A stretch of DNA of 64,000 nucleotides from Prevotella sp. CAG:1185 (GCA_000436695.1 HF992598.1:6715-70714), one strand, 5' to 3'. Counted from the first letter of the stretch, positions 1 to 64,000 are shown. A program made the numbers and translations. Notes: generated by a model not told the origin, from the sequence alone.

Positions 1-654
1 TATCTTATAGGGAATATCCTTACGCTTATCGCGGTTGAAGGCGTAAGGGCGTCCTTCTTTAGGCTCAATTGTCCAGGTGCCGTTACTCTTCTTGCGGACA
101 TAAGGATTGTAAAGCGTATTAATGTCTATTGCCAGTCCCTGCCCATGCTTTGAAACACGTGTCTGTGAGCCTGTCATAAACCTGAAATTAAAGCACGAAG
201 TATTGTTTGCACGCATCGAGGCCTGATCGTCTGCACCATAATCATCGATGAGCACCATACGTTCAATGCGGTAACCTGAATCGTAAAGCGTTCTGAAAAT
301 ACGCAGCACTTTGTCGGCTATAGCCCTGTTTACAACCATTTCGCCGAGTTGTGTCTGCCCCTTAGCGTTGCGGTGCAGCATTTTGAGATAACAAAGCTGG
401 CTGCGCTTCATAGTGCAGTTGCGTTTCCATGACTTTAGCCACATACGCTTGAACAGCTTGTCACTGATGCTTTCCTTAACAAAACAGCGCGACACGCCAA
501 CCGACTTGACATCAGTCTCACTTACAACAGTGCCTGCATGCCATGTCGACAGCCATGAAGGCTCAGAAGATGGCGTATTGGCGTCAGCAGACGACATTAG
601 TGACAAAATAGAAATAACAATAAATAATATTCTTCGTATATCTTGCTGAAACAT
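1..654 (-). CDS. Exported M15/LAS-family zinc D,D-peptidase (VanY-like); C-terminus cut by window edge
   Basis: Absent from the ORF track because it runs off the window. My translation of the minus strand from the ATG at 654-652 stays open to base 1. It begins MFQQDIRRILFIVISILSLMSSADA (signal-like) and continues to FMTGSQTRVSKHGQGLAIDINTLYNPYV, which carries the H-x-x-G-x-A-x-D zinc-ligand motif typical of VanY/M15 peptidases. Confidence 0.6.
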   Translation of the reverse strand, partial: MFQQDIRRILFIVISILSLMSSADANTPSSEPSWLSTWHAGTVVSETDVKSVGVSRCFVKESISDKLFKRMWLKSWKRNCTMKRSQLCYLKMLHRNAKGQTQLGEMVVNRAIADKVLRIFRTLYDSGYRIERMVLIDDYGADDQASMRANNTSCFNFRFMTGSQTRVSKHGQGLAIDINTLYNPYVRKKSNGTWTIEPKEGRPYAFNRDKRKDIPYKI

Positions 655-1166
655 ATTCTACTTAAACTTAAATTTGTCAAATGATTCAAACGGCCAGGCT
701 GAGACGCAAGCATTATGCTGATTAACCATTACATGGAATTCACAAATGATGTAATATTGCCAAAACGTCATGTCTTTAACAGCATCCAACCGGCTGAAAT
801 CAACTAACCACATTAAATACAAATTATAGAATAAGCTACCAAAAATCGTGCCATAAACTTAAAAGTTTAAACCCTTTATATCAACAATATATATAAATAT
901 TTCACTATGCCAACAGAGCAAACACAGAAAGGAAAAAAACAAATAGAATGTCCATGGCACGAATATCGATTTCACAACTGGAGAAATCATATTAAAGAAA
1001 GAAAAGATAAGCATCTGACATATATACAAAATTGGACTTTAACAAGATAATAATGAAGTAAAAAATCAGGACACGAGTTTTCTTAAATCTAGAAAACTTA
1101 ATATTAATTTATGTTTAAAAACAGCAATAAAACCGCCATATAATTAACATCAGTTTATAGACGGCA

Positions 1167-1400
1167 CTAAAAACGACCATGAAAAGACGAGTTTTCGGAA
1201 CATAAAACGTACATATCTACGACAAAAAACAGTGGATTGACCATGTTAAACAGGCCGTTTGACATAGCCAAATGGCAGAGTAATGTTTTTTAACAATAGA
1301 AATTTATAATGAATAACCAGATAAACATCTGACAACCAGCAACTTAAGCAAAATGGCTAAAAGACGTCATTTTTCACATAAAAATTCGGTTTTATAAACA
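1167..1400. repeat. Degenerate run of ~22-nt AAAAG..CTTTT-type mini-palindrome units (family B)
   Basis: Units such as aaaagacgagttttcggaacat, aaaacgtacatatctacgac, ttaaacaggccgtttgacatagcc and gcaaaatggctaaaagacgtcattttt resemble the arrays at 52808-52914 and 61523-61631. Confidence 0.4.
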
Positions 1401-1406
1401 ACACAG

Positions 1407-1426
1407 CTATTCTGGAGGCTTTAAAA
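1407..1426 (-). repeat. Anchor motif TTAARGCCTCCAGAAYAG, inverted copy
   Basis: The reverse complement of ctattctggaggctttaaaa is ttttaaagcctccagaatag. This matches 61382-61404 and 37921-43 across ttaa.gcctccagaa.ag. Confidence 0.55.
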
Positions 1427-1564
1427 AACAAAAGTTTTCTATCTCAATAGAAAAATATATTTACAAAAAAATAGTCTGATAATATTTAGACAAAACTACT
1501 TTAATACCTATCAGCCATTATGCAAAAAATGATTTGAATAAAGACTTGGCAAACACATATAAAC

Positions 1565-1593
1565 AAAAAAGCCGGCTCAAATGATGAGCCGGC
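1565..1593 (-). terminator. Intrinsic terminator downstream of rpsP
   Basis: A 9-bp stem gccggctca (1571-1579) / tgagccggc (1585-1593) with loop aatga. The A-run at 1565-1570 becomes a U-run on the minus-strand transcript. Confidence 0.75.
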
Positions 1594-1620
1594 CCTATTC
1601 TAAAATCTTTTTTAAGAAAA

Positions 1621-2151
1621 TTAAGCCTCAGCAGGTGCCTCTTCAGCAGAAGCCTCTGCATTTGCAGCAGCCTCGGCCTTAGCAGCAGCTGCAGCAGCCT
1701 TCTTTTCAGCTACCTTCTTAGCTATCTCCTCATTTACTTTCTTCTCAGCGTCAAGAGCTTTTGCAGCAGCATCTTTCTTGCTCTTAGCCTCGTTTTCACG
1801 AATCTGGTCAAGACCCTTAACCTTGTTAGCTTTCCAAGCATCAAACTTGCTCTGAGCTGCAGCCTCGTCGAAAGCGCCTTTCTTTACTCCACCGCGAAGA
1901 TGTTTCATCATATAAACGCCCTCACCTTTAAGGATATTGCGTACTGTGTCTGTTGGCTGAGCGCCTGTCTCAACCCAATAGAGAGCACGGTCGAAATTCA
2001 AATCTACCGTAGCAGGATTGGTGTTAGGATTGTATGTACCAATCTTCTCTGTAAACTTACCATCACGTGGTGCTCTTACATCTGCGATGACAATGCTGTA
2101 GAAGGCATAACCTTTACGGCCACCTCGCTGTAATCTGATTTTTGTTGCCAT
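1621..2151 (-). CDS. rpsP: 30S ribosomal protein S16 with a long Ala/Lys/Glu-rich C-terminal tail
   Basis: [42 protein letters not shown]... is a canonical S16 N-terminal domain. The final ~85 aa are low-complexity A/K/E. Confidence 0.95.
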
Positions 2152-2203
2152 TTTTTATTTGTAATTAGGTTTGAATTTATGCTATCAACTCGTAATAGCG
2201 GCG

Positions 2204-2211
2204 CAAAGGTA
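2204..2211 (-). promoter_or_regulatory. Bacteroidetes-type -7 box (TAnnTTTG) upstream of rpsP
   Basis: Plus-strand caaaggta is TACCTTTG on the minus strand, about 53 nt upstream of the rpsP ATG. Confidence 0.5.
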
Positions 2212-2313
2212 ATGCTTTTAGCCGATAAAAGTGTTATTTTGCCTCGTATTAACTAAACATTTAACTATTTTTATTCAAAGTCAGCACATACCTTACTCCT
2301 TACGGCCAAAATT

Positions 2314-2997
2314 TTACTGCTTTACCAACTTAAGTCCGCATTCAAGACCGTCCATTCCGCCAATAAGAGAAGCGGCTGTCTTCAAAGTAGAATTCTGCGA
2401 AACAGAACCAAGCATATTTACATATTGCAGGAGCTTAGAGGCATCCATAACGATAAGAAGATTATCACCGTCAAGCTGTGTTGTACCAACAATCTGTGAA
2501 ACCTTGCCGCCGTATTTCAGCACAATATTTTTATCTTCAATAGTATAGGTACCGCTAAGATTCTTGCCCATAAGCGTCTGGGTGAAGTTACCTGACTTAT
2601 CAAAAGTCATTGTGACACTTCCTTTCTTAAAGCCATACGACTCAAGTTTGCTTTTAAGCTTATTTTCAACGGTTGAAGAAGCGATTTTTCCTCCTATATT
2701 CTTCAGCACATCATCACTTGAAAGCACTACGGCAGGCTCTTCATAAACCCAAGTTCCAATGATTTTGTCCTCTGTAGCAACTTTGCTGGATGAGAAAATA
2801 CTAGTCAGCGCAGACAACAATCCACTGCCAGAAGATTTGCTCGTAGTAGATTGTGTGGTTGTAGTCTTATTTGTAGAGCCACCTGAAACTACATTTTTCA
2901 AGATGTTACCCAAACTAATCTGAGCGTCAGCTTGAGCCGAAAACAAAAATGCGGCACATATCAATGCACCCTTAACAAATAACTTTTTCATATCCAT
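2314..2997 (-). CDS. Exported DUF4923-like (lipocalin-like) protein
   Basis: Signal peptide MKKLFVKGALICAAFLFSAQADAQ, a Ser/Thr-rich linker, then GTWVYEEPAVVL...SGTYTIEDKNIVLKYGG. This pattern is recalled from DUF4923 family proteins. Confidence 0.7.
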   Translation of the reverse strand: MDMKKLFVKGALICAAFLFSAQADAQISLGNILKNVVSGGSTNKTTTTQSTTSKSSGSGLLSALTSIFSSSKVATEDKIIGTWVYEEPAVVLSSDDVLKNIGGKIASSTVENKLKSKLESYGFKKGSVTMTFDKSGNFTQTLMGKNLSGTYTIEDKNIVLKYGGKVSQIVGTTQLDGDNLLIVMDASKLLQYVNMLGSVSQNSTLKTAASLIGGMDGLECGLKLVKQ

Positions 2998-3006
2998 CTA
3001 ATTTAA

Positions 3007-3810
3007 TCATTTAAGTTTATATGCCCCGCTGGGGCTGTTTCTCTTTAATACGTCTAATTCCAATGAGTCAATTTTCCGATTGTCTGAAGAAGTCAATCCC
3101 ATCTCAACAGTCTTACGGGCAAGTTCCGGATGATTGTTCTCCTGACTCAAATGACAGAGCCATACATGGCTTAGTCTGCTTGTGGCATTGTCGGCAAGAT
3201 ATTTCGCACAAAGTCTGTTGGACAAATGGCCGTTGCCTCCTGAAACTCTCTTCTTAAGATACTCAGAATATGGCCCGTTGCGCAGCATGTCTTCATCATG
3301 ATTAGCCTCAATCACCAAATAGTCAGCCTCTCTGATTACCTGAGCCATCTCGTCAGTAACATGTCCTATATCGGTCATAAGACAAAAATTGACATCTTCA
3401 TATTTTATTTTAAAGCCGATATTGTCCCGGCTGTCGTGCGGCACATTAAAGGCTGATACAGTAAAATCATCCAGGACAAAGTCTTTTCCTTTTTCTATTA
3501 TACGTATATTAGCCGCGTCTATTTTCTTCCTCACACAATAGTTGCATCTTATCCCCTCATGAACTTCTTTAGTTGCATAAACAGGAATATTCAGACTATT
3601 GCTGAAACTTCCAACAGATTTAACATGATCGGCATGGTCGTGAGTTACCAGTATATATTTTACATCCTTCACGTTTAATCCATAATCATGAAAGTATTTT
3701 TTCAGCTTTCTTATCCCTATGCCGATATCAATTAATATGCCGTATGTCTCGGTGTAAATGTAGTAACAATTACCGCAACTTCCACTACCGAAAGATATAA
3801 AATTCAGCAT
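3007..3810 (-). CDS. MBL-fold metallo-hydrolase
   Basis: THDHADH zinc motif. I prefer the start at MLNFISFGSGSCGNCYY (ATG 3810-3808) because a -7 box lies at 3829-3836, inside the longer ORF. Confidence 0.85.
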   Translation of the reverse strand: MLNFISFGSGSCGNCYYIYTETYGILIDIGIGIRKLKKYFHDYGLNVKDVKYILVTHDHADHVKSVGSFSNSLNIPVYATKEVHEGIRCNYCVRKKIDAANIRIIEKGKDFVLDDFTVSAFNVPHDSRDNIGFKIKYEDVNFCLMTDIGHVTDEMAQVIREADYLVIEANHDEDMLRNGPYSEYLKKRVSGGNGHLSNRLCAKYLADNATSRLSHVWLCHLSQENNHPELARKTVEMGLTSSDNRKIDSLELDVLKRNSPSGAYKLK

Positions 3811-3828
3811 CCCAATATTTTTTGGCTG

Positions 3829-3836
3829 CAAATTTA
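3829..3836 (-). promoter_or_regulatory. -7 box TAAATTTG for the MBL hydrolase gene
   Basis: Plus-strand caaattta is TAAATTTG on the minus strand, 19 nt upstream of the internal ATG at 3810. Confidence 0.45.
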
Positions 3837-3892
3837 TAAAGAATTGACTATGGAACAAAAAAAATTTCTATCTTTGTAGAAATTTAATCAAT

Positions 3893-4348
3893 ATGAAAAT
3901 TTCTTTCTTAACAATAGTTTGTCTATTAATTTTCTATTCCTGTACAGAACATTACGAATCTGAAGACGAAGAAAAGATTATTTCGACCACTGACAGTTTT
4001 GCCACACATTATTTTAATTACAATCTAAAAGAGGCCATGCCGTTCTGTACACCAGAGTCAGAAAAATGGATAAGATATAAAGCAAGCAACATTTTTCAGG
4101 AGGATATAGATGTGCTGAGAAACCAAGACGAAGGGGCTACGCACAAGACAGACGACATTACATATGTAAACGACACATCAGCCATAGTGAAATGCCATGT
4201 GTACAATGTCATGAAAACTGACACTATAGGAAAGCCGGGGAGAATTTCAGAACATGAAATATATAACATAAGCCTCGTGAAACGTGACGATAAATGGCTT
4301 GTTAAAATGGAAGGCCCACTGCAAAGTGAAAAGCAAAATCGCGACTGA
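3893..4348 (+). CDS. Hypothetical lipoprotein
   Basis: Lipobox-like N-terminus MKISFLTIVCLLIFYSC. No family recognised. The ORF sits in the gap between two minus-strand genes. Confidence 0.6.
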   Translation: MKISFLTIVCLLIFYSCTEHYESEDEEKIISTTDSFATHYFNYNLKEAMPFCTPESEKWIRYKASNIFQEDIDVLRNQDEGATHKTDDITYVNDTSAIVKCHVYNVMKTDTIGKPGRISEHEIYNISLVKRDDKWLVKMEGPLQSEKQNRD

Positions 4349-6536
4349 AGTCCGGATGGAAGATAGCATAATGTTCCTGCTGAGTGTCATAAGCCGGATT
4401 TATAGCTTTCATGCCCATGTCAAAACGCAGAATGAAGAAATCGAAATTAAATCTTATGCCCACACCATAGGCCACAGCTATTTGCTTATAGAAGTCTTTA
4501 ATATTAAACTGACCGCCGGGCTGCTCTTCATAATAACGTAATGTCCAGATGTTTCCGGCATCAACAAACACTGCTCCATAAATCTTCCAGAACAGGAAAG
4601 AACGGTATTCAAGGTTAAGGTCTAACTTAATGTCACCTGTCTGGTTGATAAAATCAATAGAACCATTAGTACCTTTAAATTTACCCGGACCCAATCCGCG
4701 TACGCTCCATCCGCGGACAGAGTTAGCACCGCCTGAGAAATAACGTTTTTCGAAAGGAAGAATCCGGCTGTTGCCATACGGATAAGCTATACCGAAACCT
4801 ATATGAAAAGCCAAATTGTTGCGCGAATCAAAACGGAACATGCGCGTATAATCAAAGTCGCCCTTTACATACTGCGCAAAGGCTATATTAAATAAGGTGT
4901 ACTGATTGTCACTGTTTACATTGGTACCAATAAGTCGGGATATTCCGTTAAGCAAATTTCCGGCTGTTTCAACATTAAACTTGTATGCTTCATCGCCGTT
5001 GTTAAACGACATACCGAAACCAAGTTTCATTATGAACAGGTCTTCATAGTTATACCTTAATATAGAATTACGGCTGTCAACATCGTCAAGATACTCTTCC
5101 TTAAATGTCCGTGAAATCCAAGGCATATAGATATAGTTAAGGTCAATAAGGTCAACACTGTATTTACGCTTGCGCACAGCATCATCCCAGCGGTAGCGTA
5201 ATCCGGCAGAAAACACACGGCGGTGAAATTCAGGACGGTTCTGCATATTATAGCTTGCAGAAAGTTCTGTGATTGCAGCCGACTGCTTTTTAAAATTACG
5301 CGACAGGAACGGAACGACAAGGCGCGGAAAAACAAGTTTGGTTTCCAGGCTATATTCCTCATAGTCTTGATTCTGATAGCCTTCAAGTCCGGTTATTGCC
5401 TCAAACGCCCCGCGCAATTTTATACTGAAAGTCTCGGCACCCCTGAAAATATTCTTATTTTCATAAGTCAGAGACGCCGCAGCACCAAAGTCGCCGGCTG
5501 TATTGGTTCCTTCAGGCTGAAAGATTACGCTGTTGATTTTATTGGTACTAATACCGATGTCGCAATTAAGCTTGTCGCTGTCAGGAATCTCATTAAACTT
5601 AATGTTCGTATATTTTACAATCTGCAAACGACTAAATCTGTTATATGTTTTCTGAAGAGCCTCTGAATTAAAATAAGCACCAGACTCTATCAAAGTGTTT
5701 TCCTCAAGCACCGACTGGCGCAAAGGCACTTTATTACTTTCATCGTTACTATAATATGTAACGTCGCCTATCTTGTAACGTGTATGTTCAACTTCAGGAC
5801 TTTTGCCGCCACCGCTGAATTTATGCAAATGCAGAGTTATGCCAACATCAGTGCTTCCGCTTACAGAATCGGCAGAATAGGTGATAAAGTCCTTATGAAA
5901 TTTAAAATATCCATTATTGTTAAGATAACCGGTTATGGCCTTGCGCTCATTGTCAAGTTCGTTGGTAAGAAATGGCATTCCGGCACGCAATCCAGGTTTA
6001 AATCCGCCATTAGTGCCAATTTTCAAAAAATCGGCCACACCCTTATCCTGAATGTCATAATTAACAGAGTTTATATGATACTGCGGACCGGAATGAAGAT
6101 TATAGACCACAACGACCTTCTTTTTCTTTTTAAAATCCAGATTATAATCAACTCTGGCTCTTAAATATCCCAAACCCTGCAATACATTTTCAAGATCAGA
6201 ACACGTCATTCCGGCTTGAACAGAATCAAACAGCACCGGCATTTCACCTAAATCACGAAACTTTCTGTTTATCCATTTTGTAGAATCCTTGCCGGAAAGG
6301 GCATAGGTGCCGAGAGGTATCTTAAACATCGAAAACCACTTTGAATTACCCTTCTGCCGTATATACGGCTCAAGCCTGTCCGGATGCAGGCTCTTATTGT
6401 CAGATATCACCTTGACATCATCCAGCAGATACTTCCCTTCCGGTATGAACTTAGAAGCCGAACACCCTGACAATACTGCCAATAAGGGTATCAGTGAAAT
6501 AAATAAAAAAATATATTTAGATACCTGTTTTACCAT
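4302..6536 (-). CDS. Omp85-superfamily (BamA/TamA-like, surface antigen D15) outer-membrane protein
   Basis: 744 aa with a signal/lipobox (LAVLSGCSA) and a POTRA-like N-terminal half. The C-terminal beta-barrel region ends in the typical aromatic terminus ...FAVGLPF. Confidence 0.85.
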   Translation of the reverse strand: MVKQVSKYIFLFISLIPLLAVLSGCSASKFIPEGKYLLDDVKVISDNKSLHPDRLEPYIRQKGNSKWFSMFKIPLGTYALSGKDSTKWINRKFRDLGEMPVLFDSVQAGMTCSDLENVLQGLGYLRARVDYNLDFKKKKKVVVVYNLHSGPQYHINSVNYDIQDKGVADFLKIGTNGGFKPGLRAGMPFLTNELDNERKAITGYLNNNGYFKFHKDFITYSADSVSGSTDVGITLHLHKFSGGGKSPEVEHTRYKIGDVTYYSNDESNKVPLRQSVLEENTLIESGAYFNSEALQKTYNRFSRLQIVKYTNIKFNEIPDSDKLNCDIGISTNKINSVIFQPEGTNTAGDFGAAASLTYENKNIFRGAETFSIKLRGAFEAITGLEGYQNQDYEEYSLETKLVFPRLVVPFLSRNFKKQSAAITELSASYNMQNRPEFHRRVFSAGLRYRWDDAVRKRKYSVDLIDLNYIYMPWISRTFKEEYLDDVDSRNSILRYNYEDLFIMKLGFGMSFNNGDEAYKFNVETAGNLLNGISRLIGTNVNSDNQYTLFNIAFAQYVKGDFDYTRMFRFDSRNNLAFHIGFGIAYPYGNSRILPFEKRYFSGGANSVRGWSVRGLGPGKFKGTNGSIDFINQTGDIKLDLNLEYRSFLFWKIYGAVFVDAGNIWTLRYYEEQPGGQFNIKDFYKQIAVAYGVGIRFNFDFFILRFDMGMKAINPAYDTQQEHYAIFHPDFSRDFAFHFAVGLPF

Positions 6537-6720
6537 TTAACGCACATTTCTGGTTGCAAAAATAATAAAATTTTAGTACTTTTGCCAACGTTATTGTTAT
6601 GAATTTGCCATATCTGGCACAAGGCTCTGATATACAAATCATTAACATTCCTGCCACGGATATTGCATAAGAACAGTATAAGGGCGCGGCACAGCCATAA
6701 AACATTAACTTGATAATACT

Positions 6721-7491
6721 ATGATTTCAAAAAATCTTATAAAATACATACGGTCACTTGAGCTAAAAAAGAACAGAACCAAAGAAGGAGTATTTGTTGC
6801 CGAAGGCCCTAAAGTTGTAGCAGATCTTTTGGAAATATACAATTCGCGCCAGCTTATAGCAACAGAAGAATGGTTTAAGTCTAATCAAATAAGCCCAAGG
6901 ACACAAGATGCGACAGTAACAGAGGATGAACTGAGAAAAATAAGTTTTCTGCAACATCCTCAGCAAGTTATGGGCATTTTTAATATACCGTCACCGACGG
7001 TTGACATTAATATATGTGAACGGGAATTATGTCTTGCCCTTGACAAAGTTCAAGACCCGGGCAATCTTGGAACCATAATAAGAATAGCCGACTGGTTTGG
7101 CATATCAACAATATTCTGCAGCAACGACACTGCCGATGCATACAACCCCAAAGTAATACAGGCAACAATGGGCAGCATAGCCCACGTAAACATAATATAC
7201 ACCGACCTGAACAAGCTCATAAGCCAAAAACCGGCTAATGTGCCTGTATACGGAACGGCACTCAACGGCACAGACATATACAGCCAGGAGCTGAGTCCTA
7301 CAGGAATAATCGTAATGGGTAATGAGGGCAATGGTATATCACAACAGATATTATCCAAGGTTGACAAATCTCTATTTATTCCATGCTACCAGAAAGACAG
7401 AAAGACCGACAGCCTGAATGTTGCAATGGCAACAGCCCTTACATGCGCAGAATTCAGAAGGCAGACAAGAAATAAAAGCAATAATCAATAA
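6721..7491 (+). CDS. TrmH/SpoU-family RNA 2'-O-methyltransferase
   Basis: LDKVQDPGNLGTIIRIADWFG and IVMGNEGNGIS motifs of the SpoU methylase fold. Confidence 0.85.
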   Translation: MISKNLIKYIRSLELKKNRTKEGVFVAEGPKVVADLLEIYNSRQLIATEEWFKSNQISPRTQDATVTEDELRKISFLQHPQQVMGIFNIPSPTVDINICERELCLALDKVQDPGNLGTIIRIADWFGISTIFCSNDTADAYNPKVIQATMGSIAHVNIIYTDLNKLISQKPANVPVYGTALNGTDIYSQELSPTGIIVMGNEGNGISQQILSKVDKSLFIPCYQKDRKTDSLNVAMATALTCAEFRRQTRNKSNNQ

Positions 7492-7640
7492 TAAAGAGTG
7501 AAAAAGTAGCATATTGTCAGCCACACAGTATTGCATCGGTATTGATAAGTGTCATTTTACTATCAAAAAGAAATGTCTGACATAAAATCATACAAAAAAT
7601 TAAAAACCTATAAATTATTGTTTCATTAAATAATTATATG

Positions 7641-7648
7641 TATATTTG
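7641..7648 (+). promoter_or_regulatory. -7 box TATATTTG upstream of the epimerase/decarboxylase operon
   Basis: Exact TAnnTTTG match 26 nt upstream of the ATG at 7674. Confidence 0.5.
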
Positions 7649-7673
7649 CACATCTGATAAAAACCTATAAAAT

Positions 7674-8078
7674 ATGAAAATTTCACGTATAGAGCATTTA
7701 GGAATAGCCGTACAGAGCATTGAAGAGGCTTTACCTTATTTTGAAAATGTATTAGGACTGAAATGTTATGCAGTCGAAGAAGTTGCTGACCAAAAAGTTA
7801 AAACAGCTTTTCTGAAATGCGGAGAAGTTAAGCTCGAGCTTCTGGAGCCAACATCGCCTGACAGTACGATACAGAAATGGCTCGACAAAGGCAATCACGG
7901 AGTACACCATGTGGCCTTCTGCATCGAGGATGGCGTAAGCAACGCTTTGGCAGAGTGTGAAAGCAAAGGTGTTCGTCTTATAGACAAGGCACCAAGACCG
8001 GGCGCAGAAAAGCTAAACATCGCATTCCTGCATCCGAAATCTACATGCGGCATACTTACGGAGCTCTGTGAGAAATAA
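7674..8078 (+). CDS. mce: Methylmalonyl-CoA epimerase (VOC/glyoxalase fold)
   Basis: 134 aa beginning MKISRIEHLGIAV, with HHVAF further in. Sits immediately upstream of the carboxyltransferase subunit. Confidence 0.85.
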   Translation: MKISRIEHLGIAVQSIEEALPYFENVLGLKCYAVEEVADQKVKTAFLKCGEVKLELLEPTSPDSTIQKWLDKGNHGVHHVAFCIEDGVSNALAECESKGVRLIDKAPRPGAEKLNIAFLHPKSTCGILTELCEK

Positions 8079-8250
8079 ATAATTCTGTTATATATATAAA
8101 GGAGGAAAAACAAGGAACTAAAGACAATATCATTATAACCGATAAATCCAAAAATTGGATCTTGTCTTTAATTCCTTGTGCTATTATAGCACCACTTTAA
8201 ATCATAATATGAATAAAAACGCTACAAACTAAAAAATACATTCAGAAATC

Positions 8251-9804
8251 ATGAGTAAACAAGTAGAAAAAATCAAGGAGCTTATCGCAAAACGCGAGCA
8301 GGCTCGTCTCGGTGGCGGTGAAAAAGCTATTGAGAAACAGCATGCACGTGGTAAATACACAGCCCGCGAACGCATAGATATGTTGCTTGATGAAGGCAGT
8401 TTCGAAGAGGTTGACATGTTTAAGCTTCACCGTTGCACAAACTTCGGCATGGAAAAGAAACAATATCTTGGAGATGGCGTTGTAGCCGGAAGCGGAACTA
8501 TTGACGGCAGACTGGTATATATTTTTGCACAAGATTTCACCGTAAACGGAGGTTCTCTCTCTGAAACCATGGCACAAAAGATCTGCAAGGTTATGGACAT
8601 GGCTATGAAGATGGGTGCTCCTGTAATTGGAATTAACGACTCTGGCGGTGCCCGTATTCAGGAAGGTATCTGTGCACTTGCCGGTTTTGCTGAAATATTT
8701 GAAAGAAACATCCTCGCATCTGGTGTAATACCTCAGATTAGTGGTATTTTCGGTCCTTGCGCAGGCGGAGCAGTTTATTCTCCCGCACTGACAGACTTCA
8801 CACTGATGATGGAGAATACATCATATATGTTCCTGACTGGTCCAAAAGTTGTAAAGACCGTAACCGGCGAAGACATCGACCAGGAACATCTTGGAGGCGC
8901 AAGCGTTCACTCAACAAAGAGTGGTGTTACACACTTCACAGCCTCAACAGAAGAGGAAGCAATGGAGATGATAAAGACATTGCTGAGCTACATCCCTTCA
9001 AATAACATGGAAGAGGCTCCACGCAAAGAATGTGAAGATCCTATCAACAGAATGGAAGACTCTCTTAACGAGATTATTCCTGAAGATCCGAACATGGCAT
9101 ACGACATGTATAAGGTCATATCTGCAATAACCGATAACGGAGAATTCTTTGAAGTTCAGCCTAAGTTTGCAAAGAATATCATTGTAGGTTTTGCACGTTT
9201 CAATGGTCAGAGTGTAGGTATTGTTGCCAACCAGCCTTCATGCTATGCCGGTGTGCTTGACGTCAATGCAAGCCGCAAGGGTGCACGTTTCGTTCGTTTC
9301 TGCGACGCATTCAATATTCCTATTGTAAGCTTGGTTGACGTTCCTGGATTCCTTCCTGGAACAGGTCAAGAGTACAACGCTGTCATCCTGCACGGCGCTC
9401 AGCTGCTCTACGCTTACGGCGAAGCAACAGTTCCAAAGGTAACAGTAACATTGCGTAAGAGTTATGGTGGAAGCCACATCGTAATGGGCTGCAAGCAGCT
9501 GCGTACAGACATCAACTACGCATGGCCTTCTGCAGAGATTGCTGTTATGGGTGCAAGCGGTGCTGTGGCTGTTCTTTGTGCAAAAGAGGCTAAGACACAC
9601 GAAGACCCGAAAGCATTCTTGGCAGAAAAAGAAGAAGAATACACAGAAATGTTTGCCAACCCATACCAGGCAGCAAAATATGGCTATATTGATGACGTGA
9701 TTGAGCCACGCAACACGCGTTTCCGCATTTGCCGCGCTCTTGCACAGCTGGCTACTAAGAGAGACGGACTGCCCGCAAAGAAGCACGGAAACATTCCTAT
9801 GTAA
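8251..9804 (+). CDS. mmdA: Methylmalonyl-CoA decarboxylase alpha subunit / acyl-CoA carboxyltransferase
   Basis: A 517-aa carboxyltransferase: ...[20 protein letters not shown]...GGARIQEG...[31 protein letters not shown]... Confidence 0.9.
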
Positions 9805-9820
9805 TTGTTTCAAAACTTAA

Positions 9821-9985
9821 ATGTCAGTGACAATGAAGAATAACGAAGTATATGCCGCCATAGCACTAGCCTTGCACGAATTCAACGGAAATAATGTGCA
9901 TGACAAAGAAGCTGGTGTCATTACAATAAAGAGCAAGCACTCCGAATGGGAGTCTCATATACTCACAATGACGCAACATCCTTAA
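9821..9985 (+). CDS. Small ORF (54 aa, or 50 aa from ATG 9833) between the carboxyltransferase and biotin-carrier genes; possible small decarboxylase subunit
   Basis: Below the ORF-track cutoff. My translation is (MSVT)MKNNEVYAAIALALHEFNGNNVHDKEAGVITIKSKHSEWESHILTMTQHP. The position matches the small subunit gene of mmd/oad-type clusters. It has no TM helix, so it is not a classical OadG. Confidence 0.45.
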   Translation: MSVTMKNNEVYAAIALALHEFNGNNVHDKEAGVITIKSKHSEWESHILTMTQHP

Positions 9986-9997
9986 GAACATAACAAT

Positions 9998-10429
9998 ATG
10001 AAAGAATATAAATATACAATCAACGGCAACAAATATGAAGTTGCAATAAACAGCATAAATGACAATATTGCCAACGTTGTTGTTAACGGAGAAGAGTATG
10101 AGGTTCTGATGGAAAAAGAACCGGAACCCGAAAAGAAGAAAGTTGTAGTTCGCCCCGTGGCTCAGCCAGAGGCTGAAACAGCCTCAGCTCCTACTTCAAC
10201 AAACAAAGTGAACCTGAATAATGCTGTGAAGTCACCTCTGCCTGGTGTCATAACAGAAATAAAGGTAAACGTAGGCGATGAAGTAAAAGCCGGAGATACT
10301 GTTGTTGTTCTTGAAGCCATGAAGATGGCCAACAACCTTGAGGCCGAAAAGTCTGGCAAGGTTACAGCCATACTTGTAAAAGAGGGTGAAAGCGTAATGG
10401 AGGACACCCCGCTTGTAGTTATTGAATAA
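9998..10429 (+). CDS. Biotin carboxyl carrier (biotinyl-domain) subunit
   Basis: EAMKM biotinylation motif in a C-terminal lipoyl/biotinyl fold, preceded by a Pro/Ala/Glu linker. Confidence 0.9.
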   Translation: MKEYKYTINGNKYEVAINSINDNIANVVVNGEEYEVLMEKEPEPEKKKVVVRPVAQPEAETASAPTSTNKVNLNNAVKSPLPGVITEIKVNVGDEVKAGDTVVVLEAMKMANNLEAEKSGKVTAILVKEGESVMEDTPLVVIE

Positions 10430-10441
10430 TATGTCTTATCA

Positions 10442-10521
10442 CACCAAAGCCTTCGGGCTTTGGTGATAAAATAAAAAGCGGAAACGTGAATGATAAACAT
10501 CAACGTTTCCGCTTTTTATTT
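10442..10521. terminator. Two hairpins between convergent operons (bidirectional terminator region)
   Basis: First hairpin: caccaaagcc-ttcg-ggctttggtg (10442-10465). Second hairpin: aaaagcggaaacgt (10474-10487) / acgtttccgctttt (10503-10516), followed by tatttt. Confidence 0.75.
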
Positions 10522-10562
10522 TAGTAATATTATAAAACTTGCCGACTGTCAAATAGAATGGA

Positions 10563-10907
10563 CTACACAAGTTTGTTGTTCTCAGGAAAAACCACAATAG
10601 GTTTATACTGCTTAGCCTCTTCGAAGTCCATCAGTGCATAAGCTATAATTATGACTGTATCACCGACCTGACACTTACGGGCTGCAGCGCCATTAAGACA
10701 GATGCATCCACTGCCGCGTTCACCTTTTATTATATACGTCTCGAAACGCTCTCCATTATTATTGTTGACAATCTGCACCTTTTCTCCGGCTATGAGATTA
10801 GCCGCATCCATAAGATCTTCATCAATAGTAATGCTGCCCATATAATTGAGGTTAGCCTCAGTTACCTGAACACAATGTAGCTTGCTTTTTAAAACTTCTA
10901 TCATCAT
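10563..10907 (-). CDS. panD: Aspartate 1-decarboxylase
   Basis: [30 protein letters not shown] contains the Gly-Ser self-cleavage site. I prefer the start at the internal Met over the ORF-track start. Confidence 0.92.
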
Positions 10908-10945
10908 AATTTTATTCGTTGTTTTGACACTTACACGTAAGGTCA

Positions 10946-11806
10946 CTAAAGTTTCGGTTCTTTATATTTAATATGATCAATAAGTCTTACAGGTTTTGAG
11001 CCGCAATAAACAGTTATACAACCAACAACATAATCAGAATCAGCCCAATCGGCAACAGGCAACAATGTATCGCCATCAACAATCTCAAAATATTCAACAT
11101 CAAGACCATCGACAGCATTAATTGTATCAACTACATAATCGTGAGTTTCCTTAACATTATGACTCTTGCTGTATTCAACACTGCTGCTCAAAGCCTTGAA
11201 TATATTTGGAGCTATAGCACGCTCCTGCTCTGAAAGAAGAGCATTTCGCGAAGAACGCGCCAAACCGTCAGCATCGCGGACGATAGGACATTCAACGATA
11301 GTTACATTCAAAGAAAGAGCCTTAACCATAGCCTTTATTACAGCTATCTGCTGCCAATCTTTCTCACCAAAATAAGCTCTGTCCGGTCGCACAATATAGA
11401 AAAGTCTGCTTACCACCTGACACACGCCATTAAAATGGCCCGGGCGGTGCGCACCTTCCATGACTGTTGACACAGGAGGATATTCAAAATGACGATTGTC
11501 CGGCACAGGATACATTTCCTCAACAGAAGGAGCAAACACATAATCAGCATTTATCTCCTCAAGCAGTTTACAATCTTTTTCGATTGTACGCGGATAAGTT
11601 TTCAGATCTTTCGGGTCGTTAAACTGTGTAGGATTAACAAAAACAGAAACAACCGTGATATCATTGTCTTCCACGCTTTTTCTTACCAACGATGCGTGGC
11701 CCCCGTGAAGTGCGCCCATCGTAGGTACAAGGCCGACTGTTTTTCCGGCTTTGCGGTCATCAAACAAAGCGTTTTGAAGCTCAACTATTTTATGAAATAC
11801 AATCAT
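10946..11806 (-). CDS. panC: Pantoate--beta-alanine ligase
   Basis: [14 protein letters not shown] (HxGH motif) and FGEKDWQQ. The likely start is [11 protein letters not shown]. Confidence 0.92.
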
Positions 11807-11951
11807 TGTATAAATGTTTAACACACAAATTGGGCTGCAAAATAACAACAAATTTCTTAAATAAAAAAGAATAATTAAAAAAATATGCCAATAAGAGCAG
11901 GCTTTTATCTAAGTTTACAAAAAAAGTTACCCGTATACAAAGTTTTTTTTG

Positions 11952-11959
11952 TACCTTTG
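11952..11959 (+). promoter_or_regulatory. -7 box TACCTTTG upstream of the glycogen synthase gene
   Basis: Exact TAnnTTTG match 21 nt upstream of the ATG at 11980. Confidence 0.5.
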
Positions 11960-11979
11960 CAAGGATAAAAATTAACATC

Positions 11980-12804
11980 ATGAAGGCAAAAAAGGTATTA
12001 TTTATAAATCAAGAGATTACTCCTTATGTTCCTGAAAGCGAAATGTCACATTTAGGTCGACAGATACCACAAATTATACAAGAAAAGGGATATGAGATAA
12101 GGACATTTATGCCTAAATGGGGAAACATCAACGAAAGAAGGGGCCAGCTGCACGAGGTAATCCGTCTGTCAAGAATGATGTTGATTATCGACGAGACAGA
12201 CCACCCGCTGATTATCAAAGTAGCTTCAATACCTTCTACAAGAATTCAGGTCTACTTCATAGACAATGAGGATTACTTCACAAAAAGGCTAATGGCAAAA
12301 GACGAAAATGGCGTGGAATATGACGATAACGGAGAACGTGCCATATTCTTTGCCCGTGGCGTACTCGAAACAGTAAAGAAGCTTCGTTGGGTTCCCGATA
12401 TAATCCATTGTCAAGGATGGATGTGCTCGGCAATACCTCTTTATGTAAAGACAGCGTATAAGGATGAACCGTCATTCGCAAACACGAAAGTTGTAACATC
12501 ACTGTTCTCGGAAGAGTTGCACAACGGACTCGGTGAGAAATTTAAAGACAGCATTGAGTTCCGTGATGTAAAGTCTGACATACTTGACAAATACAACAAG
12601 GATTTCGGTTTCATGGATTTGGAGAAACTTGCAATAGACTATTCTGACGGTATTGTAAAAGCAGGAGCAGATGTAAATCCGGAAATAATTAAATATGTCA
12701 CAGAAAAGGGTCTGCCCATTATAAATCATCCTGAAAATGAGGCCGATATTTGCCAGACCTACGAAGACTTCTATGACAAAATCTTTGATAGCATTTCAGA
12801 ATAA
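11980..12804 (+). CDS. Short Bacteroidetes-type glycogen/starch synthase (GT5 N-terminal-domain-only form)
   Basis: MKAKKVLFINQEITPYVPESEM...IRTFMPKWGNINERRGQLHEV. A 274-aa form divergent from panC and followed by DUF4270 is an arrangement I recall from Bacteroidetes. Confidence 0.75.
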   Translation: MKAKKVLFINQEITPYVPESEMSHLGRQIPQIIQEKGYEIRTFMPKWGNINERRGQLHEVIRLSRMMLIIDETDHPLIIKVASIPSTRIQVYFIDNEDYFTKRLMAKDENGVEYDDNGERAIFFARGVLETVKKLRWVPDIIHCQGWMCSAIPLYVKTAYKDEPSFANTKVVTSLFSEELHNGLGEKFKDSIEFRDVKSDILDKYNKDFGFMDLEKLAIDYSDGIVKAGADVNPEIIKYVTEKGLPIINHPENEADICQTYEDFYDKIFDSISE

Positions 12805-12835
12805 CAAACATTGTTTCATTAGATTTAAAATTTAA

Positions 12836-14296
12836 ATGAAAATTATCACCTACGCTGTCATCGCAATTATGTCATGCATAGCATTTACATCATGCGATGA
12901 CACGACCGATACAATCGGTAACTCTTTGACAGATAACATGGACATGTTGGAAGTTACTACTGACACTTTCAACGTTGAAACAAGATCTATAGTTGCTGAC
13001 TCTGTACTGTCACGCAGTACAACAGGATATCTTGGAAGAATACGCGATCTGGAAACCGGAAACTACATAACTAGTGATTTCATGGCCCAGTTCAGCACAC
13101 TCGAAAATTATTCTTTTCCTGAAAAAGACAGTATCGCAAGTCTGAAAGATGGTGAAGTAATAGCTGACTCATGCAGTATCCGACTGTTCTACACCGACTA
13201 TTACGGTGACTCACTGGCAACAATGAACGTTACGGCATACGAAATGAACGAGCCTATGAAGGAAGGTGTAAAATACTATTCAAACTTTGACCCTATTGCT
13301 GAAGGACTTATCCGAAGCAATGGCATAAAGGTGAACAAGACATACACTTTGACTGATCTAAGCGTAAGCGAAGAAGATAGAGCTGATGCAGACAGCTATA
13401 CACCTAACATAAAAATAAATCTGAATAAACCATATACAGACAAAAATGGTGTTACTTACAACAACTATGGAACTTACATAATGCGAAAGTATTATGAAGA
13501 TCCAAGCAGATTTAAAAATCCATATAATTTTATACACGAAGTTTGTCCTGGATTTTATTTCAAGACTAACGACGGATTGGGTTCTATGGCATACATTACA
13601 GTAAGTCAGCTGAATGTGTTCTTCAAATATCGTAACGACTCTACTTATGTTGGAACTGCTTCATTCTCTGCAACAGAAGAAGTTCTACAGACTGCAAACA
13701 TATCAAATGACAAGCAGAACATCGCAGACTTGGCAAATGATAACACATGCACATATTTGAAGACTCCTGCAGGAATATTTACTGAAATAACTCTGCCTAT
13801 AGATGAAATAACAGCCAATCACAGCAATGACACAATAAACACTGCAAATATAACTCTTACGAGAATCAATAATGACACTCATAATGAATATTCGCTCAGT
13901 GCTCCTTCTACATTGCTAATGATTCCGAAAGACAGTCTTTACAGTTTCTTTGAAAATGAAGACATTCCTGACTATAAGAAATCATTCATTGCTACTTATT
14001 CATCATCAACAAACAACTATACCTTTAATAATATATCTGGCTTGATAACATATATGGCCTTAGAAAAAGCAAAAGGAATAGCAGGTGATCCGAATTGGAC
14101 TGCAAAGAATCCAAACTGGAATAAGGTTGTTGTTATTCCGATATCAACAACTACAGTTACTGTCAACAATGTTGAAAGTATTGTAAAGGTTGAACATGAC
14201 ATGAGCCTGACAAGCACACGACTTGTTGGCGGTAGTGCCAATCCGAATGAACCGGTCAAGATTAATGTCATCTACAGTAAATTCAATCATAAATAA
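12836..14296 (+). CDS. DUF4270-like lipoprotein
   Basis: Lipobox AFTSCDD. 486 aa. The conserved position after the short glycogen synthase supports the call. Confidence 0.7.
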   Translation: MKIITYAVIAIMSCIAFTSCDDTTDTIGNSLTDNMDMLEVTTDTFNVETRSIVADSVLSRSTTGYLGRIRDLETGNYITSDFMAQFSTLENYSFPEKDSIASLKDGEVIADSCSIRLFYTDYYGDSLATMNVTAYEMNEPMKEGVKYYSNFDPIAEGLIRSNGIKVNKTYTLTDLSVSEEDRADADSYTPNIKINLNKPYTDKNGVTYNNYGTYIMRKYYEDPSRFKNPYNFIHEVCPGFYFKTNDGLGSMAYITVSQLNVFFKYRNDSTYVGTASFSATEEVLQTANISNDKQNIADLANDNTCTYLKTPAGIFTEITLPIDEITANHSNDTINTANITLTRINNDTHNEYSLSAPSTLLMIPKDSLYSFFENEDIPDYKKSFIATYSSSTNNYTFNNISGLITYMALEKAKGIAGDPNWTAKNPNWNKVVVIPISTTTVTVNNVESIVKVEHDMSLTSTRLVGGSANPNEPVKINVIYSKFNHK

Positions 14297-14418
14297 TGGC
14301 AGACAACTATTTAGAGAGACATCAGCTTGAATATGAAGAGCGAAAAGCTGAATGGCTTAGAAAGAAAAAACATTTGCCCAAAATAAAGAAAACGTCTGTA
14401 AACAATCATAATCAATAA
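14296..14418 (+). CDS. Small basic ORF (40 aa), start overlapping the upstream stop (TAATG)
   Basis: Below the ORF-track cutoff. My translation is MADNYLERHQLEYEERKAEWLRKKKHLPKIKKTSVNNHNQ. A hairpin follows directly. Confidence 0.4.
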   Translation: MADNYLERHQLEYEERKAEWLRKKKHLPKIKKTSVNNHNQ

Positions 14419-14423
14419 ATATT

Positions 14424-14455
14424 ACCGGGCTTTTAGATTATTCTAAAAGTCCGGT
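14424..14455 (+). terminator. Hairpin after the small ORF
   Basis: accgggcttttaga / tctaaaagtccggt forms a 14-bp stem with one G-U pair. There is no clean U-run. Confidence 0.5.
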
Positions 14456-14639
14456 TACTATATATATAAATAGGTGTAAAGATTTATCATAGACCTTACG
14501 TCATGACACATTCGTGAATGGACAGACGTAAGCCGAATTATCTATAAACGCATAACAGAAAACAATTTGACATGACAAAAAAATGCGTAACCGAACGTTA
14601 TATTAATTCGACTACGCAACTTCAGAATAAGCACATCGC

Positions 14640-17015
14640 TTATCCGATAATTTTGAAACGTGCAAACTTTAACAGGAGCTGCTTGATACCTGCATTTTTA
14701 AACTGTACCGTTGCTTTCGTATTTTCTCCAGAACCTTCAAGTCTTATCACGGTTCCAATGCCAAAACGTTCATGCTCTATTACACTATTCTCCTTTATCT
14801 CATTGCTGACAGCTTGTTGCTTTCTTGACGCTGACAATCCTGCCGCAGCAGCTTGCAGACGTTTAAAACGGGGTGAAAAAGTATCTGAAACAGGAGGTAC
14901 ATCACGATGCAATGCCTCACGCGGCTTTGGGTCAGCCTTAAACTGAGTTGCTACAGGACGACTATTCTGCCATCTGTTTTCAGATGAATATGACAAGCCA
15001 TGAGACGAATACGAACTCATCGACTTCATAAATATATCTTTAGCATCATCAACATCCACAAACTCTCGCGCAATGTCTGTCAAGAAACGGCTCGGCGACT
15101 CCATCTCCACCTTACCATATCTGTAACGGTTCTTTGCATATGTAAGAATACAATGCCTTTCAGCACGTGTTATTGCGACATAAAGCAAACGTCTCTCCTC
15201 CTCCAGTTCACGCTTGCTTCCCATTGAAAGTGAACTTGGAAAAATATTCTCTTCAAGGCCTACAACAAAAACAACAGGAAACTCAAGTCCCTTGGCACTA
15301 TGAACGGTCATCAGCGAAACACGTTCACCATCCGACCCTTCATCACTCTCCAAATCAGTCTGCAACGATACTTCCTGCAAAAAATCAGTAAGCCTGACGT
15401 CATCAACACGTCCCTCTTCTTTTCTACTTTCAACAAACTCTTGAATACTTCCCAGCAATTCTTCAACATTCTCCTGGCGTGCTACGTTTTCCGGTGTTCT
15501 ATCCTGATAAATGTCTGCCGATATTCCGCTCAGCTTAACAACTTCAACACCAAGTGTATAGGCATCGGCAGTAACAAATTTAGCGATAAATCCACTGATA
15601 AGCTCTTTAAATGCACCAAGTTTGGCCAAGGTAGCCTTACTAGGCTTAAAGCCATACAAAGAAGGCTCGCATATAACCTGCCATAGGCTCACTCCATTTT
15701 CTGAAGCCACAGAAGCAATCTTTCCGACAGTAGTATCACCAATGCCACGCTTAGGATAATTTATAATTCTCTTAAAAGCCTCCTCATCGTCAGGATTAAC
15801 AATCAGACGAAAATAAGCTATTACGTCTTTTATCTCCTTACGCTGATAAAAGCTCAAGCCACCATATATTTTATAAGGTATGCTCACCTTTCGCATTGCC
15901 TCCTCAAAGCTGCGACTTTGCGAATTAGTGCGATACAACACAGCAAAATCATTATATCCGCACTTGTCAATGCGCTTTATCCTCTTTATCTCATTACATA
16001 CAATTATAGCTTCTTCACGGTCACTGTATGCCGGTTTTACTGAAAGTTTATCGCCCTCGGCATTACAACTATATACATCTTTTGGTATCTGCCGTTCATT
16101 GTGACGTATAAGACTATTTGCTGCCTGTACAATACGCTGCGTACTACGATAATTACGTTCCAGTTTGAACAAACGCGTACCAGCAAACTGCTTCTGAAAA
16201 TCAAGAATATTATCTATATTGGCTCCTCTAAATGCATAAATACTCTGCGCATCATCACCAACAGCGCATACACGCATATTTTCCTCAGATAATAACCATA
16301 CTATTTTTTGCTGCACAGAGTTTGTGTCCTGATACTCGTCAACAAGAATATATCTAAAACGTTCTGCATATTTTTTCCTGATGCCGTTATCAGAAACAAG
16401 AAGCCTATAAGTGTTAGTAAGCAAATCATCAAAATCCATTGCATTTGCTTTCTTACAACGCTCACAATAAGCAGAATATATAGCAGAAACAGCAGGTACC
16501 TTTTGCTCAACATCGCGCTCAATCAGCCCACGGGTCTTAGCGTATTCGTCAGGAAACAACAGATTATTCTTTGCCATGCTTATGCGCGAATGAACTGATG
16601 CTGGCTTATACACCTTGTCATCCAGCTGCATTTCCTTGATGATTGTCTTAATCAAACTTCTAGAGTCACTCTCGTCATAAATTGTGAAATTATTAGTATA
16701 TCCGAGCCGTTCAGCTTCAACACGCAATATTCGTGAAAAAATGCTGTGAAAAGTTCCCATATAGAGATATTTTGCTACATCATCTCCCACTAGTGCGCCT
16801 ATACGTTGCTTCATCTCATTAGCAGCCTTATTGGTAAAAGTCAGTGCCAATATGTTCCATGGTTTCATTCCACGACTCAACAGATAAGCTATTTTATATG
16901 TCAGAACTCGCGTCTTGCCCGAACCTGCACCAGCTATGACTAAAGAAGGGCCGTCACAATACTCCACGGCAGCACGCTGACTGTCATTAAGTTCATCAAG
17001 AAAAGTATAATCCAT
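14640..17015 (-). CDS. UvrD/PcrA/Rep-family ATP-dependent DNA helicase
   Basis: Walker A motif AGAGSGKT, motif II ILVDEYQDTN, 791 aa. The C-terminal tail resembles the UvrD C-terminal Tudor-like region. Confidence 0.9.
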   Translation of the reverse strand: MDYTFLDELNDSQRAAVEYCDGPSLVIAGAGSGKTRVLTYKIAYLLSRGMKPWNILALTFTNKAANEMKQRIGALVGDDVAKYLYMGTFHSIFSRILRVEAERLGYTNNFTIYDESDSRSLIKTIIKEMQLDDKVYKPASVHSRISMAKNNLLFPDEYAKTRGLIERDVEQKVPAVSAIYSAYCERCKKANAMDFDDLLTNTYRLLVSDNGIRKKYAERFRYILVDEYQDTNSVQQKIVWLLSEENMRVCAVGDDAQSIYAFRGANIDNILDFQKQFAGTRLFKLERNYRSTQRIVQAANSLIRHNERQIPKDVYSCNAEGDKLSVKPAYSDREEAIIVCNEIKRIKRIDKCGYNDFAVLYRTNSQSRSFEEAMRKVSIPYKIYGGLSFYQRKEIKDVIAYFRLIVNPDDEEAFKRIINYPKRGIGDTTVGKIASVASENGVSLWQVICEPSLYGFKPSKATLAKLGAFKELISGFIAKFVTADAYTLGVEVVKLSGISADIYQDRTPENVARQENVEELLGSIQEFVESRKEEGRVDDVRLTDFLQEVSLQTDLESDEGSDGERVSLMTVHSAKGLEFPVVFVVGLEENIFPSSLSMGSKRELEEERRLLYVAITRAERHCILTYAKNRYRYGKVEMESPSRFLTDIAREFVDVDDAKDIFMKSMSSYSSHGLSYSSENRWQNSRPVATQFKADPKPREALHRDVPPVSDTFSPRFKRLQAAAAGLSASRKQQAVSNEIKENSVIEHERFGIGTVIRLEGSGENTKATVQFKNAGIKQLLLKFARFKIIG

Positions 17016-17144
17016 CGTGTGTAAATATCATTTAAGTTTTAAGCCGAAATCACACAACCAGTTAACATGACAAGATGAAATAGCTGGCATGTGTCCGGCT
17101 CATATTAATGTTATAAGATTAGCGAAATGAATCTTATAAACTAT

Positions 17145-17888
17145 TTATCGCATATTTCTGTAAACTCCGCCAGATGATGTAGACGGATCAATATCCTCTC
17201 CCTCTTTTGGGAATGAAGGTATAAACTTCATCTGCTGCTCTATCTGACGTTTGCGTTTCAGCATATACCCGCTAGGATTTTTAGAACTGAACTTTATAGG
17301 ATTTGGTAATGTTGCAGCGATAAGTGCACACTCACCCCTAAACAAATCAGCCGCATCCTTACCGAAATTGTCCTCAGCAACAGCTTGGGCTCCATAAATG
17401 CCCGGCCCCATCTCTATAGAATTGAGGTAAACCTCCATTATACGCTGCTTGCTCCACATAAGTTCTATAAGAGCAGTAAAATAAACTTCAAAACCTTTAC
17501 GAACCCATGAACGGCCCGGCCAAAGGAATACATTTTTAGCTGTCTGTTGAGATATTGTACTGGCACCCCGCTTCTTACTACTCGACATATTATGCTCCAC
17601 AGCCTTTTCTATAGCCTTATAGTCAAATCCATGATGAATAAGAAAACGCTGGTCTTCGCTAGCCATCACCGCCACCGGAAGATGTGGTGATATCTTATCA
17701 AGCGAAACCCAATGATGATGCATCTTTATACTTTCCCCATCCTTTATCTGTTCTGCACATCGTATAAACATTAAAGGAGTGAAATAAACAGGTATAAAAC
17801 GTAACAATACAACAGCAAGAATGGTGGAGCCAAAAAAGGCTACCACCATCCATCGTATTATGCGGCTCAGAAATCTGAACTTGCTCAT
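17145..17888 (-). CDS. mtgA: Monofunctional biosynthetic peptidoglycan transglycosylase
   Basis: N-terminal TM helix, the GT51 motif [14 protein letters not shown], and [13 protein letters not shown]. Confidence 0.85.
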
Positions 17889-17905
17889 TTAAACTTTATC
17901 TATTT

Positions 17906-18583
17906 TTATTTCAATGTTCCGTTATTTGCAGCATCAATCATTGCCTGGCTTGCATACAGATAAACCTCAACACGACGATTGAGAGCCTGACCGGCTGAAG
18001 TTGAGTTGTCAGCTACAGGATTTGCAGAACCGTAGCCCTGAACTTTCTGTATCTGTGTTGAACTTACGCCGCAAGACTTCAGATAAGTAGAAACAGCTTC
18101 TGCACGCTTCTGACTCAAAGGAACGTTTATGGCATCGTTACCGGTTGAATCTGTATATCCCTGAATATCAACAGAACATGTGTTGTTATTCTTCAGTACA
18201 GTTGAGAATTTTGCCAACTCGTTCTTTGAAGCAGTGTTAAGATCAGCCTTGTTAAGAGCAAAAAGAATACCTGAATCGAATGTTACCTTAACAGCCTTCA
18301 GACCATTAGCATCTGTAACTTCCTCTACCTTAGCATTCTCCAACTGAGCTTCGGCTTCCTTCTTAACTTTATCCATATGATTGCCTATCAACGCACCCGT
18401 ACCGGCACCAACAGCTGCTCCAACAGCTGCTCCAACAGCCGTATTGCCAGCAAGTTTTCCAATAATACCGCCGACCAATGCACCACCGCCAGTTCCGATC
18501 AATGCACCTGTTCCTGCTTTTGTACTACAACTTACTACAATAGCCGCACAAAGGGCTAATATTACAACTTTTAAACTTTTCAT
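17906..18583 (-). CDS. OmpA-family lipoprotein with N-terminal glycine-zipper segment
   Basis: Lipobox VVSCS, a Gly/Ala-rich zipper (GTGALIGTGGGALVGGIIGKLAG...), and an OmpA C-terminal domain with TDSTGNDAINVPLSQKRAEAV...NRRVEV. Confidence 0.85.
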   Translation of the reverse strand: MKSLKVVILALCAAIVVSCSTKAGTGALIGTGGGALVGGIIGKLAGNTAVGAAVGAAVGAGTGALIGNHMDKVKKEAEAQLENAKVEEVTDANGLKAVKVTFDSGILFALNKADLNTASKNELAKFSTVLKNNNTCSVDIQGYTDSTGNDAINVPLSQKRAEAVSTYLKSCGVSSTQIQKVQGYGSANPVADNSTSAGQALNRRVEVYLYASQAMIDAANNGTLK

Positions 18584-18947
18584 AATTCTAAATATTTAAA
18601 AATTCAACATGACAAAAGTACAATTTTTTTTCGTATCAAACAATAATAAAAACATGTTTTTGTAATTATGCCATGTTATGTAACCACAGAATAATAAAAT
18701 TGAACATTATTTAACTTTAAATACGCATTTATTTACAATTTATAATTTAACAAATATTCTGCACAAAAACATCCGTTTTATCTATTAACAACTAAAAAAA
18801 GACCTGTTCGAAATGAGATGTACATTTTAATTTAATATAAAATCATATTTAACTTAAACTTTACATAACGCTTCAATCAATTATAATAAATATAAGGTAA
18901 AAGCATCTTTCTTACGCTGTTTATTAGCATAATTCAGCTATTTTTAG

Positions 18948-18955
18948 TAAGTTTG
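18948..18955 (+). promoter_or_regulatory. -7 box TAAGTTTG upstream of proS
   Basis: Exact TAnnTTTG match 33 nt upstream of the ATG at 18988. Confidence 0.5.
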
Positions 18956-18987
18956 CAGTCAAATTAGAAAAAGAAAGCAATTTAATC

Positions 18988-20469
18988 ATGGCTAAAGAAC
19001 TAAAAGAACTGACAAAAAGAGCTGACAACTACAGTCAGTGGTATAACGACCTTGTAGTCAAAGCCGATTTGGCCGAACAGTCTGCAGTACGCGGATGTAT
19101 GGTAATAAAACCTTACGGCTACGCAATATGGGAAAAAATGCAACACCAGCTTGACAAGATGTTCAAAGAGACAGGTGCACAAAATGCTTACTTCCCCTTG
19201 CTTATCCCAAAATCATTCTTGTCAAGAGAGGCAGAACACGTTGAAGGCTTTGCAAAAGAGTGTGCAGTGGTTACACATTACCGCCTGCGCGCTAAAGAAG
19301 ACAAGAGCGGTGTTGAAGTTGACCCGACCGCACGTCTTGAAGAAGAACTGATTATACGCCCGACATCTGAAACAATTATATGGAACACTTATAAAAACTG
19401 GATTCACTCTTGGCGCGATCTGCCACTTATGTGCAACCAGTGGTGCAACGTTATGCGCTGGGAGATGCGTACACGCCCGTTCCTCCGCACATCTGAATTC
19501 TTGTGGCAAGAAGGACACACCGCACACGCCACACGCGAAGAGGCAGAAGCAGAAGCACAGAAGATGCTCCATGTATACGCTGACTTTGCAGAGAAATGGA
19601 TGGCTGTGCCTGTAGTACAAGGCGTGAAGAGTGAAACAGAGCGATTCGCAGGAGCTCTTGACACTTATACCATTGAGGCTATGATGCAAGATGGAAAAGC
19701 TCTTCAGAGCGGAACAAGCCACTTCCTCGGTCAGAATTTCGCAAAAGCTTTCGATGTTACATACCTTAACAAAGAGAACAAGCCTGAATATGTATGGGCT
19801 ACATCATGGGGTGTATCAACACGTCTTATCGGTGCCCTCATTATGACTCACTCTGACGACAATGGTCTTGTACTTCCTCCTATGCTTGCTCCAATACAGG
19901 TTGTAATTATTCCTATCACCAAGGGAGCAGACCAGCTGAAAGCCATAACCGACAAACTAACTCCGATAATCAATGCTCTTCGTGAGGCAGGCATTTCTGT
20001 TAAATTTGACGATGCTGACAACAAACGACCCGGCTTTAAGTTTGCCGACTATGAGCTTAAAGGTGTTCCTGTACGTCTCGTAATGGGAGGACGCGATCTT
20101 GAAAACAACACTCTCGAGATTATGCGCCGTGATACACTTGAGAAAGAAACCGTTCCTGTTGACGGTATCGTTGAACGTGTTGAGAATCTGCTGAAAGAAA
20201 TTCAGGACAATATGTTCAAGAAAGCCAAGGCATACCGTGACGCACATATCTATGAATGTGACAACTACGATGAGTTTAAGGAAAAAATCAAGGACGGAGG
20301 TTTCTTCCTGTGTCCATGGGACGGCACTGCCGAAACCGAGGCTAAAATCAAAGAAGAAACTCAGGCTACTATACGTTGTGTGCCATTTGATGTAGAACAG
20401 ACACCTGGAACAGACATGGTTTCAGGCAAACCTTCAAAATACAGAGTCATCATAGCACGCAGCTATTAA
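18988..20469 (+). CDS. proS: Proline--tRNA ligase (archaeal/eukaryote-like type)
   Basis: A 493-aa class II aaRS, ...[15 protein letters not shown]...[24 protein letters not shown]..., ending with ...ARSY. Confidence 0.95.
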
Positions 20470-20490
20470 TCAGCTGTCACAATAAATATT

Positions 20491-20537
20491 ATGAGAATGC
20501 AAAAAGCCTAGGCAATTTTGCATTCTCATATTTTTTC
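20491..20537 (+). terminator. Intrinsic terminator of proS
   Basis: A perfect 14-bp stem atgagaatgcaaaa (20491-20504) / ttttgcattctcat (20516-20529), followed by attttttc. Confidence 0.85.
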
Positions 20538-20568
20538 TAATACTAACAAGAGCACAACACACACATAA

Positions 20569-21276
20569 ATGAGCATCCTCACTGAATATATTCTACGCTT
20601 TATTAATCTTATTGCACCAAAACAATGTGTAGTATGCGGCAATCGACTGGCAATAAGTGAAGACGTTATATGTTCAATATGCAACCTGCACATGCCGAGG
20701 ACATATTTCTCAAAAAAGCCTTATGAAAATAATATGGCAAAACTATTCTGGGGACAAATAAAAATAGAGAAAGCAACGGCACTATTTTTCTATGAGCCAC
20801 ATTCAGAAATGAGCCGAATCATACTTTCCCTAAAATATCTTGATCATCCGGAAACAGGCGAACTCATGGGAAGAATGCTGGCAGAAGAAGCAAATAGAGA
20901 CAATTTTTTTGACGGTATAGACTTTATCATACCCATACCTTTAACAAGAAAAAGGCAAAGAAAACGCGGATACAATCAAAGTATGGAAATAGCACGTGGC
21001 ATAAATGAGATAACAAAAATCAAAATCATAAGCAATGCCGTAATAAGAAAAACATTTAAGACCAGTCAGACAAAAATGAACAGATGGCAACGGCAAGCCA
21101 ATGTCAAAGATGTATTTGCCATCGGCAAAAAGTTTGACTTGAACAACAAGCATATTCTTATAGTTGACGATGTTGTCACAACCGGCTCTACAATAATAGC
21201 ATGCGCGCAAAAGATAGCCGAAAACTACAATAACGTAAAATTCAGCATTATGTCTCTAGGATTCACAAAACACTGA
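20569..21276 (+). CDS. ComF-family protein (zinc-ribbon plus phosphoribosyltransferase domain)
   Basis: N-terminal CxxC...CxxC (CVVCGN...CSICN) and the PRTase motif ILIVDDVVTTGST. Confidence 0.8.
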   Translation: MSILTEYILRFINLIAPKQCVVCGNRLAISEDVICSICNLHMPRTYFSKKPYENNMAKLFWGQIKIEKATALFFYEPHSEMSRIILSLKYLDHPETGELMGRMLAEEANRDNFFDGIDFIIPIPLTRKRQRKRGYNQSMEIARGINEITKIKIISNAVIRKTFKTSQTKMNRWQRQANVKDVFAIGKKFDLNNKHILIVDDVVTTGSTIIACAQKIAENYNNVKFSIMSLGFTKH

Positions 21277-21319
21277 CGACAAAAGTTCAATATTGTAAAA
21301 GGCATTTGCCAAATGACGT

Positions 21320-22342
21320 TCAATGGGTCTTCAGGTCAGAATATTTTTTGCGACCTTTCACATAATATTGCCACAATAAAGAAAATCTATAAATACCGAC
21401 AATATTCTCAGTCTTACGCATTTGCTGTACCTTACTTCTGATTCCAACATACTCCGGCAACCACTTCTTAAAATCTCTTCGGGCTTTAACGATAGCCTTA
21501 AAATCTCCGACACAACCTGTAAGTAAAGACTTAAATGCGGCGACATAATCCAATATCATTCTGGCACGCATAACTTTATTCAGCTCACTGTCGGGCAAAT
21601 TTTTATAAAGCATCAACAGATTATTGCGGAAATTAAGGTATGTCTTCATCGGATTATTCTTAGGTAAGGTTCCGCCACCAACATGAAAGACAAAGCTATC
21701 AGGTATACAGAATATTTTACGCCCCATCAGACGAAGGCGCCAACACAAGTCTATCTCCTCATTATGAGCGAAGAAACGGGCATCAAATCCTCCTGAAAGT
21801 TTAAAATCCGAAGAACGTATCATCAGACAAGCCCCCGTGGCCCACAACACCTCTACATCATAATCATATTGCCCATTATCTGTCTCAACAAAATCAAATA
21901 TGCGACCACGGCAAAACGGATAGCCATATCTGTCAAGATAACCGCCACACGCCCCGGCATATTCAAATGAATCTCTGTCATTTTCAGACAACAACTTCGG
22001 CTGACATGCCGCCACTTCTTTATGATTATCCATAAACTCTATCAGCGGCGACAACCAATGATGAGACACCTCAACATCTGAATTGAGCAAGACATAATAC
22101 TCTGCATCAATCTTCTCAAGAGCTTTATTATATCCTTCGGCAAATCCCCAGTTCTTGTCAAGCAGCACTAAACGAACTTCAGGAAAATGTTGTTTTAAAA
22201 GTTCGACAGAATTATCCGTTGAAGCATTGTCGGCAACATAAACAGTGGCATCCTTGCGTGAATATTCAAGCACATTAGGCAAAAAACGCGTCAACATATT
22301 TGCCCCGTTCCAATTAAGTATTACAATCGCAACCTTTTCCAT
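21320..22342 (-). CDS. Family 2 glycosyltransferase
   Basis: VAIVILNWNG...VADNASTDNS...LLNSDVE, typical of the GT2 N-terminal domain. The start codon abuts the mtaB stop. Confidence 0.8.
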   Translation of the reverse strand: MEKVAIVILNWNGANMLTRFLPNVLEYSRKDATVYVADNASTDNSVELLKQHFPEVRLVLLDKNWGFAEGYNKALEKIDAEYYVLLNSDVEVSHHWLSPLIEFMDNHKEVAACQPKLLSENDRDSFEYAGACGGYLDRYGYPFCRGRIFDFVETDNGQYDYDVEVLWATGACLMIRSSDFKLSGGFDARFFAHNEEIDLCWRLRLMGRKIFCIPDSFVFHVGGGTLPKNNPMKTYLNFRNNLLMLYKNLPDSELNKVMRARMILDYVAAFKSLLTGCVGDFKAIVKARRDFKKWLPEYVGIRSKVQQMRKTENIVGIYRFSLLWQYYVKGRKKYSDLKTH

Positions 22343-23680
22343 TTACAATAAAGCTTTTAATGCCGTTTTATCATGATTAAATTCTCCGAGACGAACATTT
22401 ACAAGTTGGTTATCCAGTCTGTCGTTATCAGGTAACGGCGGCAATTCAACACGAATATAATTTTTTGTAAAGCCGTGCATTGCCTTTCCCTTTGCAGCCT
22501 TTTCAAACAACACTTCTGCCTCTTTACCTATAAAACGCTCGTAAAATGCGTGTGTCTTACACTCTGACATATCAAGAAGACGTTTGCTGCGCAATTTTTT
22601 ATCACTGTCAGACACTATATAAGGTATCTTCAGCGCCATTGTGCCCGGTCGCTCTGAATATGGAAATACATGAAGCTGCGTTACGTCAAGCGACTCCAAA
22701 AAATTATAAGTCTCCTCAAACAGTTCAGGACGCTCGCCGCGTGTTCCAACCATTACATCTACACCAATAAAGGCATCAGGCATAACTTTCTTTATTAAAT
22801 TTATCTTATGTGCAAACAATGCTGTATCATAACGACGATGCATCAGACGCAACACTTCATCCGACCCACTCTGAAGCGGGATGTGGAAATGCGGCATGAA
22901 AGCCCTGCTCTGAGCACAATATTCAATAAGTTCGTCATCAAGCAAATCAGGCTCAATGCTGCTTATACGATAACGGTGTATGCCCTCCACCTTGTCAAGG
23001 GCTTTAACCAGATCAACAAAACGCTCATGAGTTGTTTCGCCAAAATCGCCTATATTAACTCCGGTAAGAACAATTTCCTTGCCACCCTCAGCTGCGGCAT
23101 TCTCAGCCTGTTCAACAAGTGATGCTATACTTGGATTGCGACTGAAACCTCGAGCATAAGGTATTGTACAATATGTACAGAAATAGTTACAACCATCCTG
23201 TACTTTAAGAAAATATCTTGTTCTGTTTCCGCGCGAACAACTTGGCGCAAAGGTCTTAATGTCCTTTGTCTTTTCAGTATAATAGCGGTGTAATGCCCCT
23301 TCAGTTTTAGTTCCGCTCCACGCCTCAGACAAAAACTGAATAAGATTTGCCTTCTCATTGGCACCAAGCACCAAATCAACTCCATCAATACGGCTCACTG
23401 TTTCGGGTTTTAACTGAGCATAACATCCTGTTACAACAACAAAAGCTCCAGGATGATTGCGCACCATCCTGTGTATGGCCTGACGACATTTATGATCAGC
23501 AACTTCAGTAACAGAACAAGTATTTATTATACATATATCAGCCACTTCGCCATCTTCGACTGTACGCACACCCATATCAGACAACAAACGTCCAAACGTT
23601 GATGTCTCAGAGAAATTAAGTTTACAGCCAAGAGTAAAATAGGCTGCCTTCTTGCCCTGAAAGGCCGATGTATCTATCAT
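22343..23680 (-). CDS. mtaB: tRNA t6A37 methylthiotransferase (radical SAM, MtaB type)
   Basis: MTTase N-terminal domain (FTLGCKLNFSE), radical-SAM CNYFCTYC motif, and a C-terminal TRAM-like domain. Confidence 0.85.
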   Translation of the reverse strand: MIDTSAFQGKKAAYFTLGCKLNFSETSTFGRLLSDMGVRTVEDGEVADICIINTCSVTEVADHKCRQAIHRMVRNHPGAFVVVTGCYAQLKPETVSRIDGVDLVLGANEKANLIQFLSEAWSGTKTEGALHRYYTEKTKDIKTFAPSCSRGNRTRYFLKVQDGCNYFCTYCTIPYARGFSRNPSIASLVEQAENAAAEGGKEIVLTGVNIGDFGETTHERFVDLVKALDKVEGIHRYRISSIEPDLLDDELIEYCAQSRAFMPHFHIPLQSGSDEVLRLMHRRYDTALFAHKINLIKKVMPDAFIGVDVMVGTRGERPELFEETYNFLESLDVTQLHVFPYSERPGTMALKIPYIVSDSDKKLRSKRLLDMSECKTHAFYERFIGKEAEVLFEKAAKGKAMHGFTKNYIRVELPPLPDNDRLDNQLVNVRLGEFNHDKTALKALL

Positions 23681-24089
23681 ATTTTATTTTTACTTTTTGT
23701 TTACCATGTCCGGCAACAAACTACATAAAGCCGAACTTTAATCATACACATATTCCCCCAGCTAACTTTTACATATAAGAAGAATTAATTCATATATAAT
23801 CCATCTAAAATAATCATTCAATGCCGGGATAACTCTTTTTCTCATGCAAATCACCTTATATAATATATATGTGAATGCTTATTTACAAGAGTTTTATCTT
23901 ATTTTTCTTGATGCAAAGATAATAAAAAGTAGGAAATAAAGCCCTAAGCAAAAACCTTTTATTAACAAGGGCCTTTTGTTAATAGAAATTAACAGTTTGC
24001 ATTTTATTGATTATCAGCTACTTACAAAAAAGTTACAAAAAAGTATGAAAAAAAACACTAAAAGCAGAACAACGTATCAAAAAAATGTT

Positions 24090-24097
24090 TACCTTTG
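24090..24097 (+). promoter_or_regulatory. -7 box TACCTTTG upstream of the small lipoprotein gene
   Basis: Exact TAnnTTTG match 52 nt upstream of the ATG at 24149. Confidence 0.55.
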
Positions 24098-24148
24098 CAT
24101 CGTTTTAATAAACAAATGATTGTTTTACAGATTTAAAAAGCAAAGAAA

Positions 24149-24304
24149 ATGAAAAAATTAGTTTTAATGTTCGTAGCTATCGCAGCTATCTCTTTCGCAT
24201 CTTGTGGTAACAAAACAGCTCAGGCTGAGGGTGCTGACACAACAGATACAGCTGCTGTTGACACTGTTTCTGCTGATACAGCTGCTGCTGATACAGCTAA
24301 ATAA
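24149..24304 (+). CDS. Small (51 aa) lipoprotein with Ala/Asp/Thr-rich repetitive tail
   Basis: Below the ORF-track cutoff. My translation is MKKLVLMFVAIAAISFASCGNKTAQAEGADTTDTAAVDTVSADTAAADTAK. It has a lipobox (FASC), its own promoter box, and a strong terminator. Confidence 0.55.
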   Translation: MKKLVLMFVAIAAISFASCGNKTAQAEGADTTDTAAVDTVSADTAAADTAK

Positions 24305-24332
24305 TTTAGCTACAACAGTTAAAAGGAGATTG

Positions 24333-24362
24333 AAAACCGCAGGACTAAGTCCTGCGGTTTTT
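24333..24362 (+). terminator. Intrinsic terminator of the small lipoprotein gene
   Basis: aaaaccgcaggac-taa-gtcctgcggtttt forms a 13-bp stem followed by a U-run. Confidence 0.85.
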
Positions 24363-24446
24363 GCGTTTATAGACATCAAATGACTTGCTTACATAAATAA
24401 TAACAAACATCACTTCAGCAGGTACAATATACGGCTAATTGCTCTC

Positions 24447-24513
24447 TAAAAGGTATGCTTTCATATTATAAAATGCCACCTTTTACAAGCCAAAACGGCA
24501 TGTTTTAAACAGC
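24447..24513. repeat. Three tandem ~22-nt family-B mini-palindrome units
   Basis: The units are ctaaaaggtatgctttcatattat, aaaatgccaccttttacaagcc and aaaacggcatgttttaaacagc. They lie directly adjacent to family-A copy 1. Confidence 0.5.
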
Positions 24514-24531
24514 ATTATAAAGTTTAAAAAG

Positions 24532-24738
24532 ACTCATCACTCGTCACATTTAGCCATAACTTATTGAAAATAAGAACATTAAGATGTGACAAGTTATATT
24601 TTAAACTCATCACAGTACAATAAGTCAACACAAATCAGGAAAATAGTAATGAGGATGTGATGAGTTCCGTTTTTAACTTATCACAGCATAATACGTTTAC
24701 TTTCAATAAGTTATGGCTAAATGTGACAAGTGATGAGT
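24532..24738. repeat. 207-bp nested palindromic element (family A, copy 1)
   Basis: The 38-nt arm at 24532-24569 (actcatcactcgtcacatttagccataacttattgaaa) pairs with the reverse complement of 24701-24738 with 1 mismatch. Inner arms: atgtgacaagtta (24584-96) pairs with taacttatcacag (24677-89), and aaactcatcaca (24602-13) pairs with tgtgatgagttc (24656-67). Confidence 0.85.
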
Positions 24739-24841
24739 TTTTAATAAAATTTTTTTCGGATAAGCTCCATTATTAGAATAAAAAACGAAGGCGGCATCAA
24801 TTGATACCACCTTCGTTTTTAAATATATTACATATAATATT

Positions 24842-27800
24842 TTATTTATATTCAGCCCATGACTTGATGTCAATGTCATCTAACTTAACTCGACAGAATG
24901 CGTTAATGAATGCACTTGCCAAACGTCCGTTAGTGATGAGAGGCACATTGAGATCGATAGCGGCACGACGAATCTTGTAGCCGTTTGAAAGCTCGCTGGC
25001 AGTAAGATCCTTAGGAATATTTACCACCATGTCAATCTCATGATTATGAAGCATGTCAAGGGCCTGAGGCTTCTTATCCTTATCAGACGGCCAATAAACA
25101 AGCGTATTCTCTATTCCGTTTTCTGTAAGATACTTAGAAGAACCTACAGTAGCATAAAGTTTATATCCGTTATTAACCAGCTGACGTGCCGCATCCAGCA
25201 TGTCTGCCTTTTGCTTTGCACCACCTGTAGAAAGAAGAATATTCTTCTTTGGTATACGATGACCTACGGAAAGCATGCTCTTCAGCAATGCTGTATTTGT
25301 GTCGTCACCAAGACATCCAACCTCACCGGTTGAAGCCATATCTACGCCAAGCACCGGATCGGCCTTCTGCAGACGGTTAAACGAGAACTGACTGGCCTTA
25401 ATACCAACATAATCAAGGTCGAACAAAGTCTTCTCAGGCTTTTCTACCGGCAGACCGAGCATAACCTTTGTAGCAAGCTCTATAAGATTTATCTTAAGAA
25501 CCTTGCTTACAAACGGGAATGAACGCGATGCACGCAGGTTACACTCAATTACCTTTATATCATTTTCGCGGGCAAGGAACTGTATGTTAAATGGTCCGCT
25601 GATGTGCAGTTCCTGAGCAATCATCTTGCTGACACGCTTTATGCGGCGTATTGTTTCGCAATAAAGTTTCTGCGGCGGGAACTGTATTGTAGCATCACCT
25701 GAGTGAACACCGGCAAACTCGATATGTTCGCTGATTGCGTAAGCAATGATTTCACCATTCTTGGCAACAGCATCCATCTCAACCTCTTTGGCATGCTCGA
25801 TAAACTGACTTACAACAACAGGATGGTCTTCAGAAACATTGGCTGCAAGTTTGAGGAAGCGCTCAAGCTCTTCCTTGTTTGAACATACGTTCATTGCCGC
25901 ACCAGAAAGCACGTAAGAAGGACGAACCAATACAGGGAAGCCCACACGGTCGATAAACTTGTTGATATCATCCATTGAAGTCAGTGCGCTCCACTCTGGC
26001 TGGTCTATGCCGTTGCGTCCAAGCATTGAAGAGAACTTGGCACGGTCTTCGGCATTGTCAATATCCTTTGCAGACGTTCCAAGGATAGGAACATTCTGCG
26101 CGTCAAGACGCATTGCAAGGTTGTTAGGAATCTGTCCGCCTGTTGATACGATTACGCCGTAAGGACATTCAAGGTCGATGATATCCATTACGCGCTCGAA
26201 TGTAAGCTCATCGAAGTAAAGACGGTCGCACATATCATAGTCGGTAGACACCGTCTCGGGGTTATAGTTTATCATTATGCTGCGATAACCCTGCTTGCGT
26301 ATAGTGTTAAGTGCCTGAACGCCGCACCAGTCGAACTCAACAGAACTTCCGATACGATATGCACCAGAACCAAGAACTATGATTGAACGCTTGTCGTTCT
26401 CAAATGTAATGTCGCTCTTGACGCCTGCGTATGTAACGTAAAGATAGTTGGTCTGTGCAGGATATTCAGCAGCCAGCGTATCTATCTGCTTTACAACAGG
26501 CAGAATGCCGTAGCTCTTGCGTAGCTGGCGGATAACGAGTCCGGCCTTTGCCATATTGCCAAGTTCCTGCTCCAATCCGACTGCACGTGCTATCTGGAAA
26601 TCGGTAAATCCATATATTTTAGCAGTACGCAGCAACTCTTTGTCAAGCACATTGACGCTCTTACACTTCTTCAAAGTTTCGTCAATGTCAATGATGTGCT
26701 TCAGCTTATAAAGGAACCATTTGTCAATCTTCGTAAGTTCATGTATCTGGTCTATAGTATAGCCCTTATGCATGGCCTTAGATATGATGAATATACGCTT
26801 GTCTGTAGGCTCACGTAAAGCAGCGTCAATATTGTCAATCTCAAGTTCCTTGTTCTCAACAAATCCGTGCATGCCCTGTCCTATCATACGCAGACCTTTC
26901 TGAATGGCCTCTTCAAAATTGCGACCTATTGCCATAACCTCGCCTACAGACTTCATAGAAGAACCGAGTTCGCGGTCAACGCCACGGAATTTGCTCAAGT
27001 CCCAACGAGGTATCTTACATACAACGTAGTCGAGTGCCGGCTCAAAGAAAGCGCTTGTAGTCTTTGTAACAGAGTTTTTAAGTTCAAAGAGTCCATAGCC
27101 CAAACCTAGTTTTGCTGCAACAAATGCCAACGGATAACCGGTTGCCTTAGATGCAAGAGCCGAACTGCGGCTAAGACGTGCATTAACCTCAATGACACGA
27201 TAATCCTCGCTCTTCGGGTCGAACGCATACTGAACGTTACACTCACCTACGATACCGATATGACGGATAATCTTTATTGAAAGCGCACGCAGCTTATGAT
27301 ACTCGCTGTTAGTAAGTGTCTGTGAAGGAGCTATAACTATACTCTCTCCTGTATGTATGCCGAGCGGGTCGAAGTTTTCCATGTTGCAGACAGTTATACA
27401 GTTGTCATATCTGTCTCTTACGACCTCATACTCTATTTCTTTCCATCCTTTAAGGCTCTTCTCTACCAACACCTGTGGAGAGAACGAGAATGCTTTCTCT
27501 GCAAGCTTGTCAAGTTCTTCCTCGTTATCGCAGAATCCACTGCCGAGACCACCGAGAGCATAAGCGGCACGGATAATGACAGGATAACCAAGATCGGCAG
27601 CAGCCTTACGTGCCTGTTCTATAGTCTCGCAGGCTTCACTCTTGATTGTCTTTACGTCAATCTCGTTAAGCCTGTCAACAAAGAGTTCGCGGTCTTCTGT
27701 ATCCATAATGGCCTGAACAGGTGTGCCGAGCACTTTAACATTATATTTTTCGAGTACCCCACTCTTGTATAATTCAACACCGCAGTTAAGAGCGGTCTGA

Positions 27801-28072
27801 CCTCCAAACGACAACAATATGCCGTCGGGACGCTCTTTCTCGATTACACGCTCTACAAAATAAGGCTGAACAGGCAAGAAATAAATCTGGTCTGCAACGC
27901 CTTCTGATGTCTGAACGGTTGCAATGTTAGGATTTATAAGAACAGTTTTAACGCCTTCTTCTCTCAAAGCCTTCAAGGCTTGTGAACCGGAATAGTCGAA
28001 CTCGCCGGCTTCGCCAATCTTCAATGCGCCGGAACCAAGAAGCAGAACTTTCTTTATATCATTATATTTCAT
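24842..28072 (-). CDS. carB: Carbamoyl-phosphate synthase large subunit
   Basis: 1076 aa with duplicated ATP-grasp halves and an MGS-like C-terminal domain. The N-terminus LLGSGALKIGEAGEFDYSGSQA is unmistakable. Confidence 0.97.
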   Translation of the reverse strand: MKYNDIKKVLLLGSGALKIGEAGEFDYSGSQALKALREEGVKTVLINPNIATVQTSEGVADQIYFLPVQPYFVERVIEKERPDGILLSFGGQTALNCGVELYKSGVLEKYNVKVLGTPVQAIMDTEDRELFVDRLNEIDVKTIKSEACETIEQARKAAADLGYPVIIRAAYALGGLGSGFCDNEEELDKLAEKAFSFSPQVLVEKSLKGWKEIEYEVVRDRYDNCITVCNMENFDPLGIHTGESIVIAPSQTLTNSEYHKLRALSIKIIRHIGIVGECNVQYAFDPKSEDYRVIEVNARLSRSSALASKATGYPLAFVAAKLGLGYGLFELKNSVTKTTSAFFEPALDYVVCKIPRWDLSKFRGVDRELGSSMKSVGEVMAIGRNFEEAIQKGLRMIGQGMHGFVENKELEIDNIDAALREPTDKRIFIISKAMHKGYTIDQIHELTKIDKWFLYKLKHIIDIDETLKKCKSVNVLDKELLRTAKIYGFTDFQIARAVGLEQELGNMAKAGLVIRQLRKSYGILPVVKQIDTLAAEYPAQTNYLYVTYAGVKSDITFENDKRSIIVLGSGAYRIGSSVEFDWCGVQALNTIRKQGYRSIMINYNPETVSTDYDMCDRLYFDELTFERVMDIIDLECPYGVIVSTGGQIPNNLAMRLDAQNVPILGTSAKDIDNAEDRAKFSSMLGRNGIDQPEWSALTSMDDINKFIDRVGFPVLVRPSYVLSGAAMNVCSNKEELERFLKLAANVSEDHPVVVSQFIEHAKEVEMDAVAKNGEIIAYAISEHIEFAGVHSGDATIQFPPQKLYCETIRRIKRVSKMIAQELHISGPFNIQFLARENDIKVIECNLRASRSFPFVSKVLKINLIELATKVMLGLPVEKPEKTLFDLDYVGIKASQFSFNRLQKADPVLGVDMASTGEVGCLGDDTNTALLKSMLSVGHRIPKKNILLSTGGAKQKADMLDAARQLVNNGYKLYATVGSSKYLTENGIENTLVYWPSDKDKKPQALDMLHNHEIDMVVNIPKDLTASELSNGYKIRRAAIDLNVPLITNGRLASAFINAFCRVKLDDIDIKSWAEYK

Positions 28073-28118
28073 GTCTTTTCTATTTATGCAATTATATTAA
28101 CTGCCTGTTAAACATATT

Positions 28119-29195
28119 TTATTTCAACGCATCTACAAACTTGTCAAACATAAACTCTGTGTCTACAGGACCTGAACAAGCCTCTGGATGGAACTGGCTT
28201 GAGAACCAAGGATTTGTCTTGTGGCGTATGCCTTCGTTACTGCCGTCGTTCATATTGACAAAAAGTTCTTCCCAGTCTTTACCTAAAGTAGAAGCATCTA
28301 CGGCATATCCATGGTTTTGACTTGTAACGTAGCAATTAGTTGTACCAACCATGCGTACAGGCTGATTGTGAGAGCGATGACCATATTTCAGTTTATAGAT
28401 CTTAGCGCCGCCGGCTTTTGCCAACAACTGGTTACCCATACAGATTCCGCATATTGGCTTAGTTGAAAGACTCATCTGCTTTCTTATTATATTAACCGCA
28501 TCCTCACACATATCCGGGTCACCAGGACCATTGGCAAGGAAAAGTCCGTCGAAGTCCATATCCGTATAATCATAATTCCAAGGAACACGTATCACTTCAA
28601 CTCCACGGTTAAGCAGACATCTGATAATATTATTTTTCACTCCGCAGTCAACAAGAACGACCTTCTTGCCGGCTCCTTCGTTGTAACGTATAATCTCTTT
28701 GCAGCTAACCTTGTCAACAAAATTGACACCTTCGTAATCGGCTGTAGGAATATTGTCCGGCTCATCATCAAACAATATCTTTCCCATCATGACGCCATGC
28801 TCACGCAACACTTTAGTAAGTTCGCGCGTGTCAATGCCAGTTATGCCGGGAACGTGTTCGCGCTTGAGCCAGTCGGCAAGACTCTCAACAGCATTCCAAT
28901 GAGAATACATCTCGCTGTAGTCTGCGACAATTATTGCCGACGCATATATCTTATCACTTTCCATGAAAGTGGCAATGCCATTACTCTCAACAGAGAATGG
29001 CGGAACGCCATAGTTTCCAACCAGCGGATATGTAAGAACCATCAGCTGACCTGCATAAGACGGGTCGGTAAGGCTCTCAGGATAGCCCATCATAGCCGTA
29101 TTAAACACCACCTCGCCAGCTACGGGAGAGTCGTATCCGAATGACTTTCCACGAAATTTTGTGCCGTCCTCTAAGACTAAAGTTACATTTTTCAT
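28119..29195 (-). CDS. carA: Carbamoyl-phosphate synthase small (glutamine amidotransferase) subunit
   Basis: N-terminal CPSase small-chain domain plus a triad GATase with PICGICMGNQLL and HGYAV. Confidence 0.95.
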   Translation of the reverse strand: MKNVTLVLEDGTKFRGKSFGYDSPVAGEVVFNTAMMGYPESLTDPSYAGQLMVLTYPLVGNYGVPPFSVESNGIATFMESDKIYASAIIVADYSEMYSHWNAVESLADWLKREHVPGITGIDTRELTKVLREHGVMMGKILFDDEPDNIPTADYEGVNFVDKVSCKEIIRYNEGAGKKVVLVDCGVKNNIIRCLLNRGVEVIRVPWNYDYTDMDFDGLFLANGPGDPDMCEDAVNIIRKQMSLSTKPICGICMGNQLLAKAGGAKIYKLKYGHRSHNQPVRMVGTTNCYVTSQNHGYAVDASTLGKDWEELFVNMNDGSNEGIRHKTNPWFSSQFHPEACSGPVDTEFMFDKFVDALK

Positions 29196-29354
29196 ATTTG
29201 CTCTCTTTTATAAAAAGACCCTTAAGCGATATCAGTCTTGTGTAATATCTGTTTATCTCTGCCGGAAACATTTTCCACACACAGCAGGAAACGCCTAAAA
29301 ATCCTTTTGTCCTTCAACTACTCTTATTTTAAATAATTTGTATTAATCACACGT

Positions 29355-31253
29355 TTAAAACTTGTGCTCATACTTATACACTTTCTCCACAAAGCGGATA
29401 AATGCCATATTGACGAGTTTAACACCTCCAGGGGTTGGATAATTTCCAGTGAAATACCAGTCACCCTTATGATTTGGTATGGCTTCATGCAATCCTTCAA
29501 TTGACTGATATACCAATTCTACAGGTGTTTTCATTCCATTAGGACGGAGCATTTCAACTATTTTCTCATTTATCTCCTCCACCGTGAAAGGCTTGTAAAT
29601 ATCACAAACACAATTCTGCATCTCGTTCTTCGGCTTGAGAATTTCTTCCTTACACTTGTTATATGTATCTTCAATCAGCTGATACATACCGCGTTCCTTC
29701 AGCAATTCGATAGTAGCACGGAATACGCAAAAGTCTTCAAGATTAGGCATATCGATGCCATAATAATCCGGATAGCGGATCTGCGGAGAACTACTTACAA
29801 TAATTATCTTCTTCGGATGCAGTCGGTCAAGTATTTTAAGAATGCTTTCTTTCAGCGTAGTTCCACGTACTATACTGTCATCTATAATGACAAGATTGTC
29901 TACGTAAGGAACAAGCGACTCGTAAGTTACATCATAGACATGCGCAGCAAGATCATTACGCGAAGAGCCTTCAGTAATAAAGGTACGAAGTTTTATATCC
30001 TTCCACGCAACCTTCTCACTACGGACATATTGATGAAGAATCTCTTCAAGCTCCTCATACGAAGGTTTATGGTCCAAATTCCTGATGCGCTCTATTTTCT
30101 GTTCATTTATATAACGCTTAAAGCCACTGAGCATACCGTAAAATGCGACTTCTGCCGTATTAGGTATAAACGAGAACACAGTGTGTTCTGTGTCATAATC
30201 AACGGCCTTAAGTATGGATGTCGTCAGCTGCTCACCAAGTTTTTTACGTTCCTTGTATATGTCTCTGTCTGAACCGCGACTGAAATATATACGCTCGAAT
30301 GAACATTTGGCATCACCCTTCTGTTCAAGAATGCGCTCAATAGAGCTTTCACCATTTTTCTTCACTATCAAAGCACATCCAGGCTCAAGTTCGTTTATTT
30401 CATCACATTCCAGGTCGAATGTTGTCTGAAGCACAGGACGCTCACTTGCAAGAACGATAAATTCGTCGTTTTTATACCAAAAAGCAGGACGTATGCCCCA
30501 TGGATCACGCATTGAAAACATTTCTCCGCTTCCGGTCAATCCGCACATTACATAACCGCCGTCATAGTCAGCCATCGTAGACTTCAACACATTGCTTATC
30601 TTGATGTTGTCTTCTATATAGCGTGTAATGTCCTGATCCTTAAGCCCTTTCTTTTGCCCTTCAATAAAATTACGCTCAACTTCACGGTCAAGTCTGTGGC
30701 CCATGAATTCAAGGGTTATGTAACTGTCGCTGTAAATTCTCGGATATTGGCCTTGCTTAACCAACTTTGCAAATATCTCATCGATATTTGTCATATTGAA
30801 GTTTCCACACAGACACAAGTTCTTTGCACGCCAGTTGTTGCGACGCAGAAAAGGATGAACATAAGAAAGTCCGCTCTTTCCCGTTGTAGAATAGCGCAAA
30901 TGTCCCATATACAATTCACCGGCAAAAGGCAGGTTTCTTTTCGCATAATCGACATCCGAAAGTTGTTGCGGAGTAAGACTTTTAAATTTTTTCTGAACGT
31001 TGCCAAAAATTTCTGTAATGGCATTAGAGCCTTCAGCACGCTCACGGAACATATATTCTGAACCCGGCACAGCGTCAAGATTAACACATGCCATACCTGC
31101 TCCTTCTTGTCCCCTGTTATGCTGTTTCTCCATCATAAGATAGAGTTTGTTTAGCCCAAACATCCACGTTCCGTACTTTTGTTGGTAGTAGTCCAATGGC
31201 TTAAGCAGTCTTACCATTGCAACTCCACATTCATGCTTCAATGGTTCCATCAT
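29355..31253 (-). CDS. Long-form amidophosphoribosyltransferase-like class II (Ntn) glutamine amidotransferase
   Basis: N-terminal propeptide then the Cys nucleophile (MMEPLKHE/CGVAMV), and the PRPP-binding motif LVIIDDSIVRGTT. At 632 aa it is longer than classical PurF. Confidence 0.85.
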   Translation of the reverse strand: MMEPLKHECGVAMVRLLKPLDYYQQKYGTWMFGLNKLYLMMEKQHNRGQEGAGMACVNLDAVPGSEYMFRERAEGSNAITEIFGNVQKKFKSLTPQQLSDVDYAKRNLPFAGELYMGHLRYSTTGKSGLSYVHPFLRRNNWRAKNLCLCGNFNMTNIDEIFAKLVKQGQYPRIYSDSYITLEFMGHRLDREVERNFIEGQKKGLKDQDITRYIEDNIKISNVLKSTMADYDGGYVMCGLTGSGEMFSMRDPWGIRPAFWYKNDEFIVLASERPVLQTTFDLECDEINELEPGCALIVKKNGESSIERILEQKGDAKCSFERIYFSRGSDRDIYKERKKLGEQLTTSILKAVDYDTEHTVFSFIPNTAEVAFYGMLSGFKRYINEQKIERIRNLDHKPSYEELEEILHQYVRSEKVAWKDIKLRTFITEGSSRNDLAAHVYDVTYESLVPYVDNLVIIDDSIVRGTTLKESILKILDRLHPKKIIIVSSSPQIRYPDYYGIDMPNLEDFCVFRATIELLKERGMYQLIEDTYNKCKEEILKPKNEMQNCVCDIYKPFTVEEINEKIVEMLRPNGMKTPVELVYQSIEGLHEAIPNHKGDWYFTGNYPTPGGVKLVNMAFIRFVEKVYKYEHKF

Positions 31254-31355
31254 TATTATTATAATAAATTAAAAAGCTAATTCATAATATGAAAAATCAT
31301 CTGCTTTAACTTAAGATTTCTGATATTATTCTTTAGCTTTCTCATTAATAATATT

Positions 31356-33200
31356 TTATTCAACAGTTACCGATTTTGCCAAATTTCGAGGCTGGTCAAC
31401 ATTTTTACCTTTACAAACAGCTATATGATAAGCCAACAATTGTAACGGTATTGTCGCCAACAATGGTTCTAGACACTCTTCCGTGTCAGGCAACTCGATA
31501 AATTCGTCGGCAATTTTACTAATCGTTTCATCACCTTTCGAAACTAACGCAATGACTTTTCCCTTACGTGCCTTTATTTCCTGTATATTACTCAACACCT
31601 TTTCATACATTGCATTGCGCGTTGCAATAACGACAACAGGCATATCTGAATCGATAAGAGCAATAGGCCCGTGCTTCATTTCTGCTGCAGGATAGCCTTC
31701 GGCGTGTATATAGCTTATCTCCTTCAGCTTCAAAGCACCCTCCAATGCCACAGGATAGCTATAGCCTCTGCCCAAATATAAGAAATTGCGTGCATATGTA
31801 AATATTCTACTTAAAGACGATATTCTGTCATTAAGTTTTAAGGTTTCTTCCATTTTACTTGGAATACCGTTTAAACCTTTTACTATTCGAGTATATTCAT
31901 CCTCACTGACAGTGTTTTTTTCCTTAGCCAAGGCCAAAGCCAACATTGTCAATACAGTAACCTGGCCTGTAAATGCCTTGGTTGACGCAACGCCGATTTC
32001 AGGTCCAACATGTATATATGAACCTGTATCCGTTGCACGAGGTATACTTGAACCAATAGCATTACAAATGCCATAAATAAACGCGCCATGCTGTTTTGCC
32101 AATTTTACCGCAGCCAAAGTGTCGGCCGTCTCACCACTCTGTGATATGGCAATGACAACATCATTACTTGTTACAACAGGATTTCTATATCTGAACTCGC
32201 TCGCGTATTCTACCTCGACAGGTATACGGCAAAGACTTTCGATGATTTGTTTTCCTATCAGACCGGCATGCCATGAAGTTCCGCATGCCACAATTATAAT
32301 ACGCTTAGCTGAAAGCAAGCGCTCCTTATAATCAATAACAGCACTTAATGTAACGTTGGTAGCCTCAACATTCACACGGCCACGCATACAATTCTTTATA
32401 CATTCAGGCTGTTCAAAAATCTCTTTCAGCATAAAATGCGGGAAGCCGCCTTTTTCAATCTGCCCTAAATCAAGGTCTACAGTCTGAATTTTCTGAAAGA
32501 GTTCTCTATTTAATATATCAACGACCTTAAGACTTTCGCCACGCTTCATTACGGCAATACTGCCATCCTCAAGATAAGCCACCTTATCTGTATATTCCAC
32601 AATTGGACTTGCGTCTGATGCAAGAAAGAACTCATCATCGGCGACGCCAATGACCAAAGGACTTTGCTTGCAGGCTGCAATTATCTGGTCAGGCTCACGC
32701 TTGTCAAGAAGTGCTATCGAATATGCTCCGATTACTTCATGAAGTGCTACCTGAACAGAAGACAGAAGGTCTAGATTTTTCTTATTTTGTATATATTCAA
32801 TAAGCTGGACCAACACTTCCGTATCAGTATCCGAGCGGAAGGTAAGCCCTTTTGACTGAAGTTTCTTCTTCAAGTCAGCATAATTTTCTATTATTCCGTT
32901 GTGAATAATAGCAAGATTCTTTGATTCAGAATAATGTGGATGTGCGTTAATGGAAGAAGGCTCACCATGAGTAGCCCATCGTGTATGAGCAATACCCACG
33001 GTACCCGATATATCTTTGTCTTTACAAAATAAATCTAAGTCCTTTACCTTACCCTTTGTCTTATATACATTCAGCCCACCGTCTGAATTAAGCAAAGCCA
33101 GGCCGGCACTATCGTATCCGCGATACTCCAGTCTACCCAAGCCCTTAATCAAAACCGGGTAAGCATCTTTTTTTCCTATATAACCAACAATTCCACACAT
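31356..33200 (-). CDS. glmS: Glutamine--fructose-6-phosphate transaminase (isomerising)
   Basis: MCGIVGY N-terminus (start taken at the third codon of the ORF), two SIS domains, and a C-terminal ...PRNLAKSVTVE. Confidence 0.97.
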   Translation of the reverse strand: MCGIVGYIGKKDAYPVLIKGLGRLEYRGYDSAGLALLNSDGGLNVYKTKGKVKDLDLFCKDKDISGTVGIAHTRWATHGEPSSINAHPHYSESKNLAIIHNGIIENYADLKKKLQSKGLTFRSDTDTEVLVQLIEYIQNKKNLDLLSSVQVALHEVIGAYSIALLDKREPDQIIAACKQSPLVIGVADDEFFLASDASPIVEYTDKVAYLEDGSIAVMKRGESLKVVDILNRELFQKIQTVDLDLGQIEKGGFPHFMLKEIFEQPECIKNCMRGRVNVEATNVTLSAVIDYKERLLSAKRIIIVACGTSWHAGLIGKQIIESLCRIPVEVEYASEFRYRNPVVTSNDVVIAISQSGETADTLAAVKLAKQHGAFIYGICNAIGSSIPRATDTGSYIHVGPEIGVASTKAFTGQVTVLTMLALALAKEKNTVSEDEYTRIVKGLNGIPSKMEETLKLNDRISSLSRIFTYARNFLYLGRGYSYPVALEGALKLKEISYIHAEGYPAAEMKHGPIALIDSDMPVVVIATRNAMYEKVLSNIQEIKARKGKVIALVSKGDETISKIADEFIELPDTEECLEPLLATIPLQLLAYHIAVCKGKNVDQPRNLAKSVTVE

Positions 33201-33207
33201 AATCAAA

Positions 33208-34005
33208 CTACTTCAACACATTAACCATCAATGAAGCTACAGATGTCAGAATGCTGACCACCGAGAACCATATTGTAGTACTTGAACCTATAGCTGAGTT
33301 TCTAGCCTGAACGCTGTTTGGCTCAACATACAGATAATCATTCTGCTGAAGATAATAATATGGAGAATTTATCAGGTTAGCATCGTTGAGGTTAAGTCTA
33401 TGAACAGACTTCTCGCCTGTTTCATCCTCGCGTATCAGCAACACATTTCCGCGCTTACCATAAATTGTAAGGTCACCAGCTCTTGCCAAAGCCTCAATAA
33501 CACTGATTTTTTCCTGATCAACATTAAATACGCCGGGCGACTTCACCTCACCGGCAACAGTAACCTTAAAGCTGGCCATCTTAACAGTTACGATAGGATT
33601 TTCCGTTTTAGACATATACGGAAGAATCTTCTCGCATATATAATTTTCACATTGTCTTTTTGTCATTCCTCCAACTTTCAATCGTCCGACAACAGGGAAA
33701 TTAATATATCCGTCATTGTCAACAAGATAAGTCTGCAAAGCTACAGATCCGGTTGACAAGCTACCTGTCGCATTAAGAGTGTTGGTTACAGAAAGGTTAA
33801 AAGGCGTTGCAGCCTTTGGATCCGTTGTGCTGACAGTTATCGTCAATAAGTCTTTTGGCATAATTCTTGCGTCGAACAAACCTTTTGATGCCGCATAGTT
33901 CAATGAATCTGCATTCTGGAAATAAGCAATCTGCTTACTGCTTCCACAACTTCCTAAAGTAAGGCACAAAACGGCCAAAACTATAAAAAAAAGATTTCTT
34001 TTCAT
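33208..34005 (-). CDS. Wza-like polysaccharide export outer-membrane lipoprotein (OPX family)
   Basis: Lipobox LTLGSCGS and a Poly_export/SLBB-type sequence (ARIMPKDLLTITVST...PVVGRLKVGGMT...). The start is taken at MKRNLFF because a -7 box at 34038-34045 lies inside the longer ORF. Confidence 0.8.
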   Translation of the reverse strand: MKRNLFFIVLAVLCLTLGSCGSSKQIAYFQNADSLNYAASKGLFDARIMPKDLLTITVSTTDPKAATPFNLSVTNTLNATGSLSTGSVALQTYLVDNDGYINFPVVGRLKVGGMTKRQCENYICEKILPYMSKTENPIVTVKMASFKVTVAGEVKSPGVFNVDQEKISVIEALARAGDLTIYGKRGNVLLIREDETGEKSVHRLNLNDANLINSPYYYLQQNDYLYVEPNSVQARNSAIGSSTTIWFSVVSILTSVASLMVNVLK

Positions 34006-34037
34006 ATTACACATGTGACGTATATCGTAAAACTTTG

Positions 34038-34045
34038 CAAAAATA
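34038..34045 (-). promoter_or_regulatory. -7 box TATTTTTG for the Wza-like gene
   Basis: Plus-strand caaaaata is TATTTTTG on the minus strand, 33 nt upstream of the ATG at 34005. Confidence 0.45.
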
Positions 34046-34326
34046 CTTCTATTTTTTGATATTGGCAAATATTTCTATAATTAAATAGACAAACTGAAAT
34101 TCATACACCTAGCCACTAAGCATTCATCAATGCTATATTTTTGTGTTTATTTCTGATATTTTGAATTTACAGATTAAGAAACAGACATTCATCTGCCCTT
34201 TCATCTTATGCTTTTTCAACTGCAGGCAATATAAATTGTCATAACCGTCATGTATATATATCGATAAAAGCCTCTCTTGCAAAACGTTAATGTTAAGCAA
34301 AAGAGGCTTCATTTATTTATTCAAAA

Positions 34327-35730
34327 TTAAAATTTGAAATAGTTCTTTGCATTGTTATAGCTGATATCTTCAACCATGCGATACAAGCTTTCTTTGTCAT
34401 CAGGCAGCAATCCTTTCTCAACATCGTTTCCGAGAAGGTTGCAAAGCAGACGACGGAAATACTCATGGCGAGGATAAGACAAGAACGAACGGCTGTCTGT
34501 AAGCATTCCGACGAAACGGCTCAAGAGACCGAGAACTGACAAAGCATTCATCTGTTTTGTCATACCATCAAGCTGGTCATTGAACCACCATCCGCTACCA
34601 AACTGTATCTTGCCCGGGCATGAGCCGTCCTGGAAGTTACCAAGCATTGTGGCTATAACCTCGTTGGCACACGGATTCAATGTATATAATATTGTACGTG
34701 TAAGCTTTCCTTCTGAATTGAGATGATCGAGGAAATGGCTCATTGCCTTTGCCGTGTTAAACTCACCAATAGAATCGAATCCTGTATCCGGTCCAAGTTT
34801 CTTAAACATCAGGCTGTTATTGTCGCGTATTGCACCATAGTGATACTGCTGTGTCCAGTCGCTTGCATAATCCATCTCGGCAAAGATAACAAGCATGCAA
34901 TGTTTAAACTGACGCACCTCCTGAGCTGACAGCTGCTGTCCACGCATGGCTTTTTCAAATATTATCTCTATCTGGCTGTCTGTGTAAGGCTCGTCATAGA
35001 ACTCCTCGATTCCGTGGTCGGACAGACGGCAACCATTCTCATGGAAGAAGTCATGACGTTTCTGTAAAGCGTCAATCATATCCTGGAATTTAGAGATTGT
35101 AACTCCTGCAACCTCGCCAAGCTTAGTTACATATTCGGCAAAATTCTTTGTATTGTCAACTGCCATAGCCTTGTCAGGTCTCCAGGCAGGAATCATCTTA
35201 ATTTCAAATCCGCTCTCACGAGTCTGCTTATGATATCTCAAATCATCGATAGGATCATCCGTTGTACATACGCACTCTACATTATAACGGCGCATAAATC
35301 CTCTTGCAGTATATCCAGGCTGCTGGAGTTTCTCATTACATTCGTCATAAATCTCTCTTGCTGTTTTAGGACTAAGAAGTTTGTCTATACCGAAAGCTGT
35401 TTTAAGCTCAAGATGTGTCCAATGATAAAGCGGATTTCTGAATGTATATGGAACAGTCTCAGCCCATTTTTCAAACTTCTCCCAGTCACTGGTTTCTGTT
35501 CCTGTACAGTATTTTTCAGGAACGCCGTTAGTACGCATTGCACGCCATTTATAATGGTCTCCGCCAAGCCACAGCTCTGTAATGCTTTTGAACTTGTGGT
35601 CATTGGCAACCATTTCCGGAATCAAATGACAATGGTAATCGATAATAGGCATTTTGGCTGCGTGATTATGAAATAGATCCTGAGCAGTAGTTGTTTCTAG
35701 CAGGAAGTTTTCATCCATAAATTTTTTCAT
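34327..35730 (-). CDS. uxaC: Glucuronate isomerase
   Basis: MKKFMDENFLLETTTAQDLFHNHAAKMPIIDYHCHL is the classical UxaC N-terminus. 467 aa. Confidence 0.92.
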   Translation of the reverse strand: MKKFMDENFLLETTTAQDLFHNHAAKMPIIDYHCHLIPEMVANDHKFKSITELWLGGDHYKWRAMRTNGVPEKYCTGTETSDWEKFEKWAETVPYTFRNPLYHWTHLELKTAFGIDKLLSPKTAREIYDECNEKLQQPGYTARGFMRRYNVECVCTTDDPIDDLRYHKQTRESGFEIKMIPAWRPDKAMAVDNTKNFAEYVTKLGEVAGVTISKFQDMIDALQKRHDFFHENGCRLSDHGIEEFYDEPYTDSQIEIIFEKAMRGQQLSAQEVRQFKHCMLVIFAEMDYASDWTQQYHYGAIRDNNSLMFKKLGPDTGFDSIGEFNTAKAMSHFLDHLNSEGKLTRTILYTLNPCANEVIATMLGNFQDGSCPGKIQFGSGWWFNDQLDGMTKQMNALSVLGLLSRFVGMLTDSRSFLSYPRHEYFRRLLCNLLGNDVEKGLLPDDKESLYRMVEDISYNNAKNYFKF

Positions 35731-35829
35731 GTTTGTTTTTATTTAAAAGCGTTAATTATAAATTTTAATTTATCCTAATTTATTTATGCAAATATACAGC
35801 ATTTTTTTTGATTTCATATTATTTTAAAT

Positions 35830-35837
35830 TATATTTG
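35830..35837 (+). promoter_or_regulatory. -7 box TATATTTG upstream of ansA
   Basis: Exact TAnnTTTG match 53 nt upstream of the ATG at 35890. Confidence 0.5.
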
Positions 35838-35889
35838 CACAAAATAAAAGTCATAAACGATGTCGGTATAAGATTAATTAATATCAGCC

Positions 35890-36933
35890 ATGTCAAAAAT
35901 AACAAGAACAAACCGAGTTTTGCTAATATACACAGGTGGCACAATTGGTATGGGTAAGAACCCTGATACGGGAGTTTTGGAACCATTGGACTTCAACCAC
36001 CTTGTGAGTTGTCTGCCCGAATTTTCAATGTTGAGGACAGGAGTTGAAACATATCAATTCACACAGCCGATTGATTCAAGCGACATGTCACCACGATTTT
36101 GGTCACAACTTGTAAGAATCATAGCTGAGCGATATGATCAATATGACGGCTTTGTCATTCTTCACGGAACAGACACGATGGCTTATACAGCATCAGCGCT
36201 TTCATTTATGCTTGAAAACCTGACAAAACCGGTAGTGCTCACTGGAAGCCAGTTGCCTATAAACCAACTGCGCACAGACGGCAAGGAAAATCTTATCACG
36301 AGCATTGAGATTGCATCAGCTTCACACCCTGACGGCACAGCCATGGTGCCTGAAGTATGTATATATTTCAGCGGCAAACTGCTACGAGGAAACAGATCGA
36401 CAAAAACAAATGCCGACGGATTTAATGCCTTTGAATCTTTCAACTTTCCTCACCTTGCCGAAGCCGGTGTAAACATCATCTATCATGAAGAATATATCTT
36501 AAAGCCCGACTACAGCAAGCCTATGATTCCTCACACGGCAATAGACCCCAATGTAGTAGTGTTCTCACTATTTCCCGGCTTGCAAGAAAAGATTATACAC
36601 CACGTACTTGAAGCTCCCGAACTGAGGTCGATTGTAATGAGAAGCTTCGGAAGCGGAAATGCCCCTAAGGCATCTTGGCTTATCAGAACATTAAAACAGG
36701 CCAGTCTCCGCGGGGTTACAATTGTAAACATAAGCCAATGCCTGGCAGGAACTGTTGAAATGACAAGATATGACACAGGCTACAGGCTAAAGAGCACGGG
36801 CGTCATAAGCGGATATGACAGCACGGTTGAATGTGCCGTAACAAAACTTATGTGCCTTCAGGCAAGATTTACAGACTCTAAAATTGTAAGAAATTACATG
36901 AATCGTGCACTATGCGGCGAAATAACAATTTAA
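35890..36933 (+). CDS. ansA: Type I (cytoplasmic) L-asparaginase
   Basis: Active-site motifs IYTGGTIGM and ILHGTDTMAYTA. Confidence 0.88.
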   Translation: MSKITRTNRVLLIYTGGTIGMGKNPDTGVLEPLDFNHLVSCLPEFSMLRTGVETYQFTQPIDSSDMSPRFWSQLVRIIAERYDQYDGFVILHGTDTMAYTASALSFMLENLTKPVVLTGSQLPINQLRTDGKENLITSIEIASASHPDGTAMVPEVCIYFSGKLLRGNRSTKTNADGFNAFESFNFPHLAEAGVNIIYHEEYILKPDYSKPMIPHTAIDPNVVVFSLFPGLQEKIIHHVLEAPELRSIVMRSFGSGNAPKASWLIRTLKQASLRGVTIVNISQCLAGTVEMTRYDTGYRLKSTGVISGYDSTVECAVTKLMCLQARFTDSKIVRNYMNRALCGEITI

Positions 36934-36977
36934 ATATAAAAAAGTATAACAAAGTTGTACGTTTCAAATTTATTGAA

Positions 36978-36985
36978 TATCTTTG
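36978..36985 (+). promoter_or_regulatory. -7 box TATCTTTG upstream of rubrerythrin
   Basis: Exact TAnnTTTG match about 115 nt upstream of the ATG at 37101. Confidence 0.45.
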
Positions 36986-37100
36986 CCAAAAGTAATTGCC
37001 ATGGGCGAAACTTCAAAAGACATCACCACATGGACATTGCAAGTTAAATAAAAATATTAAAAAATCTGCTTATTAAAGACAATTAAAAAACAAAAAGATT

Positions 37101-37643
37101 ATGAAAGAGTTAAAAGGAACAAAGACCGAAAAGAATCTTCAGGAAGCATTTGCAGGCGAGTCAATGGCACGCAACAAGTATACTTATTTTGCATCAAAGG
37201 CAAAAAAGGACGGATATGTACAGATTGCTGCTATATTTGAAGAGACTGCAAAGAATGAACAAGAGCATGCTAAACTATGGTATAAATATCTGAACGGAAA
37301 CAAGATTAACGGTACAGAGGCTAACCTTGCTGACGCTGCTGCCGGCGAGAACTTCGAATGGACAGACATGTATGCCCGCATGGCAAAAGAAGCCCGTGAA
37401 GAAGGATTCGACGAAATAGCTGCTAAATTTGAAGGTGTTGCTGAAATTGAGAAGCATCACGAGGAGCGCTATCGCAAACTGTTGAAGAACGTTCAGGACA
37501 AGCAGGTATTCTCTAAAGACGGCGACTGCATCTGGCAGTGCTCTAACTGCGGTCACATCGTTATCGGCAAAGAGGCTCCTAGCGTATGCCCGGTTTGCAG
37601 CCACGCACAGAGCTATTTCCAGATTGAAGCAAGAAACTATTAA
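37101..37643 (+). CDS. rbr: Rubrerythrin
   Basis: Di-iron ExxH motifs (EQEH, EKHH) and a C-terminal rubredoxin-like CSNCG...CPVCS. Confidence 0.93.
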
Positions 37644-37667
37644 TTTAGTCATAGCGAAATAACTTAT

Positions 37668-37712
37668 AAAATGGAGACTTAAGGTGTGTTTACCTTATGT
37701 CTCCATTTTTTT
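37668..37712 (+). terminator. Intrinsic terminator of rubrerythrin
   Basis: atggagac (37671-78) / gtctccat (37699-706), with inner stem taaggt/acctta, followed by ttttttt. Confidence 0.85.
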
Positions 37713-37920
37713 GTATACAAAACAGACATAATATAAATATCTGAGATGAGACGCGGTTAATGGTTATGCATATATTTCGGTATTAAATTTTAAAGGATAA
37801 AAATATCATGCAGTAACACACAATTACTCAACAAACATTATACGCTCTATCCGCTAAACATTAATGACCCGCACAAAATCGTAATGCGAAAAATAGGACA
37901 AAATAAGAAAACTCGATTAT

Positions 37921-37943
37921 TTTAACGCTCCCAGAACAGGCAT
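37921..37943 (+). repeat. Anchor motif copy (tttaacgctcccagaacaggcat)
   Basis: Matches 61382-61404 (gttaaggcctccagaacaggcat) at about 20 of 23 positions. Family-B-like units follow about 140 nt downstream at 38082-38126. Confidence 0.6.
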
Positions 37944-38470
37944 GCTGTTCATACAGTCATACTTTTGGCAGAATTAGCAAAAAACACGGTGTTATAGTTA
38001 AGTATCTATAAATCAACACATTATAAAGAAAAGTATATCGACATCAATTTGTTAAATTACGTTACTCTATCGTTTATGTATCAAAAGTGGCCGCTTTATG
38101 ATGCACAAACGGCAGGTTAACTATATACAAACCATTGAACAAAACAGCAAATGTAGTAAGTTTTCAGGTAAAAGCCATGCAACTACGTGAATATGTCTTA
38201 ATATTCAGCTCATAAATTCAGCACAAATAAACATCCGTTAACACAGACATTTCTAGAATGGAGAAAACTCATGTCATGATTTTTTACGGAAAAGCAGAAC
38301 AGACAACATGTAAGCCCGAATTAACGCATTGAATTAAGACTATATTTCAAAAAGGCCTAACAGCAACAGACAACAGCCACAAAAAAAATAACACTTACCG
38401 ACAAAGTCAGCCATGATGCGATCAAAACAAACATTATGACACAGAGAATATATGTTTATATATATAGACA

Positions 38471-38513
38471 AAAAAACGCATCGGGAGCCGAAAAAAGGCC
38501 CGATGCGTTTTTT
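38471..38513. terminator. Bidirectional hairpin downstream of dapA
   Basis: aaaaaa-cgcatcggg (38477-85) / cccgatgcg (38499-507)-tttttt. The A-run and T-run flank the stem symmetrically. Confidence 0.7.
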
Positions 38514-38604
38514 GTTTTGCCTGTCTGCAACAACAGTCAAAAGATTTGTCGTTTGCGTTTGGTATTATTCAAAAGACATAAATTTCAATTTTATATAATT
38601 ACAG

Positions 38605-39486
38605 TTATAGTCTGAACTTCAGGCAATCGCTAATTTTCTGCATTGTCGTAAGACGTGTAGGCACAAGCGGAAGCCTCAACACATTCTCTATCATGCCCAT
38701 TTCATGAAGCATCGCTTTCACTCCGGCAGGATTACCGTCAACAAACAGAAGATTAAACAGGTCAGTAAAACGATGATGTATCTTTCTAGCACTGTCTATT
38801 TCACCGTTCTTCTCAAGCCTTATCATACGTGAAAACTCTTTCGGAAGAGCATTTCCTATAACAGATATTACACCGACAGCACCACATGCTATCATCGGGA
38901 ACGTCAGTGCGTCGTCACCGCTGATGACATCAAAGTCATCAGGCTTGTTCTTAATAATTTCATCCACCTGTTCAAGGCTTCCACTTGCCTCTTTCACGGC
39001 AACGATGTTGTCACAGTCGCGTGCGAGACGCACTGTTGTCTCTGCCTTTAGGTTTACACCTGTACGTCCCGGTACATTATATAACACAACGGGTAACTTT
39101 GTTGCACCGGCAATAGCCTTAAAGTGCTGATAAAGTCCCTCCTGTGAAGGCTTGTTATAATAAGGGCATACGCTCAGTACACCGTCTATACCAGAAAAGT
39201 CAGCAGTCTTAAGCTCATTCACAACTTCGGCAGTATTGTTACCTCCACAGCCCATAAGGATAGGAACCTTGTCGCCCACTTTCTCAACAACAAGTTCCTT
39301 TATACGCTGTTTCTCCTCTTTTGTCAGAGTCGGGGTCTCACCCGTAGTAGCCAAGATACAGAAGAAATCTGCACCATTTTTCAGTTGATAGTCTAACAAT
39401 CGGCCCAATGTGACATAGTCAACCGAGCCATCCGAACTAAATGGTGTTATCAGGGCAATGCCTAAGCCTTTGAATATGTTTTGCAT
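38605..39486 (-). CDS. dapA: 4-hydroxy-tetrahydrodipicolinate synthase
   Basis: GIALITPF...ATTGE...YNVPGRTG...AVKEASG, the conserved DapA motifs including the Schiff-base lysine context. Confidence 0.93.
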   Translation of the reverse strand: MQNIFKGLGIALITPFSSDGSVDYVTLGRLLDYQLKNGADFFCILATTGETPTLTKEEKQRIKELVVEKVGDKVPILMGCGGNNTAEVVNELKTADFSGIDGVLSVCPYYNKPSQEGLYQHFKAIAGATKLPVVLYNVPGRTGVNLKAETTVRLARDCDNIVAVKEASGSLEQVDEIIKNKPDDFDVISGDDALTFPMIACGAVGVISVIGNALPKEFSRMIRLEKNGEIDSARKIHHRFTDLFNLLFVDGNPAGVKAMLHEMGMIENVLRLPLVPTRLTTMQKISDCLKFRL

Positions 39487-39587
39487 AATAATATGTATTT
39501 CTTCTTATAATTGTATGCAAAAATACGATTTTTACGTCAAAACGCAAAATAAAACTCACTATTTTATAAACATCTTACATTTAGACA

Positions 39588-40505
39588 TCAGTTTGAGCCT
39601 ATGTAGAGGAACAACATTCCGAGCAACACTAATATGAGGTCGACAAGCTTACTCTTAAGATTTTTCTCATGCAACAACACTGCACCGAAAAGGAAAGAGA
39701 CTATCACACTGCCACGCCTTACCATGGATACGATGCTGATCATTGCTCCGGGGATACTTAGGGCGTAGAAATAAACAAAATCGGCGGCACTCAAAAATAC
39801 GCTGATAAGGATTATACACCAGTCCCATCTGAAAGGTGTTGTCTTTTTTGATTTTGGAAGCCAAAGGACAATAAGCATGACACCCATCATAAAACACTGA
39901 TAAATATTATACCAGCTCTGCACCATCATTGTGTCAAGCCCTACTCCGCCATGACTCACAGGAGCCATAAGATATTTGTCATAAAGACCGCTGACGGCAC
40001 CAAGCACGGCAGCCAGTACGATGAAATAAATCCAACGGTCATGCTTGAAATCTATTCCTTCCTTCTTACCGCTACGGCTGAGCATAAAGAAAGAAGCGAC
40101 GGCCAGGGCAACACCTATCCACTGATATACGTTAAGACGCTCGCCAAACACCAAGAGGGCACCTATGAGCACCATAACCGGTCGCGTGGCATTGATAGGT
40201 CCGACGATGGTCAGCGGAAGATGCTTCATACCGAAATATCCGAAAACCCATGATGACAGCACAATAAGACTCTTCAAGATTATATACTTGTGCACTTCCC
40301 ATCCGCCGGCTCCGACATGGAAAATACTTCCGTCAAGAACATCCGTATTGTAAGACAGAATGATGAACGGAAGAAAAATCAAAGATGAAAACAATGTGTT
40401 GAGAAACAGCACAGGTATAACGGCATTGTTATCGAGCGACTTTTTCTTGAACGAATCATAAAAGCCCAACAATGCTGCCGACAAAAAAGCTAATAATAAC
40501 CACAT
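39588..40505 (-). CDS. EamA/DMT-superfamily transporter
   Basis: About 10 predicted TM helices in two EamA-like halves. Confidence 0.8.
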   Translation of the reverse strand: MWLLLAFLSAALLGFYDSFKKKSLDNNAVIPVLFLNTLFSSLIFLPFIILSYNTDVLDGSIFHVGAGGWEVHKYIILKSLIVLSSWVFGYFGMKHLPLTIVGPINATRPVMVLIGALLVFGERLNVYQWIGVALAVASFFMLSRSGKKEGIDFKHDRWIYFIVLAAVLGAVSGLYDKYLMAPVSHGGVGLDTMMVQSWYNIYQCFMMGVMLIVLWLPKSKKTTPFRWDWCIILISVFLSAADFVYFYALSIPGAMISIVSMVRRGSVIVSFLFGAVLLHEKNLKSKLVDLILVLLGMLFLYIGSN

Positions 40506-40552
40506 TACCTTAAAATTTATATTTACCTATTTATTTTTTAGACCTTATATAC

Positions 40553-41284
40553 TTAATACTCTATATTTTCCAAGAACAATGCATTTCCCGGCATGCTCTC
40601 GCCTGCACCGGAACGGCGCTTGCCCTCTATTACGGCTCTAAAATCATCAACACTTATACGTCCGCGCCCGACATCAACCAATGTACCGACCACAGCTCTT
40701 ACCATGTTACGGAGAAACCTGTTGGCAGTAATTACAAAATGCCAGTTATATTCACCGTCCTTTACCCATCTGGCTTCCGTCACATCACACAATGTTGTCT
40801 TAACATCAGTGTTGCTCTTGCAAAAAGCGGCAAAGTCATCATACTCAAGCAACATTGAGGCTGCCTTGTTCATTTTGTCGAAATCAAGGTCATAAAATAA
40901 TTCACATGAATAACTGCGCAAGAAAGGGTCTTTATGCTGATGTACATAATAATGGTATGTCCTCGACTTGGCACTGAAGCGGGCATGCATCTCGCTGTCA
41001 ACCGGCATAACTCTATCAGCAGAAATATCTCTCGGCAAAAGCCTGTTCAACTTGTAAACGAGCTGAGCACAGTCAATGGTCTTATCCGTGTCAAAATGTG
41101 CCACCATCATCCTGGCATGTACTCCGGTGTCTGTACGTCCGGCTCCTACAACTTGAATATCCTCACGCAGAAGAGTTGACAATGCATCCTGCAACTTCTC
41201 CTGAACAGAAACGGCATTTGGCTGTATCTGCCATCCATGATAAGCCGTGCCGTCATATTTGAAATAGACAAAATATCTCTGCAT
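40553..41284 (-). CDS. truA: tRNA pseudouridine(38-40) synthase
   Basis: YFVYFKYDGTAYHGWQIQ and the catalytic GAGRTDTGVHA. The start is taken at MQRYF. Confidence 0.9.
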   Translation of the reverse strand: MQRYFVYFKYDGTAYHGWQIQPNAVSVQEKLQDALSTLLREDIQVVGAGRTDTGVHARMMVAHFDTDKTIDCAQLVYKLNRLLPRDISADRVMPVDSEMHARFSAKSRTYHYYVHQHKDPFLRSYSCELFYDLDFDKMNKAASMLLEYDDFAAFCKSNTDVKTTLCDVTEARWVKDGEYNWHFVITANRFLRNMVRAVVGTLVDVGRGRISVDDFRAVIEGKRRSGAGESMPGNALFLENIEY

Positions 41285-41486
41285 GAATTTATGCTGTGTA
41301 AAAAACTCTTGTGCAAAATTACATATTTTTTCACAAGTTATAGCCATAAGGCTAACTTAAAGCATATAATTGTATCAATTAATCATGAATATCTGGCAAT
41401 ATCTATATTTATTACGGAATAAAGATTGGAGCTTTAAGCATATTTAATGTGACAATGTGCTTACAATATGTCATCCGGTGTGTGTG

Positions 41487-42995
41487 TCACCACATCATCT
41501 TCTTGGCATACACCACCAACACACTGAATGAGAATATGGCCACATATATTAATACAAGCTGCAACAGTCCAATAGCTATGCCGTCGATACTTGCTCCCGG
41601 CAGTTCTGCTACAAATGACACGCCGGAATTAAGAAGGACAACAACTTTAAGAAGCAAAGCCGACAGCAAAGTTTGAAGATAAGGTACAAAACTCAACGCG
41701 GCCATAAGTACGGCTCCATAAAGGATTATAGTGGCAGCCGGCACGACAATGATGTTTGTCAGAAGGAAATAACAAGAAAAACGCCCAAAATAAAAGGCTA
41801 TAAGCGGGGCAACTCCTATCTGAGCTGCCAACGAAACCGACATCATCTGCCATATCTGTCTAATAACGGGTATGCCCATAACACAGCCAGGCATAAGGTT
41901 AAGAACCGGACGATAAAACAGGATGATGAAAAACACGGCGGCAAACGACATCTGAAAACCTACATCATACAGATAAAGCGGATTGACTATGAGTATTACG
42001 ACTGCTGCCACGGCTAATGTGTTAAGCGACATTTTGTTGCGGTTTAACAGACTGACAAACGAATACACCGTAATCATTACAGCCGAACGCACCACAGATG
42101 CAGACATTCCGACAATAAACACATAAGTCCAAATGGCAAGCAGGATAAGCACCTGAGACGCAATTTGCCAACGGCGACGCAAAAAAATCAGTGACAGTAT
42201 TGCGTAGATTATTCCGAGATGCAACCCTGACAAAGCCAAGATATGTGACGCTCCTGAAACAGAATAATCTTCCTTCAGTCTGTCAGACAATGATGATTTG
42301 TCGCCCAATGTCATAGCAGCCAGCACGGCATACGACTGTCCACTAAAGCCCATGTCGGTATAACGGCGCAAAAGTCTGTCGCGAAACACCAAGGCAGCAA
42401 TGCGTGTCCGCTGAATCAGAGACAAACGCGTAAGGTCAACAACAGCCTTGCTCCACTCGTCGATATATATAAATGTGGTGGCAACATATCCGTGATAAAG
42501 CAAATAGCGGCCATAGTCAAAATCAGAATCAGCATATCCCGATGGCTTTTCAAGTAAGGAAACGGCCTTTATCCCGTCGCCTACACGCAGTTTGTCGGCA
42601 CGCTCATCCCTGTAAATGCTCGCCTTAACCTTTACAGGATGATTGACGTCTGCTATCATAAGATCACATCTTATCACTTTACCGGAAACTACAGGCTGAC
42701 TTATGACAACTGCCGAATAGGCCATGTCTTTATCAGGCACAGGCATATAAGCTTTATCAAGTTCAACCGACACAAGCGAACCGCCAAAGAGCATACATGT
42801 AATGAATATCATGACTGACTGCAAAATGCAATGTTTCCAAGCCAAAAGCGTAAGCAATAAAGACACTACAGTTGCTGCGAACCATGCTTTAAACGACAAT
42901 ACGCCATAAAGAAGTTCGCCCAAAACTATACCTGCAATAAGGAACAAGGCCAAGCGCAGGACAGGATACAATTGTATTTGTCCGTTTGTTTTCAT
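41487..42995 (-). CDS. ComEC/Rec2-family membrane protein (no MBL domain)
   Basis: A 502-aa polytopic membrane protein with DUF4131-like N-terminal and Competence-domain-like core sequence (SGASHILALSGLHLGI). Confidence 0.8.
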   Translation of the reverse strand: MKTNGQIQLYPVLRLALFLIAGIVLGELLYGVLSFKAWFAATVVSLLLTLLAWKHCILQSVMIFITCMLFGGSLVSVELDKAYMPVPDKDMAYSAVVISQPVVSGKVIRCDLMIADVNHPVKVKASIYRDERADKLRVGDGIKAVSLLEKPSGYADSDFDYGRYLLYHGYVATTFIYIDEWSKAVVDLTRLSLIQRTRIAALVFRDRLLRRYTDMGFSGQSYAVLAAMTLGDKSSLSDRLKEDYSVSGASHILALSGLHLGIIYAILSLIFLRRRWQIASQVLILLAIWTYVFIVGMSASVVRSAVMITVYSFVSLLNRNKMSLNTLAVAAVVILIVNPLYLYDVGFQMSFAAVFFIILFYRPVLNLMPGCVMGIPVIRQIWQMMSVSLAAQIGVAPLIAFYFGRFSCYFLLTNIIVVPAATIILYGAVLMAALSFVPYLQTLLSALLLKVVVLLNSGVSFVAELPGASIDGIAIGLLQLVLIYVAIFSFSVLVVYAKKMMW

Positions 42996-43164
42996 TTATT
43001 AAGGTTAACCGGTACACAGGCTATAAATGTTCTGTGTTATGCAAATATACAACTTTATCACCAAAGCTGTCATCTTTAACCCATGTTTTTACACAAACTA
43101 AAATCTCTTTATTCCATTTTTCTGTAATATGTGCCACGATATTTCGTTTTTGACAAATTTACAT

Positions 43165-43172
43165 TATCTTTG
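43165..43172 (+). promoter_or_regulatory. -7 box TATCTTTG only 4 nt upstream of the ferredoxin gene ATG
   Basis: Exact TAnnTTTG match. The ATG at 43177 begins MILYFSGTGNT, which implies a leaderless or nearly leaderless mRNA if this box is used. Confidence 0.4.
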
Positions 43173-43176
43173 CAAT

Positions 43177-43962
43177 ATGATACTATATTTCTCCGGAACA
43201 GGAAACACCAAATGGGCAGCAACAGCGCTAAGTGAAAAGACTGGCGAAAAGCTGATAGACATAACCGATGTGGCAAACACCGACGTGAGCTACAAACTGG
43301 AGGAAGGCGAACGACTTGGTTTCTGCTTTCCCGTGCATGGCTGGCGCCCGCCGCTAATCGTAAGAAAATTCATCAAAAGACTTTCAGTCATCAATCCTGA
43401 AGGTCATTATTGCTATGCATTATGCACAACAGGCGACAATGTTGGCGAAGCAATTGACATTTTTGAGAAAGACCTCGGGAAAAAAGGTATACATCTCGAC
43501 GGTGCCTTTTCACTGATTATGCCCGAATCGTATGTAGGTCTGCCGTTCATGGATGTTGACACGCCGGAGAAAGAAAAGCAGAAAAAGAGAAAGGCTGCCG
43601 AAGATCTTGAACGCTTTGCTGAAATGATAACAGAGCGCAAAAAAGGCATAAGAGACCTCGTCATAGGAAGATGGCCAAAAATCAACAGCCGTCTCATTGG
43701 CAGCTGCTTTGTAAAATATCTCATCACAGACAAGCCTTTCTATGTCGCTGAGGACAAATGCATAAAATGCGGCAAATGTGCCGAAGCCTGTCCTGTAAAC
43801 GACATTATATGGAGCAAAGGCTCAATGCCAAAATGGAAACACAACGGATCTTGTCTTTCTTGCTTTGCCTGTTATCATCATTGCCCTAAGCATGCCATAG
43901 AATACGGCAAGAGGACAAAAAACAAAGGACAATATTTCTTTGAAAAGAATGATATGCCATGA
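43177..43962 (+). CDS. EFR1-family protein: flavodoxin-like domain fused to 2x[4Fe-4S] ferredoxin
   Basis: YFSGTGNTKW flavodoxin-like N-terminus, with CIKCGKCAEACP and CLSCFACYHHCP cluster motifs. Confidence 0.8.
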   Translation: MILYFSGTGNTKWAATALSEKTGEKLIDITDVANTDVSYKLEEGERLGFCFPVHGWRPPLIVRKFIKRLSVINPEGHYCYALCTTGDNVGEAIDIFEKDLGKKGIHLDGAFSLIMPESYVGLPFMDVDTPEKEKQKKRKAAEDLERFAEMITERKKGIRDLVIGRWPKINSRLIGSCFVKYLITDKPFYVAEDKCIKCGKCAEACPVNDIIWSKGSMPKWKHNGSCLSCFACYHHCPKHAIEYGKRTKNKGQYFFEKNDMP

Positions 43963-44011
43963 CAGTGCCGCCAATATTAAAAGGCATTTACATAAAACAT
44001 TTTTTGAATAA

Positions 44012-44126
44012 ACTCATCACTCATCACATTTTACCGTAAAACACTGTCGACATGAGAATTAAAATGTGACAAGTAAAAAAACAGACTCATCACACAAGCT
44101 GTAAATACAACTTAAATGATGAGTCT
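44012..44126. repeat. Family A palindromic element, shorter copy 2
   Basis: The blocks actcatcactcatcacatttt (44012-32), aaaatgtgacaagt (44061-74), agactcatca (44083-92) and tgatgagtct (44117-26, a perfect 10-bp complement) occur in the same order as in copy 1. Confidence 0.75.
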
Positions 44127-44174
44127 TTATCATAATTTGCGACATATAAGCCCAACGGCTTAATCATGCTGAAA

Positions 44175-44798
44175 TTATCTTATGAAGTTTGTGCGTATTG
44201 TCGGCTCCTCAACCGGCAGACTAACTCCGGCTTTCTTTCCGGCTTCAATACATTTAAGCAGCCACGCCATGTTCTGTCCCAGGCGGCGCATTGTCTGCAT
44301 GCCTTCCTCATCCATAAACACATCTTCAGGCTTATTGCCATGCACCTGATTCCAATATACAGAAGGTACGGTAGGCATATTGCATATTCCATAATACTTA
44401 TTCAAATCATCGAATCCGGCAGAAGCCCCGCCGCGACGGCAGCTTACTACAGTTGCTGCCGGCTTGTTGGTATAAAGCGACGCCTTGCTGCAGAACGCCC
44501 TGTCCATAAACGGCTTAATGAAACCAGAAGGTCCGGCAAAATGGATAGGTGTGCCGAAGACAAATCCGTCAGCCTCGTCAACCTTCTCAAGAAATCTGTT
44601 CACTGTGTCTTCATCGTACCAGCAACGCTTTGTAACACTGCATTTACCGCAACCTATACATCCCATTATAGGCTTGTTGCCACACCAAAATATCTCTGTA
44701 TCGATGCCACACTTAGCCAGCTCGCCTGCTACGACCTCCAATGCGGCGTGTGTGCATCCGTTAGCCTTAGGGCTACCATTAACCAATAATACTTTCAT
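44175..44798 (-). CDS. Flavodoxin-like FMN reductase / iron-sulfur flavoprotein
   Basis: MKVLLVNGSPKANGCT and a Cys cluster CIGCGKCSVTKRC. The start is taken at the internal Met. Confidence 0.8.
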   Translation of the reverse strand: MKVLLVNGSPKANGCTHAALEVVAGELAKCGIDTEIFWCGNKPIMGCIGCGKCSVTKRCWYDEDTVNRFLEKVDEADGFVFGTPIHFAGPSGFIKPFMDRAFCSKASLYTNKPAATVVSCRRGGASAGFDDLNKYYGICNMPTVPSVYWNQVHGNKPEDVFMDEEGMQTMRRLGQNMAWLLKCIEAGKKAGVSLPVEEPTIRTNFIR

Positions 44799-44901
44799 AA
44801 TATATCTCTTTAATCTCAAATTAATGTCATTCAAATAAACAAGGACGAACGGTCTGAACACAGTCAGACACGTCCGTCCCGATAGTTATGTCGACAAATA
44901 A

Positions 44902-45576
44902 TTAATATACACGCGGACCAAAGATGGCTGTTCCAACACGCACCATTGTGCTGCGGCACTGAACGGCTATCTTGTAATCATCACTCATTCCCCATGAACG
45001 TTCGCAAAACGCATCATCGTCGGCAAAATAACGTGCCTTAACCTCATCAAAGAAGTCGGCAGCCGTGTTAAACTCACGTCTAATCTGAGTCTCATCGTCA
45101 ACATTAGAGGCCATCATCATCAAGCCGCATATCTGCACATTGTGAAGTTCGCGCCACTCTCCGTTCTCAAGGAGTTCACGGCAGGCGTCGAGAGTGAGTC
45201 CGTATTTTGTGGCCTCTTCGGCGATATGCAGTTCAAGCAGCACTTTTATAACACGATTGTGCTTAGCGGCGTGCTTGTTTATCTCTTTCAGAAGTTTCAG
45301 AGAGTCGACAGCCTCAACCATTGAAATATAAGGTGCAATGTATTTCACCTTGTTGGTCTGAAGATGTCCTATGAAGTGCCACTCTATGTCATCGGGCAGA
45401 TTCTGCTGTTTTTTTGCCAGTTCCTGCTCATGACTTTCACCGAAAACGCGCTGCCCGGAATTATATGCAGCCTCGATGTATTCATCGGGATGAAACTTGC
45501 TCACGGCAACAAGGCGTACACCCTGCGGCAGTGTGTCAAGTATGTTTTTCAGATTAGCCGCAACGTCAACGTTCAT
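44902..45576 (-). CDS. yggS: YggS-family pyridoxal-phosphate homeostasis protein
   Basis: VRLVAVSKFHP (PLP lysine), HFIGHLQTNKVK, and MSDDYKIAVQCRSTMVRVGTAIFG. Confidence 0.88.
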   Translation of the reverse strand: MNVDVAANLKNILDTLPQGVRLVAVSKFHPDEYIEAAYNSGQRVFGESHEQELAKKQQNLPDDIEWHFIGHLQTNKVKYIAPYISMVEAVDSLKLLKEINKHAAKHNRVIKVLLELHIAEEATKYGLTLDACRELLENGEWRELHNVQICGLMMMASNVDDETQIRREFNTAADFFDEVKARYFADDDAFCERSWGMSDDYKIAVQCRSTMVRVGTAIFGPRVY

Positions 45577-46100
45577 TATTGATGCGCCTCCTCCGCATTC
45601 TGTCCGTCCTGCTCATACTCAGGTTTGTCGTCAACCTCAGTTTTTTTCAGGGTCTGATTGTGCTCAAACACATCCATTATCTGAGTTTCAGCTATGCTTG
45701 CAATAACATAGTCGATCATTGTTCCGCCCATAACCTCGTCGATGCTCTTTACTGCACCCGGCAATGTGCTGCCGTGTACGAGATAATTGACAGTAGATTT
45801 TTTCTCTTTTTCTGTTTTCTCGTCGATGGTTATAAACTGCAGTTTAGCCTTATACCAACGGTCGGCTGAAGGAGAATCGCTGAAGAATATTTCGCCATAA
45901 GCAGCTTTCTTGATATCCTTAACCTCAAACTCGCCACTTATGTAAGACGACATCTCTTCGATTATGCTTGCCTCAGCTTCAGTAAAGCTGAGCGCATCTA
46001 CAACATACTGCTCCGTTACTTTCTTCTGACTTCCGTCTTCCATTGTCTTTTCGTAACGTATTTTGCATTCAAACCATGTTGATGTTCTGCTTCTCATCAT
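45576..46100 (-). CDS. DUF4494-like protein
   Basis: WFECKIRYEKTMEDGSQKKVTEQYVVDALSFTEAEA is recalled as DUF4494. Its stop overlaps the yggS start (TAATG). Confidence 0.75.
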   Translation of the reverse strand: MMRSRTSTWFECKIRYEKTMEDGSQKKVTEQYVVDALSFTEAEASIIEEMSSYISGEFEVKDIKKAAYGEIFFSDSPSADRWYKAKLQFITIDEKTEKEKKSTVNYLVHGSTLPGAVKSIDEVMGGTMIDYVIASIAETQIMDVFEHNQTLKKTEVDDKPEYEQDGQNAEEAHQ

Positions 46101-46170
46101 ATCCTTTTATAATTTAAATTCTGTTTCTATATTTTATTTATCCTGACCATGAAGGCTCGATAAAGCCGTG

Positions 46171-46178
46171 CAAAAGTA
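46171..46178 (-). promoter_or_regulatory. -7 box TACTTTTG upstream of the DUF4494-yggS pair
   Basis: Plus-strand caaaagta is TACTTTTG on the minus strand, about 70 nt upstream of the ATG at 46100. It marks the core-side edge of the AT-rich island. Confidence 0.4.
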
Positions 46179-46299
46179 ATTAAATATCCCGACAACACAA
46201 AATCAATCTGAATAAAAGAATATAGTTAACCATAATTATATATTAACAACAATTCAATAATGTAAATTACTTTATTGTATCTAAGATACTTATTACGAA

Positions 46300-46929
46300 T
46301 TAAAACTTTTCCAACCTGATATGTTCAACATAAACATTTTTACCCATTCTAGTTGCATTGTCATTCATTAGAACCCCAGAATAACCATCTTTAACTATTA
46401 ATATCATTTTATAATTGTACATAGAACCATCATTATCGTAAGCCTTACCAATATTTGAATTAATATATATTTCTTGTCCTTTATTCACATAGAAATAATC
46501 ATTAACTTTATTAAGAGCGTAACAAACAAATTCTTTATCACGTTGGATTTCATATTTCTTCATCTCATAACAATATGAAGCTTCATAATCAATAAGCAAA
46601 TATACTGTTCCGTTTTTGTACAAACCAACTTCACCTTTTCCAAATCCATCTACTATATTCCAATATCCAACTTCTTTATATTCAGACATCAATTTACTTA
46701 TATATGCCTGTTTATTTTTCCCATTTAAATCAATAATATTTATCTGATAATCCAAGTAATCTGGCATACTATCCGACTCTTTACAAACATTATTAGTACT
46801 ATTTGAGATAGAATCATTTATCGTATTATTTATATTAGATTGGTTTGGTTTAAACAAAAATGCCAAATACAAACAAAATATAACAATAATAATAAAGATA
46901 AATTTTACAGCAGGTAATATACTTTTCAT
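46300..46929 (-). CDS. Island gene 4: hypothetical N-terminally membrane-anchored protein (209 aa)
   Basis: A TM/signal anchor VKFIFIIIVIFCLYLAFLF, an Asn/Ser-rich linker (NQSNINNTINDSISNSTNN), then a Tyr/Asn/Lys-rich domain. No family recognised. Confidence 0.6.
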   Translation of the reverse strand: MKSILPAVKFIFIIIVIFCLYLAFLFKPNQSNINNTINDSISNSTNNVCKESDSMPDYLDYQINIIDLNGKNKQAYISKLMSEYKEVGYWNIVDGFGKGEVGLYKNGTVYLLIDYEASYCYEMKKYEIQRDKEFVCYALNKVNDYFYVNKGQEIYINSNIGKAYDNDGSMYNYKMILIVKDGYSGVLMNDNATRMGKNVYVEHIRLEKF

Positions 46930-46961
46930 TTTAATATATAATTAATATTTATCATTAAACT

Positions 46962-47336
46962 TTAATTTTTATCTAGAAAGCTTGTAGGGATGTATACTTC
47001 TACACGATATCCATCTTCACTAGAAACTCTAACTTTTGTATACACGACTCCCCCTTCTATGACGACACATTCTTGTCCTGGGGCAATCATATAAGCCTTC
47101 CCCGAAATTAATAAATTCATTACGCCTTCCGAATCATGATTTGATGCATATCGTCCATACATTTTTGCAGTTTCTTTGTCTACACATCCTATGCATTCGG
47201 TATTTGTTATCATTATAGAAGGCTTACCACCATAACTGTCAACACCACCATTACATAGACTTAACATCCAAATAAACATCAATGAAAAAAAAAGTATTAT
47301 ATATCTTTTTTTTATTTTAAATTCTGTATTTTCCAT
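46962..47336 (-). CDS. Island gene 3: hypothetical small lipoprotein (124 aa)
   Basis: Hydrophobic N-terminus with lipobox-like LSLCNGG, followed by a small beta-rich domain. The start lies 7 nt after the stop of the nuclease gene. Confidence 0.6.
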   Translation of the reverse strand: MENTEFKIKKRYIILFFSLMFIWMLSLCNGGVDSYGGKPSIMITNTECIGCVDKETAKMYGRYASNHDSEGVMNLLISGKAYMIAPGQECVVIEGGVVYTKVRVSSEDGYRVEVYIPTSFLDKN

Positions 47337-47343
47337 AAAAGTA

Positions 47344-47907
47344 TCATTTTTTCCGCAGTTCTTTTAATAATTCACGAAAGTCTTCATTAATAGTATTATT
47401 ATTCATTTTTATATTCAATGGAGGATTATAAGAATTTATTAGCTCTTTTTCAATCTCTTCAATATTTATCACATTTTTCTCTTCTCTAAAAAACAACAAT
47501 AAATTGTGTTTCATCCATTCAGACAATTTGTTTTCATCTACTTCCAAAAATTTTGTTTTTCCATTAAAAGGGTTATTTTTATCTCTTGGTATTTTTTTGA
47601 ATCCCATAAGGCTACCTAATGATTTACGCAAAGTAGACTTACCTGAATTATTTCCTGCAAAATGTTGTTTATAATCTCTATTTTTAAGACTTTTTTTACT
47701 AATTCCCGTATAAATAACATCATAACAACATCCGTTATAACAATATTGACATAAGACTGGACTTATGCTCACCTTTGGCAATTTAGCAGAATGTTTTAAT
47801 GCAATAATATAATTTCCTGATGTATCCGGTAGAAACTCGAATAAATCCTTATCAGGATTAAGCATTCTAAAAACTAATTTTTTAATTTTTTCGCCTTTCA
47901 TTTTCAT
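47344..47907 (-). CDS. Island gene 2: GIY-YIG-like nuclease-domain protein (187 aa)
   Basis: Motif order is SGNYIIAL (GIY-like), VIYTGISKKSLKNRDYKQHF (YIG plus conserved Arg/His; compare I-TevI VYVGSAKDFEKRWKRHF), GKSTLRKSLGSLMG, LSEWM, and EKELINSYNPPLN (Glu/Asn). The assignment is from motifs only. Confidence 0.6.
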   Translation of the reverse strand: MKMKGEKIKKLVFRMLNPDKDLFEFLPDTSGNYIIALKHSAKLPKVSISPVLCQYCYNGCCYDVIYTGISKKSLKNRDYKQHFAGNNSGKSTLRKSLGSLMGFKKIPRDKNNPFNGKTKFLEVDENKLSEWMKHNLLLFFREEKNVINIEEIEKELINSYNPPLNIKMNNNTINEDFRELLKELRKK

Positions 47908-48046
47908 TAAATTTTAAGAATCCCAATAAGGCTCCGATTCTAGGATTAAGGTTAATATATAGGAAAGTGTGGAGCCGCTGTTTATTTCTGGAAGGCTCTG
48001 GTAAAACCTGGACGTAACAAACAACACCCCACACTTGAACATTTCA

Positions 48047-48059
48047 TGTGAAATTCACA
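48047..48059. promoter_or_regulatory. Perfect palindrome TGTGAA-A-TTCACA in the island spacer (candidate operator)
   Basis: tgtgaaattcaca has 6-bp arms around a single central base. It lies in the presumed leader of the nuclease operon. Confidence 0.4.
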
Positions 48060-48183
48060 CGAAAACACCAAGTGACGAGAGTGATCATTTATCCACGTCC
48101 TTTTGAAATTTACCAGATTTCCCAGAAGGATAAAAGCAACACTTTCATCAATTCATTTGACCTGTCTAAACAGGAATATGGTA

Positions 48184-48215
48184 CAAAATTAAATATTTTT
48201 TCCCATTCAAACAAA
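48184..48215 (-). promoter_or_regulatory. Candidate promoter of the nuclease operon (-7 TAATTTTG, -33 TTTG)
   Basis: Plus-strand caaaatta (48184-91) is TAATTTTG on the minus strand. Plus-strand caaacaaa (48208-15) is TTTGTTTG, 16-20 nt upstream. The site lies just after the WYL gene stop. Confidence 0.4.
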
Positions 48216-48261
48216 TTGTGGGGGTCTTTTTATTTAAATATTTTGTGTCATTTTCCACACA

Positions 48262-49176
48262 TCATGAGTTTCTCAAAAAAGCCTCCTTATAAATACTTTT
48301 TATCCGTTCACGTAAAGATTTAGGTTTAATCACTTCAACTGAACGGCTGCGAGATAGTAGCTCCATTATAAAATCATTTGTTATTCGAAGACGTAATGAT
48401 ATACGAAACTCGACATCGTTATCTGTTATTATCCGCTGTGAATGATGAATCGGAGCAGACTTTATAAAACAACCATCCAATGCATCATATCTCAATTCTA
48501 CATCTTCTACAGGAATATTGACGTCATTCCAAATGCCATAACAATCTTTAAATAATTCTACAACATTAATATCTAAATTACGCACAAACGATTCGTTCCT
48601 AATCACCTGAAGACTTCTTATTCTATCTATACCGAAAGTTTTCATTTTATTACCATCAAAAGCGAGAAGATACCAACGTTGATTAGATTCTTTTAAATAA
48701 TGCGGATATACATGATATCTGTTAATTCTATTACCATTTCGATAATCCACATAAGAAAAATCTACTGGATTAGTATTCTTTATAGCCTCAACCAAAGATA
48801 TAAGCCATTTACTATATAATGGCCTATGATGTTCAGCAAGCACAAATGATGATAAGTTTGTATCTTTTTCGATAGAATTAATTAAATCAAAATTCATCAT
48901 AAGTTCACTTACACGCTCCTCATATGAACCTACGTTCTCTTCAATATAATATCCTTGTTGAGAACGATCAAACTTAATATAGATACCAAAAAGTTCACCT
49001 ATATCACAAATGTCTCTCTCAATAGTTCTATTGCTTATCGAATTATATCCATAATAACCAGTCATTTTGTCATTAACATAATTAACTAGTTCCGTCTTAG
49101 GAATGTATTTCCTTATTTGCCTTAATTTATTCAATATAAGCAACATTCTCCTTATACCTTCAACTTGCTTACTCAT
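48262..49176 (-). CDS. Island gene 1: WYL-domain transcriptional regulator (HTH-WYL-WCX architecture, BrxR/CapW-like)
   Basis: N-terminal wHTH (RRMLLILNKLRQIRKYIPKTELVNYV), a WYL core (NQRWYLLAFDGNKMKTFGIDRIRSL), and a C-terminal extension domain. Confidence 0.85.
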   Translation of the reverse strand: MSKQVEGIRRMLLILNKLRQIRKYIPKTELVNYVNDKMTGYYGYNSISNRTIERDICDIGELFGIYIKFDRSQQGYYIEENVGSYEERVSELMMNFDLINSIEKDTNLSSFVLAEHHRPLYSKWLISLVEAIKNTNPVDFSYVDYRNGNRINRYHVYPHYLKESNQRWYLLAFDGNKMKTFGIDRIRSLQVIRNESFVRNLDINVVELFKDCYGIWNDVNIPVEDVELRYDALDGCFIKSAPIHHSQRIITDNDVEFRISLRLRITNDFIMELLSRSRSVEVIKPKSLRERIKSIYKEAFLRNS

Positions 49177-49197
49177 AATTAATTTATTTTGACATCA

Positions 49198-49205
49198 CAA
49201 AAATA
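49198..49205 (-). promoter_or_regulatory. -7 box TATTTTTG upstream of the WYL regulator gene
   Basis: Plus-strand caaaaata is TATTTTTG on the minus strand, 22 nt upstream of the ATG at 49176. Confidence 0.4.
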
Positions 49206-49208
49206 AGA

Positions 49209-49239
49209 CATCTCAGCGACAATAGATGTCGTTGAGATG
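49209..49239. promoter_or_regulatory. 13-bp inverted repeat abutting the WYL gene promoter (operator candidate and/or terminator of the upstream gene)
   Basis: catctcagcgaca (49209-21) / tgtcgttgagatg (49227-39), with 1 mismatch and a 5-nt loop. An A8 run sits on one side and T-rich sequence on the other. Confidence 0.5.
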
Positions 49240-49316
49240 CAAAAAAAATAATTTTCTAATAAAATCCGTCAAAATAAACAACAATATAAAAATAAGATAA
49301 TACAAAAAATAAGTTA

Positions 49317-50000
49317 TCATTTTTCTTTTATAAATGTCTTAAAATCCTTGCATATCTTTAAAAACAGCATAGGCTCTGAAGCTATTGTATCCCAAAGCCG
49401 CTTGCCGCCGCTGAGAACGTGCTTGTCCACATAGTCGACAAGCTCGGGGTTGGTCTTTTTATAACGTATACGCATGGCATTAAGACTTATTACGTTGCCC
49501 GTCATAAACGGCACTACCACACTGTCGCCTGAAAGACATATTCCATAGATAGTAGAAATGTTCATCTTGCCCAACTGCATGTTTTGAGAGTCTACCCCAT
49601 TCCACCAGTATATCTTGCCGACTTCATTTTCACATTCTACATACACAAACTGCCTTACAGCCCTCTTAGGCTTAAGCAACGAAGGATTGGCTACTATATG
49701 CGATTCAAGATGGTCGTATTTTCCATCGGCTGACGTTTTCTTCACAAAGTCGATACTTTTAACATTATCAGCATTATACGAAACGGCATTGTTGCCGTCG
49801 GGACCTGGCGACAAGGTAAACGAAGTGTTCATGCGCTTAAACAGTTTGCCGTCAACCCAATAAGTCTGAACATATCCGTCAACAGTGCTTCCGTCGGTAA
49901 GTGTCAGGCGCACATGATCATTCTCCGGATCACGTTTTTCCTGTGCCAAGGCACAAGCCGAAACGACAATGAATATTATCAGAAAAAACAGTTTGTTCAT
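49317..50000 (-). CDS. Hypothetical exported protein (227 aa)
   Basis: Signal peptide MNKLFFLIIFIVVSACALAQ. Composition is normal, unlike the island. No family recognised. Confidence 0.65.
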   Translation of the reverse strand: MNKLFFLIIFIVVSACALAQEKRDPENDHVRLTLTDGSTVDGYVQTYWVDGKLFKRMNTSFTLSPGPDGNNAVSYNADNVKSIDFVKKTSADGKYDHLESHIVANPSLLKPKRAVRQFVYVECENEVGKIYWWNGVDSQNMQLGKMNISTIYGICLSGDSVVVPFMTGNVISLNAMRIRYKKTNPELVDYVDKHVLSGGKRLWDTIASEPMLFLKICKDFKTFIKEK

Positions 50001-50011
50001 CAGAAAAATCT

Positions 50012-50914
50012 TTACCAGTTCAACAAAATGCCGGCAGAAAGCAGCAGGCCATAAATAAACATATTTCGGGCAGTGTCGCCAAGAACCATATTGAGAGCCT
50101 TACCTTTGTTAATACGCACCATCTTGCGGTAAGCAGCATAATGAGGTATGAGATAAAGCACCGGAAGGGCAAAAGCAAAGATGTGTCCCTCAAAGGCAAA
50201 CAGCAGGCCAATGACAACAGCCATTACGCCCGAATATAAATAGGCAGTCCGGCCGGCATCGGCTCCAACCCTTACTACGAGAGTCTTTTTACCCGCCTTG
50301 ATATCATTGTCGATGTCACGATAATTGTTAATCAGCAGCAAGGTGTCTATGACAAAGCCACAGGCAATTGAAGCGGCAAACACTTCAATGGTAAAATGTT
50401 CGGTCTGAAGATAATATGTAACGCACACCGGAACGATACCGAAGAACACCAAAACCAAAACATCGCCAAGGCCGAGATAGGATAATGTCGTAGTGTAAAG
50501 GAAACAGAAGAGCACGCAGAACACGCCTACAAGAATCATTTCGAGACCGCCATACAGCACGAGAGGCAAGCCTATGCAACAGGCAATAGCCGTGGTTATT
50601 ATTATTGCACGGCGCATGGCCCCCGGCGATATCCAGCCTTGCGCACATGCCCGGCGCGGCCCTAGCCTTGTCTCGTCGTCATTGCCTCTGACAAAGTCGA
50701 AATAATCATTTATGAAATTAGCGTCAATCTGCATCACGAATGCAAACAACATGCAAAGCAATGCCGGCAGCCATCCAAAATCACTAGCTCCAAGATCTCT
50801 TCCGGCAAAAGCCAGACCTATCATAACAGGAACAGCTGCACCTGTAAGGGTCTTAGGGCGCGAAGCCAGCAGCCACGCCTTTGCCGAGTTTAACCTTATT
50901 TGTTTTTCGTCCAT
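50012..50914 (-). CDS. menA: 1,4-dihydroxy-2-naphthoate polyprenyltransferase (UbiA family)
   Basis: NFINDYFDFVRGNDD Asp-rich motif and a polytopic membrane profile. The start is taken at MDEKQIRL. Confidence 0.88.
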   Translation of the reverse strand: MDEKQIRLNSAKAWLLASRPKTLTGAAVPVMIGLAFAGRDLGASDFGWLPALLCMLFAFVMQIDANFINDYFDFVRGNDDETRLGPRRACAQGWISPGAMRRAIIITTAIACCIGLPLVLYGGLEMILVGVFCVLFCFLYTTTLSYLGLGDVLVLVFFGIVPVCVTYYLQTEHFTIEVFAASIACGFVIDTLLLINNYRDIDNDIKAGKKTLVVRVGADAGRTAYLYSGVMAVVIGLLFAFEGHIFAFALPVLYLIPHYAAYRKMVRINKGKALNMVLGDTARNMFIYGLLLSAGILLNW

Positions 50915-51152
50915 ATAGCTCTTCTTTAAATTATGACAACTACGCAATCCGGCGACAGAACGTCATTAATTATTATGTCTGAAACAACCCGGCTCAGCAC
51001 CATACACACTGCATCAGCCGGTAAAACACACTGCATATTGCATGCACATGGCACACCACAACGGCAAAGCCCTTATATGCCCACGATACACATTTTTCAC
51101 GCAGCCGCCCACTTCAAAGGGCGAATCACTTGCAAAAGTAAACATTAAATCG

Positions 51153-51160
51153 TATATTTG
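51153..51160 (+). promoter_or_regulatory. -7 box TATATTTG upstream of the HD-domain gene
   Basis: Exact TAnnTTTG match 10 nt upstream of the ATG at 51171, which argues against the ORF-track start at 51042. Confidence 0.5.
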
Positions 51161-51170
51161 CAAGAAATTA

Positions 51171-51827
51171 ATGATTCTTAAAGCTATGATAGACAAGAAT
51201 GTAAGTCTGGACCTTATGGCCTTTATCGAAACGGACATACTGCCGCGTTATGCCGCATTTGACAAAGCCCACAATCTGACTCATGTCACACGCGTGATAA
51301 ACCGCTCGATAAAACTGGCACAAAAAATCGGGGCCGACGTTAACATGGCCTATGCCACAGCAGCGTATCACGACCTCGGACTAGAAGGGCCAAGGGCAAT
51401 ACACCATATTACCAGCGGAAAAATTCTGTCTGCCGACTTACGGCTGCGCAAATGGTTCTCTGATGAACAAATCAAGATAATGAAAGAAGCTGTTGAAGAC
51501 CACAGGGCTTCGGCATCGCATGCGCCACGAAGCATTTACGGCAAAATAGTGGCTGAAGCCGACCGTGACCTTGAACCTGAAACCGTGTTCAGAAGGATTA
51601 TTGAATATGGAACCGACCATTATCCTGAAAAGAGCAAAGAAGAACACTGGAAACGATTTTGCGAACATCTGGAAAACAAGTACTCTACACACGGATATAT
51701 CAAATTGTGGATACCTGGATCAGAAAACGAAAAGAGTCTTAAACAAATTAGAGATCTGATCATTCAGCCGGCAAAGCTAAAAGAAATTTTCGACAGACTC
51801 TATAAAGAGGAGACCGGAGATAAATAA
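51171..51827 (+). CDS. HD-domain phosphohydrolase
   Basis: HNLTHVTRV...AAYHDLG (H...HD motif). The start is taken at MILKAMIDKN. Confidence 0.8.
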   Translation: MILKAMIDKNVSLDLMAFIETDILPRYAAFDKAHNLTHVTRVINRSIKLAQKIGADVNMAYATAAYHDLGLEGPRAIHHITSGKILSADLRLRKWFSDEQIKIMKEAVEDHRASASHAPRSIYGKIVAEADRDLEPETVFRRIIEYGTDHYPEKSKEEHWKRFCEHLENKYSTHGYIKLWIPGSENEKSLKQIRDLIIQPAKLKEIFDRLYKEETGDK

Positions 51828-51882
51828 GAAAATGATATAAAGACGGGACATACAAGCTGGCATACAACTGAAAAATAATAAC

Positions 51883-52569
51883 ATGAAGACATTAATACTT
51901 ATTGTGTCAATGCTGATTTCTGCATCATGCATCAACGCTCAGACAGCTGACACGCTGCGCCATGAGGTGCTGCTCGAAACAACCAAAGGCAACATACGCA
52001 TAGCACTGTACAACGAAACGCCGCAGCATCGTGACAATTTCATCAAGCTGGTAAAAGAAGGATTCTACGACGGTCTGCTCTTTCATCGTGTAATCGACAG
52101 GTTTATGATACAGACCGGCGACAGTGCAAGCCGACATGCCGCACCGGGACAAATGCTCGGCGACTCGCCCGAAAGCTATAAGATTCCGGCAGAAATAAGA
52201 TATCCGGCTCTGTTCCATAAACGCGGAGCCGTGGCTGCTGCACGCGAAAGCGACAACGTAAACCCGGACAGAGAGTCGTCAGCATCGCAGTTTTATATAG
52301 TATATGGCAGGCGTTTTAACGACAGCATGCTTGACGACGTACAGCTGAGACTCGACAAAAATACCGGAGGCGCGGTTAAATTGACACCTGAAATAAGGGA
52401 AGCATATAAACGGTTTGGCGGAACTCCCCATCTTGACGGCCAATATACGGTTTTCGGTGAAGTGACAGAAGGCATAGACACTGTTGAAAATATTGAATGG
52501 GCTGAAACAGACAAGAACGACAGGCCTGTTGAAGATATAAGGATTATACGCGCGACAGTGATAAAATAG
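51883..52569 (+). CDS. Exported cyclophilin-type peptidyl-prolyl isomerase
   Basis: Signal peptide, then FHRVIDRFMIQTGD and SQFYIV, the cyclophilin signatures. Confidence 0.9.
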   Translation: MKTLILIVSMLISASCINAQTADTLRHEVLLETTKGNIRIALYNETPQHRDNFIKLVKEGFYDGLLFHRVIDRFMIQTGDSASRHAAPGQMLGDSPESYKIPAEIRYPALFHKRGAVAAARESDNVNPDRESSASQFYIVYGRRFNDSMLDDVQLRLDKNTGGAVKLTPEIREAYKRFGGTPHLDGQYTVFGEVTEGIDTVENIEWAETDKNDRPVEDIRIIRATVIK

Positions 52570-52807
52570 CGTATAATCAACCGGAAAAATTTTCATGTTA
52601 CGCCTTTAAAGTTTACACTTAACGTAAACTGAACCATACAGGCACGGATGTGCAAAATGTAAGCATATGCGCCACAAAGCCTCTCAAAACGTAAATATCG
52701 GAAATACACTTTCGGGGATATAAAACAGCAGCCGGATAACATAAGTATGGCATCTGATAACACATAAAACGACAGAAAAAGAAGCTGAATATGAAGATTT
52801 GACAACC

Positions 52808-52914
52808 AAAAAGCGGCACGTTTATGCTTAAAAGGCCATCTTTTGACACACAAAAGGACGTAATTCATAATGCAAAAGGGCACCTTTTACAATGCGAAAG
52901 GTGGCCTTTTGCAT
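52808..52914. repeat. Array of five tandem ~22-nt mini-palindrome units (family B)
   Basis: The units are aaaagcggcacgtttatgc, ttaaaaggccatcttttgacacac, aaaaggacgtaattcataatgc, aaaagggcaccttttacaatgc and gaaaggtggccttttgcat. Each has an AAAAG(G)-N3-5-(C)CTTTT hairpin core. Confidence 0.65.
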
Positions 52915-53192
52915 TTTTGTTTTACCGTTTTTATTGCACATTATCTTTGATTTTGCTCTATAACATTAAGCTACAGAGAATTACGCCTGCGCACCTCAAA
53001 CTGCAATATTTACGCACAAATAATTTTATTTTCTGAAAAACGCAGTATAGAAACGTCAAGAAAAATCAGAAAGACAGCAAAAGGCCACAAATATAATCCA
53101 TAAGAAACAATAAGAAAAAAGACGACATCACCTATTTAAGATATTTTTGGGATATTCTTCAAAATTACGTCCCTATATTCCAAAATTCTTTG

Positions 53193-53200
53193 TATTTTTG
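53193..53200 (+). promoter_or_regulatory. -7 box TATTTTTG upstream of lysS
   Basis: Exact TAnnTTTG match about 150 nt upstream of the ATG at 53352. Confidence 0.45.
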
Positions 53201-53351
53201 CACAAGCCAAACAACAGCTTTTCAGACAAAAGCCTTTTGTCTGCATTAAGTCTGTGTTGTTTACCGTATGAAAAGTCTGCTCTGCAGACAGACACATCAG
53301 TCACTGTAAGCGAAAAGACTTTGCATTCATCAAAAAAGAACAATTCTAAGT

Positions 53352-55094
53352 ATGAACGTTTTAGAACTAAGTGAACAGGAAATTGGCAGACGCCAAAGTC
53401 TTCAAGAGCTGCGCGATATGGGAATAGACCCATATCCTGCCGCCGAGTATCCAACAAATGCTTTCTCGACAGACATAAAAGCGGAATTCAAAGACGAAGA
53501 GCCGCACAGAGAAGTATGCATAGCAGGCCGCATGATGAGCCGCCGCGTAATGGGTAAAGCATCTTTCGCCGAGATTAAAGACTCTAAAGGAAGAATTCAA
53601 GTTTACATCACACGCGACGACATTTGCCCTGGCGAGGACAAAGACATGTATAATAAAGTTTTCAAAAGACTGCTCGACATCGGAGATTTCATCGGTGTAA
53701 AAGGCTTCGTGTTCAGAACCCAGACAGGCGAAATAAGCGTACACGCACAGAGCCTTACGCTGCTGTCAAAGAGCCTCAAGCCGCTACCTATCGTAAAATA
53801 TAAGGACGGAGTTGCCTACGATAAGTTTGAAGATCCCGAGTTGCGTTATCGTCAGCGCTATGTTGACCTTGTGGTAAACGACGGCGTGAAAGAAACATTC
53901 TTGAAGCGTGCAACAGTGCTGAGAACTCTGCGCAAGGTTCTCGACGACGCAGGCTATACCGAGGTTGAGACACCTATACTGCAGTCTATCCCCGGAGGTG
54001 CATCTGCACGCCCGTTCATAACTCATTTCAACGCCCTTAACATTGACATGTATATGCGTATCGCCACAGAGCTTTATCTGAAACGACTCATCGTCGGCGG
54101 TTTCGAGGGAGTTTACGAACTTGGAAAGAACTTCCGCAACGAAGGCATGGACCGCACGCACAACCCTGAATTTACATGTATGGAGCTGTATGTTCAGTAT
54201 AAGGACTACAACTGGATGATGTCTTTCACCGAACAGCTGCTCGAAAAGATATGTATCGCTGTCAACGGAAAACCAGAAAGCGAGATTAACGGCAACGTTA
54301 TCAGCTTCAAGGCTCCGTATCGCCGTCTGCCTATTCTTGATGCAATCAAAGAAAAGACCGGCTACGACCTCAACGGCATGGACGAAGAGCAGATACGTGA
54401 GGTTTGCAAAAAGCTGAACATGGAAATAGACGACACCATGGGTAAGGGCAAACTTATCGACGAGATATTCGGCGAGTTCTGCGAGGGCACTTTCATACAG
54501 CCTACATTCATCATCGACTATCCTGTAGAGATGTCACCGCTGACAAAGATGCATCGCAGCAAACCTGGACTGACAGAGCGCTTTGAGCTTATGGTAAACG
54601 GTAAGGAGCTTGCCAACGCCTACTCTGAGCTTAACGACCCGATTGACCAGGAGGAGCGTTTCAAGGAGCAGATGAGACTTGCCGACAAGGGCGACGACGA
54701 AGCTATGATTATCGATCAGGACTTCTTGCGCGCACTACAGTACGGTATGCCTCCTACAAGTGGTATCGGTATAGGTATCGACCGTCTTGTTATGCTCATG
54801 ACAGGCGAAGTATCTATACAGGAAGTTCTCTTCTTCCCTCAGATGCGCCCGGAGAAGAAAGCGCCCAAGAGTAGCGTTGCCGAGTGGAAGGCTATCGGAG
54901 TGCCCGAAGAATGGGTTCCGGTATTCAACAAGTGCGGCTACAATCTTGTATCAGATATCAAAGAAGTTAATCCGCAGAAATTGCAGATGGATGTTTGCGG
55001 AATTAACAAGAAATACAAACTCGGCTACGAGAATCCTAAAGTAGACGAATTTGCAAAATGGATTGAGAACGCAAACAACTCTGAAAACGAATAA
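53352..55094 (+). CDS. lysS: Lysine--tRNA ligase (class II) with a C-terminal extension of about 80 aa
   Basis: OB-fold anticodon domain plus a class II core ([15 protein letters not shown]...[14 protein letters not shown]). About 80 additional residues follow the core. Confidence 0.95.
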
Positions 55095-55204
55095 GTCATT
55101 AAGCGGTGGCACACCAGCGGAACACAATTTCTGCCGGCGTGTCACCGCAATGCCTATAGGCATTTAACGCATGGATTAATAATAACGAATCATAAATCTA
55201 TAAG

Positions 55205-56200
55205 ATGTACGATTGCGGAAGAATAGCAGTTATTGGCGGCGGAAGCTGGGCTACCGCCATTGCCAAAATTGTGGTGGGGCACACACATCATATCGGATGG
55301 TATATGCGCCGTGACGACCGCATTGAAGACTTCAAAAGGCTCGGACACAATCCGGCATATCTCACAAGCGTTCATTTCAATATTGACGAGATTGGATTTT
55401 CAAGCGACATCAATAAAATAGTGCAGGCTTACGACACCCTGATATTTGTAACTCCCTCGCCATACTTAAAGAACCATCTGAAAAAACTTAAGACAAGGAT
55501 AAAAGACAAATTCGTTATCACAGCCATAAAGGGAATCGTGCCTGATGAAAATCTTGTTTGTTCTGAATATTTCCATCAGGTATATGACGTTCCTTACGAA
55601 AATCTTGCATGTCTGGGAGGTCCGTCACATGCTGAAGAAGTGGCTCTTGAACGACTTTCATACCTCACTGTAGGCTGCAGCGACCGCGAAAAAGCACTTG
55701 CTTTCTCTGAAATTTTAGCAAGTGACTATATCAAGACAAAAATAAGCAGCGACGTTATTGGAATAGAATATTCATCTGTTCTGAAAAATGTATATGCCAT
55801 TGCAGCCGGAGTTTGTAGCGGACTGAAATATGGAGACAACTTTCAGTCGGTGCTGATGTCAAATGCCGTTCAGGAGATGTCGCGCTTTCTTAAGACTATC
55901 CATCCCATTGACCGTAACATAACCGACTCGGTTTATTTGGGCGACTTGCTCGTAACCGGATACTCAAACTTTTCAAGAAACCGGACTTTCGGCACAATGA
56001 TCGGCAAAGGATACAGCATAAAGAGTGCCCAGATTGAAATGGAAATGATAGCAGAAGGCTATTTCGGAACTAAATGCATGAAAGAAATTAACCGTCACTG
56101 CCACGTAAACATGCCTATCCTTGACGCCGTTTACAACATTCTTTATGAACGCATATCACCACAAATTGAAATAAAACTTTTAACTGATTCATTCAGATAA
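55205..56200 (+). CDS. gpsA: NAD(P)H-dependent glycerol-3-phosphate dehydrogenase
   Basis: IAVIGGGSWATAIAK Rossmann motif, and the GLKYGDNF...NRTFG region. Confidence 0.92.
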   Translation: MYDCGRIAVIGGGSWATAIAKIVVGHTHHIGWYMRRDDRIEDFKRLGHNPAYLTSVHFNIDEIGFSSDINKIVQAYDTLIFVTPSPYLKNHLKKLKTRIKDKFVITAIKGIVPDENLVCSEYFHQVYDVPYENLACLGGPSHAEEVALERLSYLTVGCSDREKALAFSEILASDYIKTKISSDVIGIEYSSVLKNVYAIAAGVCSGLKYGDNFQSVLMSNAVQEMSRFLKTIHPIDRNITDSVYLGDLLVTGYSNFSRNRTFGTMIGKGYSIKSAQIEMEMIAEGYFGTKCMKEINRHCHVNMPILDAVYNILYERISPQIEIKLLTDSFR

Positions 56201-56226
56201 AGATCATAAAATCTATATAAACAACA

Positions 56227-57585
56227 ATGGAAAATATTAAATTAGATGTATCCAAAGCCGTTCAATTCCTAAAGGAAAGAACAGTTGAGAACTATGAAGT
56301 TAAAGTAAAGGAAGCTCAAGAGGCACTTGAAAACGGAACTTGTCCTGGTAACGACTTCTTGGGTTGGCTGCACTTGCCATCATCAATAACACCTGAATTC
56401 CTTAAAGAGATACAGGACTGCGCTAACACTCTGCGCGAAAACTGTGAGGCTATCGTTGTTGCAGGTATCGGCGGAAGTTATCTTGGCGCACGTGCCGTTA
56501 TTGAGGCTTTGAGCAACTCTTTCGCATGGCTAGTTAACGACAAGAGCAATCCTACAATTCTGTTTGCAGGAAACAACATTGGCGAAGACTATCTGTATGA
56601 GCTTACTGAGTATCTTAAAGACAAGAAATTCGGTGTCATCAACATATCTAAATCAGGAACAACAACTGAAACAGCCCTCACATTCAGACTGCTGAAGAAA
56701 CAATGCGAAGAGCAAAGAGGCAAAGAGGAGGCTAAAAAAGTCATCGTTGCTGTTACTGATGCAAAGAAAGGTGCCGCAAGAGCTGCTGCAGACAAAGAAG
56801 GATACAAGACATTTGTTATTCCCGACAACGTTGGCGGACGTTTCTCTGTACTCACTCCGGTAGGTCTTCTGCCTATCGCTTGCGCTGGATTTGACATTAC
56901 AAAACTTGTTGAAGGTGCTGCTGACATGGAAAAAGCCTGCGGTAAAGACGTTGCCTACAACGAGAATCCAGCTGCCATCTATGCTGCTGTCCGTAACGGA
57001 CTCTACAGCCAGGCCGGCAAGAAGATTGAGATAATGGTCAACTATCAGCCGAAACTTCACTTTATCAGCGAATGGTGGAAACAGCTATTCGGTGAGAGCG
57101 AAGGCAAGGACAACAAGGGTATATTCCCTGCTTCTTGTGACTTCACAACTGACCTTCACTCAATGGGACAGTGGATTCAGCAGGGCGAGCGCTCAATCTA
57201 TGAAACTGTAATCAGCATTGAGGAGCCTGCTAAGAAACTTCTCTTCCCTAACGACGAGGAAAACCTTGACGGTCTGAACTTCCTCGCAGGCAAGCGTGTT
57301 GACGAAGTAAACAAGATGGCTGAACTCGGAACTCGCCTGGCTCACGTAGACGGCGGAGTGCCAAACATCAGAATATCTGTCCCCGTATTGAACGAATATT
57401 ATATCGGACAGCTTATCTACTTCTTTGAGAAAGCTTGCGGAATAAGCGGCAACATCTTAGGTGTTAATCCGTTTAACCAGCCGGGAGTTGAGGCATACAA
57501 GAAGAATATGTTTGCACTGCTCGACAAACCTGGTTACGAGGAAGACAGCAAGGCTATCAAAGAGCGTCTGGCAAAAGAGAAATAA
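56227..57585 (+). CDS. pgi: Glucose-6-phosphate isomerase (short bacterial type)
   Basis: [30 protein letters not shown] and QLFGESEGK motifs. Confidence 0.93.
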
Positions 57586-57704
57586 TAAATCTCTATAAGC
57601 CATGAAAATCTCATGGCAAAAATGAAAAGCCGCAAGCAACTGGCATAATAGACAATAAAGGAAGTATACAGCATGGCTTGCGGCGTCATACAATGTGACT
57701 GACT

Positions 57705-58439
57705 ATGTTTGAAAAAGAAATAAAACAATACTTGGAAAGACACGGCTTTGAGGCTTTTAAGCCCAAAGCCGTTCTTTTTGATATGGATGGTGTTTTGTAT
57801 AACAGTATGCCCTATCATGCAATGAGCTGGAATAAGTCGATGAAGAAGTTCGGACTCAACATAACTCCTGAAGAGGCTTATGAATTTGAAGGAATGAGAG
57901 GTGTTGAAACCATTAAGCTGTTAGCCAAGCGCCAGTGGAACAAAGACATCACTGATGAAGAATCAGCCATGATGTATGAAGAAAAGTCTAATGAGTTTAA
58001 AAGATGCTCCAAAGCTGAAAAGATGGAGGGTGTAGAAGAACTCATGAGAAAAATCAAGGCAGACGGGCTGAAGATTGTCGTTGTTACAGGAAGCGGTCAA
58101 AGAAGTTTGCTTGACAAGCTTGAAAGCGAATTTAACGGACTCATACACAGAGATCTGATAATCAGCAGCTTCGACGTCAAGCACGGCAAGCCCAATCCTG
58201 AGCCTTATCTGTGCGGACTTAAAAAAGCCGGCGTTGAGCCTTGGGAAGGAATCGTCGTAGAAAATGCTCCGTTAGGAGTGAGAGCCGGCGTTGCAGCCAA
58301 CATATTCACAGTGGCAGTAAACACAGGTCCGCTGCCTGACAAGACGCTTGCCGATGAAGGTGCAAACATCATATTCGACAAGATGACTTCATTCAGAGAT
58401 TCGTGGGAAAAACTGAGTGAAAACTGGAAAAAACAATAA
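57705..58439 (+). CDS. HAD-superfamily hydrolase (beta-phosphoglucomutase-like subfamily IA)
   Basis: VLFDMDGVL (DxDG motif), VVTGSG, and KPNPEPYL. Confidence 0.85.
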   Translation: MFEKEIKQYLERHGFEAFKPKAVLFDMDGVLYNSMPYHAMSWNKSMKKFGLNITPEEAYEFEGMRGVETIKLLAKRQWNKDITDEESAMMYEEKSNEFKRCSKAEKMEGVEELMRKIKADGLKIVVVTGSGQRSLLDKLESEFNGLIHRDLIISSFDVKHGKPNPEPYLCGLKKAGVEPWEGIVVENAPLGVRAGVAANIFTVAVNTGPLPDKTLADEGANIIFDKMTSFRDSWEKLSENWKKQ

Positions 58440-58512
58440 ATTTAACAAGCTAAAATTTATGCTTGACGCCCCAAAAATAACACACAACAAGCATAAATAC
58501 CCAAACAAAACA

Positions 58513-58546
58513 AAAGGACAATACCCATTAAAAGGCATTGTCCTTT
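58513..58546. terminator. Hairpin between the convergent HAD and fabI genes
   Basis: aaaggacaat (58513-22) / attgtccttt (58537-46), a perfect 10-bp stem. Confidence 0.7.
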
Positions 58547-58575
58547 AATTTTATCTAAACTACAGACAGTTATAA

Positions 58576-59433
58576 TTATCCGTAGATAACCTTTCCGTTC
58601 TCGTCCTCATAAGGAGCAAGATCCTTAGCGTACTGGTTCATTGCACGCAGGCTCATACCCATAGAAGAGAAACCACCGTCGTGGTAAAGGTTCTGCATTG
58701 TAACCTTGCGAGTGAAGTCAGAGAACATCATAACGCAATAGTCAGCACACTCTTCAGCGTTGGCATTGCCGAGTGGAGACATCTTGTTGGCAAAGTCCAT
58801 CAGGTTGTCCATGTCCTTGATACCCTTACCTGCTGTAGTTGCAGTAGGCGACTGAGATATTGTGTTGATGCGGACATGCTTCTCACGGCCATAAATATAT
58901 CCGAAACTGCGTGCTATACTCTCGAGCATGCTCTTGGCATCAGCCATATCATTATATCCAAAGAATGTACGCTGTGCTGCAACATAAGTAAGAGCAACAA
59001 CAGAACCATACTCAGCAATGGCATCCTGCTTCTTGGCAACCTGAAGCATTTTGTGGAACGAAATAGCTGAGATGTCGAGAGTCTTCTGCAGATAATTGTA
59101 ATCAAGATCGTCGTAAGTACGGTGCTTGCGCACGTTGGGACTCATACCGATAGAATGGAGAACGAAGTCAATTTTACCGCCCAACAACTTAACCGACTCG
59201 GCAAAAACTTTTTCCAAATCCTCAACACTTGTAGCATCAGCGGCAATGATAGGTGCGTTAAGCTTTTTGCTAAGCTCATCGAGAGTACCCATGCGCAATG
59301 CCATTGCAGTGTTGCTCAAGGTTATTGAAGCGCCTTCTTCTACAGCCTTCACGGCTACTTTCCATGCTATGGAATCTTCATTAAGCGCGCCGAAAATAAT
59401 ACCGCGCTTACCTTTCAACAAATTGTGAGTCAT
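58576..59433 (-). CDS. fabI: Enoyl-[acyl-carrier-protein] reductase (NADH), FabI type
   Basis: LKGKRGIIFGALNEDSIAW..., an SDR-like FabI with YVAAQRTF...MADAKSMLE (Tyr/Lys catalytic context). Confidence 0.92.
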   Translation of the reverse strand: MTHNLLKGKRGIIFGALNEDSIAWKVAVKAVEEGASITLSNTAMALRMGTLDELSKKLNAPIIAADATSVEDLEKVFAESVKLLGGKIDFVLHSIGMSPNVRKHRTYDDLDYNYLQKTLDISAISFHKMLQVAKKQDAIAEYGSVVALTYVAAQRTFFGYNDMADAKSMLESIARSFGYIYGREKHVRINTISQSPTATTAGKGIKDMDNLMDFANKMSPLGNANAEECADYCVMMFSDFTRKVTMQNLYHDGGFSSMGMSLRAMNQYAKDLAPYEDENGKVIYG

Positions 59434-59730
59434 TTTTTATTAATTTCTTTGATTAATTTTAGGGTGCAAATTTACAACATTTATACAATATAGGCAAACA
59501 ATTAAAGTTAAGATTTATTAGGCAAAACAATTTAAGACAATACATTACACATATTAAAAGGCCAATAAGCTATCCTATATGACTGATAGAGTGCATTAAA
59601 CATATCATTTTGTAATACTAAGCGCAGAAAATATTACAGACATGATATAAAGACAAAAGACGCCTTGAGGCTGATAAAATGCCACAAGGCGAAATGAACA
59701 ATACAAAAAACGATATGCAAAATGTATTTA

Positions 59731-60048
59731 CTAAATAATCACGGCCGTGCCGCTGCAAGACACCATAAGCATGGAGCCAGACTCGCCCACTGTCTCATAA
59801 TCGAGGTCAATACCTACTATGGCATTGGCGCCGAGAGCACTTGCACGTTCGGACATCTCAGCAAGCGCATTGTCTTTTGCCTTGCGCAGGACGCCCTCAT
59901 ACGAACTGCTGCGGCCTCCGAAGAAATCTCTTATGCCAGCAAGAAAATCCTTAAATACGTTGGCTCCTACAATAACCTCACCAGTAACCACGCCAAGATA
60001 CTCCTTGACGGGTCTGCCTTCTATTGTTGGTGTTGTTGACAATATCAT
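59731..60048 (-). CDS. YbjQ/UPF0145-family protein
   Basis: [47 protein letters not shown] is the classical UPF0145 sequence. The start is taken at the internal Met. Confidence 0.85.
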
Positions 60049-60124
60049 AGCTGTATAAAGTTTAAATTTATATTTTGCGTTATTATATGAAAACAAAGAC
60101 AATGCAGTTCAGCCAAAGTTATGC

Positions 60125-61216
60125 CTACTCATTCCATGAAATTTCTGCACTGCCGAAACATTTATGATGATTCTCGTCATAAACGACACAGAACTGACCA
60201 GGGGCCACGCCCTGAATAAGATGCTCTGAATGTACAACATACTCGCCTTCTCCCTTGCGTTCCAACGTTGCGGGATGGTATTCGGGCGTATGACGTATCT
60301 TGAATGTAACATTAATCTCGTCGGCATCGTTCCACGGATTGCATGTAAGAAAATGGAAATCATGTATGGCAAAGTCTTTCTTATAAGCCGTCAACGGCTC
60401 ATATCCCTTGCTTACATACAGAATGTTGCGCTTCATATCCTTCTTGACAGCATACCAAGGTCCGCCGCCAAAGCCAAGTCCGTGACGCTGTCCGATGGTG
60501 TGAAACCACAAGCCTTTGTGCATTCCTATCTTCTTTCCAGTTTCAAGTTCGAGCACATCTCCGGGGTTTTCACCAAGATAACGGCGGATATAATCATTGT
60601 AGTTGATCTTGCCGAGGAAACAGATGCCCTGGCTATCCTTGCGCTTTGCATTGACAAGATGCTCGCGCTCGGCTATCTCGCGCACCTCGTCCTTCATATA
60701 ATGTCCTATCGGAAACAGTGCCTTACGCAACTGCCAGTCGTATATTTGAGCAAGAAAGTCGGTCTGATCCTTCACCGGGTCAGGACTGGTAACGAGCCAT
60801 TTCTGTCCGTCGATTATTTCAGTCTGCGCATAATGCCCCGTTGCAATTAAATCATAGTCGTGTCCTGCCTTTTGGTCGAAGGCTCCAAACTTAATAAGTC
60901 TGTTGCACATAACGTCAGGATTAGGCGTAAGTCCGTTACGCACCTTGTCCATCGTATATTTAGTCACCTGCTCCCAATATTCCTTATGGCAATCTATTAC
61001 CCGGAGCTTGCAGCCATACTTGGCTGCAACGGCCGTAGCCATTTCAAGGTCTTCCTCGCTCGAACAGTCCCACTCCTCTTCTTCCTCGGGTCCTATTTTT
61101 ATATAAAAGCAATCAGGATGCAATCCTTGACGTGCCAATTCATAAACCACAACCGAACTGTCTACGCCGCCGGAAAGCAGCACTGCTATCTTTTTGTCTT
61201 TAAGATTCTCCATCAT
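60125..61216 (-). CDS. mnmA: tRNA 2-thiouridine(34) synthase
   Basis: PP-loop motif VLLSGGVDSSV, plus KDSQGICFLG and the C-terminal beta-barrel domain. Confidence 0.93.
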   Translation of the reverse strand: MMENLKDKKIAVLLSGGVDSSVVVYELARQGLHPDCFYIKIGPEEEEEWDCSSEEDLEMATAVAAKYGCKLRVIDCHKEYWEQVTKYTMDKVRNGLTPNPDVMCNRLIKFGAFDQKAGHDYDLIATGHYAQTEIIDGQKWLVTSPDPVKDQTDFLAQIYDWQLRKALFPIGHYMKDEVREIAEREHLVNAKRKDSQGICFLGKINYNDYIRRYLGENPGDVLELETGKKIGMHKGLWFHTIGQRHGLGFGGGPWYAVKKDMKRNILYVSKGYEPLTAYKKDFAIHDFHFLTCNPWNDADEINVTFKIRHTPEYHPATLERKGEGEYVVHSEHLIQGVAPGQFCVVYDENHHKCFGSAEISWNE

Positions 61217-61235
61217 TAATCATTATTTCTTGATG

Positions 61236-61243
61236 CAAACATA
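61236..61243 (-). promoter_or_regulatory. -7 box TATGTTTG upstream of mnmA
   Basis: Plus-strand caaacata is TATGTTTG on the minus strand, 20 nt upstream of the ATG at 61216. Confidence 0.5.
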
Positions 61244-61381
61244 CACAAAAATAACGACATTTCACCCTAAAACGGCAACAAATATACACTCTAACCATCT
61301 AATCGTATGTGTAAAATAAGTAAAGGGAGAATAATTTAAAATGGTACTTTTAGGAACAATCGTAAAAAAACCTAAGTTTCA

Positions 61382-61404
61382 GTTAAGGCCTCCAGAACAG
61401 GCAT
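61382..61404 (+). repeat. Anchor motif copy (gttaaggcctccagaacaggcat)
   Basis: See 37921-37943 and the inverted copy at 1407-1426. The family-B array follows about 120 nt downstream. Confidence 0.6.
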
Positions 61405-61522
61405 CTCACAGAAGAAAACATATTTAAGGACAAATTTTACATAAAATAATGCTTTTAATATAAAAGTCAGCATATCAGGCACTTAACAAAATTCAATGTA
61501 TGAATGAAAAGACAACATAGCA

Positions 61523-61631
61523 CAAAAGATGGCCTTTTGCATCATAAAAGGCCGTCTTTTACACTGCAATTCGATGCCTTTTGCATGATAAAAGGACGTG
61601 TTTTATAGCGAAAATGGGCTATTATTGGCAT
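61523..61631. repeat. Array of five tandem ~22-nt mini-palindrome units (family B)
   Basis: The units are caaaagatggccttttgcatcat, aaaaggccgtcttttacactgc, aattcgatgccttttgcatgat, aaaaggacgtgttttatagcg and aaaatgggctattattggcat. Confidence 0.65.
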
Positions 61632-62010
61632 AAAACTAGACTGATTTAAGGTTGAAAATGGATGAAATATGACATAAGAACAGGCCAGAAGCAGTAATAA
61701 AGAACTCTGTTTTTGCTAGAATGAAAAATAATAATGACAAGATTTTTTACTCTTAAATCTTCATAAAATGGACGATTTATAACCATAAGGGAAAAAGTGA
61801 ATATAAAAAGTCTAATAATATAACAATCTGAATATACACGCTCTGAGACAAAAGATTAAATACTTAATTTTTCAAACATGCTAAACAAATTACCTATACA
61901 AAGGCATAGTTTTCACCTCTCACGACATGACACTGTCAGAATACACTGTAAATATTGCCATAAAGAAATAAGCTTCAAAGATAAACAAACGTAAGCAATA
62001 CTACGATTAT

Positions 62011-62057
62011 AAAAAACAATATGGCCAAAGACCGGACTATACCGAATCTTTGGCCAT
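62011..62057 (-). terminator. Intrinsic terminator at the end of the nuo operon
   Basis: A perfect 11-bp stem atggccaaaga (62021-31) / tctttggccat (62047-57). The A-run at 62011-16 gives a U-run on the minus-strand transcript. Confidence 0.8.
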
Positions 62058-62094
62058 ACATGTTTATGATATTATTGTCAAATAAAATTCAATA

Positions 62095-63531
62095 TTAAAG
62101 AGCAGCCCAAATCCAATCGTAGAAGAAACTGCAAACACCGCAAAGAAGCACGCCTGCAGTGCAGATTGTAAGAGCAAGCTTTGTATTGCAGTCGCTCTTG
62201 AATGTAGGCAGAGGATTCTCTGAAGTCTTGATGTACATTGCCTTAACGATAAGCAGATAGTAGTAAAGACTTATCACAGTGTTGATCAAAGCAACGAATA
62301 CTACAATGTGTGTGAGGACAGACCCCTCCTCCAAAGCTGCCATGAACACGAAGAACTTGCTAAACATACCTGCGAACGGAGGAATACCGCCGAGAGAGAA
62401 CAGCGCAAATGTCATAAGCAAAGACAGCTTGGGGTTAGTTGAATAGAAACCGTTGTAGGCATCCATCTTTGTAATACCGTTGTTGTTTTCCTCTACAACT
62501 CCGATTACAGTGAACACTGCCAGGTTGGCTACTACATAAACCAGTACGTAGTAAGACAGAGCAGCTACACCGAGGGCATTGTCACCGATGACAGCCAGCA
62601 TGATATAACCGGCCTGAGAGATAGAACTGAAGGCCATGAAGCGCTTGAGCTCTTTCTGACGGATGGCAAACAGGTTGGCGATGGTGATGCTAAGTACAAC
62701 GAGTACATACATAACGTAAGTCCAATACGGAGTAAGCGGAGCAAACACCTTCATGAGAATAGCCATGAGTGTAAATGCAGCAGCACCCTTAGAGATTACG
62801 CTAAGATAACCGGTAACTGTTGTAGGAGCGCCCTGATATGTATCGGCTGTCCAGAAGTGGAAAGGAACAAGACTAATCTTGAATCCAAGACCGCTCATGA
62901 AGAACACCATACCCATGACGTTCATTGTAAGATTCTGCTTCTGTGCAAGAACTGTTGCAACATCATCGAAGTAGAGAGTACCTACTCCACCATAGATGAA
63001 CGAAATACCATAAAGCATTATTCCGCTTGAGAATGTTGCTGTAAGGATAAACTTGGCAGCAGCCTCAGCTGAATTGTGACGGTATTTGTCGAGAGCAACA
63101 AGACATGCCATAGGCACAGATGCCATTTCAAGTCCGAGGAAGAACATAAGGAAGTGTCCTGCACTCATCATGACGTTCATACCGAGCAGTGTTGATACGA
63201 CAAGCATATAGAACTCGCCCTCTTTGAACGAAGTGTCCGGTCTGCTCAGCCACTTGCGGCTCTGAATAAGAACGATAAGTGTGCCGGCAGCCAATATAGT
63301 CTTCATTACATTTACGGCCGGAGTGGTAACATACATTCCGCCGAAAGCAGAAACTGCGTCATGCTGGAACACGCTGACAAGCACCTGAAGCAACATCAGT
63401 ATGCAAACCAGCGGATTGAACCACTTGCGCTCACTTTTGCGAGATGATGCGAAATCGGCAATGAAGACGATAACAAGGATAGCCATCAGTGTGGCTTCCG
63501 GAATCATATTAAGAAATTGACTGTAATTCAT
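62095..63531 (-). CDS. nuoN: NADH-quinone oxidoreductase subunit N
   Basis: A 478-aa polytopic antiporter-like subunit, last gene after nuoM (...GLEMASVPM...[14 protein letters not shown]...). Confidence 0.92.
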
Positions 63532-63546
63532 TTTTCTGCTGATTTA

Positions 63547-64000
63547 TTATATTGATGCAATAGCTGAAACGTTGTTAATATGGTCAAGGATTGGTATCAT
63601 TGCATTATCGATAACATCGCTGACCCATAACGGAGCAAGACCGAGTCCTGCTACGCAGAATATAAGACAGCATACAGCCACGCGCTCATCCCAGGTTGCG
63701 TCGGTAAGTGTCAGATAATGCGGATCAGCAACCTTCTGATAAAGGATTTTGCCGACAACACGCAAAATGTAGACAGCCGTTACAACGATACTTGTACATG
63801 CGATGATGGTGCAAGTACGGTGGAATACGTCATTATTAGCAAATGATCCTACGAAAATAGTCATCTCTGCAATAAATCCTGAGAAGCCAGGCAAACCGAG
63901 GTTAGCCAAACCGGCAATAACATAACCAACACTGAGGAATGGCATTATCTTCATCAATCCGCCGAGCTTACGTACGTCACGTGTGTGTGTACGGCCGTAA
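63547..64000 (-). CDS. nuoM: NADH-quinone oxidoreductase subunit M (C-terminal part; 5' end outside the window)
   Basis: The reading frame stays open past the ORF-track Met to the window edge (...YGRTHTRDVRKLGGLMKIMPFLS...), which is the conserved mid-region of NuoM/NuoL-type subunits. Confidence 0.9.
   Translation of the reverse strand, partial: YGRTHTRDVRKLGGLMKIMPFLSVGYVIAGLANLGLPGFSGFIAEMTIFVGSFANNDVFHRTCTIIACTSIVVTAVYILRVVGKILYQKVADPHYLTLTDATWDERVAVCCLIFCVAGLGLAPLWVSDVIDNAMIPILDHINNVSAIASI

What the first reader, a model, noticed from the sequence alone, without database searches (positions are those of the whole stretch)
46180..49240. AT-rich 3-kb island: WYL regulator, GIY-YIG-like nuclease and two envelope proteins as a candidate uncharacterised defence/conflict module
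Four same-strand ORFs form one block: a WYL-domain HTH regulator (48262-49176), a GIY-YIG-like protein (47344-47907), a lipobox protein (46962-47336), and a membrane-anchored protein (46300-46929). The block is visibly more AT-rich than its surroundings. My hand counts of 60-nt lines give 33%, 32%, 20% and 32% G+C at 46321, 46741, 46861 and 48661. The flanking core genes give 47% at 45601 and 43% at 49441. The block is wedged between housekeeping genes, with DUF4494-yggS on one side and an exported protein plus menA on the other. WYL-domain regulators of the BrxR/CapW type are established repressors of phage-defence loci such as BREX and CBASS. GIY-YIG is an established nuclease fold (I-TevI, UvrC, Eco29kI). 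The last three genes are tightly packed, with gaps of 7 and 32 nt. I do not recognise this gene combination as any named defence, toxin-antitoxin or restriction system. I see no integrase, transposase, tRNA or flanking direct repeats, so the acquisition route is unclear.
Basis: partly seen in the sequence, partly recalled or inferred. Interest (0 to 1): 0.8.

Follow-up and report, generated by a model that had tools for sequence, protein, structure and literature searches.

The report
WYL/RNA-gated nuclease–membrane protein island
A 3.1-kb strain-variable island in a gut Bacteroidales genome encodes a self-regulating WYL repressor, a previously undescribed highly structured leader RNA, and a GIY-YIG nuclease that is evolutionarily tied (even fused elsewhere) to a membrane-anchored protein, which makes it a plausible but untested new inducible defence-type module.

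Summary
Four co-oriented minus-strand ORFs form an AT-rich block (24-34% G+C against 44-49% in the flanks). The block is a true presence/absence polymorphism: window 46205-49349 replaces about 130 bp in otherwise near-identical strains.

WYL+WCX and a full-length GIY_YIG_2 (PF20815) domain are confirmed. The catalytic GIY/YIG/Arg/Glu/Asn residues are conserved and the fold resembles UvrC.

- **WYL link.** WYL is the commonest neighbour of this nuclease family (11 of 60 species loci, three arrangements). It carries a conserved palindromic operator in its own promoter.
- **Membrane-protein link.** The 209-aa membrane protein belongs to a tiny family. Every known member lies next to a GIY_YIG_2 gene, and one is fused to it.
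- **124-aa protein.** It is an orphan with no supporting evidence.
The 354-nt "spacer" between WYL and the nuclease is a ~270-nt structured 5' leader RNA. It has strong covariation and two conserved, mutually exclusive folds. It matches nothing in Rfam or the literature searched. It is widespread in gut Bacteroidales, mostly in front of envelope-protein operons.

No named defence system matches. There is no defence-island context and there are no phage homologues. A defence function is plausible but unproven.

The parts
46205..49349 (.). Accessory island (3,145 bp), present or absent between strains; replaces about 130 bp of the empty site
   Evidence: blastn of the window against empty-site contigs L001, L002, L005 and L009 and occupied contigs L006 and L007; junction sequences; G+C 0.24-0.34
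49317..49349 (-). Island-borne, diverged 3' end (last ~11 codons) of the flanking 227-aa exported-protein gene (…LKICKDFKTFIKEK, against …LDICREFFNKK in 224-aa empty-site alleles); the left recombination junction
   Evidence: The two C-termini are homologous but diverged, which suggests import by homologous recombination through flanking core genes
49207..49240 (-). Palindromic operator-like site in the WYL promoter (GCATCTCAACGACATCTATTGTCGCTGAGATGTC; core CGACA-N5-TGTCG)
   Evidence: The motif AACGACAT-N3-5-TTGTCG is conserved upstream of WYL genes in window, L075, L081, L015, L072, L030, L027 and L067
49198..49205 (-). -7 box (TATTTTTG) of the WYL promoter; matches the Bacteroidetes consensus TAnnTTTG
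   Evidence: Sequence. The consensus is from established knowledge and no transcript mapping was done
48262..49176 (-). WYL-WCX transcription regulator (304 aa)
   Evidence: Pfam WYL 2.4e-11 and WCX 6.1e-08; PADLOC WYL models 4.3e-27 and 1.1e-15, the latter covering residues 9-288
48184..48215 (-). Promoter of the leader RNA: TTTG(-33) at 48208-48215 and TAATTTTG(-7) at 48184-48191
   Evidence: The -7 box TAnnTTTG is at least 90% conserved across 30 non-redundant RNA loci. No WYL operator lies here
47908..48178 (-). Structured 5' leader RNA (~270 nt). Elements: P0 hairpin 48161-48174; closing helix 48139-48146 with 47963-47970; rod-like multi-helix hairpin in between; long-range helix GGCUCC 47971-47976 with GGAGCC 47930-47935 (the latter in the loop of hairpin 47919-47947)
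   Evidence: 94-97% identity across lineages whose CDS are 87-91% identical. MFE -84.9 kcal/mol, z -5.35 on the sense strand, against -64 on the antisense strand. Covariation: 92.5% paired against 38-47% in slid controls, 156 compensatory cells against 51 expected, 0/500 shuffles. The alternative fold is also conserved. No Rfam match
47344..47907 (-). GIY_YIG_2 family nuclease (187 aa); candidate catalytic residues G31-N-Y33, Y66-T-G68, R77, E153, N165
   Evidence: Pfam 1.1e-38. Invariant or nearly invariant columns in 30 homologues. AF2 pLDDT 90.5. Foldseek: UvrC GIY-YIG domain 1yd6, probability 0.97, TM 0.71
46962..47336 (-). 124-aa predicted secreted protein or lipoprotein (LSLC lipobox-like, Cys28); orphan
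   Evidence: The only relative is 86% identical and lies in the same island. No Pfam, PADLOC or NCBIfam hit
46300..46929 (-). 209-aa membrane-anchored protein: TM helix 5-25, disordered linker, extracytoplasmic all-beta domain 60-209; partner of the nuclease
   Evidence: AF2 model. Only 4 related clusters among 1.84 billion representatives. All are adjacent to a GIY_YIG_2 gene or fused to one: P0126 and L033. No structural match in the PDB

Best explanation
The region is a strain-variable accessory operon, exchanged by homologous recombination through its core-gene flanks. It has two separable layers.

**Regulatory layer**
- A WYL-WCX transcription factor that most likely represses its own promoter through a conserved palindrome. 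This is the BrxR/CapW layout.
- An internal Bacteroidetes-type promoter, followed by a ~270-nt structured leader RNA. The RNA can adopt two conserved, mutually exclusive folds and ends 10-25 nt before the first start codon.

**Effector layer**
- A cytoplasmic GIY-YIG-fold nuclease (GIY_YIG_2).
- A single-pass membrane protein with an extracytoplasmic beta-domain that works with the nuclease.
- An orphan lipoprotein-like protein.

**Proposed mechanism (inferred).** In the resting state, WYL and the leader RNA keep expression of a potentially self-damaging nuclease low. A stress or infection signal sensed by the WYL domain, the RNA, or both, raises expression. The membrane protein then positions or activates the nuclease at the envelope, so that incoming foreign DNA is cut. 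This would be an inducible, envelope-linked defence or exclusion module.

**Shown here**
- Island polymorphism.
- Domain identities.
- Conserved catalytic residues and fold.
- Recurrent WYL-nuclease linkage.
- Nuclease-p209 linkage, including a fusion.
- The operator-like motif.
- RNA structure and covariation.

**Inferred**
- Repression by WYL.
- The inducing signal.
- Nuclease activity and its target.
- The defence phenotype.
For: - **Accessory status.** Empty and occupied alleles occur in strains with the identical DUF4494 protein. G+C is 24-34% against 44-49% in the flanks.
- **WYL.** Pfam and PADLOC hits are significant. The palindrome AACGACAT..TTGTCG is conserved upstream of WYL genes in 8 of 11 loci examined, from several genera, and in the window it is followed directly by a -7 box.
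- **Nuclease.** Full-length PF20815 hit. GIY, YIG, R77, E153 and N165 are conserved. The model is confident and gives a UvrC GIY-YIG match.
- **WYL-nuclease linkage.** WYL is the most frequent neighbour family. It occurs in 11 of 60 species-representative loci, positioned upstream-adjacent, upstream with intervening genes, or downstream-overlapping. It also appears in loci found independently from the RNA.
- **Nuclease-membrane protein linkage.** All relatives of the 209-aa protein found in 1.84 billion representatives are encoded directly after a GIY_YIG_2 gene (L206, L207, L033). In P0126 the domain is fused to a GIY_YIG_2 domain through a TM helix.
- **Zn-ribbon/TM proteins.** A related set of Zn-ribbon/TM proteins (f2) recurs in WYL-RNA-f2-GIY operons.
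- **RNA.**
- **Type I R-M.** Family members sit inside Type I R-M operons in three lineages.
- **Not a phage homing-endonuclease family.** There is no hit in 50,697 phage genomes and no PHROG hit.
Against: - No protein of the effector layer matches any PADLOC defence model.
- The island sits among housekeeping genes. Most GIY_YIG_2 genes elsewhere are also solitary insertions among housekeeping genes, not in recognised defence islands.
- The leader RNA is far more common without the nuclease or WYL. In loci found from the RNA and having enough flank, roughly 14% have GIY_YIG_2 and 30% have a close WYL. The RNA mostly precedes envelope or surface proteins: BspA-type LRR, TonB-domain, OM-barrel-like and DUF4595 proteins. 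The regulatory layer therefore says little about defence specifically.
- The WYL operator is not present at the RNA promoter, so WYL control of the nuclease operon would require read-through.
- The window's 209-aa protein has only about 4 cytoplasmic residues, so physical coupling to a cytoplasmic nuclease is not obvious.
- The fusion protein is known from a single 2.7-kb contig, and its nuclease domain has lost several family-invariant residues.
- There are no functional data.
Confidence: 0.45

Rival explanations
1. Envelope-remodelling 'moron' cassette. The conserved unit is the promoter plus leader RNA, which drives accessory envelope or surface proteins. Here these are the 124-aa and 209-aa proteins, acting for example in surface variation, receptor masking or niche adaptation. 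The nuclease would be an accessory or processing factor tied to the membrane protein, not an anti-phage effector.
For: Starting from the RNA, most loci carry neither GIY_YIG_2 nor WYL. They encode BspA-type LRR proteins (32 loci), OM-barrel-like proteins, DUF4595 lipoproteins, small TM proteins and TonB-domain proteins. Both small proteins of the island are predicted to be extracytoplasmic.
Against: The p209 domain is never seen without an adjacent or fused GIY_YIG_2. This argues that the nuclease is central to that pair and not a passenger. Catalytic residues are under strong conservation. WYL regulators are typically linked to nucleic-acid-sensing and defence or damage responses (established knowledge).
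Confidence: 0.2
2. Selfish, homing-type nuclease cassette. GIY_YIG_2 cuts the empty allele, and the island spreads by recombinational repair with co-conversion of flanks. WYL and the RNA only limit toxicity.
For: - There is no integrase or transposase.
- The junction lies inside a flanking gene whose 3' end is replaced by a diverged homologous version, which resembles a co-conversion tract.
- GIY_YIG_2 genes occur as solitary insertions between unrelated housekeeping genes in many Bacteroidota.
- Long forms add a ~90-aa domain (HARE-HTH in one) at either end, like the DNA-binding modules of homing enzymes.
Against: - No relative was found in 50,697 phage genomes, there is no PHROG hit, and matches to viral GIY-YIG structures are only weak.
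- The island occupies the same single site in all lineages seen.
- Five Prevotella-group loci share one syntenic position, consistent with vertical inheritance.
- Obligate linkage to a membrane protein is not expected for a homing enzyme.
Confidence: 0.12
3. DNA-damage or repair module. The WYL protein acts like PafBC/DriD, as a nucleic-acid-sensing WYL regulator, and induces a GIY-YIG repair or processing nuclease of the UvrC/Cho/Slx1 kind.
For: The best structural match of the nuclease is the UvrC GIY-YIG domain. WYL regulators of damage responses are established (PafBC appears among PDB entries; otherwise own knowledge).
Against: - A strain-variable, AT-rich, patchily distributed gene set is atypical for repair functions.
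- The nuclease is coupled to an extracytoplasmic membrane protein.
- No other repair genes lie in any of the loci.
Confidence: 0.08
4. Toxin-antitoxin-like addiction module. The upstream structured RNA neutralises the nuclease, in a type III TA-like layout: promoter, RNA, leaky terminator, toxin.
For: The layout of promoter, structured RNA and nuclease gene resembles this arrangement. Most family members have a U-tract right after the closing helix.
Against: - The RNA is single-copy, not a tandem repeat.
- It occurs mostly without the nuclease, and the nuclease mostly occurs without it: the RNA is present in 8 of 60 GIY loci, and about 14% of RNA loci have GIY.
- The window's own copy lacks the U-tract.
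Confidence: 0.05

Closest known systems
BrxR/CapW-type WYL repressors placed at the head of phage-defence operons (BREX, CBASS and others)
   Same: - WYL + WCX architecture.
- The gene lies upstream of, and is co-oriented with, a variable effector operon.
- A conserved palindromic site overlaps its own promoter.
- It is associated with different cargo in different genomes.
   Different: - The effectors are not a known defence system.
- A second promoter and a large structured RNA lie between the regulator and the cargo.
- The N-terminal HTH was not detected by Pfam.
- Sequence similarity to solved WYL structures is marginal (E ~0.06).
- Repression and ligand are untested.
GIY-YIG nucleases (UvrC N-terminal domain, R.Eco29kI, I-TevI)
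   Same: The GIY and YIG motifs, and the catalytic Arg, Glu and Asn, are conserved. The predicted fold matches UvrC 1yd6 (probability 0.97) and, weakly, Eco29kI.
   Different: - It belongs to a distinct Pfam family (PF20815), with a ~30-residue insertion between the GIY and YIG motifs and a conserved C-terminal extension.
- There is no sequence-level PDB relative.
- No methyltransferase partner is present, unlike Eco29kI.
- It does not occur in phages or introns, unlike I-TevI.
- Its partner is a membrane protein.
Membrane-sensor-plus-nuclease defence systems such as Zorya (ZorAB with ZorC/D) or Kiwa (KwaA/KwaB); comparison from own knowledge
   Same: The logic is shared. An envelope-embedded component is genetically coupled to a cytoplasmic DNA-targeting component. 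The fusion P0126 places the nuclease domain inside the cell and the beta-domain outside.
   Different: There is no homology to any Zorya or Kiwa protein (no PADLOC hit). The membrane protein is single-pass, not a motor or multi-pass sensor. The mechanism is purely inferred.
Structured cis-regulatory leader RNAs (riboswitches, attenuators, protein-binding leaders) and the type III toxin-antitoxin layout
   Same: - The RNA lies between a conserved promoter and the first ORF and is always co-oriented with it.
- Covariation is strong.
- Two mutually exclusive conserved folds exist.
- Most members have a U-tract after the closing helix.
   Different: - No Rfam 15 family matches.
- The long rod-like shape, with invariant helices, is unlike typical small-molecule aptamers.
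- The downstream genes are heterogeneous envelope proteins rather than one pathway.
- It is not a tandem-repeat antitoxin.

Membership tests
WYL-domain transcription regulators of the BrxR/CapW type | WYL domain present | tested here: met
   Pfam PF13280 2.4e-11, 43.9 bits against a cut-off of 21.8; PADLOC WYL 4.3e-27
WYL-domain transcription regulators of the BrxR/CapW type | C-terminal WCX dimerisation domain | tested here: met
   Pfam PF25583 6.1e-08, 33.3 bits against a cut-off of 23.9
WYL-domain transcription regulators of the BrxR/CapW type | N-terminal winged-HTH DNA-binding domain | tested here: inconclusive
   No Pfam HTH hit. PADLOC full-length WYL-regulator model PDLC01457 aligns residues 9-288, which suggests a homologous N-terminus. 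No structure was predicted for this protein.
WYL-domain transcription regulators of the BrxR/CapW type | Inverted-repeat operator overlapping its own promoter, upstream of the regulated operon | tested here: met
   CGACA-N5-TGTCG lies within a 34-nt palindrome at 49207-49240, next to a -7 box, and is conserved in 8 of 11 loci examined. Binding itself was not tested.
WYL-domain transcription regulators of the BrxR/CapW type | Represses the downstream defence operon and is relieved on infection or stress | not testable with these tools
   Requires EMSA, reporter and infection experiments
GIY-YIG nuclease superfamily | GIY and YIG motifs with catalytic Arg, Glu and Asn | tested here: met
   G31, Y33, Y66, G68, R77 and N165 are invariant; N32, T67 and E153 are at least 90% conserved in 30 homologues
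GIY-YIG nuclease superfamily | GIY-YIG alpha/beta fold | tested here: met
   AF2 pLDDT 90.5; Foldseek 1yd6 (UvrC) probability 0.97, TM 0.69-0.71 on the target
GIY-YIG nuclease superfamily | Metal-dependent nucleic-acid cleavage | not testable with these tools
   Biochemistry needed
Named anti-phage defence systems (PADLOC-DB v2.0.0) | Effector proteins match the system's HMMs | tested here: not met
   For GIY_YIG_2 the only hit is a spurious GajA match at E 0.0068. The 124-aa and 209-aa proteins give nothing.
Type II restriction-modification of the Eco29kI (GIY-YIG) kind | Cognate DNA methyltransferase encoded alongside | tested here: not met
   No methyltransferase ORF lies in or next to the island
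Free-standing or intron-borne GIY-YIG homing endonucleases | Family found in phage genomes or introns; catalytic domain joined to a DNA-binding domain | tested here: not met
   No tblastn hit in 50,697 phage genomes. No PHROG hit below E 0.1. Only weak BFVD matches. The window's protein is a single domain.
Type III toxin-antitoxin systems | Tandemly repeated antitoxin RNA directly upstream of, and specific to, its toxin gene | tested here: not met
   The RNA is single-copy and non-repetitive, and is mostly found without the nuclease
Any Rfam 15 RNA family | Covariance-model score reaches the gathering threshold | tested here: not met
   There are no gathering-level hits in the window. Permissive scans of the region and of five typical members gave only chance-level hits elsewhere.
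Integrase- or transposase-borne genomic island | Recombinase gene, tRNA target or terminal repeats | tested here: not met
   None is present in or beside the island

The most novel reading that the evidence does not exclude
The island is a member of an undescribed trans-envelope immunity system. In it, an extracytoplasmic beta-domain protein with an orphan fold senses or blocks an event at the cell surface and is mechanistically coupled to a cytoplasmic GIY-YIG nuclease.

Expression would be gated by a new class of large conformational-switch leader RNA. This RNA is widespread in human-gut Bacteroidales and controls a whole set of strain-variable envelope-protein cassettes, possibly by sensing an infection- or envelope-stress signal, or by binding the WYL protein.
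Probability: 0.25. Interest if true: 0.85.

Novelty: new variant of a known kind. Interest (0 to 1): 0.72.

Why it matters
Gut Bacteroidales are under heavy phage pressure, yet they carry comparatively few recognised defence systems, and little is known about their RNA-based regulation. If the reading is correct, three things follow.

- **A new candidate defence module.** A nuclease-plus-membrane-protein module would join the WYL-controlled defence repertoire. Gene fusion and obligate adjacency already give unusually good genomic evidence that the two effector proteins act together.
- **A new RNA family.** The leader RNA is a large, strongly covarying RNA with two conserved alternative folds. 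It has at least 119 exact-pattern copies in metagenomes and none in Rfam. It appears to control many strain-variable surface-protein operons in abundant human gut bacteria. That makes the regulation of strain-level surface variation directly testable.
- **An example of flank-mediated exchange.** The clean empty and occupied alleles, with a junction inside a core gene, show how such cassettes can move between species by recombination through flanking genes, without any mobility gene.

Tried and rejected
- **Multicopy MITE or repeat as an explanation for the conserved spacer: rejected.** There is one copy in the 64-kb window. The orientation relative to downstream ORFs is constant, G·U pairs are strand-specific and changes are compensatory.
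- **The RNAalifold two-domain fold as the only structure: rejected.** Every sequence alone folds into the rod and the rod has more covariation. The alternative was kept as a second conserved conformation.
- **The spacer as a WYL operator: rejected.** The operator motif occurs only upstream of WYL.
- **Direct homology of the 209-aa protein to family f2: not supported.** The hmmsearch gave no hit and BLASTP gave E 0.8. The link is indirect. It runs through the L033 278-aa protein, which shares its Zn-ribbon/TM part with f2 and its C-terminal domain with p209.
- **Solved-structure sequence searches: uninformative.** Nothing was found for the nuclease, and E ~0.06 for WYL.
- **Fold search of the p209 model: no credible match**.
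- **Sigma-70 promoter and terminator scan: uninformative for Bacteroidetes**.
- **Literature searches: nothing relevant.** They covered PF20815; WYL + GIY-YIG + defence; GIY-YIG + anti-phage + Bacteroides; and Bacteroides structured RNA motifs.
- **PADLOC scan of 131 neighbours: only three Type I R-M loci**.

Full report
**1. Observation**

G+C drops to 0.24-0.34 between about 46000 and 49400, against 0.44-0.50 on both sides.

Profile searches gave the following:
- WYL (2.4e-11) and WCX (6.1e-08) in the 304-aa protein.
- An end-to-end GIY_YIG_2/PF20815 match (1.1e-38, profile 1-153 of 153) in the 187-aa protein.
- DUF4494, a YggS-type PLP protein and a UbiA/MenA-type prenyltransferase in the flanks.

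The 124-aa and 209-aa proteins match nothing in Pfam, NCBIfam or PADLOC. The 124-aa protein has a hydrophobic N-terminus with an LSLC lipobox-like motif. The 209-aa protein has an N-terminal TM helix. No tRNA exists in the window, and no terminal repeats flank the block.

**2. It is a true accessory island**

I looked up contigs that encode the exact DUF4494 protein of the window. This returned two kinds of locus from human-gut metagenomes. Some have the 224-aa exported-protein gene directly followed by DUF4494 (L001-L005, L009, L010). Others carry WYL, GIY_YIG_2, the 124-aa gene and the 209-aa gene in between (L006-L008; L006 is 100% identical to the window).

blastn places the island at window 46205-49349 (3,145 bp). 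Empty sites hold about 130 unrelated base pairs instead.

The left junction lies inside the exported-protein gene. The last ~11 codons of the occupied allele (…LKICKDFKTFIKEK) are a diverged homologue of the empty allele's end (…LDICREFFNKK). The simplest reading is that the island was imported or exchanged by homologous recombination through the core-gene flanks. This is an inference.

The same four-gene block sits at the same site in more diverged lineages, whose flanking core genes are 77-90% identical at the DNA level. No species-representative genome in the 185,579-species collection carries a close copy; the best match is 58% protein identity. This is consistent with the block being absent, or not fixed, in most genomes of the lineages that carry it.

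**3. The nuclease**

A word-indexed search found 696 relatives. They come in ~180-aa and ~280-aa forms. The long forms add a ~90-residue domain at either the N- or the C-terminus, and one carries HARE-HTH.

G31, Y33, Y66, G68, R77 and N165 are invariant. N32, T67 and E153 are at least 90% conserved. The AlphaFold model is confident (pLDDT 90.5). Its best PDB match is the UvrC GIY-YIG domain (1yd6, probability 0.97), with weaker Eco29kI matches.

Further results on the family:
- There is no sequence-level PDB relative and no PHROG hit.
- There is no tblastn hit in 50,697 phage genomes, and only weak viral fold matches.
- Seven Clostridium estertheticum plasmids carry 41-43%-identical copies, annotated only as 'GIY-YIG nuclease family protein', beside a small tyrosine recombinase.

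The family is therefore cellular, and is not a phage homing-endonuclease family.

**4. Neighbourhoods of the nuclease**

In 60 species-representative loci, almost all from Bacteroidota, the single most recurrent neighbour is a close homologue of the window's WYL protein. It occurs in 11 loci, in three arrangements:
- upstream (L015, L030, L061, L067, L071, L072);
- upstream with intervening genes (L027, L033);
- immediately downstream and overlapping (L016, L017, L043).

Other neighbours are mostly unrelated housekeeping genes, such as serine dehydratase/DsbD, GH43, amylase and peptidase M3. Three loci are embedded between hsdR and hsdS of Type I R-M systems. A PADLOC scan of 131 immediate neighbours found only those three R-M loci. 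So the WYL-nuclease pairing is real, but a 'defence island' context is not.

**5. The membrane protein is tied to the nuclease**

The word-indexed search found only 87-96%-identical copies of the 209-aa protein, and only an 86% copy of the 124-aa protein.

An exhaustive HMMER scan of 1.84 billion representatives found just four related clusters for the 209-aa protein. Their contexts are as follows:
- P0124 is encoded 5 nt after a 275-aa GIY_YIG_2 gene (L206).
- P0125 directly follows a 375-aa GIY_YIG_2 gene (L207).
- P0126 (414 aa) is a fusion of three parts: an N-terminal GIY_YIG_2 domain (Pfam 3.8e-08, above threshold; hhalign probability 97.8%), a TM helix, and the p209-type domain (39% identity, E 2.8e-26).
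- In L033, a 278-aa protein between two GIY_YIG_2 genes shares its C-terminal domain with p209 (2e-09). It shares its N-terminal zinc-ribbon/TM part with family f2 (1e-17). Family f2 recurs in WYL-RNA-f2-GIY_YIG_2 operons.

Every known lineage of this domain is thus adjacent to, or fused with, the nuclease. That is strong genomic evidence for a functional pair.

The fusion topology puts the nuclease in the cytoplasm and the beta-domain outside. The p209 model shows a TM helix at 5-25, a disordered linker, and an all-beta domain at 60-209 with pLDDT about 85-95. It has no credible structural relative in the PDB.

Caveats:
- The fusion comes from one short contig.
- Its nuclease domain has lost several family-invariant residues.
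- The 124-aa protein remains an orphan with no supporting evidence.

**6. The 'spacer' is a structured RNA**

Between the window and the diverged island copies, coding regions are 87-91% identical, but the 354-nt WYL-nuclease spacer is 94-97% identical. A core of about 230 nt is almost invariant and is richer in G+C (38% against 28%).

On the gene-sense strand it folds into a closing helix (GAAAGUGU/ACACUUUC) around a ~65-bp rod. The MFE is -84.9 kcal/mol with z -5.35. The antisense strand reaches only -64, as expected if G·U pairs matter.

nhmmer found the element upstream of GIY_YIG_2 operons in Prevotella, Bacteroides and other Bacteroidales loci. A pattern built from its invariant blocks found at least 119 exact matches in metagenome contigs and one in viral contigs.

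Each sequence alone folds into the same architecture. Pair counts on 30 non-redundant sequences:

| Measure | Observed | Control |
|---|---|---|
| Cells forming a standard pair (69 pairs) | 92.5% | 38-47% in slid controls |
| Compensatory cells | 156 | 51 expected |
| Covariation score | 0.282 | 0.156; 0 of 500 shuffles reach the observed value |

Several positions show four or five pair types.

A long-range helix also covaries (GC against AU, 16:10). It joins RRCUCC, which lies just 5' of the closing helix, to GGAGYY in the loop of a downstream hairpin.

A second, mutually exclusive pairing scheme can form in essentially all sequences. It consists of GAUGA:UCAUC plus GUG:CAC, together with CAAGUGUGGGG:CUCCACACUU. 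It is 96% paired overall, and the second helix is 100% paired. This explains the near-invariance of those segments and suggests a conformational switch.

Other conserved features:
- A Bacteroidetes -7 box (TAnnTTTG) is at least 90% conserved about 45 nt upstream.
- A small hairpin of variable sequence follows the predicted start.
- Most members have a U-tract right after the closing helix, though the window's copy does not.
- The first ORF starts 10-25 nt after the last hairpin.

No Rfam 15 family matches, even at permissive thresholds and for typical members. Text searches found no description.

**7. What the RNA goes with**

I started from the RNA and considered loci with sufficient flank. 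Among these, about 18 of 59 have a close WYL homologue upstream, and about 10 of 69 have GIY_YIG_2 within 3.5 kb downstream. Thirty-six have neither.

In all mapped loci the first downstream gene is co-oriented with the RNA. The commonest is a large BspA-type LRR protein with collagen/tail-fibre-like repeats (32 loci). Others are OM-barrel-like proteins, a DUF4595 lipoprotein, small TM proteins and zinc-ribbon/TM proteins. In an annotated B. finegoldii replicon, the RNA precedes TonB-domain and TPM-domain proteins.

A recurrent fuller arrangement is: WYL, small acidic protein, RNA, 74-aa TM protein, f2, GIY_YIG_2 (L102, L119, L131).

The RNA is therefore a general leader of strain-variable, mostly envelope-related cassettes. 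The window's island is one of these.

**8. Regulation by WYL**

A palindrome lies upstream of the WYL gene (49207-49240; core CGACA-N5-TGTCG), next to a -7 box. The core motif is conserved upstream of WYL genes in 8 of 11 loci examined, from several genera. This is the layout of autorepressing BrxR/CapW-type regulators (established knowledge).

The motif is absent from the RNA's own promoter. WYL control of the effector genes would therefore need read-through from the WYL promoter. Alternatively, it would act through an interaction with the RNA, which is speculative.

**9. Interpretation**

The best-supported reading is a two-layer accessory module.
- **Regulatory layer:** a WYL autorepressor and a switch-like leader RNA.
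- **Effector layer:** a GIY-YIG nuclease paired with an envelope-anchored beta-domain protein.

An inducible, envelope-linked defence or exclusion function is the most likely role (confidence about 0.45). The reasons are the WYL association, the intact nuclease, the patchy strain-level distribution, the Type I R-M embedding in three lineages, and the analogy with membrane-sensor/nuclease systems.

It is not established. There is no match to known systems, no defence-island context and no functional data. The regulatory RNA mostly serves envelope-protein operons without any nuclease.

The rivals are an envelope-remodelling cassette, a selfish homing-type cassette, a damage-response module and an RNA-antitoxin module. 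They are weighed in their own section of this report.

**10. Novelty**

The WYL and GIY-YIG parts are new members of known families. Three elements go beyond what is catalogued in the libraries and papers searched:
- the obligate nuclease/p209-domain pairing, including a fusion;
- the orphan beta-domain fold;
- above all, the large covarying leader RNA with two conserved alternative folds.

I rate the whole as a new variant of a known kind (a WYL-controlled nuclease module). The RNA is a candidate new family that deserves follow-up in its own right.

Noticed in passing
L083-L188 (metagenome loci found from the RNA pattern); e.g. L126, L091, L143, L114: The leader RNA most often precedes large BspA-type LRR proteins with collagen/tail-fibre-like repeats (up to 1,042 aa). 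In L091 and L126, an inverted partial copy of that gene (179 aa) and a tyrosine recombinase gene (f17; Phage_integrase + Arm-DNA-bind_5) lie just upstream. This resembles a shufflon or phase-variation arrangement.
   Followed up: partly
RNA loci without WYL, e.g. L085, L107, L120, L125 (sequences): These loci share a different conserved upstream motif, ACAATACCCC-N3-4-GAGTGTT, about 30 nt before the -7 box. It may be the binding site of another regulator that replaces WYL.
   Followed up: no
L015:9719-9985, L061:9719-9985, L072:9719-9985, L060:4286-4579, L065:9673-9945, L055:1068-1340: A conserved 88-97-aa ORF family with no Pfam match sits between the leader RNA and GIY_YIG_2 in Prevotella-type loci. 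It is absent from the window's island.
   Followed up: partly
Proteins P0026, P0055, P0064 (C-terminal extension) against P0070-P0115 (N-terminal extension); P0112: Long-form GIY_YIG_2 proteins carry the same ~90-aa domain (…FT..E…L..LI..R……QK.IR.KMR..GFYG.DDFGI…) at either the N- or the C-terminus, which is a domain-order permutation. In P0112 a HARE-HTH (PF05066) takes its place. This suggests a swappable DNA-binding module.
   Followed up: no
L031, L034, L038: Here GIY_YIG_2 genes are inserted between hsdR (ResIII/EcoEI_R_C) and hsdS of Type I restriction-modification operons. A published inversion survey (PMC9881135) likewise lists a GIY-YIG CDS between Type I core genes.
   Followed up: partly
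L207:2075-2790: The WG-repeat protein, GIY_YIG_2 and p209-like operon of L207 has a ~700-nt upstream non-coding region that lacks this RNA family. It may hold a different leader.
   Followed up: no
Empty site L001:7860-7900, against window 46190-46215: The empty allele has a hairpin (ATCCCGA-N10-TCGGGAT), probably the terminator of the exported-protein gene. The right junction of the island removes its left arm, so the occupied allele keeps only …TTGTGTTGTCGGGAT.
   Followed up: no
window 49317-50000 (227-aa exported protein) and homologues in L001-L010: This core-genome secreted protein has no family assignment, apart from a weak sub-threshold DUF2867 hit. Its C-terminus differs between island-positive (227 aa) and island-negative (224 aa) alleles.
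   Followed up: partly
L147 (elements at 3938-4062 and 5411-5540 of the locus): Two copies of the leader RNA lie about 1.5 kb apart on one contig, so cassettes headed by this RNA can be stacked.
   Followed up: no
MT838511.1:1853-2058 and MT836914.1:4266-4460 (phage-bin records); L082 (IMG/VR contig): Copies of the leader RNA occur on three short contigs labelled viral or bacteriophage, from human faecal samples. The two GenBank records carry no annotation. It is unclear whether these are real phages or mis-binned bacterial DNA.
   Followed up: no
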